Shown here: one piece after another, positions 1-64,000 of the stretch
How positions within the stretch are numbered: position 1 is the first letter of the stretch
Layout: the number at the start of each line of letters is the position of its first letter
Source: an uncultured Pseudomonadota bacterium
GTDB lineage: Bacteria; Oederibacteriota; Muellerivitia; Muellerivitales; Muellerivitaceae
Direction of reading: 5' to 3'
Assembly (NCBI GenBank): GCA_963836235.1
Contig: CAWIIP010000002.1
Location: 224,001 to 288,000, forward strand
DNA: 64,000 bases
Made by a program: the position numbers and the translations under genes
The notes under the pieces: model-generated
Seen by the model: the letters and a program-made list of their open reading frames with translations, nothing else
Told to the model about the DNA's origin: nothing
The model's database searches: none

Positions 1-735
1 AATAGTCTTGTCGGCGTAATTTTCCATGCGCTTGAAGCGCACCGAGTATCCACCCGTGGGTTTCTGCCCCGTAAAGAAAACCACTAAATCGTTCTTGCTG
101 AAATCAACGGCGGGCGGATCCAGCCCTGGCTCCAAAAGACGCCAATAGAGGTTGTAATGATCCTCGTCGGAAATGATTTCGTCATATGAAAATGCCACAG
201 GGGCATTAGGCCCACCCCACTGCGGAAGCCCGGTTAAATCCAGCACCATATCGAGGGAAGGCGAAATGCCGAAAGCGTGAATTCCGTGCTGGGAAAGCCA
301 CCTCTTGGTGCCCTTGACATAGGTGTTATCACCCGCGTTTTGAATAAAGTGGGTCAAAAAAGCCAAGGCCACAAATAGAAGGAGGATACCGAGAATAGGC
401 TTAAAGGAAGAAGGTTTTCGGGATACATCAATTGGCGGCAAAGCCACCGTTTCTTTCGGGGGACGCTGCTTTTTCGGGACTATTTCCGTTTCTTTGGGAA
501 GAGATGGCTTAGGTGGTTTAAATAACCACCGTAAAATCTTCAAATCCCAAGGTTCGGAAGGCGGATTAGCCGAGACCGCCGGGGCCTTGACCGCACCACC
601 GCGTAAACGGTCCAACTCTTTACGGGCGGAAGCACAAAGATTTAAATGCCGGGCTACCATTCTGCGGTCCCGAGCGGAAAGGCTGTCGTTTAAATAGCCC
701 CGCAACAAAGGATGTAATTGTTCGCACTCGTTCAT
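1..735 (-). CDS. Partial CDS (runs off left edge): anti-sigma zf-HC2-like N-terminus, TM segment, PrcB C-terminal-like domain
   Basis: Not in the ORF track because it is open at the edge. Manual translation from ATG at 735 gives MNECEQLHPLLRGYLNDSLSARDRRMVARHLNLC..., a hydrophobic segment, then DFSKNDLVVFFTGQKPTGGYSVRFKRMENYADKTI (PrcB_C-like GQKPTGGYSV). Confidence 0.6.
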   Translation of the reverse strand, partial: MNECEQLHPLLRGYLNDSLSARDRRMVARHLNLCASARKELDRLRGGAVKAPAVSANPPSEPWDLKILRWLFKPPKPSLPKETEIVPKKQRPPKETVALPPIDVSRKPSSFKPILGILLLFVALAFLTHFIQNAGDNTYVKGTKRWLSQHGIHAFGISPSLDMVLDLTGLPQWGGPNAPVAFSYDEIISDEDHYNLYWRLLEPGLDPPAVDFSKNDLVVFFTGQKPTGGYSVRFKRMENYADKTI

Positions 736-946
736 TTCCAGCCTTATTCCAGGTAAAACTCTTTTAATGGCTTTTTCAAAAACTATAGTATCAAAAACCA
801 AGCATATCTTCACGGTTGATTCAATGGATTTCCAGTGAACCAAAGCTTCGTGCCCTCAGTCTGATCGGATAGGTCGTCTTGACTTTTCCTACCTCGGTGA
901 ATAACGTAGGCCGGTCGATTTTTAAAACATGATACATGGAGGAAAT

Positions 947-1549
947 ATGGGTGACGCGACTTGGACAGAGATATTGAATATCTTTTTCCGCTGGTTCCAC
1001 GTGGTTTTCGGAATTTTGTGGATTGGCTTGTTGTATTTCTTTAATTTCGTGAACGGTCCTTTCAGTAAAACCCTGGATGCCGACTCCAAAAAGAAGGTAG
1101 TTCCGGAACTCATGCCTAGGGCCCTTTTCTTTTTTCGTTGGGGCGCCATGCTCACCTTTTTGATTGGCCTGGTCCTTCTTTATATCAATTACCTGATGCC
1201 CGGCCATGAAGCCGACTTCGACAGTGCTCGGGGGCATTGGATTATGTTGGGAGCAGGTTTCGGGCTTGTAATGTGGTTCAACGTCTGGTTCATTATTTGG
1301 CCGGCGCAAAAAAAAATCATCAATGGTATCAAGACAGGTAATCCCGCCCCGCCGGAATTGGCGCCTCGGGCAGCCCTAGCCTCCAAAGTGAACACTTACC
1401 TTTCCTTCCCCTTGGTTTTCGCCATGTTGGCCGCGGGAAAGCATTTCATCCACGACGAGTGGTACTGGTACGTGGGAGTCATCGCGATCGGTTTTTTCTC
1501 CGCTAATGGTCTCTATAGGCGGGCTTCCAAGGTTTCTACGGAAGTTTAA
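947..1549 (+). CDS. Urate hydroxylase PuuD-family (DUF989) membrane protein
   Basis: RWFHVVFGILWIGLLYFFNFV, FRWGAMLT and MWFNVWFIIWPAQKK motifs. GGAGG lies upstream of ATG 947 (ORF track starts at 929). Confidence 0.75.
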   Translation: MGDATWTEILNIFFRWFHVVFGILWIGLLYFFNFVNGPFSKTLDADSKKKVVPELMPRALFFFRWGAMLTFLIGLVLLYINYLMPGHEADFDSARGHWIMLGAGFGLVMWFNVWFIIWPAQKKIINGIKTGNPAPPELAPRAALASKVNTYLSFPLVFAMLAAGKHFIHDEWYWYVGVIAIGFFSANGLYRRASKVSTEV

Positions 1550-1572
1550 TCCTTAAAAGTCGGATTAAAAAC

Positions 1573-1604
1573 AAAAAGGCCCTGGCAGATCCAGGGCCTT
1601 TTTT
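1573..1604. terminator. Bidirectional rho-independent terminator
   Basis: aaaaaggccctgg-cagat-ccagggcctttttt between convergent genes. Confidence 0.85.
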
Positions 1605-1624
1605 ATTGTCCCGCTTTTGAAACT

Positions 1625-2176
1625 TTAGTTGGTAATAGGGTGTCCGGAGGTATTTCCCAGAATTTCGGGATTAAAATCCACCTTATGTTCGAGGAAGTTT
1701 TTGAGATAAGTTCGCCTGATTGTTTTGAAAAACTTCTCTAACTCCGGATCGGCGTGATTGGATTCCATGGCCAAAAGATTGAGCGCAATGGCAAAGGCGG
1801 TTTCCACGTGTTCATGGCGAAATTCCAAGCTCTTTGTTACAAAATCGTTATAGCGTTTAATGCCCTGCTTGTAAATGTCCATAGCCTTTTGATTATCCTG
1901 GCCTTGGTAAAACTTCCCCATTAGGTAAAAGATCTCAAGATCAAGAACATCCGAATGTACAATGTTCTCGAATTGGTTGACGGCTTCGACAACGTGGAAT
2001 TTAGAAGTGGAATCCTGAAAATAGCTATTGAGGCAGTATTTGGCGAAGCGGGCCCTAAGGTAATGGTCTTGGGGGTTCCGGCGGAGGGCATCCTTGTAGC
2101 GCTTAAACTCCACTAATTGAACAAGTTTTTTAAGAAGATTGAGGAATGGGGAAGCGATACTCGCTAGGAAACTCAT
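1625..2176 (-). CDS. Hypothetical helical/TPR-like protein
   Basis: 183 aa ORF with TPR-like segments (YLMGKFYQG...AMDIYKQGI). Confidence 0.55.
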   Translation of the reverse strand: MSFLASIASPFLNLLKKLVQLVEFKRYKDALRRNPQDHYLRARFAKYCLNSYFQDSTSKFHVVEAVNQFENIVHSDVLDLEIFYLMGKFYQGQDNQKAMDIYKQGIKRYNDFVTKSLEFRHEHVETAFAIALNLLAMESNHADPELEKFFKTIRRTYLKNFLEHKVDFNPEILGNTSGHPITN

Positions 2177-2334
2177 AGTAATAAAAGTTTATCACCGGTC
2201 TTAAAAGCTTGTCAAAGTTAAAGGCGATAAATAGTGAAAATCGATCTTATATTGTTAGCAACATTTTCGACCGGTTTTGCCGATTTCATTATTTTTTATA
2301 AGCTTGTCAAAAGGATCAATGGAGAAAAATCGTC

Positions 2335-2802
2335 TTACAAATTTTCATCCGCGGCGGACCCTTCTTTTCCTTGAAGGGATTTCAGCATATCGACCTGTTG
2401 AGGCGTAAGGATTTTTTTCTCCAGCTCTAATTTGGCTTTTACCTGAACCCCCAACCTTTGGCCTTTTAATTCTCCAATATTCTGAACAATTAAATCCAGT
2501 TTCGCCTGATCCGGATCCGGTTTTTCAAGTTCATTTTCTAAATCCACTTCTTTGACTTTTAATTGACCATCCAAGACCGCTATGGACTTGCGGTAAGCGG
2601 CCCGGTGTTGCTGGAGTAATTTGTGCTGGTCATCCGTCAATTGGAGGCGCTTGATAATTTCACGGCGAGTCAGATGGGTGGATTGGATTTCCGTGGGCTT
2701 GGCTTTGGGCGAATTATCCACAACCGGCTGCGAATAAGAAAACCGACCGCACAGTATGACCAAAAAACTAACCATCACCGCTATGACGTATTTGCTTTTC
2801 AT
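2335..2802 (-). CDS. Spy/CpxP/ZraP-family periplasmic protein
   Basis: Signal peptide, LQLTDDQ near the N-terminus and ILTPQQ near the C-terminus (LTxxQ motifs). Confidence 0.8.
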   Translation of the reverse strand: MKSKYVIAVMVSFLVILCGRFSYSQPVVDNSPKAKPTEIQSTHLTRREIIKRLQLTDDQHKLLQQHRAAYRKSIAVLDGQLKVKEVDLENELEKPDPDQAKLDLIVQNIGELKGQRLGVQVKAKLELEKKILTPQQVDMLKSLQGKEGSAADENL

Positions 2803-2820
2803 GCTTCCCCCAAGCCTGGC

Positions 2821-3258
2821 TTAAAGGAGAATTTCATCCCCAGCCAGGACATCTGAATGATCGTCATCATTGGTTAAAAGATCGGCGGTTGAAGTCGATG
2901 GCTCGCTGAGAAGAACGGATACATTGACCAGCCCCGAATCACGAGTCACGTTAGCCCCAGCATTCGAAACCGACATCATGTAAGAAACCATGTCGTTCTT
3001 ATCGTTGGTATCGAGATGATAAAAGGTTCCAGTGAAGCCGATACATAAACAAGCCGCCATGGCGACCCACCGCACCGGATGGCTCCAGGGCCTCCAGATA
3101 ATATGGCTCCAAAAATGCTTTTTCGGAACCGCCAAGCGATCCTCTATCTTAAACCACACCCGGTCGAAAACGACTTCTTCCGGTGCGGCCTTGGCCATCT
3201 TTTTCAAGGTCTTTGTAATGTCTTCGTCTTTCCAAACGCTCTTCATGGTCCACCCCAT
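2821..3258 (-). CDS. Putative single-TM anti-sigma factor
   Basis: Immediately downstream of the ECF sigma. Soluble N-terminus followed by one TM helix (WVAMAACLCIGFTGTF). Confidence 0.6.
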   Translation of the reverse strand: MGWTMKSVWKDEDITKTLKKMAKAAPEEVVFDRVWFKIEDRLAVPKKHFWSHIIWRPWSHPVRWVAMAACLCIGFTGTFYHLDTNDKNDMVSYMMSVSNAGANVTRDSGLVNVSVLLSEPSTSTADLLTNDDDHSDVLAGDEILL

Positions 3259-3264
3259 ATTTCT

Positions 3265-3813
3265 CTACACATCTTCGTGCGACAGCCCTTCTTTTTCCAG
3301 AGTTTCTTTTAAAAAAGCCTTGGCCCGATGGATATTTGATTTTACCGACCCCAGAGAAAGCTGAAGAGCCGACGCAATATCCTCATAACTCAACTCATCC
3401 ATTTCCCTCATCAAAAGGCAGGCCTTTTGTTTTTCAGGAAGCTTTTCCAGCGCCTTGGCAATCACCGGGCTCAACCCTAAGTTAACCGCTTTTTCGCTGT
3501 CCTTCTTATCCTGCGCTTCCGGGGCGTTCTCAAAACCCAGGAAAGTTAAAATTTTTCGCCGCCTTAAAAGATCGAGGCAGTGGTTTGTGGTCATCCGGTA
3601 AAGCCACGTGCTAAAAGCCGAATCACCCCGGTAATTTTTAATGCGGTCAAAAACCTTGAGGAATACTTCCTGTAAGGCGTCTTCCCCATCCTGCGGCGTG
3701 CCCAACATGCGCCAAGACAAGTTGTAAACTTTTTTCCGGTGCATTTCATACAAAACATGAAGACCGGCAATGTCCCCCGCTTGGCAACTTTGAATGGCTT
3801 CAAGTTCTGTCAT
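3265..3813 (-). CDS. ECF RNA polymerase sigma-70 factor
   Basis: Region 2 (DALQEVFLK, FSTWLYRMTTNHCLD) and region 4 (LSYEDIASALQLSLGSVKSNIHRAK). Confidence 0.93.
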   Translation of the reverse strand: MTELEAIQSCQAGDIAGLHVLYEMHRKKVYNLSWRMLGTPQDGEDALQEVFLKVFDRIKNYRGDSAFSTWLYRMTTNHCLDLLRRRKILTFLGFENAPEAQDKKDSEKAVNLGLSPVIAKALEKLPEKQKACLLMREMDELSYEDIASALQLSLGSVKSNIHRAKAFLKETLEKEGLSHEDV

Positions 3814-3839
3814 TCGCCACCTGGCTTACCTAGTTTTAT

Positions 3840-3866
3840 GACGCTTCACCACTAGGAATAGTTGCA
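3840..3866 (-). promoter_or_regulatory. Putative autoregulatory ECF-sigma promoter
   Basis: Minus strand TGCAAC-N17-CGTC just upstream of the sigma start, similar to SigW/SigM-type TGAAAC-N16/17-CGTN. Confidence 0.55.
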
Positions 3867-3981
3867 GGAATGCATGTCAAACAACAATTTTTGGGGGCCA
3901 TTGGTACCAAAGACAAATATTTCGGCAGGAATAGAGAAGGAGCCGCTTCCAACGTTTTCAGGGACTCTTTCCGACCAGATT

Positions 3982-5460
3982 TCACGAATTTTCAAGGAAA
4001 GTCAGCAGGCTTCTAACCATTAATCCTGTTCCACCATAGGTAAGATAAGGAACGGCTGGGTATTCCCTTTCAAGATAGGCTGGACCGGCAATATCCAGAT
4101 GAACCCAAGGCGTATCACCCACAAATTCCTGTAAAAATAACCCACCGATGATGCTGCCCGCCTCCCGGCCTCCGCCAATATTCTTAATATCAGCCACTTT
4201 GCTCTTAATGTCATCTCTGTATTCATTGACTAATGGCAGTTCCCAAATACGCTCTCCCTCGATTTCCGTAGCTTCCTTTACCTGTCCCATGAGCTTTTCA
4301 TCATTCCCCATGGCGCCTGAGACCAACGAGCCTAAAGCAACCACACAGGCCCCTGTAAGGGTAGCCATATCAATAATTTGGTCCACTTTTTGTTGAACGG
4401 CATATGAAAGGGCATCGGATAGGATAAGTCGACCCTCCGCATCAGTATTAAGAACTTCCATGGTTTTTCCGTTTATCGCCTTCAGAACATCGCCCGGCTT
4501 ATAGGCCCTTCCACCAGGCATATTTTCGGTGGTAGCGATAATACCGTGTACTTCGATCTTGGGCTTGGACTTCGCCAATTGGCTGAAGACACCCAAGACT
4601 GCCGCCGCCCCCGACATGTCCATTTTCATCGTTTCCATCGAGCCCGCGGGTTTTAAGGACAATCCGCCGGAATCAAAGGTAATTCCCTTTCCCACAATGG
4701 CTACGGATTTTTTTGGCTTTCCCGTAGGCTTGTAATGCAAATGAATCAGATATGGTTCTAGGGCGCTTCCAATATTGACACCCAAAATACCACCCGCACC
4801 CATACGTTTGAGGTCTTTCTTGGTATAGAGCTTCAACTTAACGGGACCCTTTGCTATTTTTTGGGCCGTATCCGCCAAAACTTTAGGGGTAACGTCACTG
4901 GGAGCCCCATTGATCAAATCCCGAGCCAAAATAACTCCCTCAGAATAACTCTCAGCAGTTTTAAGGGAGCTTTTAACCATGCCCAAAACATCGGAAGGCA
5001 CTTTAAAAATGAACTTTCCAATACCTTTCGGGGTATCTTTCAATTGGGTCTTATAGCGATTGAATTGGTAGGACCCCAATAGCAAACCTACGGCAAAAGC
5101 CTTAAGTAATTCGTCATTTAAAGACCGTGGCCATTCAATGGCGGCATCCTCGGCACGAATTTCTCGGGCTTTTCGGCCAAGCCTCCCCCCCGCCCTTCGC
5201 AATGTTTCCGCTGTCACGCCTTGTTTATTTCCCAAGCCTAATGCAATCACTTTTCCGGCCAAAAGCCCTTCAGATGGATGAGCAACGGCCGCTTGGCCTT
5301 CTTTTCCCGTGAAGCCTTCATCTGTCATTGTTTTTCGTATAGTCTCTCCCCACTTACCCGGTGCATTTATAAAACCATCTTCTTTTTCATAGGCCAAAAG
5401 CACCCAGACTTTAGGGAGTTGGCCTCGAACGGAATTGGAAACTGCGGAAAATTGGATCAC
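3982..5460 (-). CDS. pepA: Leucyl aminopeptidase (M17)
   Basis: VGKGITFDSGG, MKMDMSGAA and NTDAEGRL signatures. Confidence 0.95.
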   Translation of the reverse strand: MIQFSAVSNSVRGQLPKVWVLLAYEKEDGFINAPGKWGETIRKTMTDEGFTGKEGQAAVAHPSEGLLAGKVIALGLGNKQGVTAETLRRAGGRLGRKAREIRAEDAAIEWPRSLNDELLKAFAVGLLLGSYQFNRYKTQLKDTPKGIGKFIFKVPSDVLGMVKSSLKTAESYSEGVILARDLINGAPSDVTPKVLADTAQKIAKGPVKLKLYTKKDLKRMGAGGILGVNIGSALEPYLIHLHYKPTGKPKKSVAIVGKGITFDSGGLSLKPAGSMETMKMDMSGAAAVLGVFSQLAKSKPKIEVHGIIATTENMPGGRAYKPGDVLKAINGKTMEVLNTDAEGRLILSDALSYAVQQKVDQIIDMATLTGACVVALGSLVSGAMGNDEKLMGQVKEATEIEGERIWELPLVNEYRDDIKSKVADIKNIGGGREAGSIIGGLFLQEFVGDTPWVHLDIAGPAYLEREYPAVPYLTYGGTGLMVRSLLTFLENS

Positions 5461-5552
5461 AAAAGCCTCCAGAACTTAATCAGAGATAGCAAATGAGAGT
5501 TTATTTTATCCAAGTAGAGGGAAAAGATACAGGGAAACGCCGTAACAAATGA

Positions 5553-6180
5553 CTATCCGGCCAGTTGATCATAAAGCTTTTGCTGTCGTAGCCTTTTCTT
5601 AATCAATCGAAGAGCCCTTTCCAACTTTTCCTTATTTCCGGGAAGGTAAGGCCAGGGACTTGCGCCGGAGGGATGCGGAATGGGGATAACCCATGCGGAA
5701 CCACCCGGAAGATCCTGTTTGAATTCTTTTCCAATAACCTCTGAAAATTTGTGGGGCCCCAATATACGTTCAATAGCCATCCCACCGATCAACACCACAA
5801 CTGAAGGGCTTAATAAACGCAGGGACTCATCAAGATAGGGCGAACAATTTGCGATTTCGTCGGGATTAGGCTTACGATCCCCCTTCCCGTGAGAAGCCTT
5901 GCCCGGATAGCAGCGCGTTACAGCGGTAATGTAAGCAAACTGCCGGATCTTTTCCTCGGGCATACCTAAGCTCAAGAACCACTGAAAAAGCCTTTTTCCA
6001 GCGGTCCAAGCGAAGTTCTTTTGGGCGGCAGGCTCCCGGACACCCGGTGCCTGACCGATCAAAAACAATCCACCTTTCTTGGCTCTTCCTGTTCCAGGAA
6101 CAGGGCAATTTCCGCCTTTTGAAAAACACTTAGAACAATGACGTATGGTTTGATGGAGTTGATTAAGGTTTTTCTCCAAC
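5553..6180 (-). CDS. Uracil-DNA glycosylase superfamily protein (Fe-S type)
   Basis: CSKC...CPVPG, IGQAPG, VTRCYP, EIANC and HPSGAS motifs. The ORF-track extension to 6332 overlaps the upstream gene, so the start is approximate. Confidence 0.8.
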
Positions 6181-6225
6181 AATGAATTGGAGTTACTTAG
6201 AATCCCCGTTGTCGCCACCATCGCC

Positions 6226-7287
6226 CTAATTTTTGTCGTCCTTGGCATCGCCAGCCTTATCACTATCCGAGGTGGAATCATCTTTCGACGAATCGTCCTT
6301 AACCGAATAAGCTTTCGCGGCATCAGGATCAACTTCCTTCAGCTCATCCAATGCCATTTCCATATTTTCATGATGGTAAGAAGCGTCAATGGAATTCATT
6401 TTATAAAACGCATCAACCGATTTTTTCAGCTCTTCTCCCTTTCCTTTACCCGAATCGTAGATGGACCAATAACTGAGACCGAGGCTGTTAAGGAAGACCT
6501 TCAATTCTTTATCACTCGGTTTATACCCCACAGCTTGCTCAAATTTGGCCGCAGCTTCGCCAGGATGGTGAAAATCCAAAAGCAATTTTCCTTGGCGGTT
6601 TGCCGCGGTGCCCTTTGCGTCAGCTGAAACAGCAACCGATTCCGCCTGTTTAAAAGCCTTCATCGCTTTGTCAAATTCGCCTTCAGATTGAAGCTTATCG
6701 CCATAAGAACAAAGTTCTTTAAATTTCATTTTCGAGATATCTTGCGGAGGTTCCGGTGTGATTTGGGCATATCCTTCTTCACGGCTTAAGTCACCCTTAG
6801 CTCTGTCTAATAATTCTTGATCGTCACCGCTAGCCTCAAGATTTTTTATTGAATCTTTCAGGGCCGACACATCCGATAGGCCATATTCATAACTACGGTA
6901 GGAAACAACCCCGAGATTCTTGAGCGCCACCTTATTGTCCCCATTTTCTTCCACGGCACGGCTAAAGGCCTTTGTGGCATCTTCCAACTTCTTAGCTTTC
7001 CAATAGGCCCATCCCTGGGCATTCGCGGCTTGACTCTTCCCTTTATCGCTTGAGGCCAAATTTTCTGCGGCGTCATAGTCGGCGGCGGACTCGTCAAGTT
7101 TACGGTCTTTTAAAGATTGGTTACCGGCCGCATAAGCTTCTTTAAATGTCTTGAACTCGGGAGAAGCGCTCGAGTTTGAAGCGGCAACAACAGTCGGATT
7201 TGATTCCGGAGCGGCCGCACCTTGAGCCGAAACAATCATTGGGAATCCAAAAACGATCAATAACCAAGCAAAACGATATTTACGCAT
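6226..7287 (-). CDS. Secreted TPR protein
   Basis: Signal peptide MRKYRFAWLLIVFGFPMIVSAQ with GGAGG upstream, plus several TPR-like repeats. Confidence 0.75.
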   Translation of the reverse strand: MRKYRFAWLLIVFGFPMIVSAQGAAAPESNPTVVAASNSSASPEFKTFKEAYAAGNQSLKDRKLDESAADYDAAENLASSDKGKSQAANAQGWAYWKAKKLEDATKAFSRAVEENGDNKVALKNLGVVSYRSYEYGLSDVSALKDSIKNLEASGDDQELLDRAKGDLSREEGYAQITPEPPQDISKMKFKELCSYGDKLQSEGEFDKAMKAFKQAESVAVSADAKGTAANRQGKLLLDFHHPGEAAAKFEQAVGYKPSDKELKVFLNSLGLSYWSIYDSGKGKGEELKKSVDAFYKMNSIDASYHHENMEMALDELKEVDPDAAKAYSVKDDSSKDDSTSDSDKAGDAKDDKN

Positions 7288-7472
7288 GCTTCCCTCCTGA
7301 ATAAGTTTCTGGGTTGCGACTATATTACTTCGCGCGGGAGACTCCACCAAACAATTCTAAAAAGAGAAATCTATTTGATATTGCCACACCGGAGATTTCC
7401 TTTGTTTTATACGATAAAATGTATTATTTTCAGTCTCGATTCCGAATTCTACCGCCAAAAAAAGGAAGGTAA

Positions 7473-8510
7473 ATGTTAAGCAAAAAAGTAATGTGGTTCG
7501 GATTCAGTGTCATGGCGGCGATGTTCTTTTTGCTCCTAAGAAATATTGATTGGAATGACCTTTGGTCGGCCTTCGCAAAATTTAAGGCTTTTTGGATTAT
7601 TCCTGCCCTTATTGTCTACATGTTGGGCTATGTCATCCGTGGATTCCGCTGGGAAATCCTGCTTTCGCCTATCAAAAAATGTCATTTTCAAAGCCTCTTT
7701 CCTACTTTAGTTATTGGATTCATGGCCAATAACCTTTTACCAGCCAGAGCCGGGGAATTTGTTAGGGCTTACTTAAACGGTACCAAAGAGAAAATTAGCC
7801 GAAGCGCTTCCCTCGCTACCATAGTTTTAGAACGTATCTTTGACGGCCTAACGATGATAATTATGCTTTGGGCCGCGCTAACTTTCGGTAATCTTCCGAT
7901 TCGCGAGGAAAACATGCCGACGGGAATCCAACATGCTATACAAGCCTGCCCCTATGTTTTTGGAGCCGCCTTTTTGTTCATTTTCCTTCTTCTTTTATTC
8001 AAGAATACCGCTGTTAGGATTATCAATTTTTTTACTGGTCACGCCCCTTCTCGATTAAGAAAACCTCTGAATAAAATCGCCCATACCTTTTTTGATGGAC
8101 TCAAAATCCTTCAAAACGCTAAGGAATCCTTCCTTGTGCTCGCCACCTCTATCGCTGCTTGGACTTGCGAGTTTTCGGGCTATTATCTTTTAGGTATCGG
8201 GATGGGTATTGCGCCGAGTCCCATTTCCTTCTGGTCGGCAGCTTTATTAATGGCGATCGTCAATTTGGCGATCCTTATTCCAAACGCTCCCGGCGGCTTT
8301 GGTTTGTTTGAATACGTCGGCGTGCTTCTCTTAATGCCATTCGGAATATCTAAAGAATTGGCTCTGGGTTATATGCTTGTTGTACACTTTGTGGTTTGGA
8401 TACCCATCAACTTGCTGGGGCTTTATTATATGGGCCGGGAACACCTGAGTTTGGAAAAGCTGGAAAAAAGCCGGGAATCGGGTTCATCAAACAAAAGGAA
8501 ACAATCATGA
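7473..8510 (+). CDS. Lysylphosphatidylglycerol synthase TM-domain / flippase-like protein
   Basis: GFMANNLLPARAGE, ERIFD and PNAPGGFGLFE motifs; multi-TM. Confidence 0.85.
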   Translation: MLSKKVMWFGFSVMAAMFFLLLRNIDWNDLWSAFAKFKAFWIIPALIVYMLGYVIRGFRWEILLSPIKKCHFQSLFPTLVIGFMANNLLPARAGEFVRAYLNGTKEKISRSASLATIVLERIFDGLTMIIMLWAALTFGNLPIREENMPTGIQHAIQACPYVFGAAFLFIFLLLLFKNTAVRIINFFTGHAPSRLRKPLNKIAHTFFDGLKILQNAKESFLVLATSIAAWTCEFSGYYLLGIGMGIAPSPISFWSAALLMAIVNLAILIPNAPGGFGLFEYVGVLLLMPFGISKELALGYMLVVHFVVWIPINLLGLYYMGREHLSLEKLEKSRESGSSNKRKQS

Positions 8511-9826
8511 AAATCGGCATTGTCGGAGCCGGTGTAGCGGGTCTTACTGCCGCCTATCGATTGGCTAAGCAAGGCCACGAAATTGATATTTTTGAGGCTT
8601 CCGACCATGTGGGTGGCCTAGCGTCTGGATTTCCAGTAGCTGGCACTACTCTTGAAAAGTATTATCACCATCTTTTCACAAGTGATATCTGCATTCGTGG
8701 CCTAGTGGACGAACTGGGAATGCGGGATAAGCTCCATTGGTTCACGAGTTCTATGGGCGTTTACCACAAGGGCGCCATGTATTCCCTTGCGTCACCCAAA
8801 GACCTTCTTTATTTCAAGCCTCTTCCCTTTTGGGAAAGGATCTGGTTTGGGTTCCAATCGGTTTTTTATTTGGGAAAGGTAAAAAATTGGAAAAAGTTTG
8901 AAGCCATTACCGCGCATGATTGGATGAGAAAATATTCCGGACCGAATATCTGGAAAGTCATGTGGGAACCCCTTTTGAAAGGAAAATTCGGCCAGTATTA
9001 CGATAAAGTCGCTATGGCTTGGCTTTGGGCCCGTATCCATACCCGTGCGTCATCCCGTAAAGGCTCAAAAGAAACTCTCGGATATTTCCAAGGCGGTTTT
9101 GAGGCCTTCCACAAAAACCTGGCCGAAGCCGTTCAAAAGGCGGGTGTCAAAATACAGGTAAACACCCCGATCAACCGAATTTCAACCCGGGATGGGAAAC
9201 TGACGGGACTTGAAATTTCGGGCAAAGAAAAAACCTATGATCGTGTGATTTTTGCCGCAGCCACGCCTATTTTTCTTAAAACTTGCCTCGAACTACCCGA
9301 GGCCTATAAAAAACAAATGACCCAACTGGAGTTTATGGGAGCGCAATGCTTAGTCTTGGTGATGAAACAGAAATTCAGTGATATCTATTGGACGAACATT
9401 TGTGATTCGGAAATTCCTATCTTGGGGCTGTTTGAACATACTAATTTTGCTCCTTCCGATTGGTATCAAGGCAAACACATTTTATATGTCGGCAACTATC
9501 TCCCTCGGGATCATCGATATTTCAAAATGAAAAAAGAGGAAATTTTTGACGATTTATTGCCCCACTTAAAAAAGATCAATCCTCAATTCGACCCTTCCTG
9601 GCTGGAAGAGTTTTATTTATTTCAAGATCTTTACGCTCAACCTGTTATTCCCCTTCACTACAGTGAAGTGAAGCCAGGATATGAAACCCCCATTGAAAAT
9701 GTCTATTTGGCCAACATGGCTTTGGTTTACCCCGAGGACCGCGGCACCAATTTCGCGGTCGACGTGGGTAACAAGGTGGCCCTGCTGGTTGACCATACCG
9801 TTTCAATCCCGGCTTTTAAGGAATAA
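8507..9826 (+). CDS. FAD-dependent oxidoreductase (amine oxidase/HemY-like)
   Basis: MKIGIVGAGVAGLTAAYRL Rossmann motif, GGLA, YYHH and YPEDRG. ATGA overlap with the upstream stop. Confidence 0.85.
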   Translation: MKIGIVGAGVAGLTAAYRLAKQGHEIDIFEASDHVGGLASGFPVAGTTLEKYYHHLFTSDICIRGLVDELGMRDKLHWFTSSMGVYHKGAMYSLASPKDLLYFKPLPFWERIWFGFQSVFYLGKVKNWKKFEAITAHDWMRKYSGPNIWKVMWEPLLKGKFGQYYDKVAMAWLWARIHTRASSRKGSKETLGYFQGGFEAFHKNLAEAVQKAGVKIQVNTPINRISTRDGKLTGLEISGKEKTYDRVIFAAATPIFLKTCLELPEAYKKQMTQLEFMGAQCLVLVMKQKFSDIYWTNICDSEIPILGLFEHTNFAPSDWYQGKHILYVGNYLPRDHRYFKMKKEEIFDDLLPHLKKINPQFDPSWLEEFYLFQDLYAQPVIPLHYSEVKPGYETPIENVYLANMALVYPEDRGTNFAVDVGNKVALLVDHTVSIPAFKE

Positions 9827-10000
9827 TTTAGATCACGAAGAGGAAAACCAGAAACAACTGTCCAGCGTCCCCACCAACCTATCCAGAATTAACCTTTTGC
9901 CTAACACCCTTTGTGGTAATATTTTCCGACGTTGATCCTTACTTGAATGCAGCAACTTTCCCCGCGCCTCTGCGGCGAAAAGACTCTTAAAGGAGTTTCC

Positions 10001-10708
10001 ATGCCTAAAGTTTCATCTCTTTCCGTTTTTTTCCCCGAATATAACGAAGAAGCCAATGTCGAAAACATGATCCGCCAAGCCCAGCGGATACTCCCAGAAG
10101 TAGCTGAAAAGTGGGAAATTATCCCGGTTAACGATGGAAGCAGGGACAAAACTGGAGAAATCATTGACCGCTTGGCCAAGGAAGACTCCAATATCCACCC
10201 CGTCCACCACGAGAAGAACAAAGGATATGGTGGGGCAGTCATTTCGGGATATAACGCGGCGCAATACGATCTGGTTTTTTTCACCGATGGGGATTTACAG
10301 TTTGACTTAAGGGAAATCACGCTTCTTATTGAAAAACTGGACGAAGGTGATCTGATCTTAGGCTATCGGAAGAATCGTCGTGATCCTTGGAACCGTAAAC
10401 TGAACGCTTTTATGTGGGGCTCGCTCGTGAAATTGTTGTTTGGATTTCAAGTACGGGACGTGGATTGTGCCTTCAAGATGATCAAGCGCAAAGTAATTGA
10501 CAAGGTACAATTGTCGGCGGGTGGAGCCATGGTCTCCACTGAATTGCTAGCCCGATCGAGCAAATCTGGCTTTCGATTCGTGGAGGTAGGCGTTACCCAC
10601 TTACCACGGGTGGCGGGAACACAAACTGGGGCAAAATTGTCAGTCATCCTCAAGGCATTCGGAGAACTTTTCAAACTTTACGGAAAAATTAAAAATCAGC
10701 CAAAATAA
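10001..10708 (+). CDS. Glycosyltransferase family 2 (DPM/ArnC-like)
   Basis: VFFPEYNEE, VNDGSRDKT, FTDGDLQ and DVDCAFK motifs. AGGAG precedes ATG 10001. Confidence 0.9.
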   Translation: MPKVSSLSVFFPEYNEEANVENMIRQAQRILPEVAEKWEIIPVNDGSRDKTGEIIDRLAKEDSNIHPVHHEKNKGYGGAVISGYNAAQYDLVFFTDGDLQFDLREITLLIEKLDEGDLILGYRKNRRDPWNRKLNAFMWGSLVKLLFGFQVRDVDCAFKMIKRKVIDKVQLSAGGAMVSTELLARSSKSGFRFVEVGVTHLPRVAGTQTGAKLSVILKAFGELFKLYGKIKNQPK

Positions 10709-10738
10709 AAAAATGCTTTCAACCAAAAGCAAGAAGCA

Positions 10739-11719
10739 TTAACTTTGAGCCTGAAGGAAGCCGATATGGGTTTTCGCGTTTTGAATTAAGTCGGAATCGT
10801 TGGAATACTGCATTACCTTTTGCCAAGTGTCCAAGGCCTCTTGCTTTTTTCCAAGCTTCTCATAAGAGACGGCCATATCATCATAAATCTCAGGATCACT
10901 TGGACGAATCTCGGCAGCTTTTTGAAAAGCCATCAAAGCGTCGTTCGGTTGGTTTTTATCTAGATAAACGCTTCCTAAGTCATATTGATAATCGGCATTT
11001 TGATTGTCCAAAGCCACAGCTTTTTGGAACAAATCTAAAGCGTCATCATAATTACCAGCGTGATAATACCTCATACCAAGGTTATTAATTACCTCGGCAT
11101 TCGTCGGATCAAAATGAAGAGACATTTCATACATTCTTACGGAAGCATCGTTCATATCAAAACGTCCATAGAGATACCCAAGAGCAAAATAGGCCTTGGC
11201 ATAGGTAGGATCAATTTCTAAAGCCTTTTTGAGATAAGCAAAGGATAGTTGATAATGCTGACTGTCATATAGCTGTTTACTTTTTTGATAAAAAGTGTCG
11301 GTAGAACCAAGTTCAACCTGTGGTTTTTCAGCAACGGGAGAAGCAAGCGTCTTAACTATTGGAACCGCATGGTGGCCAATATGTTTGGAATGAACCGGTT
11401 TTAAGGCCAACACAGGTTCTTGAACCATCTTGACTTCCTCGGTCTCGGTTAAATGCCCAGTCCAGTGCGTAAACTCCCCCCAAAAACCACCACAAACTAA
11501 CAAAATGATGAGAAAGAGCCAAAGAATTTCGAGTACATCTTTACCAAAGTCTTTAAATCCAGGTTTCTTATTGGTATCTTCCGCCAGCTCGGCTTTTGCC
11601 GCTCCAACGGCGGTTTTAGGAAGTTCGGTTCCGCATTTGACGCAGATCATTGTGCCGTCCGGATTCTCGGCGTGACAAGCTGGACAAACAATCATTGAAG
11701 ACCTCGATAAGAAAGTCAT
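10739..11719 (-). CDS. Zinc-ribbon + TM + TPR protein
   Basis: CPACH...CVKCG double Cys pairs, one TM helix and C-terminal TPR repeats. Confidence 0.8.
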   Translation of the reverse strand: MTFLSRSSMIVCPACHAENPDGTMICVKCGTELPKTAVGAAKAELAEDTNKKPGFKDFGKDVLEILWLFLIILLVCGGFWGEFTHWTGHLTETEEVKMVQEPVLALKPVHSKHIGHHAVPIVKTLASPVAEKPQVELGSTDTFYQKSKQLYDSQHYQLSFAYLKKALEIDPTYAKAYFALGYLYGRFDMNDASVRMYEMSLHFDPTNAEVINNLGMRYYHAGNYDDALDLFQKAVALDNQNADYQYDLGSVYLDKNQPNDALMAFQKAAEIRPSDPEIYDDMAVSYEKLGKKQEALDTWQKVMQYSNDSDLIQNAKTHIGFLQAQS

Positions 11720-12012
11720 TAATCATCAGGCGTCGAAACCGCCTTTATGATTCAAACTCCGCTACTAAAACCGTTAACAGATCACTTTCAATTGCCAGAA
11801 AAACCATGATACTTTAACCCGTTGTAGTAAAATCTGTCAACTTTTAGGTAGAAGTCAACTTTTGTTGCTCAAACCGATTTTTTTGAAAAAAATGATCTAA
11901 TCGCGCAAGGTTTACCGATTATTCACATCAAAAACAAAGATGCTCATATTTTTGAAAAACGTAAATATTAGTCTCATATCCCTAAACCCAATTAAAAGCT
12001 TTAACTTTCGTA

Positions 12013-13221
12013 CTATTTTTTTGGAACGTCAGCATTTCTTGAATCTTCGACGATTATCTTTATGCGTTGGGATAACTTTTGAAGATGGCTTAAACTATCT
12101 TCTACTGATTCAAATTTTTCTTTCACCTGATCTCCTGCCAAATAAACTTTATTAATTAATTGAAGCAAGAGTTCATTGTCATTCCGTTGATCCTCCAAAG
12201 CTTGGGATATTTCACCCAGTAATCCTCCGGCCTTGCGAACAGACTTAACAATATTCATAAATACATCTCCAGCGCTATAAACCACGTTCACATTTTCTTC
12301 AATTTTACCGGTTGTACTTATAAGGGAAATGGCGCTTGCCGTTTTTGCTCGAATACCATCTACCAGATGCTTTACGTCTCCCGAGGCCTTGGCAGAAGCC
12401 TCAGCAAGTATTTTGATTTCACTCGCAACCACGGCAAAACCTTGACCGTGTTCCCCAGCCCGAGCAGCCTCGATACCCGCATTTAAGGCCAATAAATTTG
12501 TTTTGCGCGCGATCGTAGTAATCGTTGCCAAAAAATCGCCGATCTGATCTGAAGCCAAATTTAGTTGTTGAATAACTTCCGCCGATGAACCGATGGTTGC
12601 CTTAATTTCAGTCATAGCCTTGATTTCTTTACCTACCGATTTAATTCCATCAGTGGCTGACCTAGCGGCTTCATCCGTGTCCGCCGCCACTTTTTTGCTG
12701 TCATTAACAATGAGCTCATTCAGTTGGAGCAAGGATTTATTAATACGGCCAGCCTTTTCAATATTGGACGACCAGTCGCGAATAACATCACGAAACGCAT
12801 GAAAGACCTTGGCCATCTTTTCTTGTTCTTGTAGAAAATCTTCCAATTCGGTTGTAAATTCGGGCAGAGCAAAATCAATAGGCTTCGAATCAGAAACCGG
12901 TTGAAGTTCCTTAACTGGGATTTTCTCCAACGTATTCTTCAAAGCGGCTTCCAAAGGTTTATCCTCACGTTCACTGAGAATAAAAATTTCTTTAGCGAAA
13001 TCCGGAATTGAAGAATCTTGTGAAAGTTGCCGCAAGTGCTCGATTTGGCGGTTTCGGAATAAATTGAGAAGACCATATCCAAAAAAAAACGCCATCAAAC
13101 CATCCACCACAAATGCCAAAAGAGGGCTCAAAAAAGAAAAAGTTAATCCGATAAAGGCGCCAAATAGAAACACCGAAAACCAATAAAAGAAAAAAGAGCT
13201 ACTGATTTTGACGTTTATCAA
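12013..13221 (-). CDS. Methyl-accepting chemotaxis protein
   Basis: [38 protein letters not shown] signalling-hairpin signature and two N-terminal TMs. Confidence 0.9.
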
Positions 13222-13225
13222 ATGG

Positions 13226-13603
13226 TCATTTACCGTCGGAATTCTTAATTAAATAATTTTTCAAGAACTCAACATCATCTTCTTTCATGGCTAAAAAGTG
13301 TAGCCCGCCACCCGTTTCATTAGCCCAAACAACTTCCGCAAAAGCCGATATAAGTGCGGATTTTTCGGGCAAAGAAATATCGAGTCGCAAAATACTTCCC
13401 ACATTCAAAATTTGATCCGCCACAATGTAAAGCCCGCCCAAACTCACATCCATGGTTCTTGTGGTTTGTTCTTTTTTCTTTCGCTCAAAAACGGTCTCTA
13501 ATTCTTTTTGGTCTTCTATAACACGATACTTCACTGGGATTTTGACTGAAACCCGGGGATGGATTCGCTTTTCCATGAACATATTGGCTTCTGGCATTGA
13601 CAA
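13226..13603 (-). CDS. PilZ-domain c-di-GMP receptor
   Basis: EKRIHPR (RxxxR) and DVSLGG (DxSxxG). Confidence 0.88.
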
Positions 13604-13618
13604 CTCCTTACGCTAAAA

Positions 13619-14650
13619 TCAAATTGGTCTAAATATTAACGAAAGCGAAAAAAGTAACCCAAAATCCGGACGCCCTTTACCGCTAATAATTGGTTCAAAA
13701 GGAAAAGTTGACACTTTTCCATCCACAGAGAACTCCGGGTCTACCTTTACGATAAGTCCCCCGGTGGAAAAAAAAAGCCGATCCGTCGTTTGAATGGTCT
13801 GCCCCGAAACATCGAGAATCTGTCCATATGTCAGGACCTGGTGGTTAAATTCCATCAATCCACTCGCCCTCATTGCAAAATCATAATACAAACTGACAAA
13901 ACGCTTGGCCTGATGAAAAGCAAGATACTCCACACGTCCTTCAACTTCCAGATTATCTGGCCACTGAAAGACGCCCGCACCTAATAATGCATTGGAAGAA
14001 TCCAGTGTAATAGGTTGAGTTTTTTCATAGTGTATACTTTGAAAAAAAGAAAATCCACCCAGTTCTTCAGCCATGACCAGCCCTAAAGCTTCTTCGGAAG
14101 CCCCTTTTCCTGTTGAAAGAAGTGGATAGGCAAGATCAAAAGGATTGGTTCCCGTAGCGAAGCGATAACGACCATCCACACCTATAAAGTTGCCCTTTTC
14201 TTTCTCGCCAGTTACTAAAAAAGTGGCTCCTATCTCGATATCCCCAAGTTTCGCAACATTGTGCGTATTGCCATTGGGATCGAGGAGAGCGTTCGCTTCA
14301 AAAGGAAAAATGGCTCGTAACTGCAATTGGTCTGAAACCCAGCCTTTTGTCTGGACCCCATATTCAACGCTTCGTATTGAATAAACGGTTGGATTAGGTT
14401 TGGAAGAGAGTTGTTGAACACCATTAAAAAATAAATCGGGGACACCTATATTTACCCAATAAAAACTGGGACGTTCTTCTCGAAAGGTCGTAATTGAAAA
14501 CGAATCTCGCGAAAGATCAAATACAGGATAAGGATCTAACTCCACCGCGCTTACTTCGAGAGGATGGAAAGATAAAAATAAAACAAAGATGACCAAAGAC
14601 CGCATGAATTTTCTTGGGACTAAAAAAAAAGGCCAACTGTCTTTCTTCAT
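13619..14650 (-). CDS. Putative outer-membrane beta-barrel (MetA/phenol-degradation transporter-like)
   Basis: Signal peptide, LGDIEIG and STGKG motifs, amphipathic beta strands. Confidence 0.5.
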   Translation of the reverse strand: MKKDSWPFFLVPRKFMRSLVIFVLFLSFHPLEVSAVELDPYPVFDLSRDSFSITTFREERPSFYWVNIGVPDLFFNGVQQLSSKPNPTVYSIRSVEYGVQTKGWVSDQLQLRAIFPFEANALLDPNGNTHNVAKLGDIEIGATFLVTGEKEKGNFIGVDGRYRFATGTNPFDLAYPLLSTGKGASEEALGLVMAEELGGFSFFQSIHYEKTQPITLDSSNALLGAGVFQWPDNLEVEGRVEYLAFHQAKRFVSLYYDFAMRASGLMEFNHQVLTYGQILDVSGQTIQTTDRLFFSTGGLIVKVDPEFSVDGKVSTFPFEPIISGKGRPDFGLLFSLSLIFRPI

Positions 14651-14660
14651 TTTTTAATTG

Positions 14661-15227
14661 CTAGAACATATAAGCGAGATTTGCATTCGGTCGAGGAGTT
14701 ATCCCCAAATGCAAAGCTAAATAGTTCTTTTTATTATAGCTAGAAGCGGTATTGTAAGCGTCCTGTATTCCAAACCCGTAAACTGCCAGGGTCGCCAATC
14801 CAAACAAATTGCCGGCTGTCTCATTTTTAGCATCCCCCAAGCTATCAACTAATTGAAGATTATCTAAAGTTTGCCAAAGGCCGATTCCAAAAAGAGAAAG
14901 AAAAATAATTCCTTTAATCGGATCCCCGGCATAAATCTGACCGGAACCGGGGATAAAAACGGAAAAAAGAGCGGCTTGAGTAGGGCTCTTGGGTGAAAGT
15001 CCCGGAAGGGGTGTTTGAGTTGGTATAGCAATTTGAACCAAGGGAGCTACAACAGGAGTATCGGTCGGTTTTACAATATCCGTAGTGTTTCCCCACTCTT
15101 GGATCTCTGGAGGAGGCAATGGAGTAGGAGTAGCATTTTCAACATTCCAAAAACTGGGTGCAGCTTCCAGACTGGAACATAAACCAAATGCCATTAACAC
15201 CAAAAGAGCTTTAAATTTCATGGACAC
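14661..15227 (-). CDS. Hypothetical membrane protein (DUF5683/TM2-like)
   Basis: KSPTQAALFSVFIPGSGQIYAG motif. Confidence 0.6.
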   Translation of the reverse strand: MSMKFKALLVLMAFGLCSSLEAAPSFWNVENATPTPLPPPEIQEWGNTTDIVKPTDTPVVAPLVQIAIPTQTPLPGLSPKSPTQAALFSVFIPGSGQIYAGDPIKGIIFLSLFGIGLWQTLDNLQLVDSLGDAKNETAGNLFGLATLAVYGFGIQDAYNTASSYNKKNYLALHLGITPRPNANLAYMF

Positions 15228-15272
15228 TAAGGTATCGCTCCCTCAATAGGCTGTCAAGAAAACTGCTCAGTT

Positions 15273-16856
15273 TCAAAACTTCACAAACTTCAAATCCTGA
15301 ATATGGGGTATCTCCCGCAGTTCAGCCATTACTTTTTCCGAAACATCGTTATCTACGTTGACCATGGCAATGGCCTTCCCGCCCACTTCTTGGCGGCCCA
15401 CATAAAGTCCAGCAATATTCACTCCATTGCTACCGAGAGCAGTTCCTAGCTTTCCGACAATTCCGGGCCTATCCTCATGAGCCATCCAAATCATATTCCC
15501 AACGGGAGTGAAATCAGTGGTATTGCCGTCGAGATTCACAATACGAAATTCCTTCTTACCAAAAACTGTCCCCGAAATGGCATGAGTTCCTTTTTCATTT
15601 TTGACAGTCACGGTGATCAAAGAGGAATAATCCCCGACAGCGTTATTTACGGTTTCGGAAATTTCATATCCACGCTCTTTTGCGATGAAAAGGGCGTTAA
15701 CGTAATTGACGGACGCACTCATACCCTTTTGGAGTATTCCTTTTACCAAGCTTAAGGTCAGTGGTTTGGTGTCAAACTTGGTCACTTCCCCGTTATATTC
15801 AACATGGATACTCTTGATGAAGGATTCGGCCAATTGGGAATGGAAAGAGCCGATTTTTTCAATCAAAATCAAATAGGGCTTTAACTCCTCCATAATTTTA
15901 GGATCCAGGGAAGGCATATTGACCGCCGCTTTAACCCTTCCACCTTTCAAGGCTTCCACCATTTGCTCCGCCACGACAACCGCCACGTTGACTTGGGCCT
16001 CTTGGGTGGCCGCACCCAAATGAGGAACACAGACCACGTTTTCCAGGGTCAATAAGGGGCTGTCGAAGGGAGGCTCTTTTTCAAAAACATCCAAAGCCGC
16101 TCCGGCGATTTTTCCACTTTTCAAACCTTCACAAAGAGCCGTTTCATCAATGATCCCGCCACGAGCACAATTCACCAATCGGACTCCGTTTTTCATTGCT
16201 TCAATCTGTTTTGCGCCGATGAGTCCCTTGGTCTCTTTGGTCAGGGGGGTATGAACCGTAATGAAATCCGATTTTTTTATGATTTCCTCAAGGGTGACGA
16301 TCTCAAATTCGTGACCCTTATTTTTGGCCGGATCCACGTAAGGGTCATAGGCCAAGATTCTCATGCCAAGACCAATAGCTTTGCGAGCAACATTGGTTCC
16401 AATGCGTCCCAATCCCACCACTCCCAAAATTTTCTCATTCAACTCACATCCAATGAACTTGCTCCGTTCCCATTTTTTTTCCTTAAGGGACTGTTGAGCC
16501 TGTGGGATTTTGCGGGCCATCGCCATCAACATGGCAATCGTGTGCTCGGATGTGGAAATGGTGTTACCGTCGGGGGTATTCATGACGATAATTCCGCGCT
16601 TGGTGGCGGCTTCTAAATCGACATTATCCACTCCCACTCCGGCCCGGCCGATAATCTTCATTTTCGTGGCGGCTTGGATCAAATCGGCCGTGACAATCGT
16701 GCCGCTCCGGATAACCCAGGCGTCATATTCAGGAAGTATTTTTTTGAGATCATCAGGAGTTTTTCCAAAGTGTTCTTCGGTCTGAAAATCTTTTTCTTTT
16801 TTGAAAATTTCCATCCCCTGCTCGGAAAGTTTGTCGGTAATTAATACTTTAAACAT
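15273..16856 (-). CDS. serA: D-3-phosphoglycerate dehydrogenase
   Basis: GRAGVGVDNVD, GLGRIG, NCARGG, PHLGA motifs and a C-terminal ACT domain (DRPGIVGKLG). Confidence 0.95.
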   Translation of the reverse strand: MFKVLITDKLSEQGMEIFKKEKDFQTEEHFGKTPDDLKKILPEYDAWVIRSGTIVTADLIQAATKMKIIGRAGVGVDNVDLEAATKRGIIVMNTPDGNTISTSEHTIAMLMAMARKIPQAQQSLKEKKWERSKFIGCELNEKILGVVGLGRIGTNVARKAIGLGMRILAYDPYVDPAKNKGHEFEIVTLEEIIKKSDFITVHTPLTKETKGLIGAKQIEAMKNGVRLVNCARGGIIDETALCEGLKSGKIAGAALDVFEKEPPFDSPLLTLENVVCVPHLGAATQEAQVNVAVVVAEQMVEALKGGRVKAAVNMPSLDPKIMEELKPYLILIEKIGSFHSQLAESFIKSIHVEYNGEVTKFDTKPLTLSLVKGILQKGMSASVNYVNALFIAKERGYEISETVNNAVGDYSSLITVTVKNEKGTHAISGTVFGKKEFRIVNLDGNTTDFTPVGNMIWMAHEDRPGIVGKLGTALGSNGVNIAGLYVGRQEVGGKAIAMVNVDNDVSEKVMAELREIPHIQDLKFVKF

Positions 16857-16870
16857 ATCCCATCCCGCGA

Positions 16871-18025
16871 TTAAAGATTTTCAGCCAAAAGGATTTCTTG
16901 GGCGGCTTTAACTCCAACACCCAAAGATACTTTCTTTCCCAATTTGTGCATGACCATTTCTAATATGGCAATTCCTAAAACCACATCCGAACCATCCACA
17001 TACCCCAAATGGCCGATGCGGAAAATTTTCCCTTTCACTTTGGCCTGACCGCCAGCGATGCTGATGCCATAAGTGTCCCGAAAAGTCTTGTTCACCAAGC
17101 CGCTATCGATTCCATCGGGTGAGATCACGGCGGTCAAAGCGTTTGATGGCGCCATAGGAGCAAATAATTTTAATCCAATGGCTTCAACCCCAGCTCGGGT
17201 GGCCTTGGCAAGTCCCGCATGCCTTTTCCAGACATTTTCCATGCCCTCTTGCCCGATGATTTCCAGGGCCTTCCGAACTTGGATAACGAGGGAAATAGCG
17301 GGTGTAAAAGGAGTGTCCGGCATCTTTTCCTCTGTCAGCTTTTTCAATGCTTTGTCGTAACTGAAGTAATAGCGTGGATTCTTGGTGCTTTTTGTCTTTT
17401 CAACTGCTGCCGGCAAGGCACAAACAAAGGCTAATCCCGGCGGGATCATGAAACCTTTTTGCGATCCCGAAAGAACCAAATCTACCCCCCAGGCATCAGT
17501 CTCACATGGCATGGCCCCGAGGCCAGAAATGGCATCTACCACGATTAATGCTCCAGCATCGTGAACTACCCTTGTCAGCGTTTGAATATCGTTAACGACC
17601 CCAGTGGAAGTTTCATTCAATGTCGTGAATACCAGCTTGATATCCGAGGAAGCTTTTAGCCTTTTCTTGACCTCTTCCGGATCTACGGCTTGACCCCATT
17701 CGGCTTCGTAAAGGTCGGCTTGTACCCCAAAAACCTGGCAAATATCTTTCCAGCGGTTACCAAAATGCCCAGCAGATGCCACCAAAACCCTCTCCCCAGG
17801 GGAAGTGAGATTGGCTACCGCCGATTCCATTACCCCTGTCCCCACCGAGGCAAAGGTCATAACGGGCTGTTGGGTGCGAAAAAACATCTTCAAGCCCTCA
17901 TGCGCAGCTTTGAAAATAGCCTGAAATTGGGGGGTTCTATGGTGCATGATCGGCATACTGGCTTCGGCCAATACTTCGGCCGGAATGGGGGTGGGTCCTG
18001 GAGCCATAATGTACTTTTTACGCAT
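16871..18025 (-). CDS. Class V PLP aminotransferase (serine-pyruvate/phosphoserine aminotransferase-like)
   Basis: MAPGPT, NETSTGV, VDAIS and SGSQKGFMIPPGL (PLP Lys). Co-oriented with serA. Confidence 0.9.
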   Translation of the reverse strand: MRKKYIMAPGPTPIPAEVLAEASMPIMHHRTPQFQAIFKAAHEGLKMFFRTQQPVMTFASVGTGVMESAVANLTSPGERVLVASAGHFGNRWKDICQVFGVQADLYEAEWGQAVDPEEVKKRLKASSDIKLVFTTLNETSTGVVNDIQTLTRVVHDAGALIVVDAISGLGAMPCETDAWGVDLVLSGSQKGFMIPPGLAFVCALPAAVEKTKSTKNPRYYFSYDKALKKLTEEKMPDTPFTPAISLVIQVRKALEIIGQEGMENVWKRHAGLAKATRAGVEAIGLKLFAPMAPSNALTAVISPDGIDSGLVNKTFRDTYGISIAGGQAKVKGKIFRIGHLGYVDGSDVVLGIAILEMVMHKLGKKVSLGVGVKAAQEILLAENL

Positions 18026-18105
18026 GGAAAACCTCGTAATTAAACCCAGGATTTGGGAGAGGGGACGTGGGTATTTTGCTTTGTTTTAGCTGTAAAACTC
18101 AGACA

Positions 18106-18123
18106 TTGTGATTTTTTTCACAA
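18106..18123. promoter_or_regulatory. Palindromic operator, Rex/CRP-type
   Basis: TTGTGATTTTTTTCACAA is a perfect TGTGA-N6-TCACA and has 1 mismatch to Rex TTGTGAA-N4-TTCACAA. Confidence 0.6.
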
Positions 18124-18133
18124 AGTAGAGGGT

Positions 18134-18161
18134 AGTATAATGACCGAAGTAAGAGTGTCAA
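18134..18161 (-). promoter_or_regulatory. Sigma70 promoter for the aminotransferase-serA operon
   Basis: Minus strand TTGACA-N16-TATACT. Confidence 0.6.
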
Positions 18162-18247
18162 GAGCGTCTTTAAAATTGAGAAAAAATTTTAAAAGTTCCA
18201 ACCGGTCGAGGCCGTAGAATCTTTTCAGAAACAAGGATGGAAAACCC

Positions 18248-19084
18248 TCAAACTGAAATCGTGTCTTTCAGAAAACTACTGATTAACTTTTCCACCAGCA
18301 CCGGGCTTTCCTGCGGCACCAAATGTCCAGCGTTTTGCACCACGACAAATTTAGCTTTTGGATACATTTTCTGAAAACACTTCTCACTATTAACTGTAAA
18401 TGTGTTGGAGGTTTCACCCCGGATAACTAAAGTGGGTTGTTTTAGCAAAAAGGCATATTTCCAAACATCCATTGGGATCGTCCGATAGATTTTAGCTTCC
18501 CATTCGGGGGGATAAATAAGATAAACCCCTCCAGTAGCGGAGGGCGCCGTCATGCTATCCGCATAAGCCCGGACTATCTCATCCGACCATTTTTTAAAGA
18601 AAGCCCGGCCCCGGAAATATTGGTATGCCGCTTCCCCGCTTTCCCAGGTCCTCTTCCTTCGCAAGGCCCCTTTAATTAAGTAGGACCTAGCTTCAAGGCC
18701 AAAAAACTTCATGAGTTTGATTTGCCACAAAAGTCTGGGAGCAAGCATGGTGGGATCGATTAAGATGACATGGCTAAAGAGATCAGGCTGTTTAACCGCA
18801 GCGTATAAGGTGAGAACCCCTCCCAAACTGTGACCGATGCCGATAACCTTTTTAACCCCGATCCCTTTTAAGCCACACAGTAAATCACCAGCCATTTGTG
18901 ACCAAGATTTAAGCCATTCAGGGGAAGTGTCGCCCCATAATGGACGTGCCGGAAAAGAGATGATGTGGAAATGGGGCAAAAGCGGTTGAAGAACAGTTTG
19001 ATACGTCTGAGGCGGAAACCCATTGGCGTGGGCCAAATGAACGAGAGGCCCGCTAGAATCGGGATTAAAATCGTAAAACTTCAA
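18248..19084 (-). CDS. Alpha/beta hydrolase
   Basis: HANGF, GHSLGG nucleophile motif and AGHLVP. Confidence 0.88.
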
Positions 19085-20346
19085 GCCGTATTTTCGCCGC
19101 GGCCTTTTTGGTAAACCACGATTGGCTCTTCCCGTTTGAGGATGACCCCCTCGGTAATAACAACTTCTTTGATGTCTTTACGGGAAGGAATATCGTACAT
19201 TAATTCCATCATCACTTCTTCTAGGATTGACCTAAGCCCCCGGGCACCCGATTGCCGTTTAATAGCTTCTTTGGAAACCGCCTGTAAAGCTTCGGGCGTA
19301 AATTTAAGCTTCACATTCTCCATTTCAAAATAACGTTGGTATTGTTTGGTCAATGCGTTCTTGGGCTCCGTCAAGACCCGCACCAAAGCGACTTCATCCA
19401 ACTCATGCAATGCGGTAACAACCGGAAGACGCCCGATGAATTCAGGTATTAAACCAAATTTGATGAGGTCTTCGGGTTGAACTTGCTCGAACAATTCACC
19501 CAACTTCTTTTCTTGACGGCTCAGCGCCTCTCCTTTGAAACCGATACTACGACGGCCCAAGCGGCTTTCGACGATTTTCTCTAGTCCAACAAAAGCTCCT
19601 CCGCAAATAAACAGGATGTTACTCGAATTAACCTTGATGTATTCCTGATGAGGGTGTTTGCGCCCACCCTGGGGGGGCACGTTCACTTCGGTTCCCTCGA
19701 TAATCTTTAAAAGGGCCTGCTGTACACCTTCCCCCGACACATCGCGGGTAATGCTTGCGTTTTCCGATTTACGGCTGATCTTATCGATCTCGTCAATATA
19801 AATGATGCCCCGTTCTGCCCTTTGAACGTCAAATTCGGCGTTCTGAAGAAGCTTAAGAATGATGTTCTCGACGTCCTCTCCCACATACCCGGCTTCGGTC
19901 AGGGTGGTAGCGTCAGCGACGGCAAACGGCACATCCAAAATACGGGCAAGGGTTTGAGCCAAAAGAGTCTTTCCCACGCCCGTTGGCCCGATCAAAAGGA
20001 CATTGCTTTTTTGGAGTTCCACATCTTCCGGCCCTGTCTTAACCATCAAACGCTTATAGTGGTTATGAACTGCCACCGACAAGGTCTTTTTAGCTTTTTC
20101 CTGTCCAATCACGTACTCATCAAGGACCTCTTTGATATCAATCGGCTTCGGAACCGAAAGTTTCCCCTTTGGTTGTCCGGTCTTGGCTTCTCCCTTGTCC
20201 TCTTCCTTCAAAATGTCATTACAAAGAGCCACGCATTCGTTGCAGATGTAAACGGTCGGACCCGCGACGAGTTTTTTCACCTCGTCCTGGGTCTTGCCGC
20301 AGAAAGAGCATCTTAAAAATGAAATTTTATCTTTATCGCCAGACAT
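19081..20346 (-). CDS. clpX: ATP-dependent Clp protease ATP-binding subunit
   Basis: CSFCGK zinc-binding domain, [15 protein letters not shown] and [14 protein letters not shown]. Confidence 0.97.
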
Positions 20347-20360
20347 TGTGACTCCAGAGT

Positions 20361-20960
20361 TTACTTTTTCTTGGTTTCGGGCCGTTTGGCTAAAATATCA
20401 TCAATTAAGCCATATTCTTTAGCTTCCTGAGCCGTCAGAAAATGGTCTCGTTCTACGTCCAGCTCTATTTTTTCAAGAGGTTGCCCGCTATGGAATGCCA
20501 AAATCTTATTCAGCCGTTCTCTTGTTTTTAATATTTCTTTAGCTTGGATCGCAATGTCCGTCGCTTGGCCTTGAGCTCCTCCCGAGGGCTGGTGGATCAT
20601 GATTTGGGCGTTGGGAAGGGCGTACCTCTTCCCCTTCGCTCCAGCCGTCAAAAGCAAGGCACCCATACTGGCCGCCTGACCAACGCAAATAGTGGAAACA
20701 GGGGCTTTCAAGAATTGAATCGTATCATAAATCGCCATGCCCGAAGTAACCACTCCGCCGGGGCTATTGACATACAAATTAATATCCTTGTCAGGATCTT
20801 CCGATTCCAAGAATAAAAGCTGGGCAATAATAGTGTTAGCCACATCATCGTTAATCGGCGTACCAAGCATGATAATCCGGTCTTTCAACAACCGTGAATA
20901 AATGTCATAAGACCTTTCGCCCCTGTTGGTTTGTTCTACCACAATCGGAATAAGTGCCAT
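20361..20960 (-). CDS. clpP: Clp protease proteolytic subunit
   Basis: [25 protein letters not shown] and IHQP. Confidence 0.97.
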
Positions 20961-20979
20961 AAATTCCTCCGAAACTTAG

Positions 20980-22263
20980 TTATGCCGCTTCAATCTTCGC
21001 CTGTGCGATCAAATAATCCAAGGCTTTCTCATACTGAATCCACTCTTTAACCGATTCCGCATTTTCCTGCTGCTGCAAGTAACGCTTTACGACGTCTACT
21101 GGCTGGTTGACGTTCTTAGAAACCTTATCAAAATAAGCCTCCATATCCTTATCCTCACATAAGATATTTTCGGCAGTCGCTATTTTTTCAACAATCATGG
21201 CCATCTGGACATTCTTCTGGGCCACTGGCCTTAAACCATCGACAAACTCTTTTTTCTGATTATCTGAAAGCTTATTGGCGTCTATTCCTTGGTTTTTTAA
21301 CCTCTCAATTCCTTGTTTCACTAAGCGTTGTTGCTCAATATTAATCAGCGAAACAGGAAGATCAAAGGGATGATTTGCTATCAACGCCTCACCGATCTGC
21401 TCAACCATCTTAGCCCTTTGGTCATTTTCCTTAGCAGTCTTGATCTGGCTTTCCAATTTTTCACGCAGTTCTTTTACCGTTTCGCTCTTTCCCACGTCCT
21501 TGGCAAAGTCATCGTCCACCGCCGGGAGCTTCTTTTCTTTGATCTCGTGGACAACCACAGTGAATTCCGCCTCCTGACCAGCGACTTCTTTTTTTCCATA
21601 ATCTGAAGGAAAGATCATTTTGAATGTTTTGCCCTCACCCTTTTTGATACCAATAAGGTTCGACTCAAAATCTTTCAATAGGTTATTCGATCCGAGTAAC
21701 ACTGGATAGCGGTTCGCCTTGCCCCCCTCAAAAGACTTTCCACCGATTTTCCCCTCAAAATCAATAACGACCAGATCATCCGCCTGGGAAGACCGATCTT
21801 CTACCGGTATAAATTGGGCCATTTGATCCCGTAAATTTTCTACGGCTTTGTTGACTTCTTCTTCGCTTACCAATGTTTTCTCTTTTTTGATTTTAATGCC
21901 TTTGTAGTCCTTTAATTGAAACTCTGGCTTAATTTCTACGGTAGCAACAAACTTGAGGGGCGACCCCTCCTCGAATTGGAGGTGTGTGATTTGAGGCTGG
22001 GAAACGGGATCTATTTTTTGATTAATCAAAGCCGTGCGGAAAAACTCGGGCAACTCATGGTGAACAACCTCTTCTCGAACAGCAGATTTGTATTGTTTTT
22101 TAATGACATCCAGCGGGGCCTTGCCTTTGCGAAATCCGGGTACCTTCGCATCACGTAAAATGCGTCCGTAAATACCATCTACTTTGGTTTGGACGGTTTC
22201 TACCGAAACCTCCACATGAACTTCTTTAGTGCAACCAGAGACATCATTAACGCTAACTTTCAC
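20980..22263 (-). CDS. tig: Trigger factor
   Basis: PGFRKGKAP signature and tig-clpP-clpX synteny. Confidence 0.95.
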   Translation of the reverse strand: MKVSVNDVSGCTKEVHVEVSVETVQTKVDGIYGRILRDAKVPGFRKGKAPLDVIKKQYKSAVREEVVHHELPEFFRTALINQKIDPVSQPQITHLQFEEGSPLKFVATVEIKPEFQLKDYKGIKIKKEKTLVSEEEVNKAVENLRDQMAQFIPVEDRSSQADDLVVIDFEGKIGGKSFEGGKANRYPVLLGSNNLLKDFESNLIGIKKGEGKTFKMIFPSDYGKKEVAGQEAEFTVVVHEIKEKKLPAVDDDFAKDVGKSETVKELREKLESQIKTAKENDQRAKMVEQIGEALIANHPFDLPVSLINIEQQRLVKQGIERLKNQGIDANKLSDNQKKEFVDGLRPVAQKNVQMAMIVEKIATAENILCEDKDMEAYFDKVSKNVNQPVDVVKRYLQQQENAESVKEWIQYEKALDYLIAQAKIEAA

Positions 22264-22293
22264 GATAGCTCCTTAAACTTTATAGTGGATAAA

Positions 22294-22378
22294 TGGTGCG
22301 AGGGGGGGGAGTTGAACCCCCACGGGTTACCCCGCCAGAACCTAAATCTGGTGCGTCTGCCAGTTTCGCCACCCTCGC
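22294..22378 (-). tRNA. tRNA-Leu (anticodon TAG)
   Basis: GCGAGGGTGGCGAAACTGGCAGACGCACCAGAT-TTAG-GTTCTGG...GGTTCAACTCCCCCCCCTCGCACCA: 85 nt with long variable arm and encoded CCA, in the usual position upstream of tig. Confidence 0.95.
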
Positions 22379-22621
22379 AAAAAGGGCCCTGGCGTCAATA
22401 ATAACGCTGGAACAAGTCTATAAAAACCCTTAAAACGGGCACCATCTTACCGGTGGCTAGCGACTCACGTCAATTTAGGAACCTAACTTTTTACTGAAAG
22501 AAGATAAAAAGCCAAGGATAAATCAGGACAAATTAACCTTTGGACACTTGATAATAGGTACCATCACACTCTTTCTTCAATACCAATAGAATAAGATTTA
22601 AGTCAATATTAAGGACATTGG

Positions 22622-24202
22622 ATGAAACCTTCTGAAATATCCCATATCGACTTGGCCATTATCGGCGGTGGTATCAATGGAGCCGGCTTGGCGGCTCAAG
22701 CGGCCAACGCTGGTCTTTCGGTGGTTCTTTTTGAAAAAGGTGATTTTGCTTCCGGCACTTCCAGTAAATCCACCAAACTAGTTCACGGGGGCATCCGCTA
22801 CCTTGAGCAGGGTCGTTTTTCCTTGGTCTTCGAATCCCTTCACGAACGACAGCGATTGATCAAATCCGCTCCACATCTGGTTCATCCCATTTCATTCCTT
22901 CTTCCTTCATATAAATTCGATAGGGTCCCAGCCTGGAAACTTAAACTGGGCTTGTGGCTATACGATCTGTTGGCGGGAGCTCAAAACATTGCCAAACACC
23001 GCTGGTTTTCTCCTGCCGAAACCCTTGAAATGACGTCGGCGCTGAATCCCACGAATTTGACGGGATGCGGACTTTACCACGACGCACAGGTAAATGACGC
23101 TCGATTAGTCTTGGAAAACATCCTCGCCGCCGAAGGCGCGCAGGCCCACTGTTTTAATTATTGCCAAGTAACGCAAATTGACCGAACTGCCAATGAAATC
23201 AGAATTTTTTACCATGACGATCATTCAAATGAAGCTGGTGTTGTCACGACCGCTTGTCTCGTTAACGCTTCCGGGCCATGGGTCGGTCAAATCGCAAAAC
23301 TTGTTTCAGACGACGCCCTTCAATTGGTTCGCCCCACCCGTGGAACCCATATCGTCGTTCCGGAGATACTGCCCTCACAGGCCGTCCTTATCACGACTCA
23401 AAAGGACAACCGTATCATTTTCGTGATTCCATGGCGTGGTTATAGCTTAGTCGGCACCACGGATCTTGATGATTCCGAAAACCCGGATAACGTCCACCCA
23501 ACTGAAGAAGAAATCGATTATTTGCTTCGGGAAGCTTCTCGGGTTTTTCCTAAATGTTCATGGGACCGAAAGCTTGTGATCGCGGCTTTTGCGGGTCTCC
23601 GGCCTTTGGCTTGGTCCGATGGAGGCCATGCTTCCGACCTTTCCAGAGAAGATAAAATTTTATCCGATGGCAACATCCTAACTATTGTCGGGGGTAAATT
23701 AACGACTTATCACGCCATGGCTCAAAAAGCTCTGGTTCAGGTGAAAAATATCCTCAAAAAAACCGCCGAGAGCCAAATAGTACGCTTGCCCGGAACACCT
23801 GAAAAACCATGGAATTTATTTTTAAAAGATGAAACCCAAAAATGGGTTACAAAGTATGAACTAACGGAACCTCAAGCGGTTCATCTGGCCCAGCTTTACG
23901 GGCAAAGGGCCGAAGAAGTTCTGGCACTGTTGGAAGAAGACCCGCGCATGTGCGAGCATCTTCATCCCGCAAGGCCAGAAGTGTTGGCCCAGGTGGCTTA
24001 CGCGGTTCAAAAAGAAAAGGCCCTGCACTTGGAAGACGTGATGCTGCGCAGGTTGGAAATAGGATATAGCAAGGAACGTTGGGGGGAAGCGGCGGAAAAA
24101 GCCTCGCGGATAATGGCAGAACTTTTAAATTGGGACGAGAATATTCGGCAAAAAGAATTAGAGCGGTACCATCAAAAATTGTACCCGGCCCCAACAACCT
24201 GA
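22622..24202 (+). CDS. glpD: FAD-dependent glycerol-3-phosphate dehydrogenase
   Basis: IIGGGINGAG, DFASGTSSKSTKLVHGGIRYLE and GGKLTTY. Confidence 0.92.
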   Translation: MKPSEISHIDLAIIGGGINGAGLAAQAANAGLSVVLFEKGDFASGTSSKSTKLVHGGIRYLEQGRFSLVFESLHERQRLIKSAPHLVHPISFLLPSYKFDRVPAWKLKLGLWLYDLLAGAQNIAKHRWFSPAETLEMTSALNPTNLTGCGLYHDAQVNDARLVLENILAAEGAQAHCFNYCQVTQIDRTANEIRIFYHDDHSNEAGVVTTACLVNASGPWVGQIAKLVSDDALQLVRPTRGTHIVVPEILPSQAVLITTQKDNRIIFVIPWRGYSLVGTTDLDDSENPDNVHPTEEEIDYLLREASRVFPKCSWDRKLVIAAFAGLRPLAWSDGGHASDLSREDKILSDGNILTIVGGKLTTYHAMAQKALVQVKNILKKTAESQIVRLPGTPEKPWNLFLKDETQKWVTKYELTEPQAVHLAQLYGQRAEEVLALLEEDPRMCEHLHPARPEVLAQVAYAVQKEKALHLEDVMLRRLEIGYSKERWGEAAEKASRIMAELLNWDENIRQKELERYHQKLYPAPTT

Positions 24203-24288
24203 CCCAAGTCTTGACTTGTTTTGTATCAAAGCCGTAAGTTAGCATAATGTTTAGATTAAACCCAAAGACCTACTTCGGAGGATTTTCC

Positions 24289-25215
24289 ATGGAAAAAGTC
24301 ATTATCATCGGTTCCGGTCCGGCGGGTTACACAGCGGCTTTATACGCCTCTCGAGCCAATCTGAATCCTCTCTTGATCGATGGCCCTCAGCCGGGCGGGC
24401 AATTGACCACCACCACCGAGGTTGAGAATTTCCCCGGTTTTCCCGAGGGTATCCAAGGGCCCCAATTGATGGAAAACATGAAACAACAGGCGGCCCGTTT
24501 TGGTACCCGTTATAAAACTGGTTTTGTGACAAAAGTCGATTTTTCCAAGCGGCCCTTCAAGCTTTGGGTAGACGAAAAAGAACAACTAGAAGCCGAGGCC
24601 ATCATTATTTGCACGGGTGCTTCGGCTAAATACGGCGGGGTTCCACGAGAAATGGAGTTGGTGGGCCACGGTGTGTCCGCCTGCGCTACTTGTGATGGCT
24701 TTTTTTTTAAAAACCAGGAAATAGCCGTTGTCGGCGGGGGGGATTCAGCTATGGAAGAGGCCAATTTCCTGACCAAGTTCGGCAAAAGCGTGACGATCAT
24801 CCATCGCCGGGAAGAATTTCGGGCCTCAAAAATCATGCTGGAACGAGCCAAGGCAAATCCCAAGATTAAATGGATGATGAATTCAGCCATTACCGAATTG
24901 GTGGGGGAAAAAGTCCTTGAGGGAATCAAGGTCAAAAACTTAAAAACAAATGAAGAAAAGACCCATCCCTTCACGGGCCTCTTTTTCGCAATCGGCCATA
25001 CTCCCAACACCAACATATTTAAAGGCCAGTTGGAGATGGATGAGGTTGGCTACCTAAAACTACCCCATCCGCCTAAGACTATTACTCATATTCCTGGAGT
25101 TTTCGCGGCCGGGGACGTAGCGGACCATTATTATCGGCAAGCCATTTCAGCTGCGGGCATGGGCTGCATGGCGGCTATTGAAGCGGAAAGATGGCTATCC
25201 GAACAAGGTAAGTAA
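24289..25215 (+). CDS. trxB: Thioredoxin reductase
   Basis: IIGSGPAG, CATCDG, GGGDSA and AAGDV. GGAGG precedes ATG 24289. Confidence 0.95.
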   Translation: MEKVIIIGSGPAGYTAALYASRANLNPLLIDGPQPGGQLTTTTEVENFPGFPEGIQGPQLMENMKQQAARFGTRYKTGFVTKVDFSKRPFKLWVDEKEQLEAEAIIICTGASAKYGGVPREMELVGHGVSACATCDGFFFKNQEIAVVGGGDSAMEEANFLTKFGKSVTIIHRREEFRASKIMLERAKANPKIKWMMNSAITELVGEKVLEGIKVKNLKTNEEKTHPFTGLFFAIGHTPNTNIFKGQLEMDEVGYLKLPHPPKTITHIPGVFAAGDVADHYYRQAISAAGMGCMAAIEAERWLSEQGK

Positions 25216-25286
25216 GAGCAGTCCAAGAACAACCTGCCCAGACCGGTCCAAACGAATCAAAAGGTTATAAAATTGCGAAAAGACGC

Positions 25287-26939
25287 TCAAATTTCCATGA
25301 TGACCGGCATAATCATGGGCCGCCGGTTGGATTTCTGGGAGAAAAATTTCTGAAGGGTCTTTCGCATCGTCTCTTTAACCGTTGACCAATCGGTGATCTT
25401 ATCGTGGATTTCTTCTTCCAAAGTTTTTCTTAGTAATTCCTTAGCGTCATTCATCAGCTCATCCGAAAGGCTTTCGGAAAAACCACGGGTGACCAGATCC
25501 GGCCCGCCGACGATTTTCCCCTTGGCCGTATCCACCGTAACGAGGCCTACGACCACACCATCCTGTGACAGGTGCAAGCGGTCCCGTAATACGACCTCTC
25601 CCACGTCGGAGATATGCTTTCCGTCCACCAAAATAGTACCTCCGGAAAGTTCCTTCTCGATTCGCGCCTCCTCACCCTCAATAATAAATTTTTCGCCATT
25701 TTCAAGGATGATGGTATTTTCCGGTGATATGCCCATTTGCTCCGCCAATCGGGCGTGCAAAACCAGATGGCGGTACTCCCCATGTACGGGTATAAAATAC
25801 TTCGGTTTCACCAAAGCGATCATGATTTTTTGCTCTTCCTGGCAGGCGTGACCTGAAACATGGATTTCGGAAACTGCCTCATACAACACCTCGGCCCCGC
25901 GGCGGTAAAGCAAGTTGATAATATTGGAAATAGCCCTTTCGTTTCCAGGAATAGTGCGGGCGGATAAAAGCACCATATCGTCCGGCTGAAGTGAAATTTG
26001 CTTGTGGTCCCCCATGGCCATGCGGGAAACACTGCTCATGGGCTCACCCTGGCTACCGGTTGTCACAATGACTATTTCCTTCGGATCCATGCCTTTCAGG
26101 TTATCCGGCTGGACTAGTAAATTGGCGGGGATATGCATAAAGCCCAAGTCCCGGGCTACCTGGGTGTTTCTCACCATGCTGCGGCCCATAATGCAAACCT
26201 TGCGTCCGACTTTTTTCGCAGCCTCGATGACCTGCTGGACGCGGTGGATATTGCTGGCAAAACAAGCCACGATGATCCGGCGCTTGGCTTTGGGGAATAT
26301 CCGCTCGAACTCCTCACCCACCACCTTTTCCGAGAGGGTGTAGCCTTCCCTTTCCACGTTGGTGGAATCGGACATGAGAATCAATACACCCTTGGAACCA
26401 TAATCGGCAAAACGGTTCAGGTCGGTAGGAATTCCATCCACGGGTGTGGGATCGATTTTGAAATCACCCGTATGAATTACGACCCCCGCGGGGGTCGTAA
26501 GGGCGATTCCGCACCCATCCACGATACTATGAGTGACGCGGATATATTCGATATGAAAAGGCCCAATATCAAAAGTGTTCTTAGGGTCAACTTCCACGAA
26601 AGTGGGCGGGGTCTCAAGTTTGAATTCCTCTAGCTTTGCTTTCACAAAACCCAGCGTCAGTTTCGTTCCATAAATCGGTACGTTGAGTTTTTGAAGGATG
26701 TAGGGAACGGCCCCAATATGGTCCTCGTGGCCATGGGTAAGAAGGATGGCCTTCAGCCGACCCGGTGTCTCGGCGAGAAAATTGAAGTCCGGAATGATGT
26801 AATCGACCCCAGGGTGCATCTCATCGGGGAACATCAGGCCCGCGTCGATCATGACGGCTTGTCCGTCATACTCCAACAGGGCCATGTTTTTACCGATTTC
26901 GCCTAAACCGCCTAATGGAATAAAAGAAAGTTGTCCCAA
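25287..26939 (-). CDS. rnj: Ribonuclease J
   Basis: PLGGLGEIGKNM, THGHEDHIG, HVSGHA and PVHGE. Confidence 0.95.
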   Translation of the reverse strand: MGQLSFIPLGGLGEIGKNMALLEYDGQAVMIDAGLMFPDEMHPGVDYIIPDFNFLAETPGRLKAILLTHGHEDHIGAVPYILQKLNVPIYGTKLTLGFVKAKLEEFKLETPPTFVEVDPKNTFDIGPFHIEYIRVTHSIVDGCGIALTTPAGVVIHTGDFKIDPTPVDGIPTDLNRFADYGSKGVLILMSDSTNVEREGYTLSEKVVGEEFERIFPKAKRRIIVACFASNIHRVQQVIEAAKKVGRKVCIMGRSMVRNTQVARDLGFMHIPANLLVQPDNLKGMDPKEIVIVTTGSQGEPMSSVSRMAMGDHKQISLQPDDMVLLSARTIPGNERAISNIINLLYRRGAEVLYEAVSEIHVSGHACQEEQKIMIALVKPKYFIPVHGEYRHLVLHARLAEQMGISPENTIILENGEKFIIEGEEARIEKELSGGTILVDGKHISDVGEVVLRDRLHLSQDGVVVGLVTVDTAKGKIVGGPDLVTRGFSESLSDELMNDAKELLRKTLEEEIHDKITDWSTVKETMRKTLQKFFSQKSNRRPMIMPVIMEI

Positions 26940-26972
26940 TTTTGTTCCTTGTAGTTGAAAGACTAAAAAAAC

Positions 26973-27003
26973 AAAGCCTTCTTCTTGAAATGAAGAAGGC
27001 TTT
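26973..27003. terminator. Terminator hairpin downstream of the RRM gene
   Basis: aaagccttcttc-ttgaaat-gaagaaggcttt with an A run on the left, which is the U tail for minus-strand transcription. Confidence 0.7.
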
Positions 27004-27024
27004 GAATGATAAATTACAGTTTAT

Positions 27025-27528
27025 TTACCAACGGTTTCCAAAACTCTCCCCATCGGGACTCCGACGACCGCCACCATGGGAGCCATCCCCTCTATCTCTG
27101 CGGGGCCGATTCCCTGCGCCGAAATCATCCTTGCCGCCACCGAAGCCGCCTTCCCGGCGGCCTCCGCCACCGTTGCCGCCATAGCCGCCTTCGCGACGCC
27201 CCCCTCCACTACCGCCAAAACCGCCTCCGCCGCCCCGGTTACCCCGAAATCCTCCTCCACCGCCACCTTTGCGATCTTCCATGGGACGGGCTTCGTTGAC
27301 GACGATATTGCGGGAACCCACGCTGCTACCGTTGAATTTTTGAATCGCGGCCTGGGCTTCCGTGTCGGTGGCCATTTCCACAAAGCCAAAACCCTTGGAT
27401 CTTCCGGATATCTTATCCGAAATTACTTTCGCGCTTTCCACCCGCCCGCAGGCCGAGAAAAGCTCTTGTAATTGTGCGTCGGTCATCTCAAATGGAAGGC
27501 TTCCAACATATAATCGCTTGCCCATCAC
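27025..27528 (-). CDS. RRM RNA-binding protein with Gly/Arg-rich tail
   Basis: RNP2 LYVGSL, RNP1 KGFGFVEM, VNEARP and a glycine-rich tail. Confidence 0.92.
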   Translation of the reverse strand: MMGKRLYVGSLPFEMTDAQLQELFSACGRVESAKVISDKISGRSKGFGFVEMATDTEAQAAIQKFNGSSVGSRNIVVNEARPMEDRKGGGGGGFRGNRGGGGGFGGSGGGRREGGYGGNGGGGRREGGFGGGKDDFGAGNRPRRDRGDGSHGGGRRSPDGESFGNRW

Positions 27529-27581
27529 GTCTCCTTATCATTTCAAGTTGCCGAAAATTAGTTTCAAAAGACGGGCGTCGG

Positions 27582-28418
27582 TCAAGCGGCCGTCTTTGGA
27601 TTTAAAAAACCTCTTGAAAAATCATCGTTCAAAAATTTCTGGGTAAACTCATCCATTTCAGCCATTTTTGCGTAGAACTTCTGGATAATATACTCTGTGT
27701 CCATTCCTACCTGATCTCCATAGGGTTTCAAACTTCGGATTTCCTTAACGGCTAAACGGGTGAAAAATCCCCACCACATTTTCAAGATCCATGTCTTGAA
27801 GGGGCCACAGTGGTCCATCAAGGTCTGAACTCCCAGCTTGGTTCCAGCGATATGGCGAGACTCATCCTTTAGCATCAAACGGATCATTTCCTTTCCCGTA
27901 GTGTCAACCGCTTCCAATTCGAGGGATTTTTGGAAAATGGCTCCGGCCATGGTCTCTGTAAAATAGGTCGCCAATATCCAGCGTTCCACCGGCATGGGCC
28001 CACTGGTGGACAAGAAGACAAGCCAATCAAAAGCTTTTTGCTTGGCCGGGGGCGAATTGAGTTTATAAAGATATTTTCGAAAAACAAACAAATGTTTGGC
28101 TTCATCGCAGCATTGTGTTGAGTAATAGGTAACCATTTCATTAATATTGAACATATGGGCGGCCTTATTCATCAGGCGCTGGATGATTTCGAGTCCTTGC
28201 CATTCTCCCTCATAAAAATAATGAAGGATATTAATCCACCCTTCTTTTATATTTCCCAACTCGATAGGTTGGTTCCAATTAATGGCGCCTTCCGGATCCC
28301 AATTGGCCGCGAAAGCCATGCGAGAAAGACCGTCCCAGGTTTTGGCATTAGCCTTTTCAAGAATTTCAGGTTTTGTTCCCTCGTTATTGATCACTGAAGC
28401 TTCCATAATTTGTGACAT
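27582..28418 (-). CDS. Ferritin-like diiron protein (AurF/aldehyde decarbonylase-like)
   Basis: EGE...DEAKH...ETMA...DESRH paired ExxH ligands. Confidence 0.75.
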   Translation of the reverse strand: MSQIMEASVINNEGTKPEILEKANAKTWDGLSRMAFAANWDPEGAINWNQPIELGNIKEGWINILHYFYEGEWQGLEIIQRLMNKAAHMFNINEMVTYYSTQCCDEAKHLFVFRKYLYKLNSPPAKQKAFDWLVFLSTSGPMPVERWILATYFTETMAGAIFQKSLELEAVDTTGKEMIRLMLKDESRHIAGTKLGVQTLMDHCGPFKTWILKMWWGFFTRLAVKEIRSLKPYGDQVGMDTEYIIQKFYAKMAEMDEFTQKFLNDDFSRGFLNPKTAA

Positions 28419-28450
28419 AAAAACTTAACCTCTCTCTTAATTTTTTAACT

Positions 28451-29029
28451 TTACTTTGAACTTACTCGCTTCCAAACCATTTTCAGCTTCACTGGAACAG
28501 CGTCCTGAATCGGCATCGTCAAAAGGCTGGGTGGCGTTATATCGAAAGCTTTCAAGCTTATAATAATTTGGCCCGCAAGGCTGGCTTCGTCGGATTTCCA
28601 CTCCAAAACATCCATGGATATTTTGGGATATTTTACTTTTTTCCCCGCAAAACTGATTTCCAAATCCATTACTATAGTTTTAAGATTTTGGTTTGTATGG
28701 ATTTCTGCCGTTTTCGCGTTGACTTCAATCAATGGATAAAGGCCAGCTTTGGTAACCTCTAACATATGAAGATCCCGGTTGTTATCTCCAGAATCAAAGG
28801 ATTTCACGGGAACCGCCACCAAAAACTCACAATTTCGCTCATAGCATACACCTTTTCCCTTGGCGGATAAACTCTTTCCATGAACAACGTGCAAAGGGTG
28901 GGTAACCACATACGAAATCTCAGATTTTTCCAGTAACCATTGCTCTTTCGGACCTCCGGCAAAACCAAAAGCAGGAATCCACAAGGCAAAAAGATAAGCT
29001 AAGACTATTTTCATGGTTTTCCAGTTCAA
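28451..29029 (-). CDS. YceI-family lipid/polyisoprenoid-binding protein
   Basis: Signal peptide, HPLHVVHG, SFDSGDNNRDLHM and FDITPP. Confidence 0.8.
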   Translation of the reverse strand: MNWKTMKIVLAYLFALWIPAFGFAGGPKEQWLLEKSEISYVVTHPLHVVHGKSLSAKGKGVCYERNCEFLVAVPVKSFDSGDNNRDLHMLEVTKAGLYPLIEVNAKTAEIHTNQNLKTIVMDLEISFAGKKVKYPKISMDVLEWKSDEASLAGQIIISLKAFDITPPSLLTMPIQDAVPVKLKMVWKRVSSK

Positions 29030-29634
29030 AAAGTCATAATGGTCAATGAAGCCAAATAGGAGGCCAAAAGAGTGGTGGCCATAGTCCCATGGACCACCCC
29101 AAGATTACCGATTGGTTGATGGTTAGCGATACGATCATTGACCATATCCCCCACCAACGGAACTAAAATCATCAATGGAAGATGTATCCAAGACAAGGCT
29201 TCATGGACCCCTGTGCTGCCGCTAGGCTTCAAACCCTTCGGTTTTGGAGCAAGAATTTCAAATAAAGCAGTCGTGCCATACAGAGCTACCGTCGTCAAGC
29301 CCAAGGTCGTATGCAACCTGGTATCCGTACTTCCATTCGAAACATTACCCGCCGTCGCAATCCCCAAAACGAATTCGGTAGCCATGGGTATCGCCGTAAT
29401 GAGACCCAAAGTTTGGTGGATTTTGAGCATATCAGTTCGGGTTTCCAGATCCTTTTGGAATTGAGGATCACTTTGAGTTTCTTCTTTCGAAAATCCCAAA
29501 TCCTCAATGGACATCGGTGTTTGAGAAGCAGAATCTGATATTTTTTGGGGGGAGATGATTTTTTCAGCCGCTAAAGAAGGAAGGTAACCAGTGATAAAAG
29601 CTGCGAAAAAGACTATCGAAAATTTAGGAACCAT
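29026..29634 (-). CDS. Hypothetical membrane protein with several TM His residues
   Basis: Signal peptide and TM helices carrying His (KIHQTLG, LHTTLG, VHEALSWIH, VHGTMA). Confidence 0.55.
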   Translation of the reverse strand: MVPKFSIVFFAAFITGYLPSLAAEKIISPQKISDSASQTPMSIEDLGFSKEETQSDPQFQKDLETRTDMLKIHQTLGLITAIPMATEFVLGIATAGNVSNGSTDTRLHTTLGLTTVALYGTTALFEILAPKPKGLKPSGSTGVHEALSWIHLPLMILVPLVGDMVNDRIANHQPIGNLGVVHGTMATTLLASYLASLTIMTF

Positions 29635-29732
29635 TTTTTAAAAAAAATCCTTTGAGTAAATTCATTGAACAATATCGCCGATTTGTTTTTTAACTTCAAG
29701 ACCGAATACGGCTAAAAACCTCACTTTTAGCG

Positions 29733-30329
29733 TCAATTAACTTTTTTTCTTAAAGTTACATCATTAGTAGGAATGGAAGTATTGTCTGATTTGTCAAATT
29801 TCAATAACGATTTCTCATCCAGTGGCGCTTGAGGCAAAACTTGATATTCCCCACGCGCGAAGCGGTTGTACCTTTGAATAGCATTAAATTTCGCCGTCTG
29901 AGCTTCCGATTGAAAAAGCCCTCCAACATCAAAGGAAATCCCGCCCCCAATAGCCGTAATCCAAAAGGGTGCATATTGCTCAACAGGCGAAGTTAATAGC
30001 CCCGTAATCCCGGTCGCCACTCCCAGAAGACCAATAATCTTAAATATCTGTCCAGTCGACGCCGAACTCTCGGAACGTTTCAATAAGCGAATGGCTTCAT
30101 AATCGTTTACTGGAAAAATTATTTTTTCAAAGTCCTTATTGCCCGCTAAAAAGTTATCGTTTATGGAATAACACAATCCGCTTAAAGTCGTATAGTTTAC
30201 TTCGATAGGCTTTAACTTAACCGAACCCGATGTAGTGTTAATTGAATTTTCTTGGGCTCTTAATCCGCAAGGAATTCCCACCGCAAGAAATATCAAAAAA
30301 GTAATCGGTTTTCTTCGAACACTATTCAT
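29733..30329 (-). CDS. Hypothetical exported/membrane protein
   Basis: 198 aa with signal peptide and two TMs; GGAG upstream. Confidence 0.55.
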   Translation of the reverse strand: MNSVRRKPITFLIFLAVGIPCGLRAQENSINTTSGSVKLKPIEVNYTTLSGLCYSINDNFLAGNKDFEKIIFPVNDYEAIRLLKRSESSASTGQIFKIIGLLGVATGITGLLTSPVEQYAPFWITAIGGGISFDVGGLFQSEAQTAKFNAIQRYNRFARGEYQVLPQAPLDEKSLLKFDKSDNTSIPTNDVTLRKKVN

Positions 30330-30403
30330 GGTTTCTCCTAATGGTCACGACGCTAGGAGAATAACAAAGATTTAATAGGTCGTAAATATTTGTGAAAAGT
30401 CGA

Positions 30404-31061
30404 TTACCTTTGGATGAGGACTTTGGTGGTCTGTTTCTGCACGAAGGTGCCGTTGAGATCGTTCAAGTTCACCACCACGATGTAAAGGCCGCTGGATAAT
30501 CCCGACAGGTTCAGGTCCACTTCGTTCGTCCCTGGGGTTCCCGTGACCGGCTTCTTCACCAATTCTCCCGCCACGTCATACACACTCGCCGTCAACGTCA
30601 TGTCCGTCGTCGATTCCACCTTCACCTTCGTCGTGTCCGTCCCCTTCAGGATGTTCGGCGCCGCGTACACGTTCCCGTTCGTCACCGGGCTGTTCCCTCT
30701 CTGCACAATCACGCTCTTTGATACCACTTCCTCCCCACCGCTCCCATTCGTCCAGTTCACCGATATCTCATATACCCCGTTCGTCACGATCGACCCGTTA
30801 TCACTCGTTCCATCCCACACCACCGACGTCCCATTGAACGTAATCGTCACTGAATTGTCCCCGCCCGGCGTCGGCGTCCCAACCCTCGGCGCGATCATCC
30901 CCGTCGATAACGCCACCTCCCCCAAGGACACGTTCCCAGGGTCATCCGCGTAGCTATACAAATGCTTCACCACTTCTCCCGCCTCGTTGTACACATCCAC
31001 CACCACCTGCGCGATCGACCGGCTCACCGTCACCGTCTGCGATACGTTCGTCACCACTCCG
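30404..31061. repeat. 658-bp direct repeat, copy 1 (matches 36181-36838)
   Basis: Visual alignment at offset 5777 shows no mismatches. A further 106-bp identical block links 31101-31206 and 36878-36983. Confidence 0.9.
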
Positions 31062-34000
31062 CTCGGGTCCGTGCTCGTCACATTCACGTAATAAGTACCG
31101 TTACTCACCGGCGTCCCCGACTGGTTCGTCCCATCCCACGACGCGATCACCACCCCGCCCACCATCACATACGTCTTCCCTTCCAGGCTCGTGATCGTCG
31201 CTCCCGTCAGCGTGAAGCTCTTCACTTCCTGCGACAGCTCCTGCACCCAGATATCCTTCACCAGCTCTCCCGCCTCATTATACACCGCCACTTCCACCTT
31301 ATAAATCGCCGCCACCGTGATACTCACCGACGCCTTCTGCGGCACCGGGTTACCCGCGTAGGTCAATTGCGCGTTGTTCGTCAATACCGTGCCGCCCGGC
31401 AACAGATTACCCACTATTGCCTGGTACGTCAGCGTCACCGCTCCCACCGGCAAGCTCGGGAAAGTCCAGCTCAAGTTATTTCCCACCGCGCTCGTCACTC
31501 CACCCGGCGGGACCAACGCGAAGCTCGCGAAAGTCATATTCGCCGGCAGTTGGTCGCTCACCGTCACCGAACTGGCCGCCGCCTCCACCACGTTCAAGAT
31601 CAGGCTATAAGTCACCAAATCCCCCGATTGGGCCACCGTTTCCGAGGTTTTCTTCACGATGCTCACTCCTGGCGTTGGTGTGAAGGTAAAGGTCGGCGTC
31701 GGGGTGTAGCTATAGGTATAGGTAGACGTAAAGGTATAGGTCGACGTCGGGGTCGAGCTTGCCGTCGCCGTCGCTGTGTTCGTCGCCGTATTCGTCGGCG
31801 TCTTTGTGTTTGTTGGCGTTGCCGTATTCGTTACCGTCCACGATGGCGTGAAAGTATAGGTATTCGTGAATGTCGCGGTGTTCGTAGGCGTATTGGTCGC
31901 AGTGAAGGTATTCGTAGCGGTCGCTGTGGGCGTATTCGTCTTCGTGTTCGTGGCCGTATAGCTATTCGTCGGCGTATCCGTATTCGTGGGCGTATTCGTT
32001 GCCGTCAAAGTGTCGGTCATTGTCGGCGTATTCGTCGCGGTAAAGGTATTCGTGGGCGTTCGGCTCGGCGTGGCAGTGGCGGTATCCGTCGGCGTATTGG
32101 TCACCGTAAACGTATTTGTCGGGGTTGCCGTCGAAGTCAAGGTCGCCGTATTCGTCGCCGTGAAGGTATCCGTAGGCGTTCGGCTTGGCGTCGGGGTGGC
32201 CGTATCCGTGGGCGTATTGGTCACCGTAAACGTATTCGTCGCCGTGAAGGTCGCCGTCGCCGTATTGCTCAAGGTGGGAGTAGGCGTATTCGTCGTCGTA
32301 TTCGTCACTGTATAGCTATTCGTCGGCGTTGAACTGGCGGTCGCTGTCGCCGTGTTCGTCGCTGTATTGGTGGGAAGTGGCGTGTTGGTCCAGGTAGAAG
32401 TAGCGGTGTTCGTCGGAGTAGACGTCATCGTGGGAGTTATTACATCCGTGTGGGTATTGGTAGGCGTAATGGTCGCCGTGTTGGTGGCGCTATTCGTGCT
32501 CGTGACAGTGGCGGTCGCCGTATTGGTAACAGTCTTCGTGGCTGTACTGGTGGCGCTGTTGGTTTGGGTGCTCGTGTTGGTCGTGGTTGAGGTAACCGTC
32601 GAGGTAGCCGTGGACACCGCCGTGGAAGTCGCCGTGCCCGTGGGAATCATCGTAACCGTGTTCGTCACGGTCGCCGTCGGCGGGGCGCTTGTCGTCGCCA
32701 CCGTCGTCGCGGTCGCTACCGATGTGGGCGTTGCCGTCGGAACCGCAACCGTAGCCACGGCCGTGGCCGTCGGGACTGAAGTCGCCGTGGAAGTCACCGT
32801 CGAGGTTGGCGTATTTGTGTTCGTCACCGTGGACGTGGCCGTATTGGTTTTGGTCATCGTGCTAGTAGCGGAAGCCGTGGCCGTCGAGGTCGTCGAAGAC
32901 GTCGCGGTGCTCGTCGTGGTACTTGTCGCCGAAGAAGTAGCCGAAGCCGTCGTAGTTGCGGTTTTAGTCGTCGTGCTGGTCGTACTGCTGGTGGCAGACG
33001 CCGTCGCCGACGCGGTCGTCGTGCTAGTGGCCGAAGAAGTAGCCGTGGCGACGGCGGTTGCGGTAGACGTGGCAACAGCGGTCGCAGTACTGGTTTTGGT
33101 GGTTGTACTCGTCGTACTACTCGTAACCGACGACGTCGCCGATGCGGTCGTTGTACTGGTCGCCGAAGAAGTAGTCGTAGCCGTAGTCGTTTTAGTAGGG
33201 GTCGGCGTAGGAGTGGTGGTCGGGGTGGGGATTGGGGTGTTCGTTGGGGTCTTGGTCGGCGTAGGTGATGGAGGGCAGTTACCAGTAAATTGGAAAGACT
33301 GGAATGTCGAGTTTTCGCAATTGTTGGCGCTTATCCCCATTTCCCCAGTGGTACACCCGCTCCCCGTAAAAGTCGCTGAAGCCGATGCCGAACTGAGGCC
33401 AGCCTGGGAAGTGGCAAGAGATACAATATATTGGCAACTACTATTCACTACCACCTGTACCCATGCGGGACAGCTACTGATGGGCGAACCCGCCGGAACT
33501 GTCGCCGTGGAAACTGTAGATGCAACCCCAGCGGTATAAGAAACCCATTCCAGGGTTCCCGTATTGGAGGAACCGTTGTTAAAGAATTGAAGTCCGTAGC
33601 CGTTCCCCGTCGTGGGGTTATACCCAAAAACCAAGCCTCCCAAATTACCGCCGTTTACGTTTTCGCACATGGAAACCTGCAAGGTTCCAGGCCCGCTTTG
33701 AACCGAGTTGTTTACCAAAAAGTTGTTCAGACCATTGCAACTTGAACTCATGGAAACCGAGCCGCCGCCTACACCCCAAGAGCCCTCACCGGGTGGGTTG
33801 GTTCCCATCACCCATCCGGAAGGTATAAAAGTACCACCGAAACTTGTGGTGACTGAACATTCGGGTGTCGGGTTGCAATCGTATTCTGCCACCAGAGCCT
33901 GTTGCCAAAAACTCGACTTGGCATATTGGGTCCCAAGGTCTAATCCCCACTGCAAGCTGGTAGCCCCACCCTGGAAATTCATACCCAAATCATAATTTCG

Positions 34001-35773
34001 ATCCCGATCCGAAGTTCCACCACCGGTACCTGGGCAGTTCAAGACACCTGGTGCGCTACTCCAAACTGCGGGTCCTCCATTGTTAGAGCCTCCGGTATTG
34101 GCTGCCGGGCCCGAACCATAAGGATCTACTGTGTCTTTGTCACCATTGGTGCCTGACCAGCATTCCTGAGCCCCGCCCACCACCGATAGCTTCGTGTTCG
34201 AAGTGGAACAACTCATCCCCAAACAGGCCCAGTTCAGGTCCGCATCGGGGGGAGCCGCACCATAAGCAATTACCCCATTTTCCTCGATATGCCACGCGCT
34301 ATTGCCATCGGCGATGGCCACGGCGTTGTTGCTGGTGACCGCCGGGTTGGTATAAAGCTCCACCAGCGATTCTCCCACGCAACTACCACCAGGAGTTATG
34401 GGATAGACATCTTGTTTTCCGCCCGCACCAGCGGTCCCCCCTAATAAGGTTGTACTTATGGGATAGCGGATATTGTAAAAAGTATTAGCGTACCCGCCAT
34501 AGGTGACTCCCGCACCCTCTTGCGTGCCTGCAGGTGTAGTCGACCCGTTAAAGCTAACTCCCGTGAGCACAGGTGGTGCGCCGTTTGAACCGTAATCGTA
34601 CTCGACATAAAGAAAAGCCGTTACCGGCGTTGCGCCTGGGGGCAGTGTTACGGTTAGGGCCTGACCACAGGTACCTCCCACAACGGTCTCCTGCAAACCA
34701 ACACCTTCGGCCACCAATTGTTGGGTTTGGGAGGATCCAGGCGCAGGGTTCCCTGAGGCACAGGATGCAACCGTGATATCCCCTGGAAGCGGTGTAGAAA
34801 TCGGAACGGTAGGGGTAGACGTGAATTGGGGTGTCGCGGTGGGCGAACCCGGTGTATTCGTTTTAGTGGGAGTCTGGGTAATTGTAGGTGTTAAGGTAAT
34901 CGTCGGTGTGTTCGTTGGTCCCGGACCTGGAACTTGATTGGTAGTCGCACTGACAGTACCGCAGCTCCCCACGCTGAGGGGGCCGATCGTGACTGAACCT
35001 CCCGCGCCATCCTTCACATCGAAATAAAAGGGGCCCGTGGTACCATTCAGATTACCGCTACTAGTTCCCCAATAATTATTTCCACCCACCCCATTCGCCC
35101 CCAAAACCAATGCGGTAAAAGGGCCTCCACTGCTGGTGGCATAGCCAACACTAACAATTGGAAACAAAGCATCCATGAATTGAATCGGGTCATAACCGGA
35201 ACTACATCCGGATTTCCATTCGTATGTGATATCGCCTGAGGAATCACCAGCCATAAGACTCAATGGACACGGAACAAATTTCCATTGGATGTTGAGTTGC
35301 CCATAACTGGTATTACCCGTCAATGCTTGCCACGCCTGTTGGGTTAAGTCCAATTGGTTGGCGGTCGTACAAGAGGGACAGCTATTATCGATCATCACTG
35401 TAATGGCTTCCGCGGCACCGGTTACGGTTACTGCCGCACAAGCGCCACAGGCCAAACCATTCTGGTAGTCATCTTCTCCGGAAGCGGAGTTAATGGCTGC
35501 GCTAATATCAGTGTCATTTGCCGCAGGAAAACCGCAAGCGCCCGTTCCCGCGGAAAAAGAATAAGCTGTTGCCATCGAGGTGTAGGTATAAGTAGAAGAA
35601 TTATAATTAGCGGTGCTGTAATTAATTTGAGCTTGTAGAGAAGAAATGAATCCCAAGAATAAAAGTAAGAACAACAATGCCGAAGTCGTTCTAGGGTCCA
35701 AAAGATGAATGAACCTAAGAAAGAGAGTCTTCACAGACTCTAAATAATTAATTTTTTTATACTCGTTTATCAT
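30404..35773 (-). CDS. Giant secreted protein: expansin (DPBB+CBM63-like), Cys-rich domain(s), Thr/Pro-rich stalk, DUF11, FlgD-Ig-like repeats, T9SS-like C-terminus
   Basis: [25 protein letters not shown] and [10 protein letters not shown] (expansin); TNTPT repeats; [10 protein letters not shown]...VSDQLPAN (DUF11); [10 protein letters not shown] and WDGT...G.Y (FlgD-Ig-like). Confidence 0.85.
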
Positions 35774-36180
35774 CTTAACCTTTAGACCTTCAAAAACGAT
35801 TTTAGTGCAGGCCCCAAACCCTAAATCAGCACTTAAAAAATGTAATATTAAGTTAGATTAACAGCAATATTGATGCCTTTTGAAAAACTAACCTCATGTA
35901 CTCCTAAATTACATAAAATATAGCAGAAATCAGATTTTTGGTGAAATTGTTCTGCAAAAGCGGTTTCACATTAAATTGGCAAAAAACAACAAAAAACTGA
36001 CAATAAAAGACAAATTTTCTGCGATGGAAATAAGGCACCAAGAATTTTAGGGTCACAGGATCGATCAATGATGTGAATTTTTGAAGGGACCAATTGGTTT
36101 AAATTTTTATATCTAACAAAAATAGATATGATTTCGCCGATACATCGACAAAAAATTAATTAGAACAACTTGGGAACCAA

Positions 36181-36838
36181 TTACCTTTGGATGAGGACTT
36201 TGGTGGTCTGTTTCTGCACGAAGGTGCCGTTGAGATCGTTCAAGTTCACCACCACGATGTAAAGGCCGCTGGATAATCCCGACAGGTTCAGGTCCACTTC
36301 GTTCGTCCCTGGGGTTCCCGTGACCGGCTTCTTCACCAATTCTCCCGCCACGTCATACACACTCGCCGTCAACGTCATGTCCGTCGTCGATTCCACCTTC
36401 ACCTTCGTCGTGTCCGTCCCCTTCAGGATGTTCGGCGCCGCGTACACGTTCCCGTTCGTCACCGGGCTGTTCCCTCTCTGCACAATCACGCTCTTTGATA
36501 CCACTTCCTCCCCACCGCTCCCATTCGTCCAGTTCACCGATATCTCATATACCCCGTTCGTCACGATCGACCCGTTATCACTCGTTCCATCCCACACCAC
36601 CGACGTCCCATTGAACGTAATCGTCACTGAATTGTCCCCGCCCGGCGTCGGCGTCCCAACCCTCGGCGCGATCATCCCCGTCGATAACGCCACCTCCCCC
36701 AAGGACACGTTCCCAGGGTCATCCGCGTAGCTATACAAATGCTTCACCACTTCTCCCGCCTCGTTGTACACATCCACCACCACCTGCGCGATCGACCGGC
36801 TCACCGTCACCGTCTGCGATACGTTCGTCACCACTCCG
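36181..36838. repeat. 658-bp direct repeat, copy 2
   Basis: Identical to 30404-31061 by eye. Confidence 0.9.
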
Positions 36839-39800
36839 AAGGGGTCTGTGCTGGTTAATTGAATGTAATAAATACCATTACTCACCGGCGTCCCCGACTG
36901 GTTCGTCCCATCCCACGACGCGATCACCACCCCGCCCACCATCACATACGTCTTCCCTTCCAGGCTCGTGATCGTCGCTCCCGATAAAGTATAGTTGTTA
37001 ATGCCTTGTGATAATTCTTGTGTTGATATCTGATCTATCAATTCCCCAGCCGAGTTATAAACCCCAATCTTTACAGTGTAGGCCGCCGCCATATTGACGT
37101 TTACCGATGTTTTCTTGGGAGTGGTTAATCCCGCATAGGTCACTTGGGCGTTATTGGTTAAAACGGTCCCTTGGGGAACATAACCCGCCACTTGTGCCTG
37201 ATAAGTGAAGCTATAGGTCCCCACCGGGAGCGAACCCCAGCTCACCGTCAGGGTCTTAGTAGCGGCGGCATAACCCGTCACCCCTCCTGATGGAATAGTC
37301 CCAAAACCGACAAAAGTCAGATCAGGTGGAAGAATGTCGTTCACCACCACATTGTTAGCAGGTCCCACGGGCACATTCAGGCCAATTGTATAAGTAATGA
37401 TGTCGTTGACCTGGGCTACCAGTTCCGAGGCTTTCTTACTGATCTCAACATCCGGCGTGGGAGTGAAGGTATTGGTCGGCGTAAAAGTGTTAGTAGGAGT
37501 TGAAGTACTGGTGAAGGTATAAGTAGCGGTCGGAGTATTTGTGGGAGTGAAGCTTGCTGTAAATGTTTTCGTATTTGTAGGTGTGTTGGTTGCGGTGTAA
37601 GTATTCGTGTGAGTAAAAGTGTTCGTGATCGTAAAGGTAGCCGTATTCGTCACCGTCGCAGTGGGAGTATTTGTCGGCACGGGAGTGTTGGTATTGGTTG
37701 GGGTGAAAGTCGTGGTCGGGGTGGCCGTGTTGGTCGTGGTATTGGACGGCGTAAAGGTATCGGTCTTGGTCGAAGTCGCCGTATTCGTCGGAGTGTTGGT
37801 AGGACTGAAAGTCGAAGTACTGGTAAAAGTCGCTGTCAGGGTAGCCGTGTTTGTCGAAGTGTTGGTTTGTGTGTAAGTATTGGTGTTGGTCAAGGTAGCT
37901 GTATTCGTCGGGGTATTGGTTGTGGTGAAAGTAAAAACCGGCGTATTCGTAGATGTGGCGGTGGCGCTATTTTTAGGAGTTTGGGTAAGAGTCAGGGTCG
38001 GACTATTTGTGGCCGTATCAGACGGCGTATTGGTCGGAGTGAAAGTGTAAGTATGCGTGGGGGTAAAGCTGGGAGTCGAAGTAGGGGTATTGGTTGGGGT
38101 ACTCGTTGCTGTCGGCGTAATGATGTCCGTATTCGTCGGTGTCATTGTAATCGTATTCGTCGCCGTATTAGTGGCAGTATTCGTCGGAGTTGACGTAGAG
38201 GTCCGAGTCGGAGTGTTCGTAGGTGTATTTGTCGGCGTCGGAGTGACCGTATTTGTTGAGGTATTCGTGGAAGTGTTGGTCATCGTATTCGTAGCTGTGT
38301 TCGTCGGCGTATTGGTTAATGTGAAAGTAGGGGTATTGGTTGGGGTACTCGTTGCCGTCGGCGTGATAATAGCCGTATTTGTCGGTGTCATCGTAATCGT
38401 ATTCGTCGCCGTATTAGTTGCGGTATTGGTAGGCGTGGTGGTAGCCGTAACCGTCACCGTCTTAGTAGGAGTTGCGGTAACGGTATTCGTGGCCGTAGGG
38501 GTCGTTGTATTCGTCACGGTATTCGTAGGCGTGTTGGTGGTAGTCGCCGTTGGAGTCGGTGTGGTCGTATTCGTCGGCGTATTGGTCGGGGTGAACGTTG
38601 GGGTATTAGTTAGGGTGTTAGTGACGGTCGGAGTAATGACGTCGGTATTTGTCGGCGTCATCGTAATCGTATTGGTAGCCGAACTCGTGGCTGAATTTGT
38701 AGATGTCGAAGTAGGCGTTCGGGTGGGAGTGTTGGTCAAAGTATTCGTGGGTGTGTTGGTGGTGGTATTCGTGGCTGTTGAAGTTGGTGTATTGGTAGTT
38801 GTTGGAGTTGGAGTATTAGTAGGTGTATTCGTCGGCGTAATAGTAACAGTATTTGTCGGGGTGTTGGTACGTGTAAGAGTCAAAGTATTTGTCGAAGTAT
38901 TCGTAGCTGTGTTCGTGGCGGTATTCGTCGCTGTGTTTACCAGCGTATTGGTCGCTGTATTGGTTGCCGTATTTGTCGCAGTTATGGTGGCGGAGTTGGT
39001 GGTAGTTGCCGTAGCCGTCGCGGTCGCTGAACTAGTTGGGGTATTAGTTGTAGTGGCCGTCGTGGTCTTAGTAGTAGTACTAGTCGCAGAAGCAGTTGCA
39101 GAATTGGTGGCAGTCGCCGTAGCCGTCGAGGTTGCTGAACTGGTTGTGGAAGCAGAAGCGGAGTTAGTAGCTGAAGCGGTCGCAGAATTTGTTGCGGTAG
39201 ACGTCGTGGTTTTAGTAGTGGTACTAGTTGCAGAAGCAGTCGCTGAGTTGGTGGTAGTTGCCGTAGCCGTCGAGGTCGCTGAACTGGTTGTGGAAGCAGA
39301 AGCGGAGTTAGTAGCTGAAGCGGTCGCAGAATTTGTTGCGGTTGCCGTTGTGGTTTTAGTGGTGGTACCAGTCGCAGAAGCGGTCGCCGAATTGGTGGTG
39401 GTCGCCGTAGCCGTCGAAGTGGCTGAACTAGTCGTGGTGCTGGTTGTGGTGGCAGTGGTCGTTTTTGTTGTCGTAGCGGTTTTCGAATTAGTGGCACTAG
39501 CTGTTGTAGTTGAGGTGGCAGAGGTTGTCGCGGAAGCCGTGGTTGTGCTAGTGGCTGAAGCGGTCGCGGAGTTCGTAGCCGTGGATGTCTCTGTTTTGGT
39601 TGCCGTATTGGTTGCGCTCGGTGTAGGGGTAGAGGTGGGGGTCTGGGTTGGTGTATTCGTCGGGGTTCTGGTTGGGGTATTCGTAGGTGTCGGAGTGGCG
39701 CAGTTCCCGGTAAATTGGAATGACTGGAACTCCGAATTTTCGCAATTGTTCGCGCTTATCCCCATATACCCGCTCGAACAACCGCTTCCCGTGAAAGTCG

Positions 39801-41346
39801 CCGAAGCCGTAGCCGAACTGAGGCCAGCTTGGGAAGTGGCAAGAGACACAATATATTGGCAACTACCGTTCACCACCACCTGCACCCAAGAGGGACAGCT
39901 ACTAATGGGCGAGCCTATCGGAAGCGTTGCCGTGGCAACCGTGGTTGCGGCCCCCGTTGTGACAGAGCCGCTATAAGTCACCCAGTAAAGGGTGCCCGTA
40001 TTACCAGACCCATTGTTAAAGAATTGAAGTCCGTAACCGTTGCCCGTCGTCGGGTTATACCCAAAAACCAAACCACCGAAGTTGCCCCCGTTAGTTTTCG
40101 TACACATTGAAACTTGAAGGGTTCCCGGACCGCTTTGAACCTGGTTATTCACCAAGAAATTATTGAGTCCATTGCAACTCGAACTCATGGAAACTGATCC
40201 GCCGCTCTCACTCCATGTGCCTTCACCAGGCGGGTTTGTTCCCATCACCCATCCAGCGGGCACAAAGGTGCTTCCGAAACTCGTAGTAACCGAACATTGT
40301 TGAGTGGGATTACAATCGTACTCCGCCACTAGAGCTTGCTGCCAAAAACTCGACTTGGCGTATTGGGTACCCACGTTTAATCCCCACTCCAAGCTGGCGG
40401 CTCCGCTTTGAAAATTCGTCCCCAAATCATAATTGCGAACACGATCCGATGAGCCCCCGCCGGTACCTGGACAATTGAGAACACCTGGCGGACTACTATA
40501 AACTGGTGGATTTCCGTTATTGCTTCCCCCCGTATTAGTAGCCGGGCCAGAACCATAAGGATCGACTTGGTCCTGGTCCCCATTTATGCCTGACCAGCAT
40601 TCTTGCGCTCCACCCGCAACCGACAGCTTCGTATCCGAAGTGGAACAGCTCAGACCTAGGCAAGACCAGTTCAAATCGGCATCAGGTGGGGCCGCTCCGT
40701 AAACAATCTCTCCATTCTCCTCAATGTGCCATGCGCTGTTGCCGTCCGCGATGGCCACGGCGTTGGTGCTGGTAACCGCCGGGTTGGTATAAAGCATCAC
40801 GAGCGATTCCCCGGCGCAACTACCTCCAGGAGTGACTGGATAAACATACTGAGCACCACCGGCACCCGCCGTTCCATCCAACAGGGTTGGGCTAATCGGA
40901 TAACGAATGTTATAAAAAGTATTGGCATATCCCCCGTAGGTGACCCCAGCCCCTTCCTGGGTACCCACAGGCGTAGTAGAGCCGTTAAAATTCACTCCAG
41001 TAAGTACAGCCGGGGCACCATTTGAACCATAATCATATTCAACGTACAAAAAAGCCGTCACCGGGATGGCACTCGGGGGAAGAGTAACGGTAAGGGCAGA
41101 ACCACAAGTGCCCCCCACAACGGTTTCCTGGAGGCCAACGCCCTCAGCTACCAATTGTTGCGTTTGAGAAGACCCCGGAGCGGGGTTTCCTGAGGCACAG
41201 CCAGTATTGAAAGTGACTTGGGCGAAGGATTTATTGGCCAACGAGAGAGAAAAAAGCAAAACAAATACTTTGCAAAGTTTCGTATTGAAACCTTGCTGAA
41301 AAAATTTTGAAAAAACTTTAAATCGAATTGACATTTTTTTCATCAT
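36181..41346 (-). CDS. Giant secreted paralogue lacking the expansin: Cys-rich domain(s), Thr-rich stalk, DUF11, FlgD-Ig-like, T9SS-like C-terminus
   Basis: Signal peptide ending SFAQ. Shares the [10 protein letters not shown]...FQFTGNC block and the C-terminal 218 aa with 30404-35773. Confidence 0.85.
39060..39420 (-). repeat. Intragenic 144-bp (48-aa) tandem repeat in the Thr/Ala stalk
   Basis: agccgtcgaggt(t/c)gctgaactggttgtggaagcagaagcggagttagtagctgaagcggtcgcagaatttgttgcggt at 39121 and 39265. Confidence 0.75.
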
Positions 41347-41789
41347 CCACCATCTATCAATTTTTAAATGCTGCTTACGCCATCCGTTGTGGTTTATCGC
41401 TTCAAACTCATCGACTTAAACCGATTTAAACCAAAAATCGTTTTTTTGACTGTTCAAAAAAGATTTCTCGTTCACCTTTTAGACGGTTGCTTGGATTTTT
41501 ATTACAATTTATTGTGAAAGCGTTGTGAAAGCGGTGTCGAATTGCTTTTCTAAAACTTAGCTCTTTGTTACCATGAATATAATATATATCGCTTTTTCGA
41601 TAAAACCATGCTTTTTAACGAAAAAATGCCCAAACGGTTTCCTAAAGCAAATATGAAGGTTTTTATGCATTTTTAAGGTGTAAGAGTTCCCAATGTGCAA
41701 TGGAACAGTAATGTTATGATTTGCTTGCTTACAGCTTCCCTGAGGCCATCTTTATGCTTTTGTAGTTCTGGAAAAAATCAAAAGGTAAA

Positions 41790-43007
41790 ATGATGAGAAT
41801 TTCAAAAATTTTAAGCTTGATCGTCTTTGGATTTTTGGGCACTGCTTCACTTAGTTACGGAGACTACGGTTGCCACTTCACAATGAGCTCCCGCCTCTTT
41901 ACGCCACTAAATACAGGAGATAAAAAAATCTCCTTTCGCTTTACCTGCCAGCAAGCGATAAATCTCATTGCCGTTTCTTTTTACTGTGAGCAAGCGCAAA
42001 AACCACCGGCTTATAAAATTAGCCTTCAGGAAGATCAAAAGGGACTACCACTTTCCCAACCTTTGGAAACCTCCAGTGTCACGCCTAAGGGAGGTTGTTG
42101 GATTACGGTTCCCATCAACAATCTTTCTCTTCTCTCGGGAAAGGTATATCACTTAGTCATCGAGCAAGATGTCACAAGGGGCGGCCAGCACAAGGTGGGA
42201 CTCATTGATGACAACCATTTTGCTTCAATTGCTTACGGGGACCATCTCAATTCTTTCGATCCGCGAGCTGAAATTCCCGATTCACAACTGAATGTATTGG
42301 TAAGTGAAAATGGTAAATGGAAAACTCTCGATCATCAGCCCCTCTTCGCCCTTCATGGAAGCGGCTCTAAGCTTCAAGGCGTATCCTATGATGATTTTGG
42401 GGATCTCCCCATCCATGGCAACGGAACACCCGGTGACCATTCTAACGATGTGATTCAAGGCGAAGCATTGCATCCTCATTACGGAGTAACAGCTACGGGT
42501 TTCGCCATCCGTGTCCGAAAAATAGGCTCACCCGCTACTCCACTTAACTATCGCGTCTATTCCATCAACTTCATGCAACATAAAACTACTCTGGCGTTCT
42601 CAGGAGTAGCCCTTTTTCCCTCTCGAGCCCCTGTCTCTTACCAATGGGTGACCATCGGCATAAAAAAAGAAGACAATCCCCAGTCTTTTCCGCCTGAATG
42701 CCGCTACATCGTATTCCAAACCGATTCGGGCAAAGGAATATCAGCGGCACCTGGATGTGAGGATTGTTATACCCTCTCGGAAGTTGGAAATTCCGGCGGG
42801 CTCGCAGGGGCGGCGGATCTAAGCTTTGACGGAGGCGCCCATCTCTCCCGTGAAGTCACCTCAACTGACGGTTGGAAAACCTGGGAGGATGCCTTTGAAC
42901 GCGACGCCAACGTGGTGATCCTGGGCCCCGTAGGCTCTGGCTCGGACATACCCACCCCCGGCCCCATTCCCACCCCCGCTCCGGTCATGATGGATATCAT
43001 TCCGTGA
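41790..43007 (+). CDS. Hypothetical secreted protein
   Basis: Signal peptide, 405 aa beta-rich sequence and C-terminal IPTPGPIPTP. Confidence 0.65.
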   Translation: MMRISKILSLIVFGFLGTASLSYGDYGCHFTMSSRLFTPLNTGDKKISFRFTCQQAINLIAVSFYCEQAQKPPAYKISLQEDQKGLPLSQPLETSSVTPKGGCWITVPINNLSLLSGKVYHLVIEQDVTRGGQHKVGLIDDNHFASIAYGDHLNSFDPRAEIPDSQLNVLVSENGKWKTLDHQPLFALHGSGSKLQGVSYDDFGDLPIHGNGTPGDHSNDVIQGEALHPHYGVTATGFAIRVRKIGSPATPLNYRVYSINFMQHKTTLAFSGVALFPSRAPVSYQWVTIGIKKEDNPQSFPPECRYIVFQTDSGKGISAAPGCEDCYTLSEVGNSGGLAGAADLSFDGGAHLSREVTSTDGWKTWEDAFERDANVVILGPVGSGSDIPTPGPIPTPAPVMMDIIP

Positions 43008-44167
43008 AACCATCCAAAATGAAAAACCTATCCGTAAAATCAGCTTCATCTGTTTTTCTTCTAATCCTTCTTTTTTTCTCAAGAACCCTTTCCCACGCCG
43101 AACAAATCATAGATACCGAAGACCCATTAATCGTTTCCAAAAACACCGCCTATATGCGGTTGAAGAACGGCTATTTCTCCGACGCCCTTTCCGCGGGTAA
43201 AGACGCTTTAAAAATGGCGGAAGACCGTTATGGCCCAACCCATCCGGACTTAGTCCCCTTCCTCATCGATCTCGCCACAATTGATCGCTACATGGCCCGT
43301 TACGCCGATGCCGAAGCGGCCCTCAAATGGGGGCTAGCCATCCAAGAAAAGACTTTCGGTCCCGATGATCCCCAAGTGGCCGAGACCTTAGACCAGTTAA
43401 CTTCTCTTTATACCGATTGGGGCAAATGGCCAGATGCCGAGTTCTTTGGAAAAAGGGCTGTCGCCATTCTCGAAAAGAAGGAAACAAACTCGCCCGACGA
43501 CCTTACCCAAGCTCTCGATCATCTCGGCACCGTTGAAATGGAAATGGGAAAAGATTCAGAAGCCCAATCACTTTTGAGAAAAAGTCTCAAAATTCAAGAG
43601 AAAGACGCCAAAACTGATCCGCAGGCCACCCTCCAAACGCTCCATCTTCTTTCCAGGCTTTGCCAATCAAGCAAGCAATTTTCCGACGCGCAATCCTATC
43701 TTCAAAAAGTCCTCGATATTTCGAAGAAAAATTACGCTAACAATTCCGTTGAACAAGCCGACGCCATGGAACTCTTGGGGGATTTTTACCAATCCCAAAA
43801 GCAGGTCGAAAAGGCCGAAAGCTTATTCAAAACCGCCCTCCCTATTTACCAGCGGTTCGTGGGTGTTTATTTTGGCTATTCCACTTCGGATTACGTTCGA
43901 AAGTTGGCAAAAGCCTATGAATCTGTGGGTAAAAACAAGGAAGCGGAAGATTTACTCCAAAAAAGCCAGCAAACCCTAAAGGAAACTTTTGGGCCCAGCC
44001 ATCCCCGGGTGGCTTTAGGTTTGCTGGATTTAGCCCAAGTGGAAGAAGCCCTGGGGCAAAAAACCATAGCTCAGGCAGATCTTAAGGAAGCGCTTACCAT
44101 GGCCCAATCCTTTTTCGGGGACACCCATCCTCTGGTTGTCAAAATCCAAAAACAACTCCATTCATGA
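43004..44167 (+). CDS. Secreted TPR protein (kinesin-light-chain-like repeats)
   Basis: Repeated G(P/D)xHPxV/L...LA...Y TPR units and a signal peptide. Confidence 0.8.
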   Translation: MKPSKMKNLSVKSASSVFLLILLFFSRTLSHAEQIIDTEDPLIVSKNTAYMRLKNGYFSDALSAGKDALKMAEDRYGPTHPDLVPFLIDLATIDRYMARYADAEAALKWGLAIQEKTFGPDDPQVAETLDQLTSLYTDWGKWPDAEFFGKRAVAILEKKETNSPDDLTQALDHLGTVEMEMGKDSEAQSLLRKSLKIQEKDAKTDPQATLQTLHLLSRLCQSSKQFSDAQSYLQKVLDISKKNYANNSVEQADAMELLGDFYQSQKQVEKAESLFKTALPIYQRFVGVYFGYSTSDYVRKLAKAYESVGKNKEAEDLLQKSQQTLKETFGPSHPRVALGLLDLAQVEEALGQKTIAQADLKEALTMAQSFFGDTHPLVVKIQKQLHS

Positions 44168-44191
44168 CCTATCCCATCGCCCTCGAAACCC

Positions 44192-46111
44192 ATGGCTGAA
44201 TCTCAACCGCATCCGATATCCCTGACGCCCTTAAATCGCCTCCAATTCATTTCAAATCCGTGGTTTTATCCAATCTTAGCCTGCTTCCTGTTGGTGATCC
44301 TTTTATCCGCCCGTAAAATCGGAAATTACGATCTCGGTTTCCACCTAAAAGCCGGACAATCCATACTTCAAACACACTCTTTTCCCCAAAAAGATACCTT
44401 CACCTATACCCAAACTGACCGGGACTACCTGGATTCCAACGGCCTTTACCAAATCCTCCTATATGTCTTCGTTAAGAACATAGGGTACTCCGCCCTCACC
44501 TTACTCAACATGGTAGTCATTCTTCTCGTTTTTGGACTCTTGTGGGGCCGTATCCAGTCCACGAAAGCCCCTTTTTGGGGAAAAACGCTGATTTTTTTAG
44601 CCGCCATCCTGGCCACGGAACGGCGTTTCATTGTTCGCCCCGAGATTTTTTCATGGCTTTATTTAAGCCTGACCTTGCTCATTCTTGAATCCCGGATACA
44701 TCGAACCCGAAACCTTCTCTTTCTATTGCCGGTCATTCAACTTCTCTGGGTCAATACCGAGGGACTCTTCATGTTGGGCTGGGCCGCCATAGCGGCTTAT
44801 GGAATCAGCGGCTGGCTTCAGGAAAAAAGGGTGGATCGGGCCCTTTTCCCCTATTTTCTTTTGTCGATCGCGGCAGATTTCTTGAATCCCTATGGGTACA
44901 AGGGCTTACTCTTTCCCTTCGTTTTATGGACCCGGCTCCAAGCCTCTAATATCTATAAACAAACCATTTCAGAATTCTTTACTCCCTGGCACTTTCTAAC
45001 CGGTCAAAATCTCCAGTACGATTCCTACCTTCATATATTTATCTTCTTTGCCCTAGTTCTCTTTTCATTGCTTCTGGCCATCCCCTCCATTCGGCAAAGG
45101 AAATTCCACGAAATATCCCTTTTCGTGATTTTCCTTTTCTTGGCCTTGATGGCCGTCCGGAATATCCCTTTATTTATCCTCATCGACGCCCCTTTCCTGG
45201 CGGTTTGCCTGGCCGATTGGACGGCCAAACCCCGCTGGGGATGGCTTTATGGCCCCCAAACCGCTATCGGGCTTACCCTCTTTCTTGTTCTTTTAGGATT
45301 AAGGGTAGGCACCAACGCCTTTTATCTTTCAGACCGCAGAAATGACAGGATGGGCTTGGGTTTGGATACCGACCGTCTACCCGTAAAAGCCGTTCACTAC
45401 ATGATCCAAAACCGCTTGGATGGGCAAATGCTCAATGACTTGAATTTTGGGGGATGGCTGGACTGGCAGGGTCCCCAGCCCACCTACATTGACGGCCGCC
45501 TGGAAGTACCGGACGACTCCTTTTACGGGCAATATAAGCAAAGCTTCGCTCCGGCGGGCCTGATCCCCCTTTTGGCTATCACCCAAGCCCAGTTGGTCGT
45601 CATGGAATACAACTCCGCCATTTCCTGGGCCGATCAGCTCCAAAGGTTTCAAGACTGGCGCCTGATTTACCTGGACGAATGCACAGCCATTTACGCCCGT
45701 AAGGACTATGCCCCCCAAATCCCCGCCCTTTCTTATGCCGATTTCACCAAATCCATCGGTATCCCCAGCGAAACGGATATCTCCGTCATGGGCCAGCTTC
45801 AAAACCTAAGGCCTTCTAAGTTTTCATCCTGGATCGAGGGATTTTACCAGCCGCAGTTTTATGCCATGAGCACCTTCAGCATGGGCCTCTTCGCCATGCG
45901 GATGGGTGAGTACCAAGCCGCGCGGGATATTTTTATGGAAGGCTTCCGCCAAACGAACGGGGCCTATGGGGAAGTTTTTTTCAACCTGGCCGTGGCCAAC
46001 CTTCACTTGAAAAACTACGCCATCGGCAAATGGTGCCTGCAATACAGCCTCGGATTGGAACCCAATAATCCTTCGGCCATACAAATGCTCAACAGCTTGA
46101 GAAGTTATTGA
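44192..46111 (+). CDS. Multi-TM membrane protein, GT-C-like, with C-terminal TPR
   Basis: YDLGFHLKAG after TM1, RPEIFS, LWVNTEG, LNPYG, FGGWLDW and YIDGRLE; about 11 TMs. Confidence 0.6.
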   Translation: MAESQPHPISLTPLNRLQFISNPWFYPILACFLLVILLSARKIGNYDLGFHLKAGQSILQTHSFPQKDTFTYTQTDRDYLDSNGLYQILLYVFVKNIGYSALTLLNMVVILLVFGLLWGRIQSTKAPFWGKTLIFLAAILATERRFIVRPEIFSWLYLSLTLLILESRIHRTRNLLFLLPVIQLLWVNTEGLFMLGWAAIAAYGISGWLQEKRVDRALFPYFLLSIAADFLNPYGYKGLLFPFVLWTRLQASNIYKQTISEFFTPWHFLTGQNLQYDSYLHIFIFFALVLFSLLLAIPSIRQRKFHEISLFVIFLFLALMAVRNIPLFILIDAPFLAVCLADWTAKPRWGWLYGPQTAIGLTLFLVLLGLRVGTNAFYLSDRRNDRMGLGLDTDRLPVKAVHYMIQNRLDGQMLNDLNFGGWLDWQGPQPTYIDGRLEVPDDSFYGQYKQSFAPAGLIPLLAITQAQLVVMEYNSAISWADQLQRFQDWRLIYLDECTAIYARKDYAPQIPALSYADFTKSIGIPSETDISVMGQLQNLRPSKFSSWIEGFYQPQFYAMSTFSMGLFAMRMGEYQAARDIFMEGFRQTNGAYGEVFFNLAVANLHLKNYAIGKWCLQYSLGLEPNNPSAIQMLNSLRSY

Positions 46112-46125
46112 GAAAAGGCGGTTTG

Positions 46126-46237
46126 AACCACGAAGGCACAAAGGGCACCAAGAAAAGCAAAAATAGAGATAGGGTTTAACATAGTCTTAAATATCTTTGT
46201 CTTTCGTTTCACTTCGTACCCTTTGTGCCTCGTGGTT
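46126..46237. repeat. REP-like imperfect inverted repeat with 9-nt internal periodicity
   Basis: Left arm aaccacgaaggcacaaagggcaccaag (46126-46152) and right arm cttcgtaccctttgtgcctcgtggtt (46212-46237). Confidence 0.75.
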
Positions 46238-46380
46238 TTTACTGCCCTTGGCCAAAGGCCAATGGGTGGTGGTTCAACAGATTCTTCGTCTTTCTATGTT
46301 CTGGCAACCTTCACAACCAGGTCAAATTCGGCTAAACTCCCCCTTCAAAATGCAGGTCCAAAACCTTAAGGTAAGGGTTC

Positions 46381-47454
46381 ATGACTGAAGCAAAACAAAC
46401 TTTCCCCATGGCGGAAGCCAAAAAAATCGTCGACGACCTCTTCGAGCCCAGCGCGGCCCTCTATTGGGCCGATCTCCTCTTTAACACTATCCTCGGCTGG
46501 GGGGCCTTCGTCTTGGCGGTTTTATCCCCCAACTTTTCAGCCATCCAAATCCTCAGTCTGGCCGTTTCGGTCTTTTGCCTCTACCGGGCGGTGATCTTTA
46601 TTCACGAATTAACCCACCTCAAAAAAGACACTTTCGGCTTGTTCCGGATCGTTTGGAACCTGCTTTGCGGCTTCCCCTTCATGGTCCCCTCCTTCACCTA
46701 TATGGGCGTCCATATCGACCACCATAAACAGAAAATGTATGGCACCCGGGACGACGGCGAATACCTTCCCTTTGTCCTGATGGGCCGCTTTCGGATTATT
46801 CTTTTCTTTTTAACCATGCTGGTCGTTCCCTTTGTCTTTACCCTCCGCTTCCTGCTGACCCCCATTTCTTACCTCATTCCACCCCTCCGCAAGCTCCTTT
46901 GGGAATACCTTTCGTCGCTTTCCATTGACCCCGAATGGGCTCGCCCCGCCCCCCAGGAAAGGGACGGCAAATGGTGGCAATTGCAGGAATGGCTGACCTT
47001 CGGTTATGCCGTGGCTTTTGGCTGGTTGCTGTGGAAAGGAATACTGCCGCTGAAAGTGCTGGTTCTCTGGTACATCGTGGCGACGCTGATCTTATTGACC
47101 AACGGCATTCGAACCGTCGCGGCCACCCATTGTTACCGCAACCCCGCCGACCACATTTTGGAATTTTCGGAGCAGTTTTTGGACTCGGTCACCGTCCCCG
47201 GCAACCCCGTCACTACCGGCCTCTGGGCCCCTGTCGGCCTTCGCTACCACGCCGTCCATCATTTGTTTCCCGGCATGCCCTATCATAACCTGGGGAAAGC
47301 CCATTATCGCTTAATGAAGGAACTGCCGGAGAATTCGATCTATCGTTTGAGCCTGAGGAAAAGCCTTTGGCATGGGCTGTCACAGCTTTGGAGGGAAACG
47401 ACCGCCGCCCAAACGGCCAAGCAGGCGGTTGGAAGAACTTCGAAAGTTTCTTAG
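46381..47454 (+). CDS. Membrane fatty acid desaturase family protein
   Basis: His boxes HELTH, HIDHH and HAVHH with TM segments. Confidence 0.88.
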   Translation: MTEAKQTFPMAEAKKIVDDLFEPSAALYWADLLFNTILGWGAFVLAVLSPNFSAIQILSLAVSVFCLYRAVIFIHELTHLKKDTFGLFRIVWNLLCGFPFMVPSFTYMGVHIDHHKQKMYGTRDDGEYLPFVLMGRFRIILFFLTMLVVPFVFTLRFLLTPISYLIPPLRKLLWEYLSSLSIDPEWARPAPQERDGKWWQLQEWLTFGYAVAFGWLLWKGILPLKVLVLWYIVATLILLTNGIRTVAATHCYRNPADHILEFSEQFLDSVTVPGNPVTTGLWAPVGLRYHAVHHLFPGMPYHNLGKAHYRLMKELPENSIYRLSLRKSLWHGLSQLWRETTAAQTAKQAVGRTSKVS

Positions 47455-47485
47455 ATATTCCAAATCCGTTTTGACATTTTCTCCC

Positions 47486-47512
47486 TTGACAAGGTTATAC
47501 CGAAGTTATACT
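47486..47512 (+). promoter_or_regulatory. TA promoter/operator, probably leaderless
   Basis: TTGACA (47486) and TATACT (47507) with a short 15-nt spacer. GTTATAC is repeated at 11-bp spacing. ATG lies 8 nt after the -10 with no SD. Confidence 0.45.
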
Positions 47513-47520
47513 TTTGACTT

Positions 47521-47757
47521 ATGAAAACAGCTATCTCCATTCCTCATAAGGTTTTTGAAACTGCCGAAAAACTGGCCGAAAAACTGGGTGTTTCCCGAAG
47601 CCAACTCTATGTAACGGCTATTAAAGATTACCTTGATGGCCATATGGATGATTCCGTGACGGCTAAACTCAACGAACTTTATGCCGATACGGATTCTAAG
47701 CTTGGCCCCGCGCTGAGGAAACTTCAGGCAAAGTCTATTTCTAAGGATGGGTGGTGA
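47521..47757 (+). CDS. RHH antitoxin (ChpI/MazE-like)
   Basis: MKTAISIP...AEKLGVSRSQLY ribbon-helix-helix; overlaps the toxin start. Confidence 0.85.
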   Translation: MKTAISIPHKVFETAEKLAEKLGVSRSQLYVTAIKDYLDGHMDDSVTAKLNELYADTDSKLGPALRKLQAKSISKDGW

Positions 47758-48095
47758 ACCGGGGCGAAATTTGGTGGGCGGACCTACCCGGCCCCAAAGC
47801 TTCGGAACCTGGATACAGCCGCCCCGTCCTAATTGTTCAATCAGACGCGTTTAATCGCAGCCGCATTCAAACCATTGTCGCCATCGCTCTTACGTCCAAT
47901 CTCCGATTGGCCGATGCTCCTGGAAATGTGAAACTATCCGCGCGTAAAACGGGTCTTCCAAAAGATTCGGTGGCCAATGTGTCCCAAATCATTACCCTGG
48001 ACAAAACCTTTCTGAGGGACAAATCTGGAAAATTGGACGCGTTAACAATAAACCACATTGAAGATGGAATAAAACTTTTGCTGGATTTGAAATAA
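47751..48095 (+). CDS. PemK/MazF-family toxin
   Basis: RGEIWWADL, EPGYSRPVLIVQSDAFN and GLPKDSVANVSQIITLDK. Confidence 0.92.
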   Translation: MVNRGEIWWADLPGPKASEPGYSRPVLIVQSDAFNRSRIQTIVAIALTSNLRLADAPGNVKLSARKTGLPKDSVANVSQIITLDKTFLRDKSGKLDALTINHIEDGIKLLLDLK

Positions 48096-48142
48096 TTCTT
48101 GAGTAGAACACAGGCGCAGTAATGTGCAGGTCAATCCTTGGC

Positions 48143-48298
48143 TTGTTTCCCGGCATGCCCTATCCCAACCTGGGAAAAGCCCACTATCGTTTGAGCCTGA
48201 GAAAGAGCCTTTGGCATGGTTTGTCGCAACTGTGGAAGGAAACAACTGCTGCCCAAACGGCCAAACAGGCGGTTGGAAGAACTTCAAAGGCTTCTTAA
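48143..48298 (+). pseudogene. Duplicated 3' end of the desaturase gene (matches 47263-47454)
   Basis: Encodes LFPGMPYPNLGKAHYR/LSLRKSLWHGLSQLWKETTAAQTAKQAVGRTSKAS*, with a 36-nt in-frame deletion between two tatcg microhomologies. Confidence 0.92.
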
Positions 48299-48395
48299 AA
48301 TCCTAAATACCTCCCTGTCGTGGACAAAAAAATAATGGTTAATGGTGGCCTGACCCCGTTTTTCACTTTACGGACGATTGCGTAAGTCGTTTGAT

Positions 48396-49192
48396 TCAAG
48401 GCAAAACATTAGTTTTCCTCCAAGTTTGATAAACATCTGATTTCAAGATTGGGATGAATTGAGTATCTTTGTTTAGAACCTCTTGATACTTGGAATCCAA
48501 TTGGATGACTTTTGCGATTTCTCGGACAGCTAATTCCGGTTGATTTTCGGCCCAATAAGCGAGCGTTAAATTGTAATGACCCATTAAATAATCCGGCTTA
48601 ATTCTAACTGATCTTTGTAAGGCTTGAGCCGCTTCATAACCATAAGCTGTTCCCTTTTGCCGTAAATAAGCATAACCCATTAAACCCCACGCCTCATAAT
48701 TCTCGTAATCACATGAAGTGGCCTCCATATATTCTTGGATAGCATTTCTATAATCTTGAACGCGGTAATATTCCTTTCCCTTTTTTAAATGTTTCCAGGT
48801 TTCCGCGAAAGGATTAAGCCATTTGTAATTCCTAACAAAAGCAGGAGTTCCTTCTGAATCGTTCCCTATAATTTCATCAATATCAACATCCTTAAACACA
48901 GGAGGGGTAAAATTTCCATCTTCACTAACATCTTCACCCTTGAAAGCCGGTATTATTTTTCCATTATAAAAAAAATAAAATTCTGACGAACAAGCCCTAG
49001 CAGACAACGCACACCAATGAAGACCAAAAAAAATAGGCCCTCTTTTTTTTATCAAACCAAAATCCATATACGAAGGCCAAATACTCTCAAAAGGAAGTTG
49101 ATCAAGCAATTTTCCATCTTCATCAAAAACCATTAACATTCTTTGACCGGAAATTTCATCCGGGGCCATTAGAAAAATTTCCTTTTTCCCAT
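48396..49192 (-). pseudogene. 5'-truncated AT-rich TPR protein gene, cut by IS21
   Basis: C-terminal TPRs (GKEYYRVQDYRNAIQEY, AWGLMGYAY, GHYNLTLAY). The first ~39 aa of the ORF-track call read out of the IS left end. Confidence 0.7.
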
Positions 49193-49279
49193 TGTAAACG
49201 CCGTTCCAAAACCGTGACGGTCTAGAGGCCCTCTCAGGGCGGTCGAAAAGTGTGACACTCCCCGAAATTACCGGATGAT

Positions 49280-50836
49280 GTGTGTTTTTCAGCGATGAAA
49301 ACCACGCCACCGGAAGGAAAAGGAGTGTACAAAGACATGGACCAATGGACGGAAATCCGCAAGAAAATCCTGGTGGAAGGGGTCTCCAAGCGCCAGGTGA
49401 TGGAAGAAGAAGGCATCCACTGGGAAACCCTCCAGAAAATACTCGCCCATAGCGAGCCTCCCGGCTACCAGATGAGCCAGGAGAGGCCCCAGCCCAAAGT
49501 GGGGCCCTTCTTGGGCCGGATCAAGCAAATCCTAGAAGACGACAAACACACCCACAAAAAGCAACGCCATACCGCCAAGCGCATCTTTGAGCGTCTGCGT
49601 AAAGAGGATGGTTACACGGGTGGGTATACCCAGGTGAAAAAAGCCGTCCGCGGGATCAAGCACAGGAACAGCGAAGTTTTCGTGCCGTTGTCGCACCGGC
49701 CTGGTGAGGCACAGGTGGACTTTGGGCACGCCCTGGTCAAACTCAATGGCGTGCTGGTAAAACGCCCCTACTTTGTGATGGCCTTGCCCTATTTGGATGC
49801 TTTCTTCGTGCAGATATTCGAGCGGGAGAGTACGGAGTTCGTCTGGGAAGGCCACATCCGGGCCTTTGAGTACTTCGGCGGCGTGCCTTCACGGATTAGC
49901 TATGACAACGCCAAAACCCTCGTGAAAAAGCTGATCGGGGTACACCAACGGGAATTGACACGGAGTTTCCAACAGTTGGTAAGCCACTATCTCTTCGACC
50001 ACCACTTCTGCACCGTACGCCGGGGTAACGAAAAGGGTGTGGTGGAAGGCGGGGTGAAGTATGTCCGACTAAATTTCATGGTGCCGGTTCCGCAAGTGGG
50101 ACATTTGGAGGAACTGAACAAAAAATTGGTGGTGAACTGCGATGAGGATTTGGAACGCAAATTGCGCGGCAAAGGGGCAGTCAAAGCCAAGCTTCTTGAA
50201 GAGGACAAAGCCCATTTTCGGCCTTTGCCCGCTACACCTTTTGATGCTTGTCTGAAGCAATCCACGACGGCCACATCCTTGTCCCTGGTTCGCTTCGACA
50301 CCAACGACTATTCCGTGCCATCGGAATGGGCTCACCATCCGGTGGTGGTGAAAGGATACATCGACCGGGTGGATATTTTTTACAAGGCCAGGCGAATTGC
50401 GACCCATGATCGTCTTTGGTGCAAGGAAGGCGTAACCTTCAATCCGGTGCATTATTTGGCGGTTTTGGAGGGAAAGCCTGGGGCACTGGACCATGCCCGG
50501 CCCCTGGAAGATTGGAACCTGCCGGAGAGTTTCACCCTCTTGCGCCGTCGCATGGAAGGAAAGGAAAAGTTTCACGGCGAGGGGACGAGGGAATTCATCA
50601 AGACGTTGCGGCTTTTGGAAAAGAATTCCATGGGCAGGCTCCACCGGGCCGTGAAAAAAGCCGTTCAGATGGAAATTTATACACGCGATGCCGTCGCCCA
50701 GTTGCTCTACTCCAAGGAAGATTTCAGACTGACCACCTTCAGCTTGGCCGGTCGTGAGCATTTGCGGCGGGTTCAGGTGGCCCGGACAGATCTTTTGGCC
50801 TACCGAGAACTGATGGCCGTTGGAGGTGAAGCATGA
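49280..50836 (+). CDS. istA: IS21 transposase IstA
   Basis: HTAKRIFERL, GEAQVDFG, YDNAK and EKGVVEGGV (DDE). The true start is probably 49326 or 49337-region rather than 49280. Confidence 0.93.
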   Translation: MCFSAMKTTPPEGKGVYKDMDQWTEIRKKILVEGVSKRQVMEEEGIHWETLQKILAHSEPPGYQMSQERPQPKVGPFLGRIKQILEDDKHTHKKQRHTAKRIFERLRKEDGYTGGYTQVKKAVRGIKHRNSEVFVPLSHRPGEAQVDFGHALVKLNGVLVKRPYFVMALPYLDAFFVQIFERESTEFVWEGHIRAFEYFGGVPSRISYDNAKTLVKKLIGVHQRELTRSFQQLVSHYLFDHHFCTVRRGNEKGVVEGGVKYVRLNFMVPVPQVGHLEELNKKLVVNCDEDLERKLRGKGAVKAKLLEEDKAHFRPLPATPFDACLKQSTTATSLSLVRFDTNDYSVPSEWAHHPVVVKGYIDRVDIFYKARRIATHDRLWCKEGVTFNPVHYLAVLEGKPGALDHARPLEDWNLPESFTLLRRRMEGKEKFHGEGTREFIKTLRLLEKNSMGRLHRAVKKAVQMEIYTRDAVAQLLYSKEDFRLTTFSLAGREHLRRVQVARTDLLAYRELMAVGGEA

Positions 50837-51606
50837 GCGAAACCAAAAAGACCCTCTTGCTGGAACACCACCTCAAAAAACTCAAGTTGCCTACCATGCA
50901 CCGCGAGTACGACAAGATGGCCCAACTCTGTCGTACTGAACGCAGTGATTATCCGCAGTACCTGTTCAAGCTGGCCGAACTGGAACTTCTTGACCGGGAA
51001 CGCCGGGCCAAGGAGAGGCGTATCCGGGATGCGGGCTTTCCCGTGCTCAAGACATTGGACACGTTCGACTTCAAAGCTCAGCCTTCGATCAACCAGGAAT
51101 TGACGCGGGAACTCATGCGGGGCGAGTACATCGACAAAAAAGAAAACGTCCTGCTGATCGGAAATTCAGGAACAGGTAAAACCCATTTGGCCACGGCCTT
51201 GGCCTTCCAGGCCTGCTGCCAGGGCCGGGCGGTGCGGTTCTTCTCCGTCACCGGCCTTGTGACGGAACTTTTGGAGCGCCGGGAGGAAAAACAATTGGCC
51301 AAGTTCCACCGGCAGTTGGCCAGGCTCCACCTGATCGTCCTGGACGAACTGGGTTACGTACCCTTCACCAAGGCGGGGGCCGAGCTGCTATTCGAGGTGG
51401 TCAGCAAGGCCTATGAGCGTACCAGCCTGATGGTAACCACTAATTTGCCCTTTGAAAATTGGGTGGAAATCATGGGTTCGGAAAGAATGACGGGGGCTCT
51501 TATTGACCGTTTGACCCATCGGGTGCATATTCTGGAGGCCAACGGCCAAAGCTTCAGGCTGGGGGAAGCGAAAAAACGGCTAAGGCGTAAAGACAAGAAG
51601 GATTGA
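50833..51606 (+). CDS. istB: IS21 ATPase helper IstB
   Basis: GNSGTGKTHLA, LDELGY, TTNLPF and LIDRLTHR. Confidence 0.95.
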   Translation: MSETKKTLLLEHHLKKLKLPTMHREYDKMAQLCRTERSDYPQYLFKLAELELLDRERRAKERRIRDAGFPVLKTLDTFDFKAQPSINQELTRELMRGEYIDKKENVLLIGNSGTGKTHLATALAFQACCQGRAVRFFSVTGLVTELLERREEKQLAKFHRQLARLHLIVLDELGYVPFTKAGAELLFEVVSKAYERTSLMVTTNLPFENWVEIMGSERMTGALIDRLTHRVHILEANGQSFRLGEAKKRLRRKDKKD

Positions 51607-51706
51607 AAAGATTAACCAACGACCATACACCCTAAAGGCGTATGGAAGGCGGGGGGTGTCACACTTTTGGACCGCCCACCGTCACACTTTTCGACCGGCG
51701 CGGACA

Positions 51707-51895
51707 TTTTAAGTAGGTCACCTTCTTAGCCCGGTGCTTTCGAACAACTTTGGAGATGACTTCCTGGAAAAAACAAAGGACTACGTAAGGAGTTAACCCC
51801 TTATGCTTCCGATGAGACCGGGAGACATGGGGTTCCAACATAGCTTTCCGCGAGGGGTCGAATTCCAAGATTGGATAACGTTGACGTTTAAGCAT
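51707..51895 (-). pseudogene. 3'-truncated nucleoside phosphorylase-like gene
   Basis: YPILEFDPSRKAMLEP...VVLCFFQEVI resembles the N-terminus of nucleoside phosphorylase family proteins. The frame enters the IS at ...TYLK|C. Confidence 0.6.
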
Positions 51896-51944
51896 TTAAT
51901 GATCCAACCTTTTTAAAATTAATAGAGCCGTTGGAAATAATCTT

Positions 51945-51970
51945 GTCCACGACGGGTCCCCTTCGTGGAC
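51945..51970. other. Small hairpin gtccacga-N10-tcgtggac
   Basis: 8-bp perfect inverted repeat just beyond the last rluD 3' duplicate. Confidence 0.5.
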
Positions 51971-51992
51971 ACCAACTACATTCAAAACCCAA

Positions 51993-52119
51993 CTACTTCA
52001 CCCAAACCAAATCTTTCAACTCGGGCGGATCAATGCCTAGCATCACCAAGCATTCCTCGAAATCCACGGGCGGAAGAACCGTATAGGTCTTCGTGATTCC
52101 CGTCTGGGGTGTTGTTGGA
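51993..52119 (-). pseudogene. Duplicated rluD 3' end, copy C
   Basis: TGITKTYTVLPPVDFEECLVMLGIDPPELKDLVWVK* matches 53529-53655. Confidence 0.93.
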
Positions 52120-52128
52120 GGAAGTAAA

Positions 52129-52338
52129 TTATTTATTCCAGTCGGAAGGATGAATATCGGCTTGCCGGAGAATTTCGCGCAGAAGAGGAATTCCAATATC
52201 ACCCTGATGTGGATTGGGGATGCGGAGTTTTAAGGTGCCTTTCACCATGAACATATGCTTCCCTCCGCTATAGGGACCCTCAAAACCTAGGCGGACCAAA
52301 CCCCGGATCAAATCACGCCGGGAAACGGGTCTAAGCAT
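52129..52338 (-). CDS. hicA: HicA-family toxin
   Basis: LVRLGFEGPYSGGKHMFM...IPNPH...DIGIPLLREILRQA. Confidence 0.88.
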   Translation of the reverse strand: MLRPVSRRDLIRGLVRLGFEGPYSGGKHMFMVKGTLKLRIPNPHQGDIGIPLLREILRQADIHPSDWNK

Positions 52339-52576
52339 GAACTAAATTCGGCAATTTCAAGCGCTTACCCTGGATCACGGGAAGTTTATCACCCTGCCGA
52401 ACTTTTAATAAAACCCACTCTTCCAAGACTTCCTGGAGAACCTTCCGGCAATCCTCCAGCCCTTTTTCATTCGACCAAACACCCTTAAAACCAGGTACTT
52501 CACCGTAATAGGTTTTGTCCTCAAGAATTTTATATTTCGCTTGCCCCATCGCAGTCTGAATATATTCCATAAACAT
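52331..52576 (-). CDS. hicB: HicB-family antitoxin (short)
   Basis: YYGEVPGFKGVWSN...LEDCRKVLQEVLEEW. AAGGAG SD and an extended -10 TGATATAAT upstream. Confidence 0.85.
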   Translation of the reverse strand: MFMEYIQTAMGQAKYKILEDKTYYGEVPGFKGVWSNEKGLEDCRKVLQEVLEEWVLLKVRQGDKLPVIQGKRLKLPNLVHA

Positions 52577-52641
52577 GTTGGGCTCCTTTGTGAGGGCATT
52601 ATATCAAAGCTAATTAAGTTACGAACAATGTTAAAACCCGC

Positions 52642-52768
52642 TTATTTCACCCAAACCAAATCTTTCCACTCCAGCGGGTCAAGCCCCAGCATCACCAGGC
52701 ATTCCTCAAAATCCACGGGAGGAAGAACCGTATAGGTCTTCGTGATTCCCGTCTTGGGGTGTTGGAAA
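52642..52768 (-). pseudogene. Duplicated rluD 3' end, copy B
   Basis: FQHPKTGITKTYTVLPPVDFEECLVMLGLDPLEWKDLVWVK*; 6 mismatches in 127 nt versus 53529-53655. Confidence 0.95.
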
Positions 52769-52816
52769 AATAACCGCACAATCTCACCTTCCCGCCGTAA
52801 ATGACGCAACTCCGAA

Positions 52817-53230
52817 TCAATGCCTTTTTAGAAACAACAAAAATTGCCGGGGATTAACAATTCTAATTTTCCGGAAAGACTTGAGATCAAGCAGATCCTT
52901 GTCGCCTGTAACGATAAAATCGGCCTGACCGGCGACAGCGCATTCCAAAACAGGATTGTCCTTGGGGTCGCGGCTGGCGATAACTTTGATAACGGGGGAA
53001 ACCCATTCAGCATCACTTTTAAGAAGTTCAAGGGTATCCAAGATGTCATGGGGATTGACGAATGCTGAGATTTTGGGTTTCCGGCAAGCGGCATTAAACT
53101 CGGTGACGAGTTCGGGTGAGGTGATTATATCGAAAAGTCCATCCAAAAAAGCCCTGCGAACGGCGAGACAATTTCGGCTTCCAAGAAGAATGCTGATTAA
53201 TACATTGGTGTCAATGACGGCTCTTGCCAC
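52817..53230 (-). CDS. PIN-domain toxin (PIN_3 type)
   Basis: AVIDTNVLIS, RDPKDNPVLECA and IVTGDKDLL. Confidence 0.92.
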   Translation of the reverse strand: MARAVIDTNVLISILLGSRNCLAVRRAFLDGLFDIITSPELVTEFNAACRKPKISAFVNPHDILDTLELLKSDAEWVSPVIKVIASRDPKDNPVLECAVAGQADFIVTGDKDLLDLKSFRKIRIVNPRQFLLFLKRH

Positions 53231-53444
53231 GTAATTCCTTGCGGGTTTCCTTGACCAAAGCCACTATTTCCTTCTCGCTCAAGCGGTTCTTTGTAGTCCT
53301 TTTTTGGATGCGGTTCAGAAGGGGGGTCCAACGTTCTCGCCGGGTCTGCCTTTCGAGCTCGTGGGCCAGCTTGATTTTGTCTTTTACGGAAAGCTGTTGG
53401 ATGAGATTTTCAATATCCACAGGAACTTTGACGGCGAGATTCAT
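53211..53444 (-). CDS. Putative antitoxin partner of the PIN toxin
   Basis: MNLAVKV... with GGAGG SD; overlaps the PIN start. TTGGAT-N17-TACAAT promoter lies between it and the rluD stop. Confidence 0.7.
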   Translation of the reverse strand: MNLAVKVPVDIENLIQQLSVKDKIKLAHELERQTRRERWTPLLNRIQKRTTKNRLSEKEIVALVKETRKELRGKSRH

Positions 53445-53528
53445 GGATGGCTCCTCCCTTTTACCTTTGCATGTTCTGATTGTAGTCCAATTTGATCCAT
53501 TATCCAATTCACTATTAAGAAAGGGGTA

Positions 53529-54524
53529 TTACTTCACCCAAACCAAATCTTTCCACTCGGGCGGGTCAATGCCCAGCATCACCAGGCATTCCTCAAAATC
53601 CACGGGGGGAAGAACCGTATAGGTCTTCGTGATTCCCGTCTTGGGGTGTTGGAAAGAGAGCCGGAAGGCGTGAAGCATCTGGCGGGGGGCCAAATCGGAA
53701 CCGCCCCCATAAACCGCATCCCCTAAAATGGGATGGTGGATGTATTGCATATGGACGCGGATTTGGTGGGTGCGGCCCGTTTCCAGTTTTAGATGAAGCA
53801 GGCTGGCCTTTTCCGCCTTACCCAGAACCGCGAAATGAGTGACCGCGATTTTCCCGCCCTCGGGTAACACCGCCATTCTTTTGCGGGAGACGAAATGCCG
53901 GCCCAGAGGGGCGTTGACTACCCCAGGCCCTTCCACTTCCCCCTTAACAATCCCTAAATATTCCCGGCTTAGTTTGCGGTATCTCAATTGCTTTACCAGA
54001 CTTTTGTAAGCCGCGTCGGTCTTGGCCACCACGAGAAGCCCCGAAGTATCCTTATCCAGCCTGTGCACCAGCCCCGGCCTTTGAACCCCTCCGACCCCCG
54101 CGATATCCGGGCAATGGGCCATGAGGGCATTGATGAGTGTCTTATCCGGATTCCCCGCGCCGGGATGCACCACCATCCCCACCGGTTTGTTGATCACCAA
54201 AAGAGAGGCGTCCTCAAAGACGATATCCAATTTGATGTCTTGGGCTTTTATATCGGACTTTTTAGAGGGTGGAATGTTGACTTGAAAGGTTTGGCCTTCC
54301 AAAACAATCAAGGAGACTTTTAAGGCCTTCACCGGAAATTGGGGGATGACATGGCCTTCTTTGATGAGAACTTGGGCTTGGTTGCGGGAAAAGGCTTTCA
54401 ACTGGGCAGAGAGGAAAACATCCAGGCGCTTGCCCCCCTCGCCAGGTTGGACGGTAATGAGGGCGGTTTGGGCGGTGGTGGAAGAGGGTTTCATGGAAGG
54501 CATTTTACTTGGAATCGACGGCAA
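53529..54524 (-). CDS. rluD: RluA/RluD-family 23S rRNA pseudouridine synthase
   Basis: S4-like N-terminus, NKPVGMVVHP, HRLDKDTSG and TGRTHQIRVH. Follows lspA/lgt. Start may be 54503. Confidence 0.9.
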   Translation of the reverse strand: MPSIPSKMPSMKPSSTTAQTALITVQPGEGGKRLDVFLSAQLKAFSRNQAQVLIKEGHVIPQFPVKALKVSLIVLEGQTFQVNIPPSKKSDIKAQDIKLDIVFEDASLLVINKPVGMVVHPGAGNPDKTLINALMAHCPDIAGVGGVQRPGLVHRLDKDTSGLLVVAKTDAAYKSLVKQLRYRKLSREYLGIVKGEVEGPGVVNAPLGRHFVSRKRMAVLPEGGKIAVTHFAVLGKAEKASLLHLKLETGRTHQIRVHMQYIHHPILGDAVYGGGSDLAPRQMLHAFRLSFQHPKTGITKTYTVLPPVDFEECLVMLGIDPPEWKDLVWVK

Positions 54525-54547
54525 AACCCAAAAGAAAGAGGGTTTGA

Positions 54548-54648
54548 ACCACCAAGGGCACCAAGTTCACCAAGAACGACGAACATCTAAGATTTTAAAA
54601 TTCTCAAAAGTCTTTTGCTTTCTTGGTGCCCTTGGTGAACTTGGTGGT
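54548..54648. repeat. REP-like imperfect inverted repeat with (caccaagNN)x3 arms
   Basis: accaccaagggcaccaagttcaccaagaa ... ttcttggtgcccttggtgaacttggtggt. Confidence 0.8.
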
Positions 54649-54661
54649 GAAAAAGGTTTTG

Positions 54662-55465
54662 TCAGAGGTTCTTAATTTGGGGTTCTTTTGGTTTTCTTTG
54701 AATAATCCAGAGGATAACCAAAACCGACAGGAGAATAATGATTCCGCTGACAGCCTGGGAGGCTGAGTTGAAGATAATCAAATAGTGTTTGTTCCAATCC
54801 CGTCTCCAAAATTCAATGACTAGTCGAAGGGTTCCATAAGTAAGCCCATACAAAGCGATGGTCAGCCATTGGTAACGGATGGTCCAACGCCGGGTCCAAA
54901 GCAGGAGTAGAAAGAGGGCGAAGTCCCCGGCCATTTCCCATAGCTGGGTTGGAAGATGGGGGATATTGTCCCCCGCTCCCGGAAAAATCATCCCATGAAC
55001 CGGATCTTCGATTCCATAACAACAGCCATTCAAAAAGCATCCAACGCGCCCAATGGCGTGGCCCAAGAGGATATAAGGGGCCACCAAATCGAAGGTATAG
55101 CTGACTGGCCATTTCTGGGTTCGAATCCAGTAAAAAGCTACCGCCAAAGCCCCGAAAAGTCCCCCGTAAAACACCAACCCGCCTTGCCATATTTTGAAAG
55201 CATCAAGCCATTGGCCGTTCTCAAACTCGGTATAGTTTTCCAAAACGTAAAAGAGCCTCGCCCCCAAGAGGGAGCAGACAATGACATAAACCCCTAAGTC
55301 GAAGGCTTTTTGAAAGCCTTGTTCGTAGGTGATCCCCACCTTCGGGGCGACGTATTTACCCGTGTCCCTGGCGAAGAGATAAATGCTGAATCCCAGCGCC
55401 ACCGCCATGCAAAGGCCGTAGGAATAAAAATGAAGCGGGCCGATGGTCCACAAAATCGGATACAT
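54662..55465 (-). CDS. lgt: Prolipoprotein diacylglyceryl transferase
   Basis: GARLFYV, IWQGGLVFYGG, GRVGCFLNGCCYG, PTQLWE and IEFWR. Confidence 0.93.
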   Translation of the reverse strand: MYPILWTIGPLHFYSYGLCMAVALGFSIYLFARDTGKYVAPKVGITYEQGFQKAFDLGVYVIVCSLLGARLFYVLENYTEFENGQWLDAFKIWQGGLVFYGGLFGALAVAFYWIRTQKWPVSYTFDLVAPYILLGHAIGRVGCFLNGCCYGIEDPVHGMIFPGAGDNIPHLPTQLWEMAGDFALFLLLLWTRRWTIRYQWLTIALYGLTYGTLRLVIEFWRRDWNKHYLIIFNSASQAVSGIIILLSVLVILWIIQRKPKEPQIKNL

Positions 55466-55954
55466 TTAAACCCTTTCCCAAGATTGCTTTGGTTTCGCGA
55501 AAAAATAGCCCAACAATAAAAGAGTCAAGCCGACCGTGATACAGGAATCCGCCAAATTGAAAATGTAGGGAAACCATTGGTGCTGGTGGAAACGAACGTC
55601 GATAAAGTCCACGACTTTCCGGTAAAAGACCCTATCAATGAAGTTACCCATCGCCCCGCCCCAAATCAACCCCAGGGAGAGCCGTTGAAGCACTTTCTCG
55701 GAAGGAACGAACCTTTGATAGGCGTAAACAATCAAGCCCGCCCCGCAGGTGATGGCGATAAAAAAGGGAATCCGGACATAGGCGGGGGTATTGGCCATGA
55801 ACCCGAAAGCCGCGCCGGGGTTTTGGATGTAAGTCAAATAAAGATAATCCCGGATGACCATGATCGAATCCCCCATCCGGCAATAGTGCATGACAAGGAA
55901 CTTCGAGATTTGGTCGGAAAGAACCGCCAGTAATGAAACTCTTCGAATGATCAT
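55466..55954 (-). CDS. lspA: Lipoprotein signal peptidase II (copy 2)
   Basis: DQISK, NPGAAFG, GGAMGNFIDR, VVDFI and FNLAD. Confidence 0.92.
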   Translation of the reverse strand: MIIRRVSLLAVLSDQISKFLVMHYCRMGDSIMVIRDYLYLTYIQNPGAAFGFMANTPAYVRIPFFIAITCGAGLIVYAYQRFVPSEKVLQRLSLGLIWGGAMGNFIDRVFYRKVVDFIDVRFHQHQWFPYIFNLADSCITVGLTLLLLGYFFAKPKQSWERV

Positions 55955-56436
55955 GCCCGGGTCTTCTGCCGGTGACCCGCGATAAACTCAAAGAGAAGAT
56001 AGGCGAGCCCCACGGTAATGCAGGCATCCGCCACATTGAAGATATAAGGGAACCATTCGTATTCGTAATAACGCATTTCAATGAAATCGACGACTTTGCC
56101 ATATAAAAGCCGGTCCACCATGTTTCCCAAGGCGCCTCCCCATACCAAACCGAGCGCGATGCGGGTTAGAAGCCTCTCATGGGCCAAGAGCTTTTGGTAC
56201 ATATAAACGATGAAGGTGGCCGCCAGGGTGGCCGCGATAAAAAAGGGAATGCGCACAAAGGGTTCCAAATTGGACATGAAACCAAAGGCGGTTCCGGGAT
56301 TTTGGATATAGGTGAAATATACGAAATCGGGTAAGAGGGGAACGGACTCGTTCAGGGACATTCGGTTTAAAACGAGGAACTTGGTGGCCTGGTCCAAGGC
56401 CAATACCAGCATGGAGATACCCGCCAGCGGCATCAA
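55951..56436 (-). CDS. lspA: Lipoprotein signal peptidase II (copy 1)
   Basis: DQATK, NPGTAFG, GGALGNMVDR, VVDFI and FNVAD. Confidence 0.92.
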   Translation of the reverse strand: MMPLAGISMLVLALDQATKFLVLNRMSLNESVPLLPDFVYFTYIQNPGTAFGFMSNLEPFVRIPFFIAATLAATFIVYMYQKLLAHERLLTRIALGLVWGGALGNMVDRLLYGKVVDFIEMRYYEYEWFPYIFNVADACITVGLAYLLFEFIAGHRQKTRA

Positions 56437-59294
56437 GCTTGGCCGTCCCCGACCGCCTGGAATTTTTGAACGATGGGCCCGCAGCGGTGGCAGATATCGG
56501 GGTAGGTCTTATCCATTTGCTCGGGGGAATAATAGTTCCAGCAACGGGCACATTTTTGGCCACTAGTTTTTTTCGCAAAAACACCCAGAGTGGTTATTCT
56601 TTCGGATAAAAACCCATTTTCCGGTGCCATTCCTTCTTTTAGTTCAACTTTCGAAACTATGAAGTAATACCTCAAGTCATTCAAATAATTTTCAAGAATT
56701 CTCCAATATTTTTTATCAACTTTATCATTAATAAAAATCTCGACTTCTGCTTCCAAAGAACTTCCAATGGTTTTTGCTTGTCTCAAATTTTCTAAAGATT
56801 TCATCACTTCTTCTTTAACGTTGAAAAGACACTGCCATTCATCAATAAAAGGAACGCCAATAATCTTTTTTGCGTCACAAAGTTCTTCGTATTCTTTTAC
56901 ATGATTTGATAGTTTGCAGGAAAAAACGCTCTTTTCTTCTTTAAATTTCTCAGAAAGAGATTGCCAAATTTCTTCAGCCGTAAAAGAAAGAATTGGAGCA
57001 ATTGCAACCAAAGAATCTTTTAAGATTTTATAGAGTACTGTTTGGGCAGAACGTCGTTCCTTTGAATTCACCTCAAATGTGTACAATCTATCTTTCAATA
57101 TATCAAAGTACTTTGAACTTAATTCAACAGTAAAATAATGTTCGAATTGATGAAAAACTTTCGTGAATTGAAATTCACGATAATATTTATCTATCAAAAT
57201 CATATTTCCGTTAGACACCAATTTGGCATAGACATCCAAATCTAAAAGATCACCGTCTTTGACAGTGTGAATTAAAGGGTCAAAGTCCGATAGATTTCCC
57301 AATATAAATCGAAAAGTATTCCGAATTTTTCTGTACGCTTCCGACATACGTTGAAGCATTTCCTCACTAATGGCAACATCCTCGGTGTAATCCTCGGAAG
57401 AGACCCAAAGCCGCAGGATATCGGCACCGTATTTTTTCATTACTTCCAAGGGGTCAATGACGTTGCCCAGGCTCTTGTGCATCGCCTTTCCCTCGGCATC
57501 CAATACCCATCCGTGCGTTAAAACTCCGGTGAAGGGCGCGTGGCCTTTCAAGGCGACCCCGGTCCAAAGGGCGTGCTGGAACCAGCCACGGTGCTGGTCA
57601 CCGCCTTCCAGATAAAGAACGTATTTGGCATTCTGCAACTCGGGCCTTTGGTCCATCACGGCGAAGTGGGAACTTCCCGACTCAAACCAAACGTCCAAAA
57701 TGTCCTCTTCTTTGACGAACTCGGCGGAGCCACAAGCGCACTTGAACCCTTGCGGCAAGACATCCTGGGCTTGGTGATTAAACCAGCCATCGATCCCCTC
57801 TTTTTGAACCAAGGATACAATCGATTCCAAGACTTTCTTGTCCTCAACCGGCTTCCCGCAAAGTTTGCAATAAACGACCGTAATAGGAACTCCCCAGGCC
57901 CTTTGGCGGGAAATGCACCAATCCGAACGGCTTTCGACCATGTTCCGGATACGGTCCTTGCCCCAAGCCGGAATCCATTGAACTTTCTCGATCTCGGCCA
58001 GACATCGTTTGCGTAAATCCTGATAATCCAACTCGATAAACCACTGGGCGGTCGCCCGGAAAATGATGGGATTCTTCGAGCGCCAACAATGGGGGTAACT
58101 GTGCTGGATGGTTTGTACGGAAAGAAGCCGTCCCAAACCCTTCAGTTTTTCCACGATCTTGGGATTGGCTTCCCAAACCGACATTCCCTCATATTCCTTG
58201 ACCCTTGCGTCATACCGCCCCGCCTCATTAACAGGCGAATAAACGGGCAAGCCGTACTTCAGGCCGATTTCGTAGTCCTCCCGGCCATGGCCGGGGGCCG
58301 TGTGGACCAATCCGGTTCCCGTATCGGCCGTAACGTGGGTCCCCACCATGACCAGTGAGTCCTGGTCCAGGAAAGGGTGGTGTCCAATAGACCTATCCAG
58401 TTGATCTCCCTTGGCTTCATCGATGATTTTGAAGTCGTCGGATTTCCATCCACAAACGCCCGCGACCTGGGGTAAAAGGACCTTGGCTAATATGTAGTAA
58501 GCCTCTCCTACCTGTACTGTGACATATTCAAAATCCGGATGAACTGAAATGCCAAGATTGGCCGGCAAGGTCCAGGGGGTTGTGGTCCAAATCAGGAAAG
58601 AAAGGTTCTCCCGAGGCGTATTCGGAAAGACCTTGTCCGGAAGCTGCTTGACGGGAAAGGCCACCGTCACCGACAGGGATTCATGGTCCGCGTATTCCAC
58701 CTCGGCCTCGGCCAGGGCGGTTTTACAGACCGGGCACCAGTGGATGGGGCGCAAACGGCGGCTGACATAACCTTCCGAAAGCAGCTGAGTCAAGGCCTTC
58801 ACCAACGAAAGCTCGTAAGTGGGGTCCATAGTCATATAGGGATGGTTAAAATCGCCGAAAATACCCAGGCGCTTGAACTCGTCCCTTTGGCGGTTCAGGA
58901 ATTTCTCGGCGTATTTGCGGCACTCGTTGCGGATTTCGACCTTCGACATGGTTTTGGACTTGGACCCCAACTGCTCCACCACCTTATGCTCAATAGGCAT
59001 GCCGTGGCAGTCCCATCCCGGCACATAGGGGGTATCGTGGCCCCGCAAAGCCTGGTACTTCACGATGATGTCCTTCAACACCTTGTTCAGGGCATGGCCC
59101 ATATGAATATCGCCATTGGCGAAAGGAGGGCCGTCATGTAGGACGTATTTAGGTGCCTCGGGTTTTTCGAAGGTCCGGTTATAAAAACCCAATTCTTCCC
59201 AGAGTTTTAACTTCTCCGGTTCGGTCTGGGGAAGGTTGGCCTTCATGGGAAAGGTTGTCTGGGTAATGTTGAGGGTTGACTTGTAATCCGCCAT
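56433..59294 (-). CDS. ileS: Isoleucyl-tRNA synthetase (type 1)
   Basis: LHDGPPFANGDIHMGH, GWDCHG, WTTTPWT, WCISRQR, AMHKS and a C-terminal CARC...CHRC zinc finger. Confidence 0.97.
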   Translation of the reverse strand: MADYKSTLNITQTTFPMKANLPQTEPEKLKLWEELGFYNRTFEKPEAPKYVLHDGPPFANGDIHMGHALNKVLKDIIVKYQALRGHDTPYVPGWDCHGMPIEHKVVEQLGSKSKTMSKVEIRNECRKYAEKFLNRQRDEFKRLGIFGDFNHPYMTMDPTYELSLVKALTQLLSEGYVSRRLRPIHWCPVCKTALAEAEVEYADHESLSVTVAFPVKQLPDKVFPNTPRENLSFLIWTTTPWTLPANLGISVHPDFEYVTVQVGEAYYILAKVLLPQVAGVCGWKSDDFKIIDEAKGDQLDRSIGHHPFLDQDSLVMVGTHVTADTGTGLVHTAPGHGREDYEIGLKYGLPVYSPVNEAGRYDARVKEYEGMSVWEANPKIVEKLKGLGRLLSVQTIQHSYPHCWRSKNPIIFRATAQWFIELDYQDLRKRCLAEIEKVQWIPAWGKDRIRNMVESRSDWCISRQRAWGVPITVVYCKLCGKPVEDKKVLESIVSLVQKEGIDGWFNHQAQDVLPQGFKCACGSAEFVKEEDILDVWFESGSSHFAVMDQRPELQNAKYVLYLEGGDQHRGWFQHALWTGVALKGHAPFTGVLTHGWVLDAEGKAMHKSLGNVIDPLEVMKKYGADILRLWVSSEDYTEDVAISEEMLQRMSEAYRKIRNTFRFILGNLSDFDPLIHTVKDGDLLDLDVYAKLVSNGNMILIDKYYREFQFTKVFHQFEHYFTVELSSKYFDILKDRLYTFEVNSKERRSAQTVLYKILKDSLVAIAPILSFTAEEIWQSLSEKFKEEKSVFSCKLSNHVKEYEELCDAKKIIGVPFIDEWQCLFNVKEEVMKSLENLRQAKTIGSSLEAEVEIFINDKVDKKYWRILENYLNDLRYYFIVSKVELKEGMAPENGFLSERITTLGVFAKKTSGQKCARCWNYYSPEQMDKTYPDICHRCGPIVQKFQAVGDGQA

Positions 59295-59401
59295 TTTTCG
59301 TCCAATTTCAAGGGATTTAAGACCGAAAGCTTATCAAATGCTTTTAAAAATGTTTAGTCTTTTTTGGCTGGCCGGAAAGGAGAAAGGAGTTACCGATGAA
59401 T

Positions 59402-60688
59402 TTAGGTGTTCACCCGGAGAATCGAATTGTCGCCGCCCAATCCATCATGGACATGCTCGGGACTAGAAGGGTCGGGAATCCACTCCAAATCATTCAAAAC
59501 AAATTTGTAATGGTAAATCCCGGGATTCAAGGAAATGATAAAACGGAAACTGCCGTCCTCTTGCCGGGTCATGAGGTCGGCGTCCTTGTCCCAATTGTTG
59601 AAATTGCCGACCAATGAAACTTTTTGGACTTCCCTTTGAGGCCGGTAGGTGATGGTGATCTTGATGGGCGGCTCGAAAGCCATCACCCGGTTGCGGCCCT
59701 GGGATTTGGCGAGATAAAGACTGCTATCGGCCTTTTTGACCAGGTCCTCCTCGTTAGACGCGTCCACGGGAAAAGTTGCGACTCCCGCCGAGATGGTCAT
59801 CCTCCCCAAAGGCTGGGATTGCATCCGGTCGAACATGGTTTCGTTGATCCTTTGACGGATCCTTTCCGCCAATTCAGTGGCCCGTTTGCGACTGGTTTCC
59901 GGCAGGACAATCACCATTTCTTCCCCGCCGTAACGGGCGACAATATCCACTTCTCGGGCTTCCTGTTTGAGGATGGTGGCGATTTTTTTTAACACCTCGT
60001 TTCCCGCCGGATGCCCGTTGGAATCGTTGTATTTCTTGAAGTGGTCGATATCCAGAATCACCAGCGACAAAAGACGGTGGTAGCGCTCGGCCCTGAGGCG
60101 TTCTTCTTTCAGCCTTTCCAAGAAATAACCGAAGTTGTAGAGGCCTGTCAAAAGGTCTGTGATGGCCATTTGGCGGGCGCGTTCGTAAAGCAGGGCATAT
60201 TCAATCGCCAGGACATCCTGCGCGCCCCCTTCCTCCCGCAAACGCATGGCGCCCTCAAAGAAAACCAGCCCCAGCCGGTTCAAGAGCATGGAGACCTGGC
60301 TCACCGCCTGGAAATGCGCCGAAATTTCATGCTGGCCTTCGGGGCCCAAATCGACGATTTCCCGGACGGCTTCTCGCACCGTATCCCGCATTGAGAAAAG
60401 CAGGAAAACCATGTCAGTGGAAGAAAGCTGATGGTCTCCTTGCAGCGCCTTCAAATGGGAAAGGATTTGCTTGAACTCGGCGTCCACGGCCTGTTCCACG
60501 CTTCCGGACCGCTCCACCACCGCCACCAAATCCAGAAGCAACCCGCGGATCTCGTGAAAAACACCTTCGTTTCCGACCAAGCCTTCCAACCGCCCGGACA
60601 TCTGGCTTACGGAGGACTTCCACCGGTCCCGGAGTAGGTTTTCTTTTTGCTGCAGAAAGAGGGATAAGGTATTTTTTAATGTTTCCAT
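59402..60688 (-). CDS. Diguanylate cyclase: RsbRD-like N-terminus, GGDEF, C-terminal AMPK-beta/CBM48 glycogen-binding domain
   Basis: DLLTGLYN, DIDHFKKYND, REVD I-site, RYGGEEM; C-terminal VSLVGNFNNWD...LNPGIYHYKFVLN...WIPDP. Confidence 0.88.
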   Translation of the reverse strand: METLKNTLSLFLQQKENLLRDRWKSSVSQMSGRLEGLVGNEGVFHEIRGLLLDLVAVVERSGSVEQAVDAEFKQILSHLKALQGDHQLSSTDMVFLLFSMRDTVREAVREIVDLGPEGQHEISAHFQAVSQVSMLLNRLGLVFFEGAMRLREEGGAQDVLAIEYALLYERARQMAITDLLTGLYNFGYFLERLKEERLRAERYHRLLSLVILDIDHFKKYNDSNGHPAGNEVLKKIATILKQEAREVDIVARYGGEEMVIVLPETSRKRATELAERIRQRINETMFDRMQSQPLGRMTISAGVATFPVDASNEEDLVKKADSSLYLAKSQGRNRVMAFEPPIKITITYRPQREVQKVSLVGNFNNWDKDADLMTRQEDGSFRFIISLNPGIYHYKFVLNDLEWIPDPSSPEHVHDGLGGDNSILRVNT

Positions 60689-60742
60689 GAATTTGATTCC
60701 ATTATTAAAAAAGATGGGGGAGGTGTGAAAGCGCCAAAGTAA

Positions 60743-62272
60743 CTAGTTTTTTAACATCTTATTGTAAAGGTCTTTGTATTTCCCCGCGGAGACATCCCAT
60801 GAAAAATCCTGCTTCATGGCCCGCTGGACCAGTTCTTTCCACAATTTGGGCTGGTGGAAAGCCTCGACGGCGCGCCGAATCACGAATAACAGCTCATTGG
60901 CGCGGTATTGTTCAAAAACAAACCCTGTTCCTTTTTTGCCTTCCAGGGAAAGGTTCTCGACCGTATCGGCCAATCCCCCCGTCTTCCGGACAATGGGAAT
61001 GGTTCCATACTTCATGGCGATCATTTGGCCCAAGCCGCAAGGTTCAAAACGCGAGGGCATCAAGAACATGTCGCTTCCCGCGTAAATCAATTTGGCCAGC
61101 CGACTGTCAAATTTTAAAACTGCCGCGAACTTGGAGGGAAATCGATGGCGCAAACTATCGAAAAGGGTGTGATAGCGAAGTTCCCCGGTTCCCAAAACCA
61201 CAAATTGAACGTCTAATTCCAGAAAGCTTTCGATGACTTCTGCGATAAGATCCAGTCCCTTTTGATCCACAAGCCGGGAAACCAGGCCCACCAGGGGAAC
61301 ATCCGGTTTGAACGGCAGCTCTAATTCTTCGGTAAGCTTCTTCTTTGAAACTTCCTTTTTTTCGTGGTTTTTTAAGGTGTATTGGGCTGGAATTTCCTTA
61401 TCCGTGGCCGGATTCCACTCGTCATAATCGATGCCATTGAGGATTCCATGAATCGATGAAGCCCGGGTTCCTAGAACACCCTGCAGCCCGTGCCCGAATT
61501 CTTCCGTTTGTATTTCCTCAGCGTAGTTTTCGGAGACCGTGCTCAGGGCGTCGGCATAAACAAGGCCCGCCTTGAGAAAATTAATTTGGTCGTAAAATTC
61601 TAATTTCTCGTGTTGAAACTCTTCCCAACCGATTCCGGTCATGGGCAAAACATATTTCGGAAAAAGCCCCTGGTAGGCCATGTTATGGATGGTAAACAGG
61701 CTTCGAGTGGAGGCAAAATGGGGATCGGATTTATAGATAGTTTTTAAATAAACGGCCGCCAATCCGGTCTGCCAATCGTTAAGGTGTAGGATGTCCGGAT
61801 ACCACCGAATAGCCTTGAGCATCTCAAATAATGCCCTAGAGAAAAAGGCGAACCGCTCCGCATTGTCATGGTAATCCCCTTCCGCCGTCCCGTAAAAACC
61901 TTCCCGATCGAAATAACGCTCATTCTGGATGAAATAAGCCGTTCCAGGGGTTGATCCCAGCCGGGTGGATAGAATATCGGCGGTCATATCTCCCATTCCC
62001 ATGGGCACGTTCATGCCCTTCACTTCCAGCTTCAGTTTAAATTTTTCAGGTGAAATACTCTTATATTTGGGCAGGACAACCGCAACTTCACAACCCGATT
62101 TCATCAAAGCCCCGGGCAAAGAACCCACCACATCCGCAAGTCCGCCCGTTTTAGCGAAAGGAACCGCCTCCGAAGCGACCAATAAAACTTTCAACTTGTT
62201 CGCACGCGGTCCCTTGGCGGAAACGAGGGAAGCGTTTGTTGATTTTTTGGCACCGGTAAGTGGCATGATCAT
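60743..62272 (-). CDS. glgA: Glycogen synthase
   Basis: KTGGLADV, HLNDWQT, FTIHNMAYQG and PSRFEPCGLGQM. Confidence 0.95.
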   Translation of the reverse strand: MIMPLTGAKKSTNASLVSAKGPRANKLKVLLVASEAVPFAKTGGLADVVGSLPGALMKSGCEVAVVLPKYKSISPEKFKLKLEVKGMNVPMGMGDMTADILSTRLGSTPGTAYFIQNERYFDREGFYGTAEGDYHDNAERFAFFSRALFEMLKAIRWYPDILHLNDWQTGLAAVYLKTIYKSDPHFASTRSLFTIHNMAYQGLFPKYVLPMTGIGWEEFQHEKLEFYDQINFLKAGLVYADALSTVSENYAEEIQTEEFGHGLQGVLGTRASSIHGILNGIDYDEWNPATDKEIPAQYTLKNHEKKEVSKKKLTEELELPFKPDVPLVGLVSRLVDQKGLDLIAEVIESFLELDVQFVVLGTGELRYHTLFDSLRHRFPSKFAAVLKFDSRLAKLIYAGSDMFLMPSRFEPCGLGQMIAMKYGTIPIVRKTGGLADTVENLSLEGKKGTGFVFEQYRANELLFVIRRAVEAFHQPKLWKELVQRAMKQDFSWDVSAGKYKDLYNKMLKN

Positions 62273-62410
62273 TCCAATAAGATTATTTGTAACGAGCGAT
62301 TGGAAGGGGCATTATAAAAGTCAACGAAGAGGTGTCAAGGCAGGAACCAAAAACCAGCCAAAACAACCTATTCCAACACTGGATTTAATATCGTTATTGG
62401 AGAGCAGGAA

Positions 62411-63946
62411 TTAAGGTAAATTCCATCGTTTATCCAGATCAACACTGGTAATTTTGGATTTGGATTTAAGTGTTTCTTCCAATAGTTCCCGTAATCCAGT
62501 CTGGGTTTTTCGGCGGGACTTTAATCGGCGGAAAAAATCATAACCCGAAGCCCCTCCGGCCAAAAGATCATTGACGGCCACTTGGTATTTCCGCTTATCG
62601 TTCAAAAGTTCGTCGCCAACCTTAATTTGGAGGCCATCGCCCGTTTTTTCAACCGTAAACCCTGAGATTTGCAAAAAATCATCCTTCCCTTTTTCCTCCG
62701 CTGATTCTTCAATGGCCTTTCTTAAATAAATCCCCGGAACGTCAATAGCCACAATTTCGCTGTCCGTGGGAAAAATTTCATACAAAATCTCCCGGGTTAA
62801 ATCGCCTGAATTAAATCCTGCTTTGAAGGAACCGTTATTGAGCAGGGCAATCTCCGTTTGTGCCGATTTTCGCATGGCATCCGTAAGTAGCTCACCTGCG
62901 ATGGAATCTCCGTTTTCCGCTTTGGTAAAATCAGCTGAAACCGTCGCCAAAACCTCATCGAGCGGCTTTTCTTTAAGCTGATCCTTGTACTTTTGCAAAA
63001 GCTCAACCATCTGGGGATCCTCTGGAAGATCCGACGTAACGGGAATGAGCTGATAGTGATAGTCCACTATGGAATAAGCCGCTATCTTGGTTTTAGGGTC
63101 TCGGTGCCCATCGACGGTTAAATCGAGCCGGCCCAGGTATAAGCCCCTGGAACCAGCCTGTCCGACAATCGGGCCTAAAAGGCTTCCATCTTTCAGTTGG
63201 GTGACAATCGGCGCGGTTAACAGCGTTTGGCTGTAACCCCCGATAACAACATGGATAAAAGGATTTTCTTTCGCGAATTTCTTATCCGCTTCCACGCCCA
63301 AATTGCTCAAAACGATGAATATATCCGCGTCTTTTTTAAAAATAGAATGAAGGCCTTTGGCCGAGGCGCCCGGAGGATTAAAAACAAGCCCTCGCACCGT
63401 TTCACGCCCAATGAGGGCGGGAGTTTCAGGGTTACAGAAACCGATGAGCCCCACACGGACTCCGGTGGCTTTTAAAACGTAAGGCCTGATATAGGGTTGT
63501 CCTCCACTGACCACATTGGCCGAAACCCAGGGGATATGGAATTTTCTTCTAAAATCTAAAAGGGCTTTTTTCCCATAGGTGAAATCCGTTTCTCCCAAGC
63601 CGATGGCGTCGTACCGCATCAATTGATAGGCTTCGCAATCCACTTCACCATGGGTCAATTCGGAAAATGCCGTTCCTGAAAACAAATCTCCGCTGTCCAC
63701 GAGAACCACATGATCGGGACCGACTTCCTTTCGAATTTTCTCGATCAAGGCCATCCGCCGGGTGACGCCGCCGACAGGTTTAGACGGATCATTCTGGTGA
63801 ACGGGATCGACTTGGCCATGATGATCGTTGGTAAAGAGAATGGTGAGAGTGACTTCGCGGGGGAAGGAACAATTCGGTAATACGATGAAGAAAAAGGCCA
63901 AAAGAAATAAAGGAAGTGTTTTTATCCCTGAATTTTGGACAGCCAT
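62411..63946 (-). CDS. 5'-nucleotidase/metallophosphatase-family secreted protein with degenerate active site
   Basis: FTNDHHG and DSGD are retained, and the C-terminal domain is present (EIFP, NDLLAGGASGY). GNHE is replaced by GETD and GHSH by GYSQ. Confidence 0.85.
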   Translation of the reverse strand: MAVQNSGIKTLPLFLLAFFFIVLPNCSFPREVTLTILFTNDHHGQVDPVHQNDPSKPVGGVTRRMALIEKIRKEVGPDHVVLVDSGDLFSGTAFSELTHGEVDCEAYQLMRYDAIGLGETDFTYGKKALLDFRRKFHIPWVSANVVSGGQPYIRPYVLKATGVRVGLIGFCNPETPALIGRETVRGLVFNPPGASAKGLHSIFKKDADIFIVLSNLGVEADKKFAKENPFIHVVIGGYSQTLLTAPIVTQLKDGSLLGPIVGQAGSRGLYLGRLDLTVDGHRDPKTKIAAYSIVDYHYQLIPVTSDLPEDPQMVELLQKYKDQLKEKPLDEVLATVSADFTKAENGDSIAGELLTDAMRKSAQTEIALLNNGSFKAGFNSGDLTREILYEIFPTDSEIVAIDVPGIYLRKAIEESAEEKGKDDFLQISGFTVEKTGDGLQIKVGDELLNDKRKYQVAVNDLLAGGASGYDFFRRLKSRRKTQTGLRELLEETLKSKSKITSVDLDKRWNLP

Positions 63947-63952
63947 AACAGC

Positions 63953-64000
63953 TTAAAATTCGCTGACGGCGTCTTGTTCAGTTTTCAAAATGTGGAAAAG
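63953..64000 (-). CDS. 3' end of a gene, possibly a STAS anti-anti-sigma factor
   Basis: ...LFHILKTEQDAVSEF* resembles STAS C-termini, but only 15 codons are visible. Confidence 0.35.
   Translation of the reverse strand, partial: LFHILKTEQDAVSEF

Follow-up and report, generated by a model that had tools for sequence, protein, structure and literature searches.

The window analysed here, a stretch of 64,000 nucleotides, lies on contig C2 of the genome under study (G000) and holds two host genes that are each followed by small toxin-antitoxin (TA) cassettes and by displaced copies of the gene's own end. The first, a desaturase gene (46381..47454, plus strand; Pfam FA_desaturase, 2e-29), is intact, and its copy of the repeat comprises the last 192 nt of the gene (47263-47454) and, by alignment, about 11 nt past the stop. 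Behind it lies a MazEF-type mini-cassette (47455..48142, plus strand) consisting of an upstream region of about 66 nt with promoter-like hexamers, an RHH-like antitoxin ORF (47521-47757, plus strand) whose RHH_1 score of 19.8 bits is slightly below the Pfam cut-off of 20.5, a PemK/MazF toxin gene (47751-48095, plus strand; Pfam PemK_toxin, 3.6e-25) and 47 nt of trailing sequence. The displaced desaturase tail that follows is 156 nt long (48143..48298, plus strand), comprising 51 codons and a stop, and terminates at the stop codon in the frame of the host gene. Two repeat blocks are recognised, 47340-47453 with 48184-48297 (87% identity, spacing 844) and 47263-47312 with 48143-48192 (90% identity, spacing 880); the spacings differ because an in-frame gap of 36 nt appears in the tail copy when it is aligned to the live one.

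The second host gene, encoding the pseudouridine synthase RluD (53529..54524, minus strand; Pfam PseudoU_synth_2, 2.9e-34, and S4), is also intact and begins an array that runs rluD, antitoxin/PIN, tail copy, HicB/HicA, second tail copy. The last 135 nt of rluD (53529-53663) recur at 52642-52776 and 51993-52127, each copy being 135 nt long, at intervals of 887 and 649 nt. In the PIN mini-cassette (52777..53528, minus strand) a small ORF (53211-53507, minus strand; likely start ATG at 53444), presumed to be the antitoxin and given no family by the Pfam scan, lies upstream of a PIN_3 toxin gene (52817-53230, minus strand; 9.3e-21), which is followed by about 40 nt of trailing sequence. The middle displaced tail (copy B, 52642..52776, minus strand), placed by repeat comparison, is 93% identical to the live tail and 79% identical to the distal one. 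The HicAB mini-cassette (52128..52641, minus strand) has an upstream region of about 65 nt that contains TGATATAAT, a HicB-like antitoxin gene of UPF0150 type (52331-52576, minus strand; Pfam, 5.4e-29) and a HicA toxin gene (52129-52338, minus strand; Pfam HicA_toxin, 3.9e-10). The distal tail (copy C, 51993..52127, minus strand) has TAG as its stop and a 1-nt deletion close to its 5' limit. Both displaced rluD tails terminate at a stop codon in the rluD frame, and their 5' limits differ by only about 15 nt. The order of host gene, TA module and tail copy that the initial annotation had described at these two genes is borne out.

Both arrays share one intergenic gap with an IS21-family element (49193..51701, plus strand; istA 49280-50836, istB 50833-51606), which lies between the arrays and outside every unit. 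Its limits were drawn from a second copy, 85% identical, at C2:909438-911941, and the family name is a judgement from the translations. A TPR-repeat ORF (48396..49310, minus strand; Pfam TPR_11/TPR_16) and an ORF at 51659-51895 (minus strand) are probably one gene cut by this element. A half palindrome, GTCGTGGACAA, stands at 48316..48326, 18 nt 3' of the stop of the displaced desaturase tail, and a full 26-nt palindrome with one mismatch at 51945..51970 (G000:C2:275945-275970, minus strand), 22 nt downstream of the copy C stop; the genome contains 76 instances of the 10-mer GTCGTGGACA, its complement included. With at most one mismatch, the 26-nt palindrome was found in 9 of the 18 genera scanned, and arrays bounded by it in relatives carry the same cassette families. 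The claim that each module brings its own promoter holds at consensus level only: one promoter-like site (53506-53479, minus strand) precedes the PIN cassette and is the only one before any cassette, the scan returning seven against 5.4 expected from shuffles. The proposal that the units lack a recombinase gene was upheld by the ORF list and Pfam, which showed all three to be free of integrase and transposase ORFs.

In a same-genus genome (G001) and a metagenome contig (L066) the desaturase gene and rluD are convergent, with their stops 47 nt apart; the MazEF, PIN and HicAB units are therefore insertions relative to these two relatives. At a second empty locus, the HAD gene and orf176 are adjacent in G001, and in the genome under study a displaced HAD head and AcrB lie between them. 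For MazF, identity to copies in two other genera reaches 89-91%, as against only about 60% for the RluD of those genera, and the DNA homology of the MazEF cassette with them is confined to a stretch that begins about 58 nt upstream of the ATG and ends 3-5 nt past the toxin stop. The PIN cassette is homologous over its whole length to cassettes in G001 and G045. In genome G012 the same MazEF cassette follows a displaced ADH tail, which a HicAB pair separates from the live ADH gene. Judged from these alignments, the cassettes move between genera and have sharply defined limits. No donor with a cassette directly behind the same host gene was found, the MazEF relatives adjoining other genes.

Of the changes between the live and displaced desaturase tails, 18 are synonymous and 3 non-synonymous (pN/pS 0.05, binomial p = 3e-9). 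When polarised with G001 and L066, the displaced copy shows 8 synonymous changes to 1 on its own branch, and was therefore once part of a working allele. Copy C resembles it, with 5:1 against the live rluD tail (p = 0.003) and 4:1 on its own branch. For these two tails the claims that the differences are mostly synonymous, and that the tails were once translated alleles, hold; copy B has 5:4 against the live tail (p = 0.03), and its own branch, at a neutral-like 2:2, shows no synonymous bias.

A genome-wide repeat search found further bracketed loci, and the gene-end repeat pattern is both genome-wide and enriched in TA modules. The repeats are locus-specific, with two or three copies in the genome, and bracket PIN/FitA, RES, PIN/MazE, MazF/RHH, PIN/RHH, HicA, ParE/CopG, Gp49/HI1420, Fic and other cargo. 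Gene-end pairs are 66-236 nt long, and local pairs are 75-95% identical, none exceeding 95%. Qualifying repeats enclose 10 of 34 toxin genes but 3.5% of the genome as a whole (binomial p = 1.7e-7), figures to be read in the light of toxin families partly picked after their sighting in such brackets and of two arrays that supply two toxins each; with 2-kb flanks, repeats flanked 15 of 34 toxins and 36 of 400 random sites. The specificity implied by the initial annotation was not sustained on either side, since gene 5' ends and non-coding sequences are duplicated likewise, and AcrB, Fic, an LRR protein, GT87 and an IS66 transposase also occur as cargo. Differences are overwhelmingly synonymous in 7 of 13 gene-end pairs. 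Synonymous to non-synonymous counts in this comparison were 13:2 for the desaturase, 7:0 for radical-SAM, 10:1 for peptidase S9 and 16:2 for DinB, and, among heads, 11:3 for orf1106, 25:4 for the aminotransferase and 15:7 for HAD; three of the 13 pairs (orf181, orf1157, orf510) lack any bias, and the ORFs concerned may not be genes. A decaying local duplicate would gather mostly non-synonymous changes, and the synonymous excess therefore supports an allelic origin, the displaced ends being, on this pattern of substitution, pieces of functional alleles.

On balance we lean towards the view that ordinary host recombination with the DNA of diverged relatives left these units as its footprints, with no self-contained mobile system; we infer the recombination route, the donor identity of the copies and the part of addiction in retention. 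A relative would bear a small cassette immediately past the end of a shared gene, its DNA would recombine in via one homologous crossover within that gene, and the second end would join illegitimately, slightly inside the end of the resident gene, by homology-facilitated illegitimate recombination. In a less likely variant the donor piece would circularise first and enter by a single Campbell-type crossover. Either route would yield an intact gene with a donor end, followed by the cassette and by the truncated end of the resident gene, and an event at a gene start would leave a displaced head; linear one-sided recombination yields the identical structure with no circle involved. Short arrays could be stacked by repeated events or by recombination between tail copies. 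Tail starts as close together as those at rluD are unexpected for independent illegitimate joints and so would need tail-to-tail stacking or a local hot spot. Cassettes end 2-47 nt past the toxin stop, and such tight limits are not obviously what random fragment ends would give, counting to that extent against them. TA modules may predominate as small cargo with a promoter of its own and a toxin that penalises repeat-mediated deletion. Among uptake genes, ComEC and DprA occur in the genome, which is weak evidence because the control genomes mostly possess them as well.

The initial annotation had preferred small circles of gene end plus TA, which would be made by repeat recombination in a donor, enter by one RecA crossover and be able to exit, with the TA penalising loss. 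We regard these as possible, on the unlikely side. One crossover would give the observed topology for heads and tails alike and would account for the arrays, as well as for the near-identical 5' limits of the displaced rluD tails, since a circle would bring its limits with it; RecA can work with repeats of 66-236 nt, and the cassettes are compact. Against this, the contigs of public runs, at low depth, yielded no circle junction, excision product, empty-site read or contig, or strain variant. Making the repeats would require a first event of a different kind, a non-replicating circle has no obvious vehicle between cells, and divergence of 5-25% between repeats would make repeat-to-repeat excision inefficient. 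Also unlikely, and more plainly so, is insertion with a 60-240-nt target duplication, identical at birth, whose live copy was later overwritten by diverged alleles. A dead copy should not gain 8 synonymous changes to 1, as the desaturase copy did, and allele replacement would be needed at each of at least seven loci while the dead copies scarcely decayed; nor is any local pair more than 95% identical. In its favour are copy B, which resembles a decaying duplicate, the ADH tail pair of G012, whose members share 96% identity and differ by mixed changes and a frameshift, and the match in architecture to the cases in PMC2853133.

Very unlikely is a site-specific enzyme acting in trans (a REP-associated tyrosine transposase, RAYT, a tyrosine recombinase of about 370 aa, or a partner of the palindrome) that inserts cassettes whose gene-end copies restore the target in the manner of SCCmec or SGI1. 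Sharp cassette limits would suit it, as would the palindrome's recurrence among genera and around the same cassette families in relatives, its full and half forms inside the window's one intergenic gap, and the RAYT genes found in the genome under study, one such gene adjoining the MazEF cassette in G012. The junctions argue otherwise: no motif is shared by 15 junction pairs, the commonest 7-mer being common to only four. Scores for palindrome remnants at tail-bracketed cassettes are all at most 13 (17 of 17; null 95th percentile 12, maximum 19), hence not significant, and at their inner limits the repeats do not resemble the palindrome (best of 11, null fraction 0.09). The target genes are numerous and unrelated, and of the genome's eight tyrosine recombinases, each about 370 aa, none lies in the window and none reaches the integron-integrase cut-off. 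That strain haplotypes were joined at conserved gene ends during assembly is scarcely credible, even for a genome that is probably from a mixed sample and with repeats that are diverged copies of one gene end. The sequence is in five contigs free of N, with completeness estimated at 99.4% and contamination at 0.14%. Public contigs from two runs of different studies extend across two junctions with zero differences, X5 (47390-47615) from the desaturase gene into its cassette and X1 (52433-52694) between HicB and the tail copy; X1 may be the source sample. The repeats are locus-specific, the cassette-to-tail junctions are unique and could not be supplied by an insertion-free haplotype, and the unrelated assembly G012 has the same architecture.

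Insertion with long target duplication was reportedly described for restriction-modification gene complexes by Nobusato and colleagues in 2000. The cargo here is instead type II TA, and a single gene end carries a stack of several units. For integrase-free restriction-modification addiction modules, Furuta, Abe and Kobayashi 2010 (PMC2853133) describe direct repeats of 30 to >400 bp (30-420 bp), significantly commoner than at average genes and in some cases overlapping a gene's 3' end, with empty sites in related genomes that hold a single repeat copy, and propose a life cycle of insertion, amplification via the repeats and release. Such long direct target repeats being already published, the arrangement is not the new kind of architecture that had been supposed. 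Repeats in those table rows of that paper that were compared are 93-100% identical, whereas those here are 75-95% identical with a synonymous bias. At such identity and with such a bias, at least some of the repeats would never have been copies of one target.

Homology-facilitated illegitimate recombination, the route preferred here, is known from laboratory selections in natural transformation of Acinetobacter, pneumococcus and Pseudomonas stutzeri, and uses one homologous anchor of about 150-200 nt, one microhomology joint and host functions only. It predicts the arrangement of gene, cargo and cut-off resident gene end that is seen here. A literature search for the two together gave one modelling paper and none tying it to TA modules, and we know of no catalogue of natural footprints with allelic gene-end remnants.

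An intact gene, an element and a displaced old end are also found with SCCmec at rlmH, SGI1 at trmE and ICESt1/CIME accretion at fda, and integrase-less derivatives of such elements can accrete in tandem into arrays. Those systems have a cognate integrase, a short identical core and one fixed target, whereas the present units use numerous unrelated genes, 5' ends and non-coding sequences as targets and show no core. The minimal mobile elements of Neisseria are integrase-free whole-gene cassettes swapped via flanking homology, but leave no duplicated gene end. In CDI/Rhs systems, displaced gene ends (orphan CdiA-CT/Rhs-CT modules) pile up downstream of the live gene; there the gene end is a functional toxin part, whereas here it belongs to a bystander housekeeping gene. 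Integrons and integrase-less attC clusters are similar in their short cassettes parted by repeats, which often include TA cassettes that bring a promoter. Such TA cassettes are reported to stabilise chromosomal integrons (Richard et al. 2024, PMC13108822). Unlike these, the present arrays have no integron integrase, their repeats are host gene ends and not attC, and their junctions share no conserved motif. The architecture is already known; what is new is the allelic nature of the repeats together with the TA cargo, a footprint that hints at a way into chromosomes for selfish TA modules that lack their own integrase.

Behind each of two convergent genes in the window, a fatty-acid desaturase gene (46381-47454, plus strand; bare coordinates are window positions) and rluD (54524-53529, minus strand), toxin-antitoxin (TA) cassettes are followed by displaced copies of the gene's own end. 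Downstream of the desaturase lie 66 nt with promoter-like hexamers, an RHH-like ORF (47521-47757, plus; RHH_1 match 0.7 bits below the Pfam cut-off) that partners a MazF/PemK toxin gene (47751-48095, plus; PemK_toxin 3.6e-25, above the cut-off) and, 47 nt beyond the toxin, a copy of the last 51 desaturase codons through the stop (48143-48298, plus). After rluD, all on the minus strand, come a small ORF without a Pfam match (53507-53211) and the PIN_3 toxin gene that it partners (53230-52817; 9.3e-21, above the cut-off), a middle copy of the last ~44 rluD codons (52776-52642), a HicB-like antitoxin gene (52576-52331; a clear UPF0150 match, 5.4e-29), a HicA toxin gene (52338-52129; HicA_toxin 3.9e-10, above the cut-off) and a second, distal copy of the rluD tail (52127-51993). 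In all three cassettes, predicted TA pairs, the partner gene overlaps or abuts the toxin gene. The flanking direct repeats measure 135 nt at rluD and 156-192 nt at the desaturase, and unit sizes are 649-887 nt; the 844, 887 and 649 nt quoted in the initial annotation are the spacings that a repeat search returned. That annotation had proposed integrase-free TA mini-cassettes that insert at gene 3' ends and move as small circles, and an ORF and Pfam scan indeed found no transposase, integrase or other recombinase ORF inside the units.

An IS21-type element and a TPR ORF separate the two arrays and lie outside every unit. The limits of the element (49193-51701) come from comparison with its second copy in the genome, at C2:909438-911941 and 85% identical (C1-C5 denote the contigs of this genome; the window is C2:224001-288000); the TPR-repeat ORF (48396-49310) and a 78-aa ORF (51659-51895) are apparently halves of one minus-strand gene that the element has split. 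Just upstream of rluD is a copy of a dispersed repeat (C2:278543-278653, window ~54543-54653), with a 34-nt inverted repeat there; this repeat, 30-100 nt long, occurs at the end of locus L016 on C4 and at ~45 other places in the genome, many of them intergenic. Judging from translations, tandem lspA-like (signal peptidase II-like) paralogues (55466-55954 and 55951-56436) stand between lgt-like and ileS-like genes.

The 3.97-Mb assembly comprises five contigs and contains no N. That the displaced tails are mis-assembled strain haplotypes is not borne out: the repeats are each locus-specific, the junction sequences are unique, and contigs from two public sequencing runs cross two junctions with zero differences, one of 226 nt (run X5) at the desaturase/cassette junction and one of 262 nt (run X1) at the HicB/tail-copy junction. 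These runs belong to different studies, and X1 may be the source sample. Public-run contigs over the region are of low depth and none covers a whole unit; the sole long joint, 47285 to 54548 (run X2), has 29 letters on its shorter side at a likeness threshold of 88, which is in the range of spurious joints.

In the only same-genus genome compared (G001; ~85% identical, 80% complete and mostly uninformative at other loci), the desaturase and rluD genes are convergent, 47 nt apart from stop to stop, with single tails, and the same arrangement and spacing are found on L066, a metagenome contig whose RluD is 79% identical. Thus, all 6 kb between the two genes in the genome under study are added DNA, and the gap is an insertion hot spot. 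A second metagenome contig, L065 (RluD 88% identical), stops 85 nt past rluD, and these 85 nt, which resemble neither the spacer nor the desaturase, hint at other content in that lineage but are too short to rely on. L065 and L066 were the two close loci among 21 in a metagenome scan for close rluD loci. A second rluD tail copy was found at none of 29 other rluD loci of relatives (tblastn with the RluD tail; flanks of up to 1.5 kb). Comparison across relatives, which the initial annotation had suggested for both loci, yielded empty sites (G001 and L066), with different cassette content as a hint at most (L065).

The divergence of the displaced tails points to their origin. A copy dead since a local duplication is expected to gather mostly non-synonymous changes. 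The live and displaced desaturase tails differ by 18 synonymous and 3 non-synonymous changes (pN/pS 0.05, p = 3e-9), and polarisation with G001 and L066 places 8 synonymous changes and 1 non-synonymous on the branch of the displaced tail and 4 and 1 on that of the live tail (counts only). By the 8:1 ratio on its branch, the displaced desaturase piece diverged while it was still part of a functional gene. The same holds for the distal rluD copy (5:1 against the live gene, p = 0.003; 4:1 on its own branch, counts only), and the middle copy, with 2 synonymous and 2 non-synonymous changes on its branch (counts only), could be a decaying duplicate. The proposal that the tails were once translated alleles is accordingly supported for the desaturase and distal rluD tails but not for the middle one. 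Mismatches between repeats fall at third codon positions, and there is no conserved core. The tail copies are closer to one another than to G001, L065 or L066, which makes them alleles from lineages nearer to this genome than its sequenced sister species.

The pattern extends across the genome. A plus-strand self-BLAST yielded 105 local direct-repeat pairs that span 50-320 nt, share 75% identity or more and lie no more than 6 kb apart, none in the genome being >95% identical. The 36 inspected included repeats within proteins, paralogues and a single dispersed repeat as well as many unit-like brackets. Gene tails bracket MazF/RHH (peptidase S9), a Fic/MarR gene (DinB) and an AbiEii-like nucleotidyltransferase gene (radical-SAM), the AbiEii match lying just below the cut-off. 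Gene 5' ends bracket PIN (a 1106-aa gene), ParE/CopG (a ParB_N gene) and a 3.1-kb AcrB gene (a HAD hydrolase); at the last locus, the HAD gene of G001 directly adjoins the next ORF, with neither AcrB nor a displaced head between them. RES and PIN/FitA pairs are bracketed by a non-coding repeat that is present three times downstream of hsdR. Other brackets hold PIN/MazE, HicA, PIN/RHH, and Gp49/HI1420 plus ArdC, and further ones an LRR protein, GT87, AAA_14/DUF4143, ORF6N, an IS66 transposase and several unknown ORFs. The repeats are direct copies of host genes, 66-236 nt long, and the synonymous bias is strong in 7 of 13 coding pairs, absent in 3 and intermediate in 3 (the rluD and ParB pairs). 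Targets are unrelated, number at least ten and include 5' ends and non-coding DNA. Confinement to gene 3' ends and to TA cargo, as first proposed, does not survive these observations: with 5'-end and non-coding targets, and with AcrB, the LRR protein, GT87 and others as cargo, the phenomenon is tied neither to 3' ends nor to TA genes, and the system originally described is one face of a more general phenomenon.

Three loci merit separate mention. At L002 (C1:565731-568482), the non-coding sequence just downstream of the type I restriction gene hsdR is 90-143 nt long and its three copies, which bracket the RES-domain and PIN/FitA pairs, are 78-90% identical; a further PIN gene lies just beyond (C1:564369-564725), and no Rfam family was found at this repeat. 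At L016 (C4:818800-821800), a displaced aminotransferase head coincides with the point at which synteny with G001 passes from contig C6 to C13 of that genome, and this remnant marks a larger rearrangement or import and no small cassette. A 1056-nt element with a 326-aa ORF, present in five identical copies (C2:1937438-1938492, C2:1853343, C5:330424, C4:502602 and C4:288775), one of them immediately next to the DinB tail copy, is presumably an insertion sequence that is still active.

TA genes are enriched between the repeats. A family search found 34 toxin genes (20 PIN or PIN_3, 7 PemK, 5 ParE and 2 HicA), of which 10 lie between qualifying repeats, against 3.5% of the genome (p = 1.7e-7), a count in which three toxin families were known from brackets beforehand and two arrays give two toxins each. 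By a more sensitive flank-versus-flank search, 15 of the 34 toxins have flanking direct repeats, compared with 36 of 400 random positions.

The cassettes also travel between genera. MazF of the window shares 89% and 91% identity with its counterparts in genomes G012 and G043, which belong to two other genera and whose RluD is ~60% identical. At the DNA level, the MazEF homology is confined to a stretch that starts ~58 nt upstream of the antitoxin ATG and ends a few bases beyond the toxin stop. Homologues of the PIN cassette occur in G045 (86%), a further genome examined for comparison, and in G001 (73%). In G012, the MazEF cassette directly follows a displaced tail, 205 nt long, whose live gene is alcohol-dehydrogenase-like, and live gene and displaced tail are separated by a HicAB pair; the tail pair differs by 8 substitutions and 1 indel, indicating the same architecture, younger, in another genus.

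No integron integrase was found in the genome (best TIGR02249 score 40.9 bits against a cut-off of 265), and the eight tyrosine recombinases all lie elsewhere, the nearest, at C2:509098, being >200 kb from the window. No motif is common to more than 4 of 15 junction pairs, motif sharing over these pairs gave no sign of attC-type sites at cassette boundaries, and the repeat search of the window turned up no inverted repeats at the ends of the units.

The genome also contains 34 copies (at most 1 mismatch) of a nearly perfect 26-nt palindrome, GTCCACGAYGGGGACCCRTCGTGGAC. Within the order, 22 of 32 genomes carry it, representing 9 of 18 genera; the reversed control was never found. Fourteen copies fall in C2:1192094-1205567 and 11 in C4:135628-145860, in arrays with an integron-like plan of one or two co-oriented genes and then a palindrome copy. 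Their cargo is diverse and unrelated (AraC, hemerythrin, PIN_3, two BrnT/BrnA pairs, GNAT, HAD, an outer-membrane barrel, an NHL protein and LOG), the recombinase nearest an array scores 38.7 bits with TIGR02249, the array scanned (L096) holds no Rfam family, and no description of such arrays was met in the literature searched. In G001, two palindromes flank the homologue of the PIN cassette that follows rluD in the window, one palindrome follows MazEF in G043, and the desaturase/rluD gap has a full copy (51945-51970) and a half copy (48316-48326). REP-associated transposases are present in the genome under study and adjoin the MazEF cassette in G012. Two tests for a link between the palindrome and the tail-bracketed insertions found none: a supposed palindrome remnant after the PIN stop, in an alignment of the cassette with its G001 and G045 homologues, did not score significantly against the consensus, and the repeat limits were not supported as palindrome-like cleavage sites. 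The palindrome arrays are possibly more important than the tail-bracketed insertions. It is conceivable, though we think it improbable, that a cassette economy without integrases operates in this bacterial family, in which small promoter-bearing cassettes (PIN, MazEF, BrnTA and many non-TA genes) circulate between genera, in palindrome-delimited arrays or at gene ends with displaced allelic tails, and a trans-acting activity (REP-associated transposase, or recombination on the palindrome) would cut at sharp limits and re-insert. Such an economy would be a functional analogue of the integron without IntI or attC.

Whatever the mechanism of the tail-bracketed insertions, it has to bring two diverged forms of the same gene end together in one chromosome, recently and in one step. 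A linear donor fragment, comprising a donor gene end and the cassette beyond it, would replace resident DNA from a homologous crossover in the gene to an illegitimate joint inside the resident gene end, with the last 60-240 nt of the resident gene persisting downstream. Such homology-facilitated illegitimate recombination is known from transformation experiments; ComEC and DprA are present in the genome, which does not in itself show competence. In the route originally proposed, the donor fragment would circularise and enter by one crossover, and the fact that both displaced rluD tails begin at nearly the same point better fits inheritance through a circle, or tail-to-tail recombination. The linear route is slightly favoured because neither a circle nor pre-existing repeats are required for it; both routes would be host-driven. 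True target duplication, as proposed in PMC2853133 for restriction-modification genes, accounts well for the G012 case and for the middle rluD copy, but does not explain the synonymous bias on the pseudo-copy branches. Survivorship probably shapes what is seen: an insertion that leaves one intact gene copy is tolerated, and near-identical repeats would delete their own cargo, a deletion that addictive cargo resists.

The observation is thus confirmed and its first interpretation partly supported. About a dozen TA insertions in this genome have legible scars, which would record that the incoming DNA came from relatives ~5-25% diverged, that the neighbouring gene's end was the homology used and that an element-encoded recombinase was not needed. 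Since cargo flanked by direct repeats is easily lost unless its loss is harmful, TA and other addictive or defensive genes are suggested to accumulate at such sites. 'Acquired by horizontal transfer' is sharpened into a testable mechanism, with a search image, local heteroallelic gene-end repeats, applicable to any genome collection. The finding is of real interest in that it touches a question that is acknowledged to be open (PMC7167474).

By toxin family (PemK_toxin, PIN_3 and HicA_toxin), the cargo falls among type II TA modules. The units differ from integron arrays in having neither an integron integrase nor, as judged by junction motifs, attC-type boundary sites, and from insertion sequences and transposons in having neither a transposase nor bounding inverted repeats, their repeats being 66-236-nt host-gene copies and not a short target duplication. 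Islands of the SCCmec and SGI1 type have a cognate integrase, one fixed target and a short identical core, whereas here the nearest tyrosine recombinase is >200 kb from the window and there are at least ten targets. Repeats around TA loci are reportedly discussed by Pandey and Gerdes in 2005. The literature searched did not describe TA modules between allelic remnants of gene ends, although Pandey and Gerdes 2005 may mention the pattern and the supplementary tables of PMC2853133 may list TA-like cases. The closest parallel on record is 'insertion with long target duplication' (Kobayashi group), which shares direct repeats >30 bp, an insert <20 kb without mobility genes, and related genomes (here G001 and L066) with a single repeat copy and no insert. 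The repeats here are mutually closest and yet lack neutral decay (18:3, and 8:1 on the displaced branch), the middle rluD copy alone being loosely neutral, and the units differ further in their TA cargo, their stacking and, above all, their allelic repeats. The architecture is of a known kind and novel in its variant form.

Follow-up and report, generated by a model that had tools for sequence, protein, structure and literature searches.

How chromosomal toxin-antitoxin (TA) genes move is, to our knowledge, an open question, because most modules come without a transposase, an integrase or a recognisable site. The 64,000-nucleotide stretch of bacterial DNA analysed here (the window) raises this question behind a housekeeping gene. 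The first-pass annotation had found the 3′ end of rluD present three times, separating stacked PIN and HicAB cassettes, and had proposed a miniature cassette array with a fixed crossover site. The three copies and the order of the cassettes were reproduced by repeat search, alignment and codon comparison, and the gene identities (RluA-family host gene, PIN, HicB-like and HicA) were borne out by Pfam. The features are collected in Table 1.

Table 1. Features of the insert between rluD and the desaturase gene, listed from the rluD side (positions are those of the window)
Feature	Position	Strand	Evidence or remark
rluD-like gene, intact	53529..54494	-	Pfam PseudoU_synth_2 + S4; RluA-family 23S rRNA pseudouridine synthase
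Tail A, final 135 nt of intact rluD	53529-53663	-	
Promoter-like TTGGAT-N17-TACAAT of PIN cassette	53479..53507	-	begins 22 nt past rluD stop
Antitoxin-like ORF, 77 aa, PIN cassette	53211..53444	-	position, overlap with PIN gene
PIN_3 (VapC-like) toxin gene	52817..53230	-	PF13470 E 9.3e-21, full profile; TIGR00305 76.7 bits vs cut-off 29
Spacer, PIN stop to tail B	52777..52816	-	degenerate 30-nt palindrome remnant, then putative illegitimate joint
Tail B, displaced rluD 3′ end including stop codon	52642-52776	-	93% identity to A
Extended -10 TGATATAAT, Hic cassette	52598..52606	-	from sequence; absent from the list of the consensus scan
HicB-like antitoxin (UPF0150)	52331..52576	-	PF21748 E 5.4e-29
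HicA toxin	52129..52338	-	PF07927 E 3.9e-10
Tail C, second displaced rluD 3′ end	51993-52127	-	5′-edge indel, W>L, TAG stop
30-nt palindrome, intact copy, family-specific	51943..51972	.	~22 nt past tail C stop
N-terminal gene piece	51659..51895	-	ORF; no Pfam family
IS21-family insertion sequence	49240..51700, ends approximate	+	istA 49280-50836, istB 50833-51606
TPR-containing ORF	48396..49310	-	Pfam TPR_11, TPR_16, weak
Half-palindrome remnant beside displaced desaturase tail	48310..48327	.	
Displaced desaturase 3′-end copy	48143..48298	+	in frame to TAA; 36-nt internal deletion
Group II intron 3′-terminus fragment, 50 nt	48101..48150	-	94-98% identical to intron ends of G010 and G045
Third cassette	47521..48095	+	RHH antitoxin 47521-47757 + PemK/MazF toxin 47751-48095
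Fatty-acid desaturase gene, intact	46381..47454	+	PF00487; convergent with rluD

The RluD-like protein scored 295.6 bits against NCBIfam TIGR00005 (cut-off 192.7), and the best equivalog of the host gene was RluD with 264 bits, which is under the cut-off of that model (351). The repeat search returned one family of three direct copies, A, B and C, with spacings of 649 and 887 nt. Each displaced tail corresponded to approximately the last 42 codons (~130 nt) and extended to the stop codon. In the 3.97-Mb genome no rluD tail was found beyond A, B and C (E 1.9e-65, 2.1e-53 and 5.5e-48), and the threefold match lies far above chance, since the next best match reached only E 0.47. Pairwise identities of the copies were 89-95%, with a value of 79% for C against B in an ungapped comparison. 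The codon differences reported earlier were recovered by alignment and codon comparison. Tail B departs from A by 6 nt in the 127-nt core (three synonymous codons, I319L and P322L), and two more changes, L289 synonymous and S290F, lie at its 5′ edge. Tail C departs from A by five synonymous codons, W324L and TAA/TAG, and its 5′ edge carries a 1-nt deletion beside a 3-nt insertion. The differences were scattered along the repeat, and no invariant core was set apart from arms. Both displaced tails begin near the same point, as had been noticed, but not at the same base: homology of B extends to rluD nt ~862 and that of C only to nt ~866-874, which is a difference of ~4-12 nt. Tail B is followed by ~21 nt similar to the spacer behind tail C. 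For annotation, the in-frame ORFs of 55 and 69 aa over tails B and C are gene-end fossils and not genes.

The promoter motifs proposed ahead of the two cassettes were both present. A consensus scan listed only that of the PIN cassette, placed one base over (TGGATA-N16-TACAAT, 53506-53479). PIN_3, HicA_toxin, UPF0150 and PemK_toxin scored over their family cut-offs, each beside a small partner gene. For the 77-aa ORF a weak VapB15-family match was obtained (30 bits, cut-off 80) and no Pfam family above cut-off (E3_UFM1_ligase sub-threshold, 16.7 bits vs 23.2). The third cassette matched PF02452 (E 3.6e-25) and, weakly, RHH_1. The PIN, Hic and Maz cassettes are thus predicted type II TA modules (VapBC-like, HicAB and MazEF-like). 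The cassettes were found with 77-91% identity in other genomes, mostly of other genera, at other loci without an rluD tail. For the PIN cassette, identity was 90.8% in G045 (708 nt) and 77% in G001 (721 nt); the values were 80% in G021 and 78% in G015 for the Hic cassette, and 83% at the nucleotide level in G043 and G012 for the MazEF cassette. The homology takes in the promoters: the PIN promoter-like site lies within the block shared with G045, and homology of the Hic cassette to G021 and G015 begins at TGATATAAT. The RluD proteins of the cassette-bearing other genera share only 58-71% identity with that of the present genome. Judged by sequence comparison, the cassettes are independent, horizontally mobile units.

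The rluD array is part of a ~6.07-kb insert between the convergent rluD and fatty-acid desaturase genes. The empty site was found in G001, a genome of the same genus (rluD 89% aa identity), where 47 nt lie between the two stop codons and the single rluD tail aligns at 83-85% to tails A, B and C. Each of the two convergent genes has a displaced copy of its tail, with a TA cassette of like orientation in front of it; the desaturase copy pairs with the functional tail at 47263-47454. The intron fragment joins the desaturase tail copy via an 8-nt microhomology, TTGTTTCC (48143-48150), which is the single joint at which microhomology was documented. The nearest counterparts of this 50-nt intron end are introns in other genera; it also matches the 3′ terminus of the intron in the present genome, at which RF00029 and RVT_1/GIIM matches were obtained. 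In the middle of the insert, the IS21-family element was recognised by Pfam (Mu-transpos_C_2/rve and IstB_IS21) and by an inverted GTGTGAC-containing motif at both ends. From its position, the N-terminal gene piece appears to be interrupted by this element, and the TPR-containing ORF is probably the C-terminal part of the split gene. The intact palindrome behind tail C is probably a piece of the original intergenic spacer. At the cassettes themselves a degenerate palindrome remnant was found behind PIN only, with none flanking Hic; in alignments of G001 and G045 the palindrome stands at the homologous position behind the PIN stop codon. A palindrome-mediated origin of the tail duplicates was rejected, as only 1 of 15 duplicated loci has the palindrome within 100 nt. 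Rfam yielded no family in 47300-53800 at E ≤ 1, the sole match across the whole window being a tRNA (22297-22378).

The same footprint was found at other genes. At least ten further loci in the genome consist of a gene end, a small, mostly TA, cassette and a diverged copy of the gene end, and the same succession was seen at five loci in other genera of the family. A local screen for direct repeats (≥80% identity, 60-320 nt, 0.3-4 kb apart) returned 52 pairs, 31 of which were not internal to long ORFs. Repeats at the other loci were 81-95% identical in this screen, and 79-95% across all loci. TA-type Pfam or NCBIfam families were present at 10 of the 15 duplicated loci that were inspected. Diverged flanking repeats were observed around TA cassettes at 4 of 29 loci taken from relatives, and in G012 one more repeat pair brackets a neighbouring HicAB. 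The host genes with displaced ends include rluD, the desaturase, a peptidase, an aminotransferase and others, and the duplicated ends comprise 5′ heads as well as 3′ tails, each with its own repeat. A second rluD tail was present 1-8 kb downstream of rluD in 0 of 20 related species. Likewise, none of the 20 relatives had a cassette directly behind rluD without a duplicate. A metagenome scan with a degenerate 32-nt tail pattern gave no matches, and an RluD scan of genome contigs returned G001-like and distant relatives only.

The codon differences between functional and displaced copies were compared in 12 copy pairs. Synonymous changes accounted for 107 of 148 differences and non-synonymous changes for 41 (72% synonymous), whereas 33-42% would be expected had the copies arisen by duplication in situ with one of them decaying (P from 8e-23 to 1e-13). 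Among the 12 pairs, two were without synonymous bias (g855, 2:7; g181, 1:8, with a doubtful frame in g181). For rluD alone the excess was 9/13 (P 0.01-0.05). Polarity was determined at three loci only, with G001 (80% complete) as outgroup. At the aminotransferase head, nine synonymous changes and one non-synonymous change were found on the functional branch and equally on the displaced one, and for the desaturase tail the two branches showed synonymous:non-synonymous ratios of 4:1 and 6:1. Because the branches at these two loci are equal and synonymous-biased, the copies there come from different lineages. Private changes at rluD were 0-1 in A, one synonymous and three non-synonymous in B, and 4:3 in C. 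The rluD locus alone does not discriminate, as in-situ decay of duplicates would give the same counts. Orthologues of the peptidase and DinB were not found in the 80% complete G001 genome, and the match to the helicase was too weak, with the head not covered.

With about even confidence, we interpret the locus as a scar of sequential displacement by one-sided homologous plus illegitimate recombination, and not as a cassette machine. At the start, only a short spacer would have separated the convergent rluD and desaturase genes, which is still the arrangement in G001, and in the source lineage this spacer would also have held the 30-nt palindrome and one cassette-like gene. DNA may then have entered three times from a close relative that carried a TA cassette, promoter to stop, immediately behind one of the two genes. 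The gene body would serve as homologous anchor for a RecA crossover, and the far end of the fragment, the cassette, being without a homologue, would be joined illegitimately via microhomology to resident DNA ~130-190 nt ahead of the resident stop codon. As the imported fragment would bring an entire gene end, the gene would remain intact, and the resident end would be left downstream as a fossil. At rluD two such rounds would have occurred, HicAB first and PIN second, and at the desaturase gene one (MazEF). TA cargo would be the kind of insert that persists because addiction modules penalise its loss through recombination between the flanking repeats. For stacked displaced 3′ ends at T6SS, Rhs and CDI loci, a one-sided homologous exchange combined with illegitimate recombination has been proposed (Kirchberger et al. 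2017; PMC5361080), and the process is reported there as rare in experiments. Inserts with long repeats that span start or stop codons and leave the gene intact are described in PMC2853133. Of genes for the DNA uptake that displacement would need, ComEC and DprA were present, but both are common and also matched in 10-11 of 14 control genomes. The closeness of the B and C starts speaks against displacement: the probability of its arising by chance was estimated as ~10-15%, and it also fits a preferred site. The two copy pairs without synonymous bias, the lack of a donor-type arrangement in the 20 relatives and the metagenome scan, and the documentation of microhomology at a single joint speak against it as well.

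The near-equal 5′ boundary of B and C is accounted for by routes that use homology only and a pre-formed unit, as are the orthologue-type, mostly synonymous differences. In a circular variant the gene end plus cassette would enter in Campbell fashion, through one RecA crossover within the tail; in a linear variant a tail-cassette-tail fragment would enter by a double crossover, its two tail copies acting as homology arms. Once a first duplication exists, such a unit could spread and stack without an illegitimate joint, and repeats of 127 nt with 93-95% identity would be plausible RecA substrates. However, it is left unexplained how PIN and Hic, so different from each other, came to lie between identical boundaries. 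The displaced aminotransferase head marks the edge of a 2.7-kb insert and is located on the upstream side of the native intergenic region; a crossover confined to the head could not place it there. A search for Ku gave 0 matches, which leaves end-joining circularisation without an obvious enzyme. On this balance we consider homology-only routes fairly unlikely.

Site-specific accretion would involve integrase-less, CIME-like elements that use the rluD 3′ end as att site and a recombinase in trans, each integration displacing the previous tail. Repeats with nearly the same start that all end at the stop codon are the classical signature of 3′-end targeting, and the genome encodes eight tyrosine recombinases (PF00589, ~370 aa). 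A 12-nt stretch at the boundary also resembles a half-site of the palindrome at 10 of 12 positions, a likeness seen by eye after the boundary was known. We nevertheless judge this explanation unlikely. All eight recombinases lie outside the window, and none was found within the 64 kb. The footprint is shared by more than ten genes, heads and tails alike, and many specificities would be required. The supposed att site is empty in 20 of 20 relatives, the cassettes elsewhere lack the rluD tail, and an invariant core is missing from repeats whose boundaries differ between B and C. No shared junction motif was found, and on the desaturase side the tail copy is joined to an intron fragment by microhomology. 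The fixed crossover site with a dedicated tyrosine or serine recombinase finds no support on the same grounds of many other genes, distant recombinases and differing start points. Tandem accretion and CIMEs at gene 3′ ends are exemplified by ICESt1/ICESt3 at fda and e14 at icd. These systems share with the present locus the direct repeats of a gene 3′ end, the restored gene and the tandem stacking, but need a site-specific integrase and a defined core, neither of which was found here.

The integron reading was rejected, as no IntI was detected in the genome or in 31 genomes of the family. In the own genome no protein exceeded the cut-off of TIGR02249 (best 40.9 bits vs 265), and the family search gave 0 of 31 at E ≤ 1e-30, with no control match in that search. 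No attC was found at the cassette boundaries, which are copies of the rluD tail. An integron-like system with the rluD tail as repeat, as first suggested, is further argued against by the cassettes that occur elsewhere without the tail and by the absence of a second tail in all 20 relatives. Integron arrays and CALINs resemble the locus in the promoter-proximal stacking of small cassettes, among which TA cassettes are common, but here attC and IntI are lacking and the repeat is a coding gene end. The miniature cassette array is accordingly supported as a real stack of self-promoted cassettes between gene tails and not supported as a dedicated machine, since no recombinase was found in the window and many genes are involved.

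In-situ insertion with long target duplication would start from a staggered break, duplicate ~130 nt and let the copies diverge in place; at other loci a foreign allele may later have replaced the functional gene by homologous recombination. The three-way counts at rluD agree with a functional copy that changed slowly while the displaced ones decayed faster. A precedent is published for restriction-modification genes (Furuta, Abe and Kobayashi 2010; PMC2853133), where the repeats measure 46-423 bp and frequently include a start or stop codon. Like those here, these inserts have no mobility genes, carry addiction-type cargo and lie between direct repeats >30 bp for which the empty-site genome has one matching copy. 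At rluD the repeats exceed 30 bp, a single copy is present at the G001 empty site and the cassettes consist of TA genes only. However, the restriction-modification repeats documented in PMC2853133 are nearly identical to each other (e.g. 417/423) and less like the empty site, which is interpreted there as true duplication and attributed to restriction-enzyme breakage. The repeats here are not near-identical (89-95% at rluD, 81-95% elsewhere and 79-95% overall), differ in the manner of orthologues and enclose stacked inserts with RNase toxins, to which the published DNA-breaking by inserted genes does not apply. The pooled synonymous share and the symmetric, synonymous-biased branches of the aminotransferase head and desaturase tail also depart from the prediction, and we regard target duplication as improbable.

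Concatenation of haplotypes of co-occurring strains by the assembler, to which a metagenome-type assembly and copy differences resembling strain or species divergence might point, is very improbable. A public short contig (run X1, 52433-52694) crosses the junction of tail B and hic with 0 mismatches, the joints link a cassette end to a gene interior with no shared sequence for an overlap assembler, the same arrangement is seen in five assemblies from other genera, and the assembly comprises 5 contigs (completeness 99.4%, contamination 0.14%). Support for the array being contiguous comes from the assembly and this one bridging contig; no public run covered the stretch (best share of words 0.15), and the Logan contigs of four runs were short pieces, none of which spanned the array or showed a circle junction. 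Retro-copying of an mRNA 3′ end by an intron reverse transcriptase was rejected, since promoters are included in the homology, 5′ heads are duplicated and the copies are orthologue-like.

Sequential displacement has counterparts in Rhs orphan tips, CDI cdiA-CT/cdiI and the Vibrio cholerae T6SS arrays. At these loci (PMC5361080) the conserved upstream part is the anchor, new 3′ ends come with cargo and older ends stack downstream, as proposed here. The copies stem from different strains and not from duplication, an integrase does not take part, as none was found here, and homology-facilitated illegitimate recombination is the proposed route. The displaced ends described there (PMC5361080) are toxin tips with immunity genes, and selection for immunity explains their retention. 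In contrast, the host genes here are housekeeping genes, the displaced ends are without evident use and the cargo consists of autonomous, self-promoted TA modules.

As a tentative proposal, which we think fairly unlikely, the gene-end repeats could act as portable homology arms, so that gene end, cassette and gene end together form a recombinase-free mobile element. Such a unit would insert into any relative carrying that gene. Addiction modules (TA and restriction-modification) would dominate, because all other cargo can be lost by deletion between the repeats without penalty. The family would then possess a RecA-driven cassette system parallel to its palindrome-bounded arrays, and the spread of chromosomal TA genes without mobility genes would have a general answer.

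Apart from this proposal, the genome offers more than ten natural footprints with a promoter-to-stop TA cassette between a working gene end and a fossil, and the fossils indicate an origin of the two ends from different lineages. They make a testable route visible, namely one-sided homologous recombination with DNA of relatives and retention through addictive cargo. The footprints extend the published restriction-modification inserts and displaced toxin tips to housekeeping genes and RNase-type toxins, and weaken the published view that inserted genes must break DNA themselves.

The dif modules of Acinetobacter plasmids are short, include many TA modules and have sites of ~28-30 bp with inverted arms and a short centre. 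In these respects they resemble the palindrome arrays of the family and not the rluD tails. Unlike dif modules, the palindrome arrays are chromosomal, carry their sites in one orientation and differ in sequence.

The first-pass annotation had described the 3' end of rluD as present three times, separating a PIN and a HicAB toxin-antitoxin (TA) cassette. Searched against the 3.97-Mb genome, the rluD tail matched at three places (E values of 1.9e-65, 2.1e-53 and 5.5e-48), and the next match had an E value of 0.47; the observation is therefore confirmed, far beyond chance. The copies, each including the stop codon, are spaced by 887 and 649 nt, and the nucleotide and codon differences reported among them proved correct upon alignment and codon comparison. 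After the stop codon, tails B and C agree at about 15 of 21 nt, and this likeness ends where a family-specific palindrome begins (tail C) or where the Hic cassette begins (tail B). A second rluD tail was found in none of 20 related species. While the observation was borne out, the interpretation attached to it was supported in part only.

Features of the locus and tyrosine recombinases of the organism's own genome (G000, contigs C1-C5)
Feature	Position	Strand	Remarks
rluD-like gene	53529-54494	minus	first in array order; its 3' end is tail A
Small antitoxin-like ORF and PIN_3 gene		minus	between rluD-like gene and tail B
Tail B	52642-52776	minus	135-nt copy of rluD end, after PIN_3 gene
hicB-like gene and hicA		minus	between tail B and tail C
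Tail C	51993-52127	minus	second copy of rluD end, after hicA
Fatty-acid desaturase gene	46381-47454		counterpart of the gene in G001 (same genus)
RHH/PemK (MazEF-like) cassette	47521-48095		same orientation as desaturase gene, behind it
Desaturase 3' end copy	48143-48298		156 nt, 36-nt internal deletion; after RHH/PemK cassette
Tyrosine recombinases	C2:509098, C1:328990, C5:272844, C4:245282, C2:1374385, C2:1186149, C4:196578, C2:929772		G000

G001 represents the one other species in the genus (RluD 89% identical); there, rluD is convergent with a 357-aa fatty-acid desaturase gene, and 47 nt separate the stop codons. Given the position of the desaturase gene in the window, about 6.07 kb of extra DNA therefore lies between the two genes here. 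It is symmetric, each side having a cassette and a displaced gene end. The stretch with the working desaturase end, its cassette and the displaced copy (47263-48298) lay outside the coordinates of the first-pass annotation and shows the same phenomenon as the rluD tails. From tail C, the middle segment passes through about 22 nt to an intact palindrome, then through a gene interrupted by an IS21-family element and a half-palindrome to the displaced desaturase end, an order that reads like the original convergent gene-end pair, parted from its genes by cassettes on both sides. The split gene (48396-51895) is TPR-containing and apparently interrupted by an IS21-family element (istA/istB); with the palindrome on one flank and the half-palindrome on the other, it has the look of a lone palindrome-bounded cassette in the original spacer.

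On the desaturase side, the 50 nt between the mazF stop codon and the desaturase tail copy (48101-48150) were 94-98% identical to the ends of a multicopy element in two other genera of the family (G010 and G045). The match to the extreme 3' end of the genome's own group II intron (RVT_1 and GIIM domains; Rfam matches RF00029 and RF02003) was poorer, 29 nt at 93%. The intron-end fragment is fused to the desaturase tail copy via the common octamer TTGTTTCC. Judged from these sequences, the joint is an illegitimate one of the microhomology type, on DNA that looks imported.

Comparison within the family indicates that the cassettes of the locus are independent, horizontally moving units. In a different genus (G045), one locus matches the block of promoter, antitoxin and PIN gene (53523 to 52819) at 90.8% identity across 708 nt; G001 has a further match, of 77% across 721 nt, on another contig. 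The two matching loci lie apart from rluD, and the palindrome bounds the block in each. For the Hic block, identities of 80% (G021) and 78% (G015) were obtained, the homology running from the -10 element to the hicA stop codon, and the MazEF-like block was 83% identical in G043 and G012. The RluD proteins of the other genera with matching cassettes are only 58-71% identical to that of the window.

The same footprint was found at other genes. The genome was compared with itself in tiles, and direct repeats of 60-320 nt that were at least 80% identical and 0.3-4 kb apart were collected. Of the 52 local pairs obtained, 21 have both copies inside long ORFs and 31 are of another kind. Fifteen repeat loci were inspected by hand. 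Among them were duplicated tails of peptidase S9, DinB-family, radical-SAM and 855-aa genes, as well as duplicated 5' heads of an aminotransferase, a UvrD-like helicase, a 566-aa gene and a HAD-like gene, each with a short insert between the working end and the diverged copy. TA-type families were present in 10 of the 15 inserts (PemK plus RHH twice, PIN with antitoxin three times, and HicAB, a CopG-type antitoxin, YafQ, Fic and an AbiEii-like family); the others held family-less genes or, from a reading of the sequence, a putative RND-type transporter. Among 29 TA loci taken from relatives together with their 1.5-kb flanks, 4 lay between diverged repeats of 55-135 nt, and G012 carries a 212-nt tail repeat around a HicAB pair that adjoins a MazEF homologue. 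This last locus (L092, G012:C7, 381-2129), from another genus, is stacked: a dehydrogenase-like gene tail is followed by the opposite-strand HicAB pair, the 212-nt tail copy (95% identical) and a MazEF cassette 83% identical to that of the window. Separately, a putative comM/YifB-like gene of the genome, recognized by eye (C2:344121-349340), is split by a 3.6-kb insert with flanking 61-nt direct repeats (88.5% identical) and a second DprA-family gene inside.

Sequential displacement accounts most simply for all of these facts, and we give it about an even chance of being right. DNA would enter from a relative that carries a cassette immediately after (or ahead of) the corresponding gene, recombine homologously on the gene side and be joined illegitimately to resident DNA on the cassette side. 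With the illegitimate joint inside the resident gene end, that end would be kept as a fossil and the gene would stay intact. Two such rounds would have occurred at rluD and one at the desaturase gene. The genome has ComEC and DprA, and a search for Ku gave no hit; both results are weak evidence either way.

Campbell-type or repeat-armed homologous integration, which we consider unlikely, would better explain the boundaries of tails B and C. Here one detail of the first-pass annotation differed: the boundaries nearly coincide but are not exact, since tail B reaches to about nt 862 of 996 in rluD and tail C to about nt 866-874. However, the different cargos within these boundaries are left unexplained. 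At the aminotransferase locus, moreover, a 2.7-kb insert has the displaced head at its edge, with the native intergenic region downstream of this head; one crossover inside the head could not give such an order.

Somewhat less likely again is a site-specific integrase acting in trans. Elements without an integrase are known to accrete site-specifically at gene 3' ends. The idea of a dedicated recombinase gained no backing at the locus, as the window holds no recombinase gene and all eight tyrosine recombinases of the genome lie outside it. These are likely island integrases; seven are about 370-386 aa long and the eighth has 432 aa. Several pairs are 64-79% identical in nucleotides over their regions, and one of the eight seems by eye to adjoin a tRNA-like stretch. 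No integron integrase was found in the genome or in 31 family genomes, and the palindrome was near only 1 of the 15 duplicated loci. The palindrome itself, TTGTCCACGACGGGGACCCGTCGTGGACAA, is a near-perfect 30-nt motif with 11-nt arms and an 8-nt asymmetric center (window copy 51943-51972). Its 26-nt core with at most two mismatches gave 50 matches in the genome, both strands counted so that a near-perfect site matches twice. The copies form same-orientation arrays with a spacing of 0.3-2.9 kb (for example C2:1192120-1205541, C4:135627-146642, C4:854528-860206 and C1:370995-382859), in which one or two co-oriented small genes with the palindrome at the end make up a unit. The motif is family-specific: it was present in 19 of 27 family genomes and absent from all 18 genomes searched elsewhere in the phylum, with no match for the reversed control. 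The arrays resemble the cassette arrays of integrons or dif modules, with a site of no recognised type and a putative recombinase.

In-place long target duplication is improbable. With one copy decaying, 33-42% of codon differences should be synonymous, but 72% were observed over the 12 pooled pairs (107 synonymous, 41 non-synonymous; P between 8e-23 and 1e-13).

Codon differences between working gene ends and displaced copies
Pair	Synonymous : non-synonymous
rluD A/B	4:3
rluD A/C	5:1
Desaturase	13:2
Peptidase	10:1
566-aa head	2:3
Aminotransferase head	23:4
855-aa tail	2:7
DinB	16:2
Helicase head	10:3
181-aa ORF (frame doubtful)	1:8
Radical SAM	7:0
HAD head	14:7

When rooted with G001, the aminotransferase head showed nine synonymous changes and one non-synonymous change on each of two branches, and the desaturase tail had ratios of 4:1 and 6:1. 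Until recently, therefore, these copies served as ends of functional genes in separate lineages. At rluD itself, this picture is weaker: 9 of 13 differences were synonymous (P 0.01-0.05), and against G001 tail A had 0-1 private changes, tail B 1:3 and tail C 4:3, counts that a near-identical donor followed by local decay and a true local duplication would fit equally well. An assembly artefact is very improbable, as a short contig of the public run X1, possibly the source sample, covers 52433-52694 with no mismatches and therefore bridges the tail B/hic junction. Across the whole array, however, no spanning read set was found.

Parallels were sought in the literature. The Kobayashi group describes restriction-modification genes inserted "with long target duplication", with repeats of 46-423 bp often across a start or stop codon so that the gene stays intact, mostly in naturally competent species, and suggests DNA breakage by the enzyme as the cause (PMC2853133). 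Kirchberger et al. describe immunity genes stacked in Vibrio T6SS clusters by sequential displacement, propose homology-facilitated illegitimate recombination and tie it to strings of orphaned 3' ends at Rhs/CDI loci (PMC5361080). The present loci resemble the latter in architecture and likely route, and the former in leaving the gene intact and in carrying an addictive cargo, but differ in their housekeeping host genes, RNase toxins and orthologue-like repeat divergence. Among the literature matches listed, judged by title and abstract, there were no TA cassettes inserted with target duplication, and matches listed for TA, direct repeats and 3'-end duplication likewise held no such case. Read as sequential displacement, the locus would be a displacement-type acquisition of a known kind, here of TA cassettes, stacked at housekeeping gene ends, and such acquisition would recur often within a single genome and bacterial family. 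The value lies less in the single rluD locus than in the light that the set of loci throws on the spread of TA genes without mobility genes.

Two further features were seen near rluD. The lgt-rluD intergenic region (54543-54653) contains a 34-nt inverted repeat with 82% complementary arms 43 nt apart. Between ileS and lgt (55466-56436), a pair of paralogues of 162 and 161 aa lies in tandem, and both look like putative signal peptidase II.
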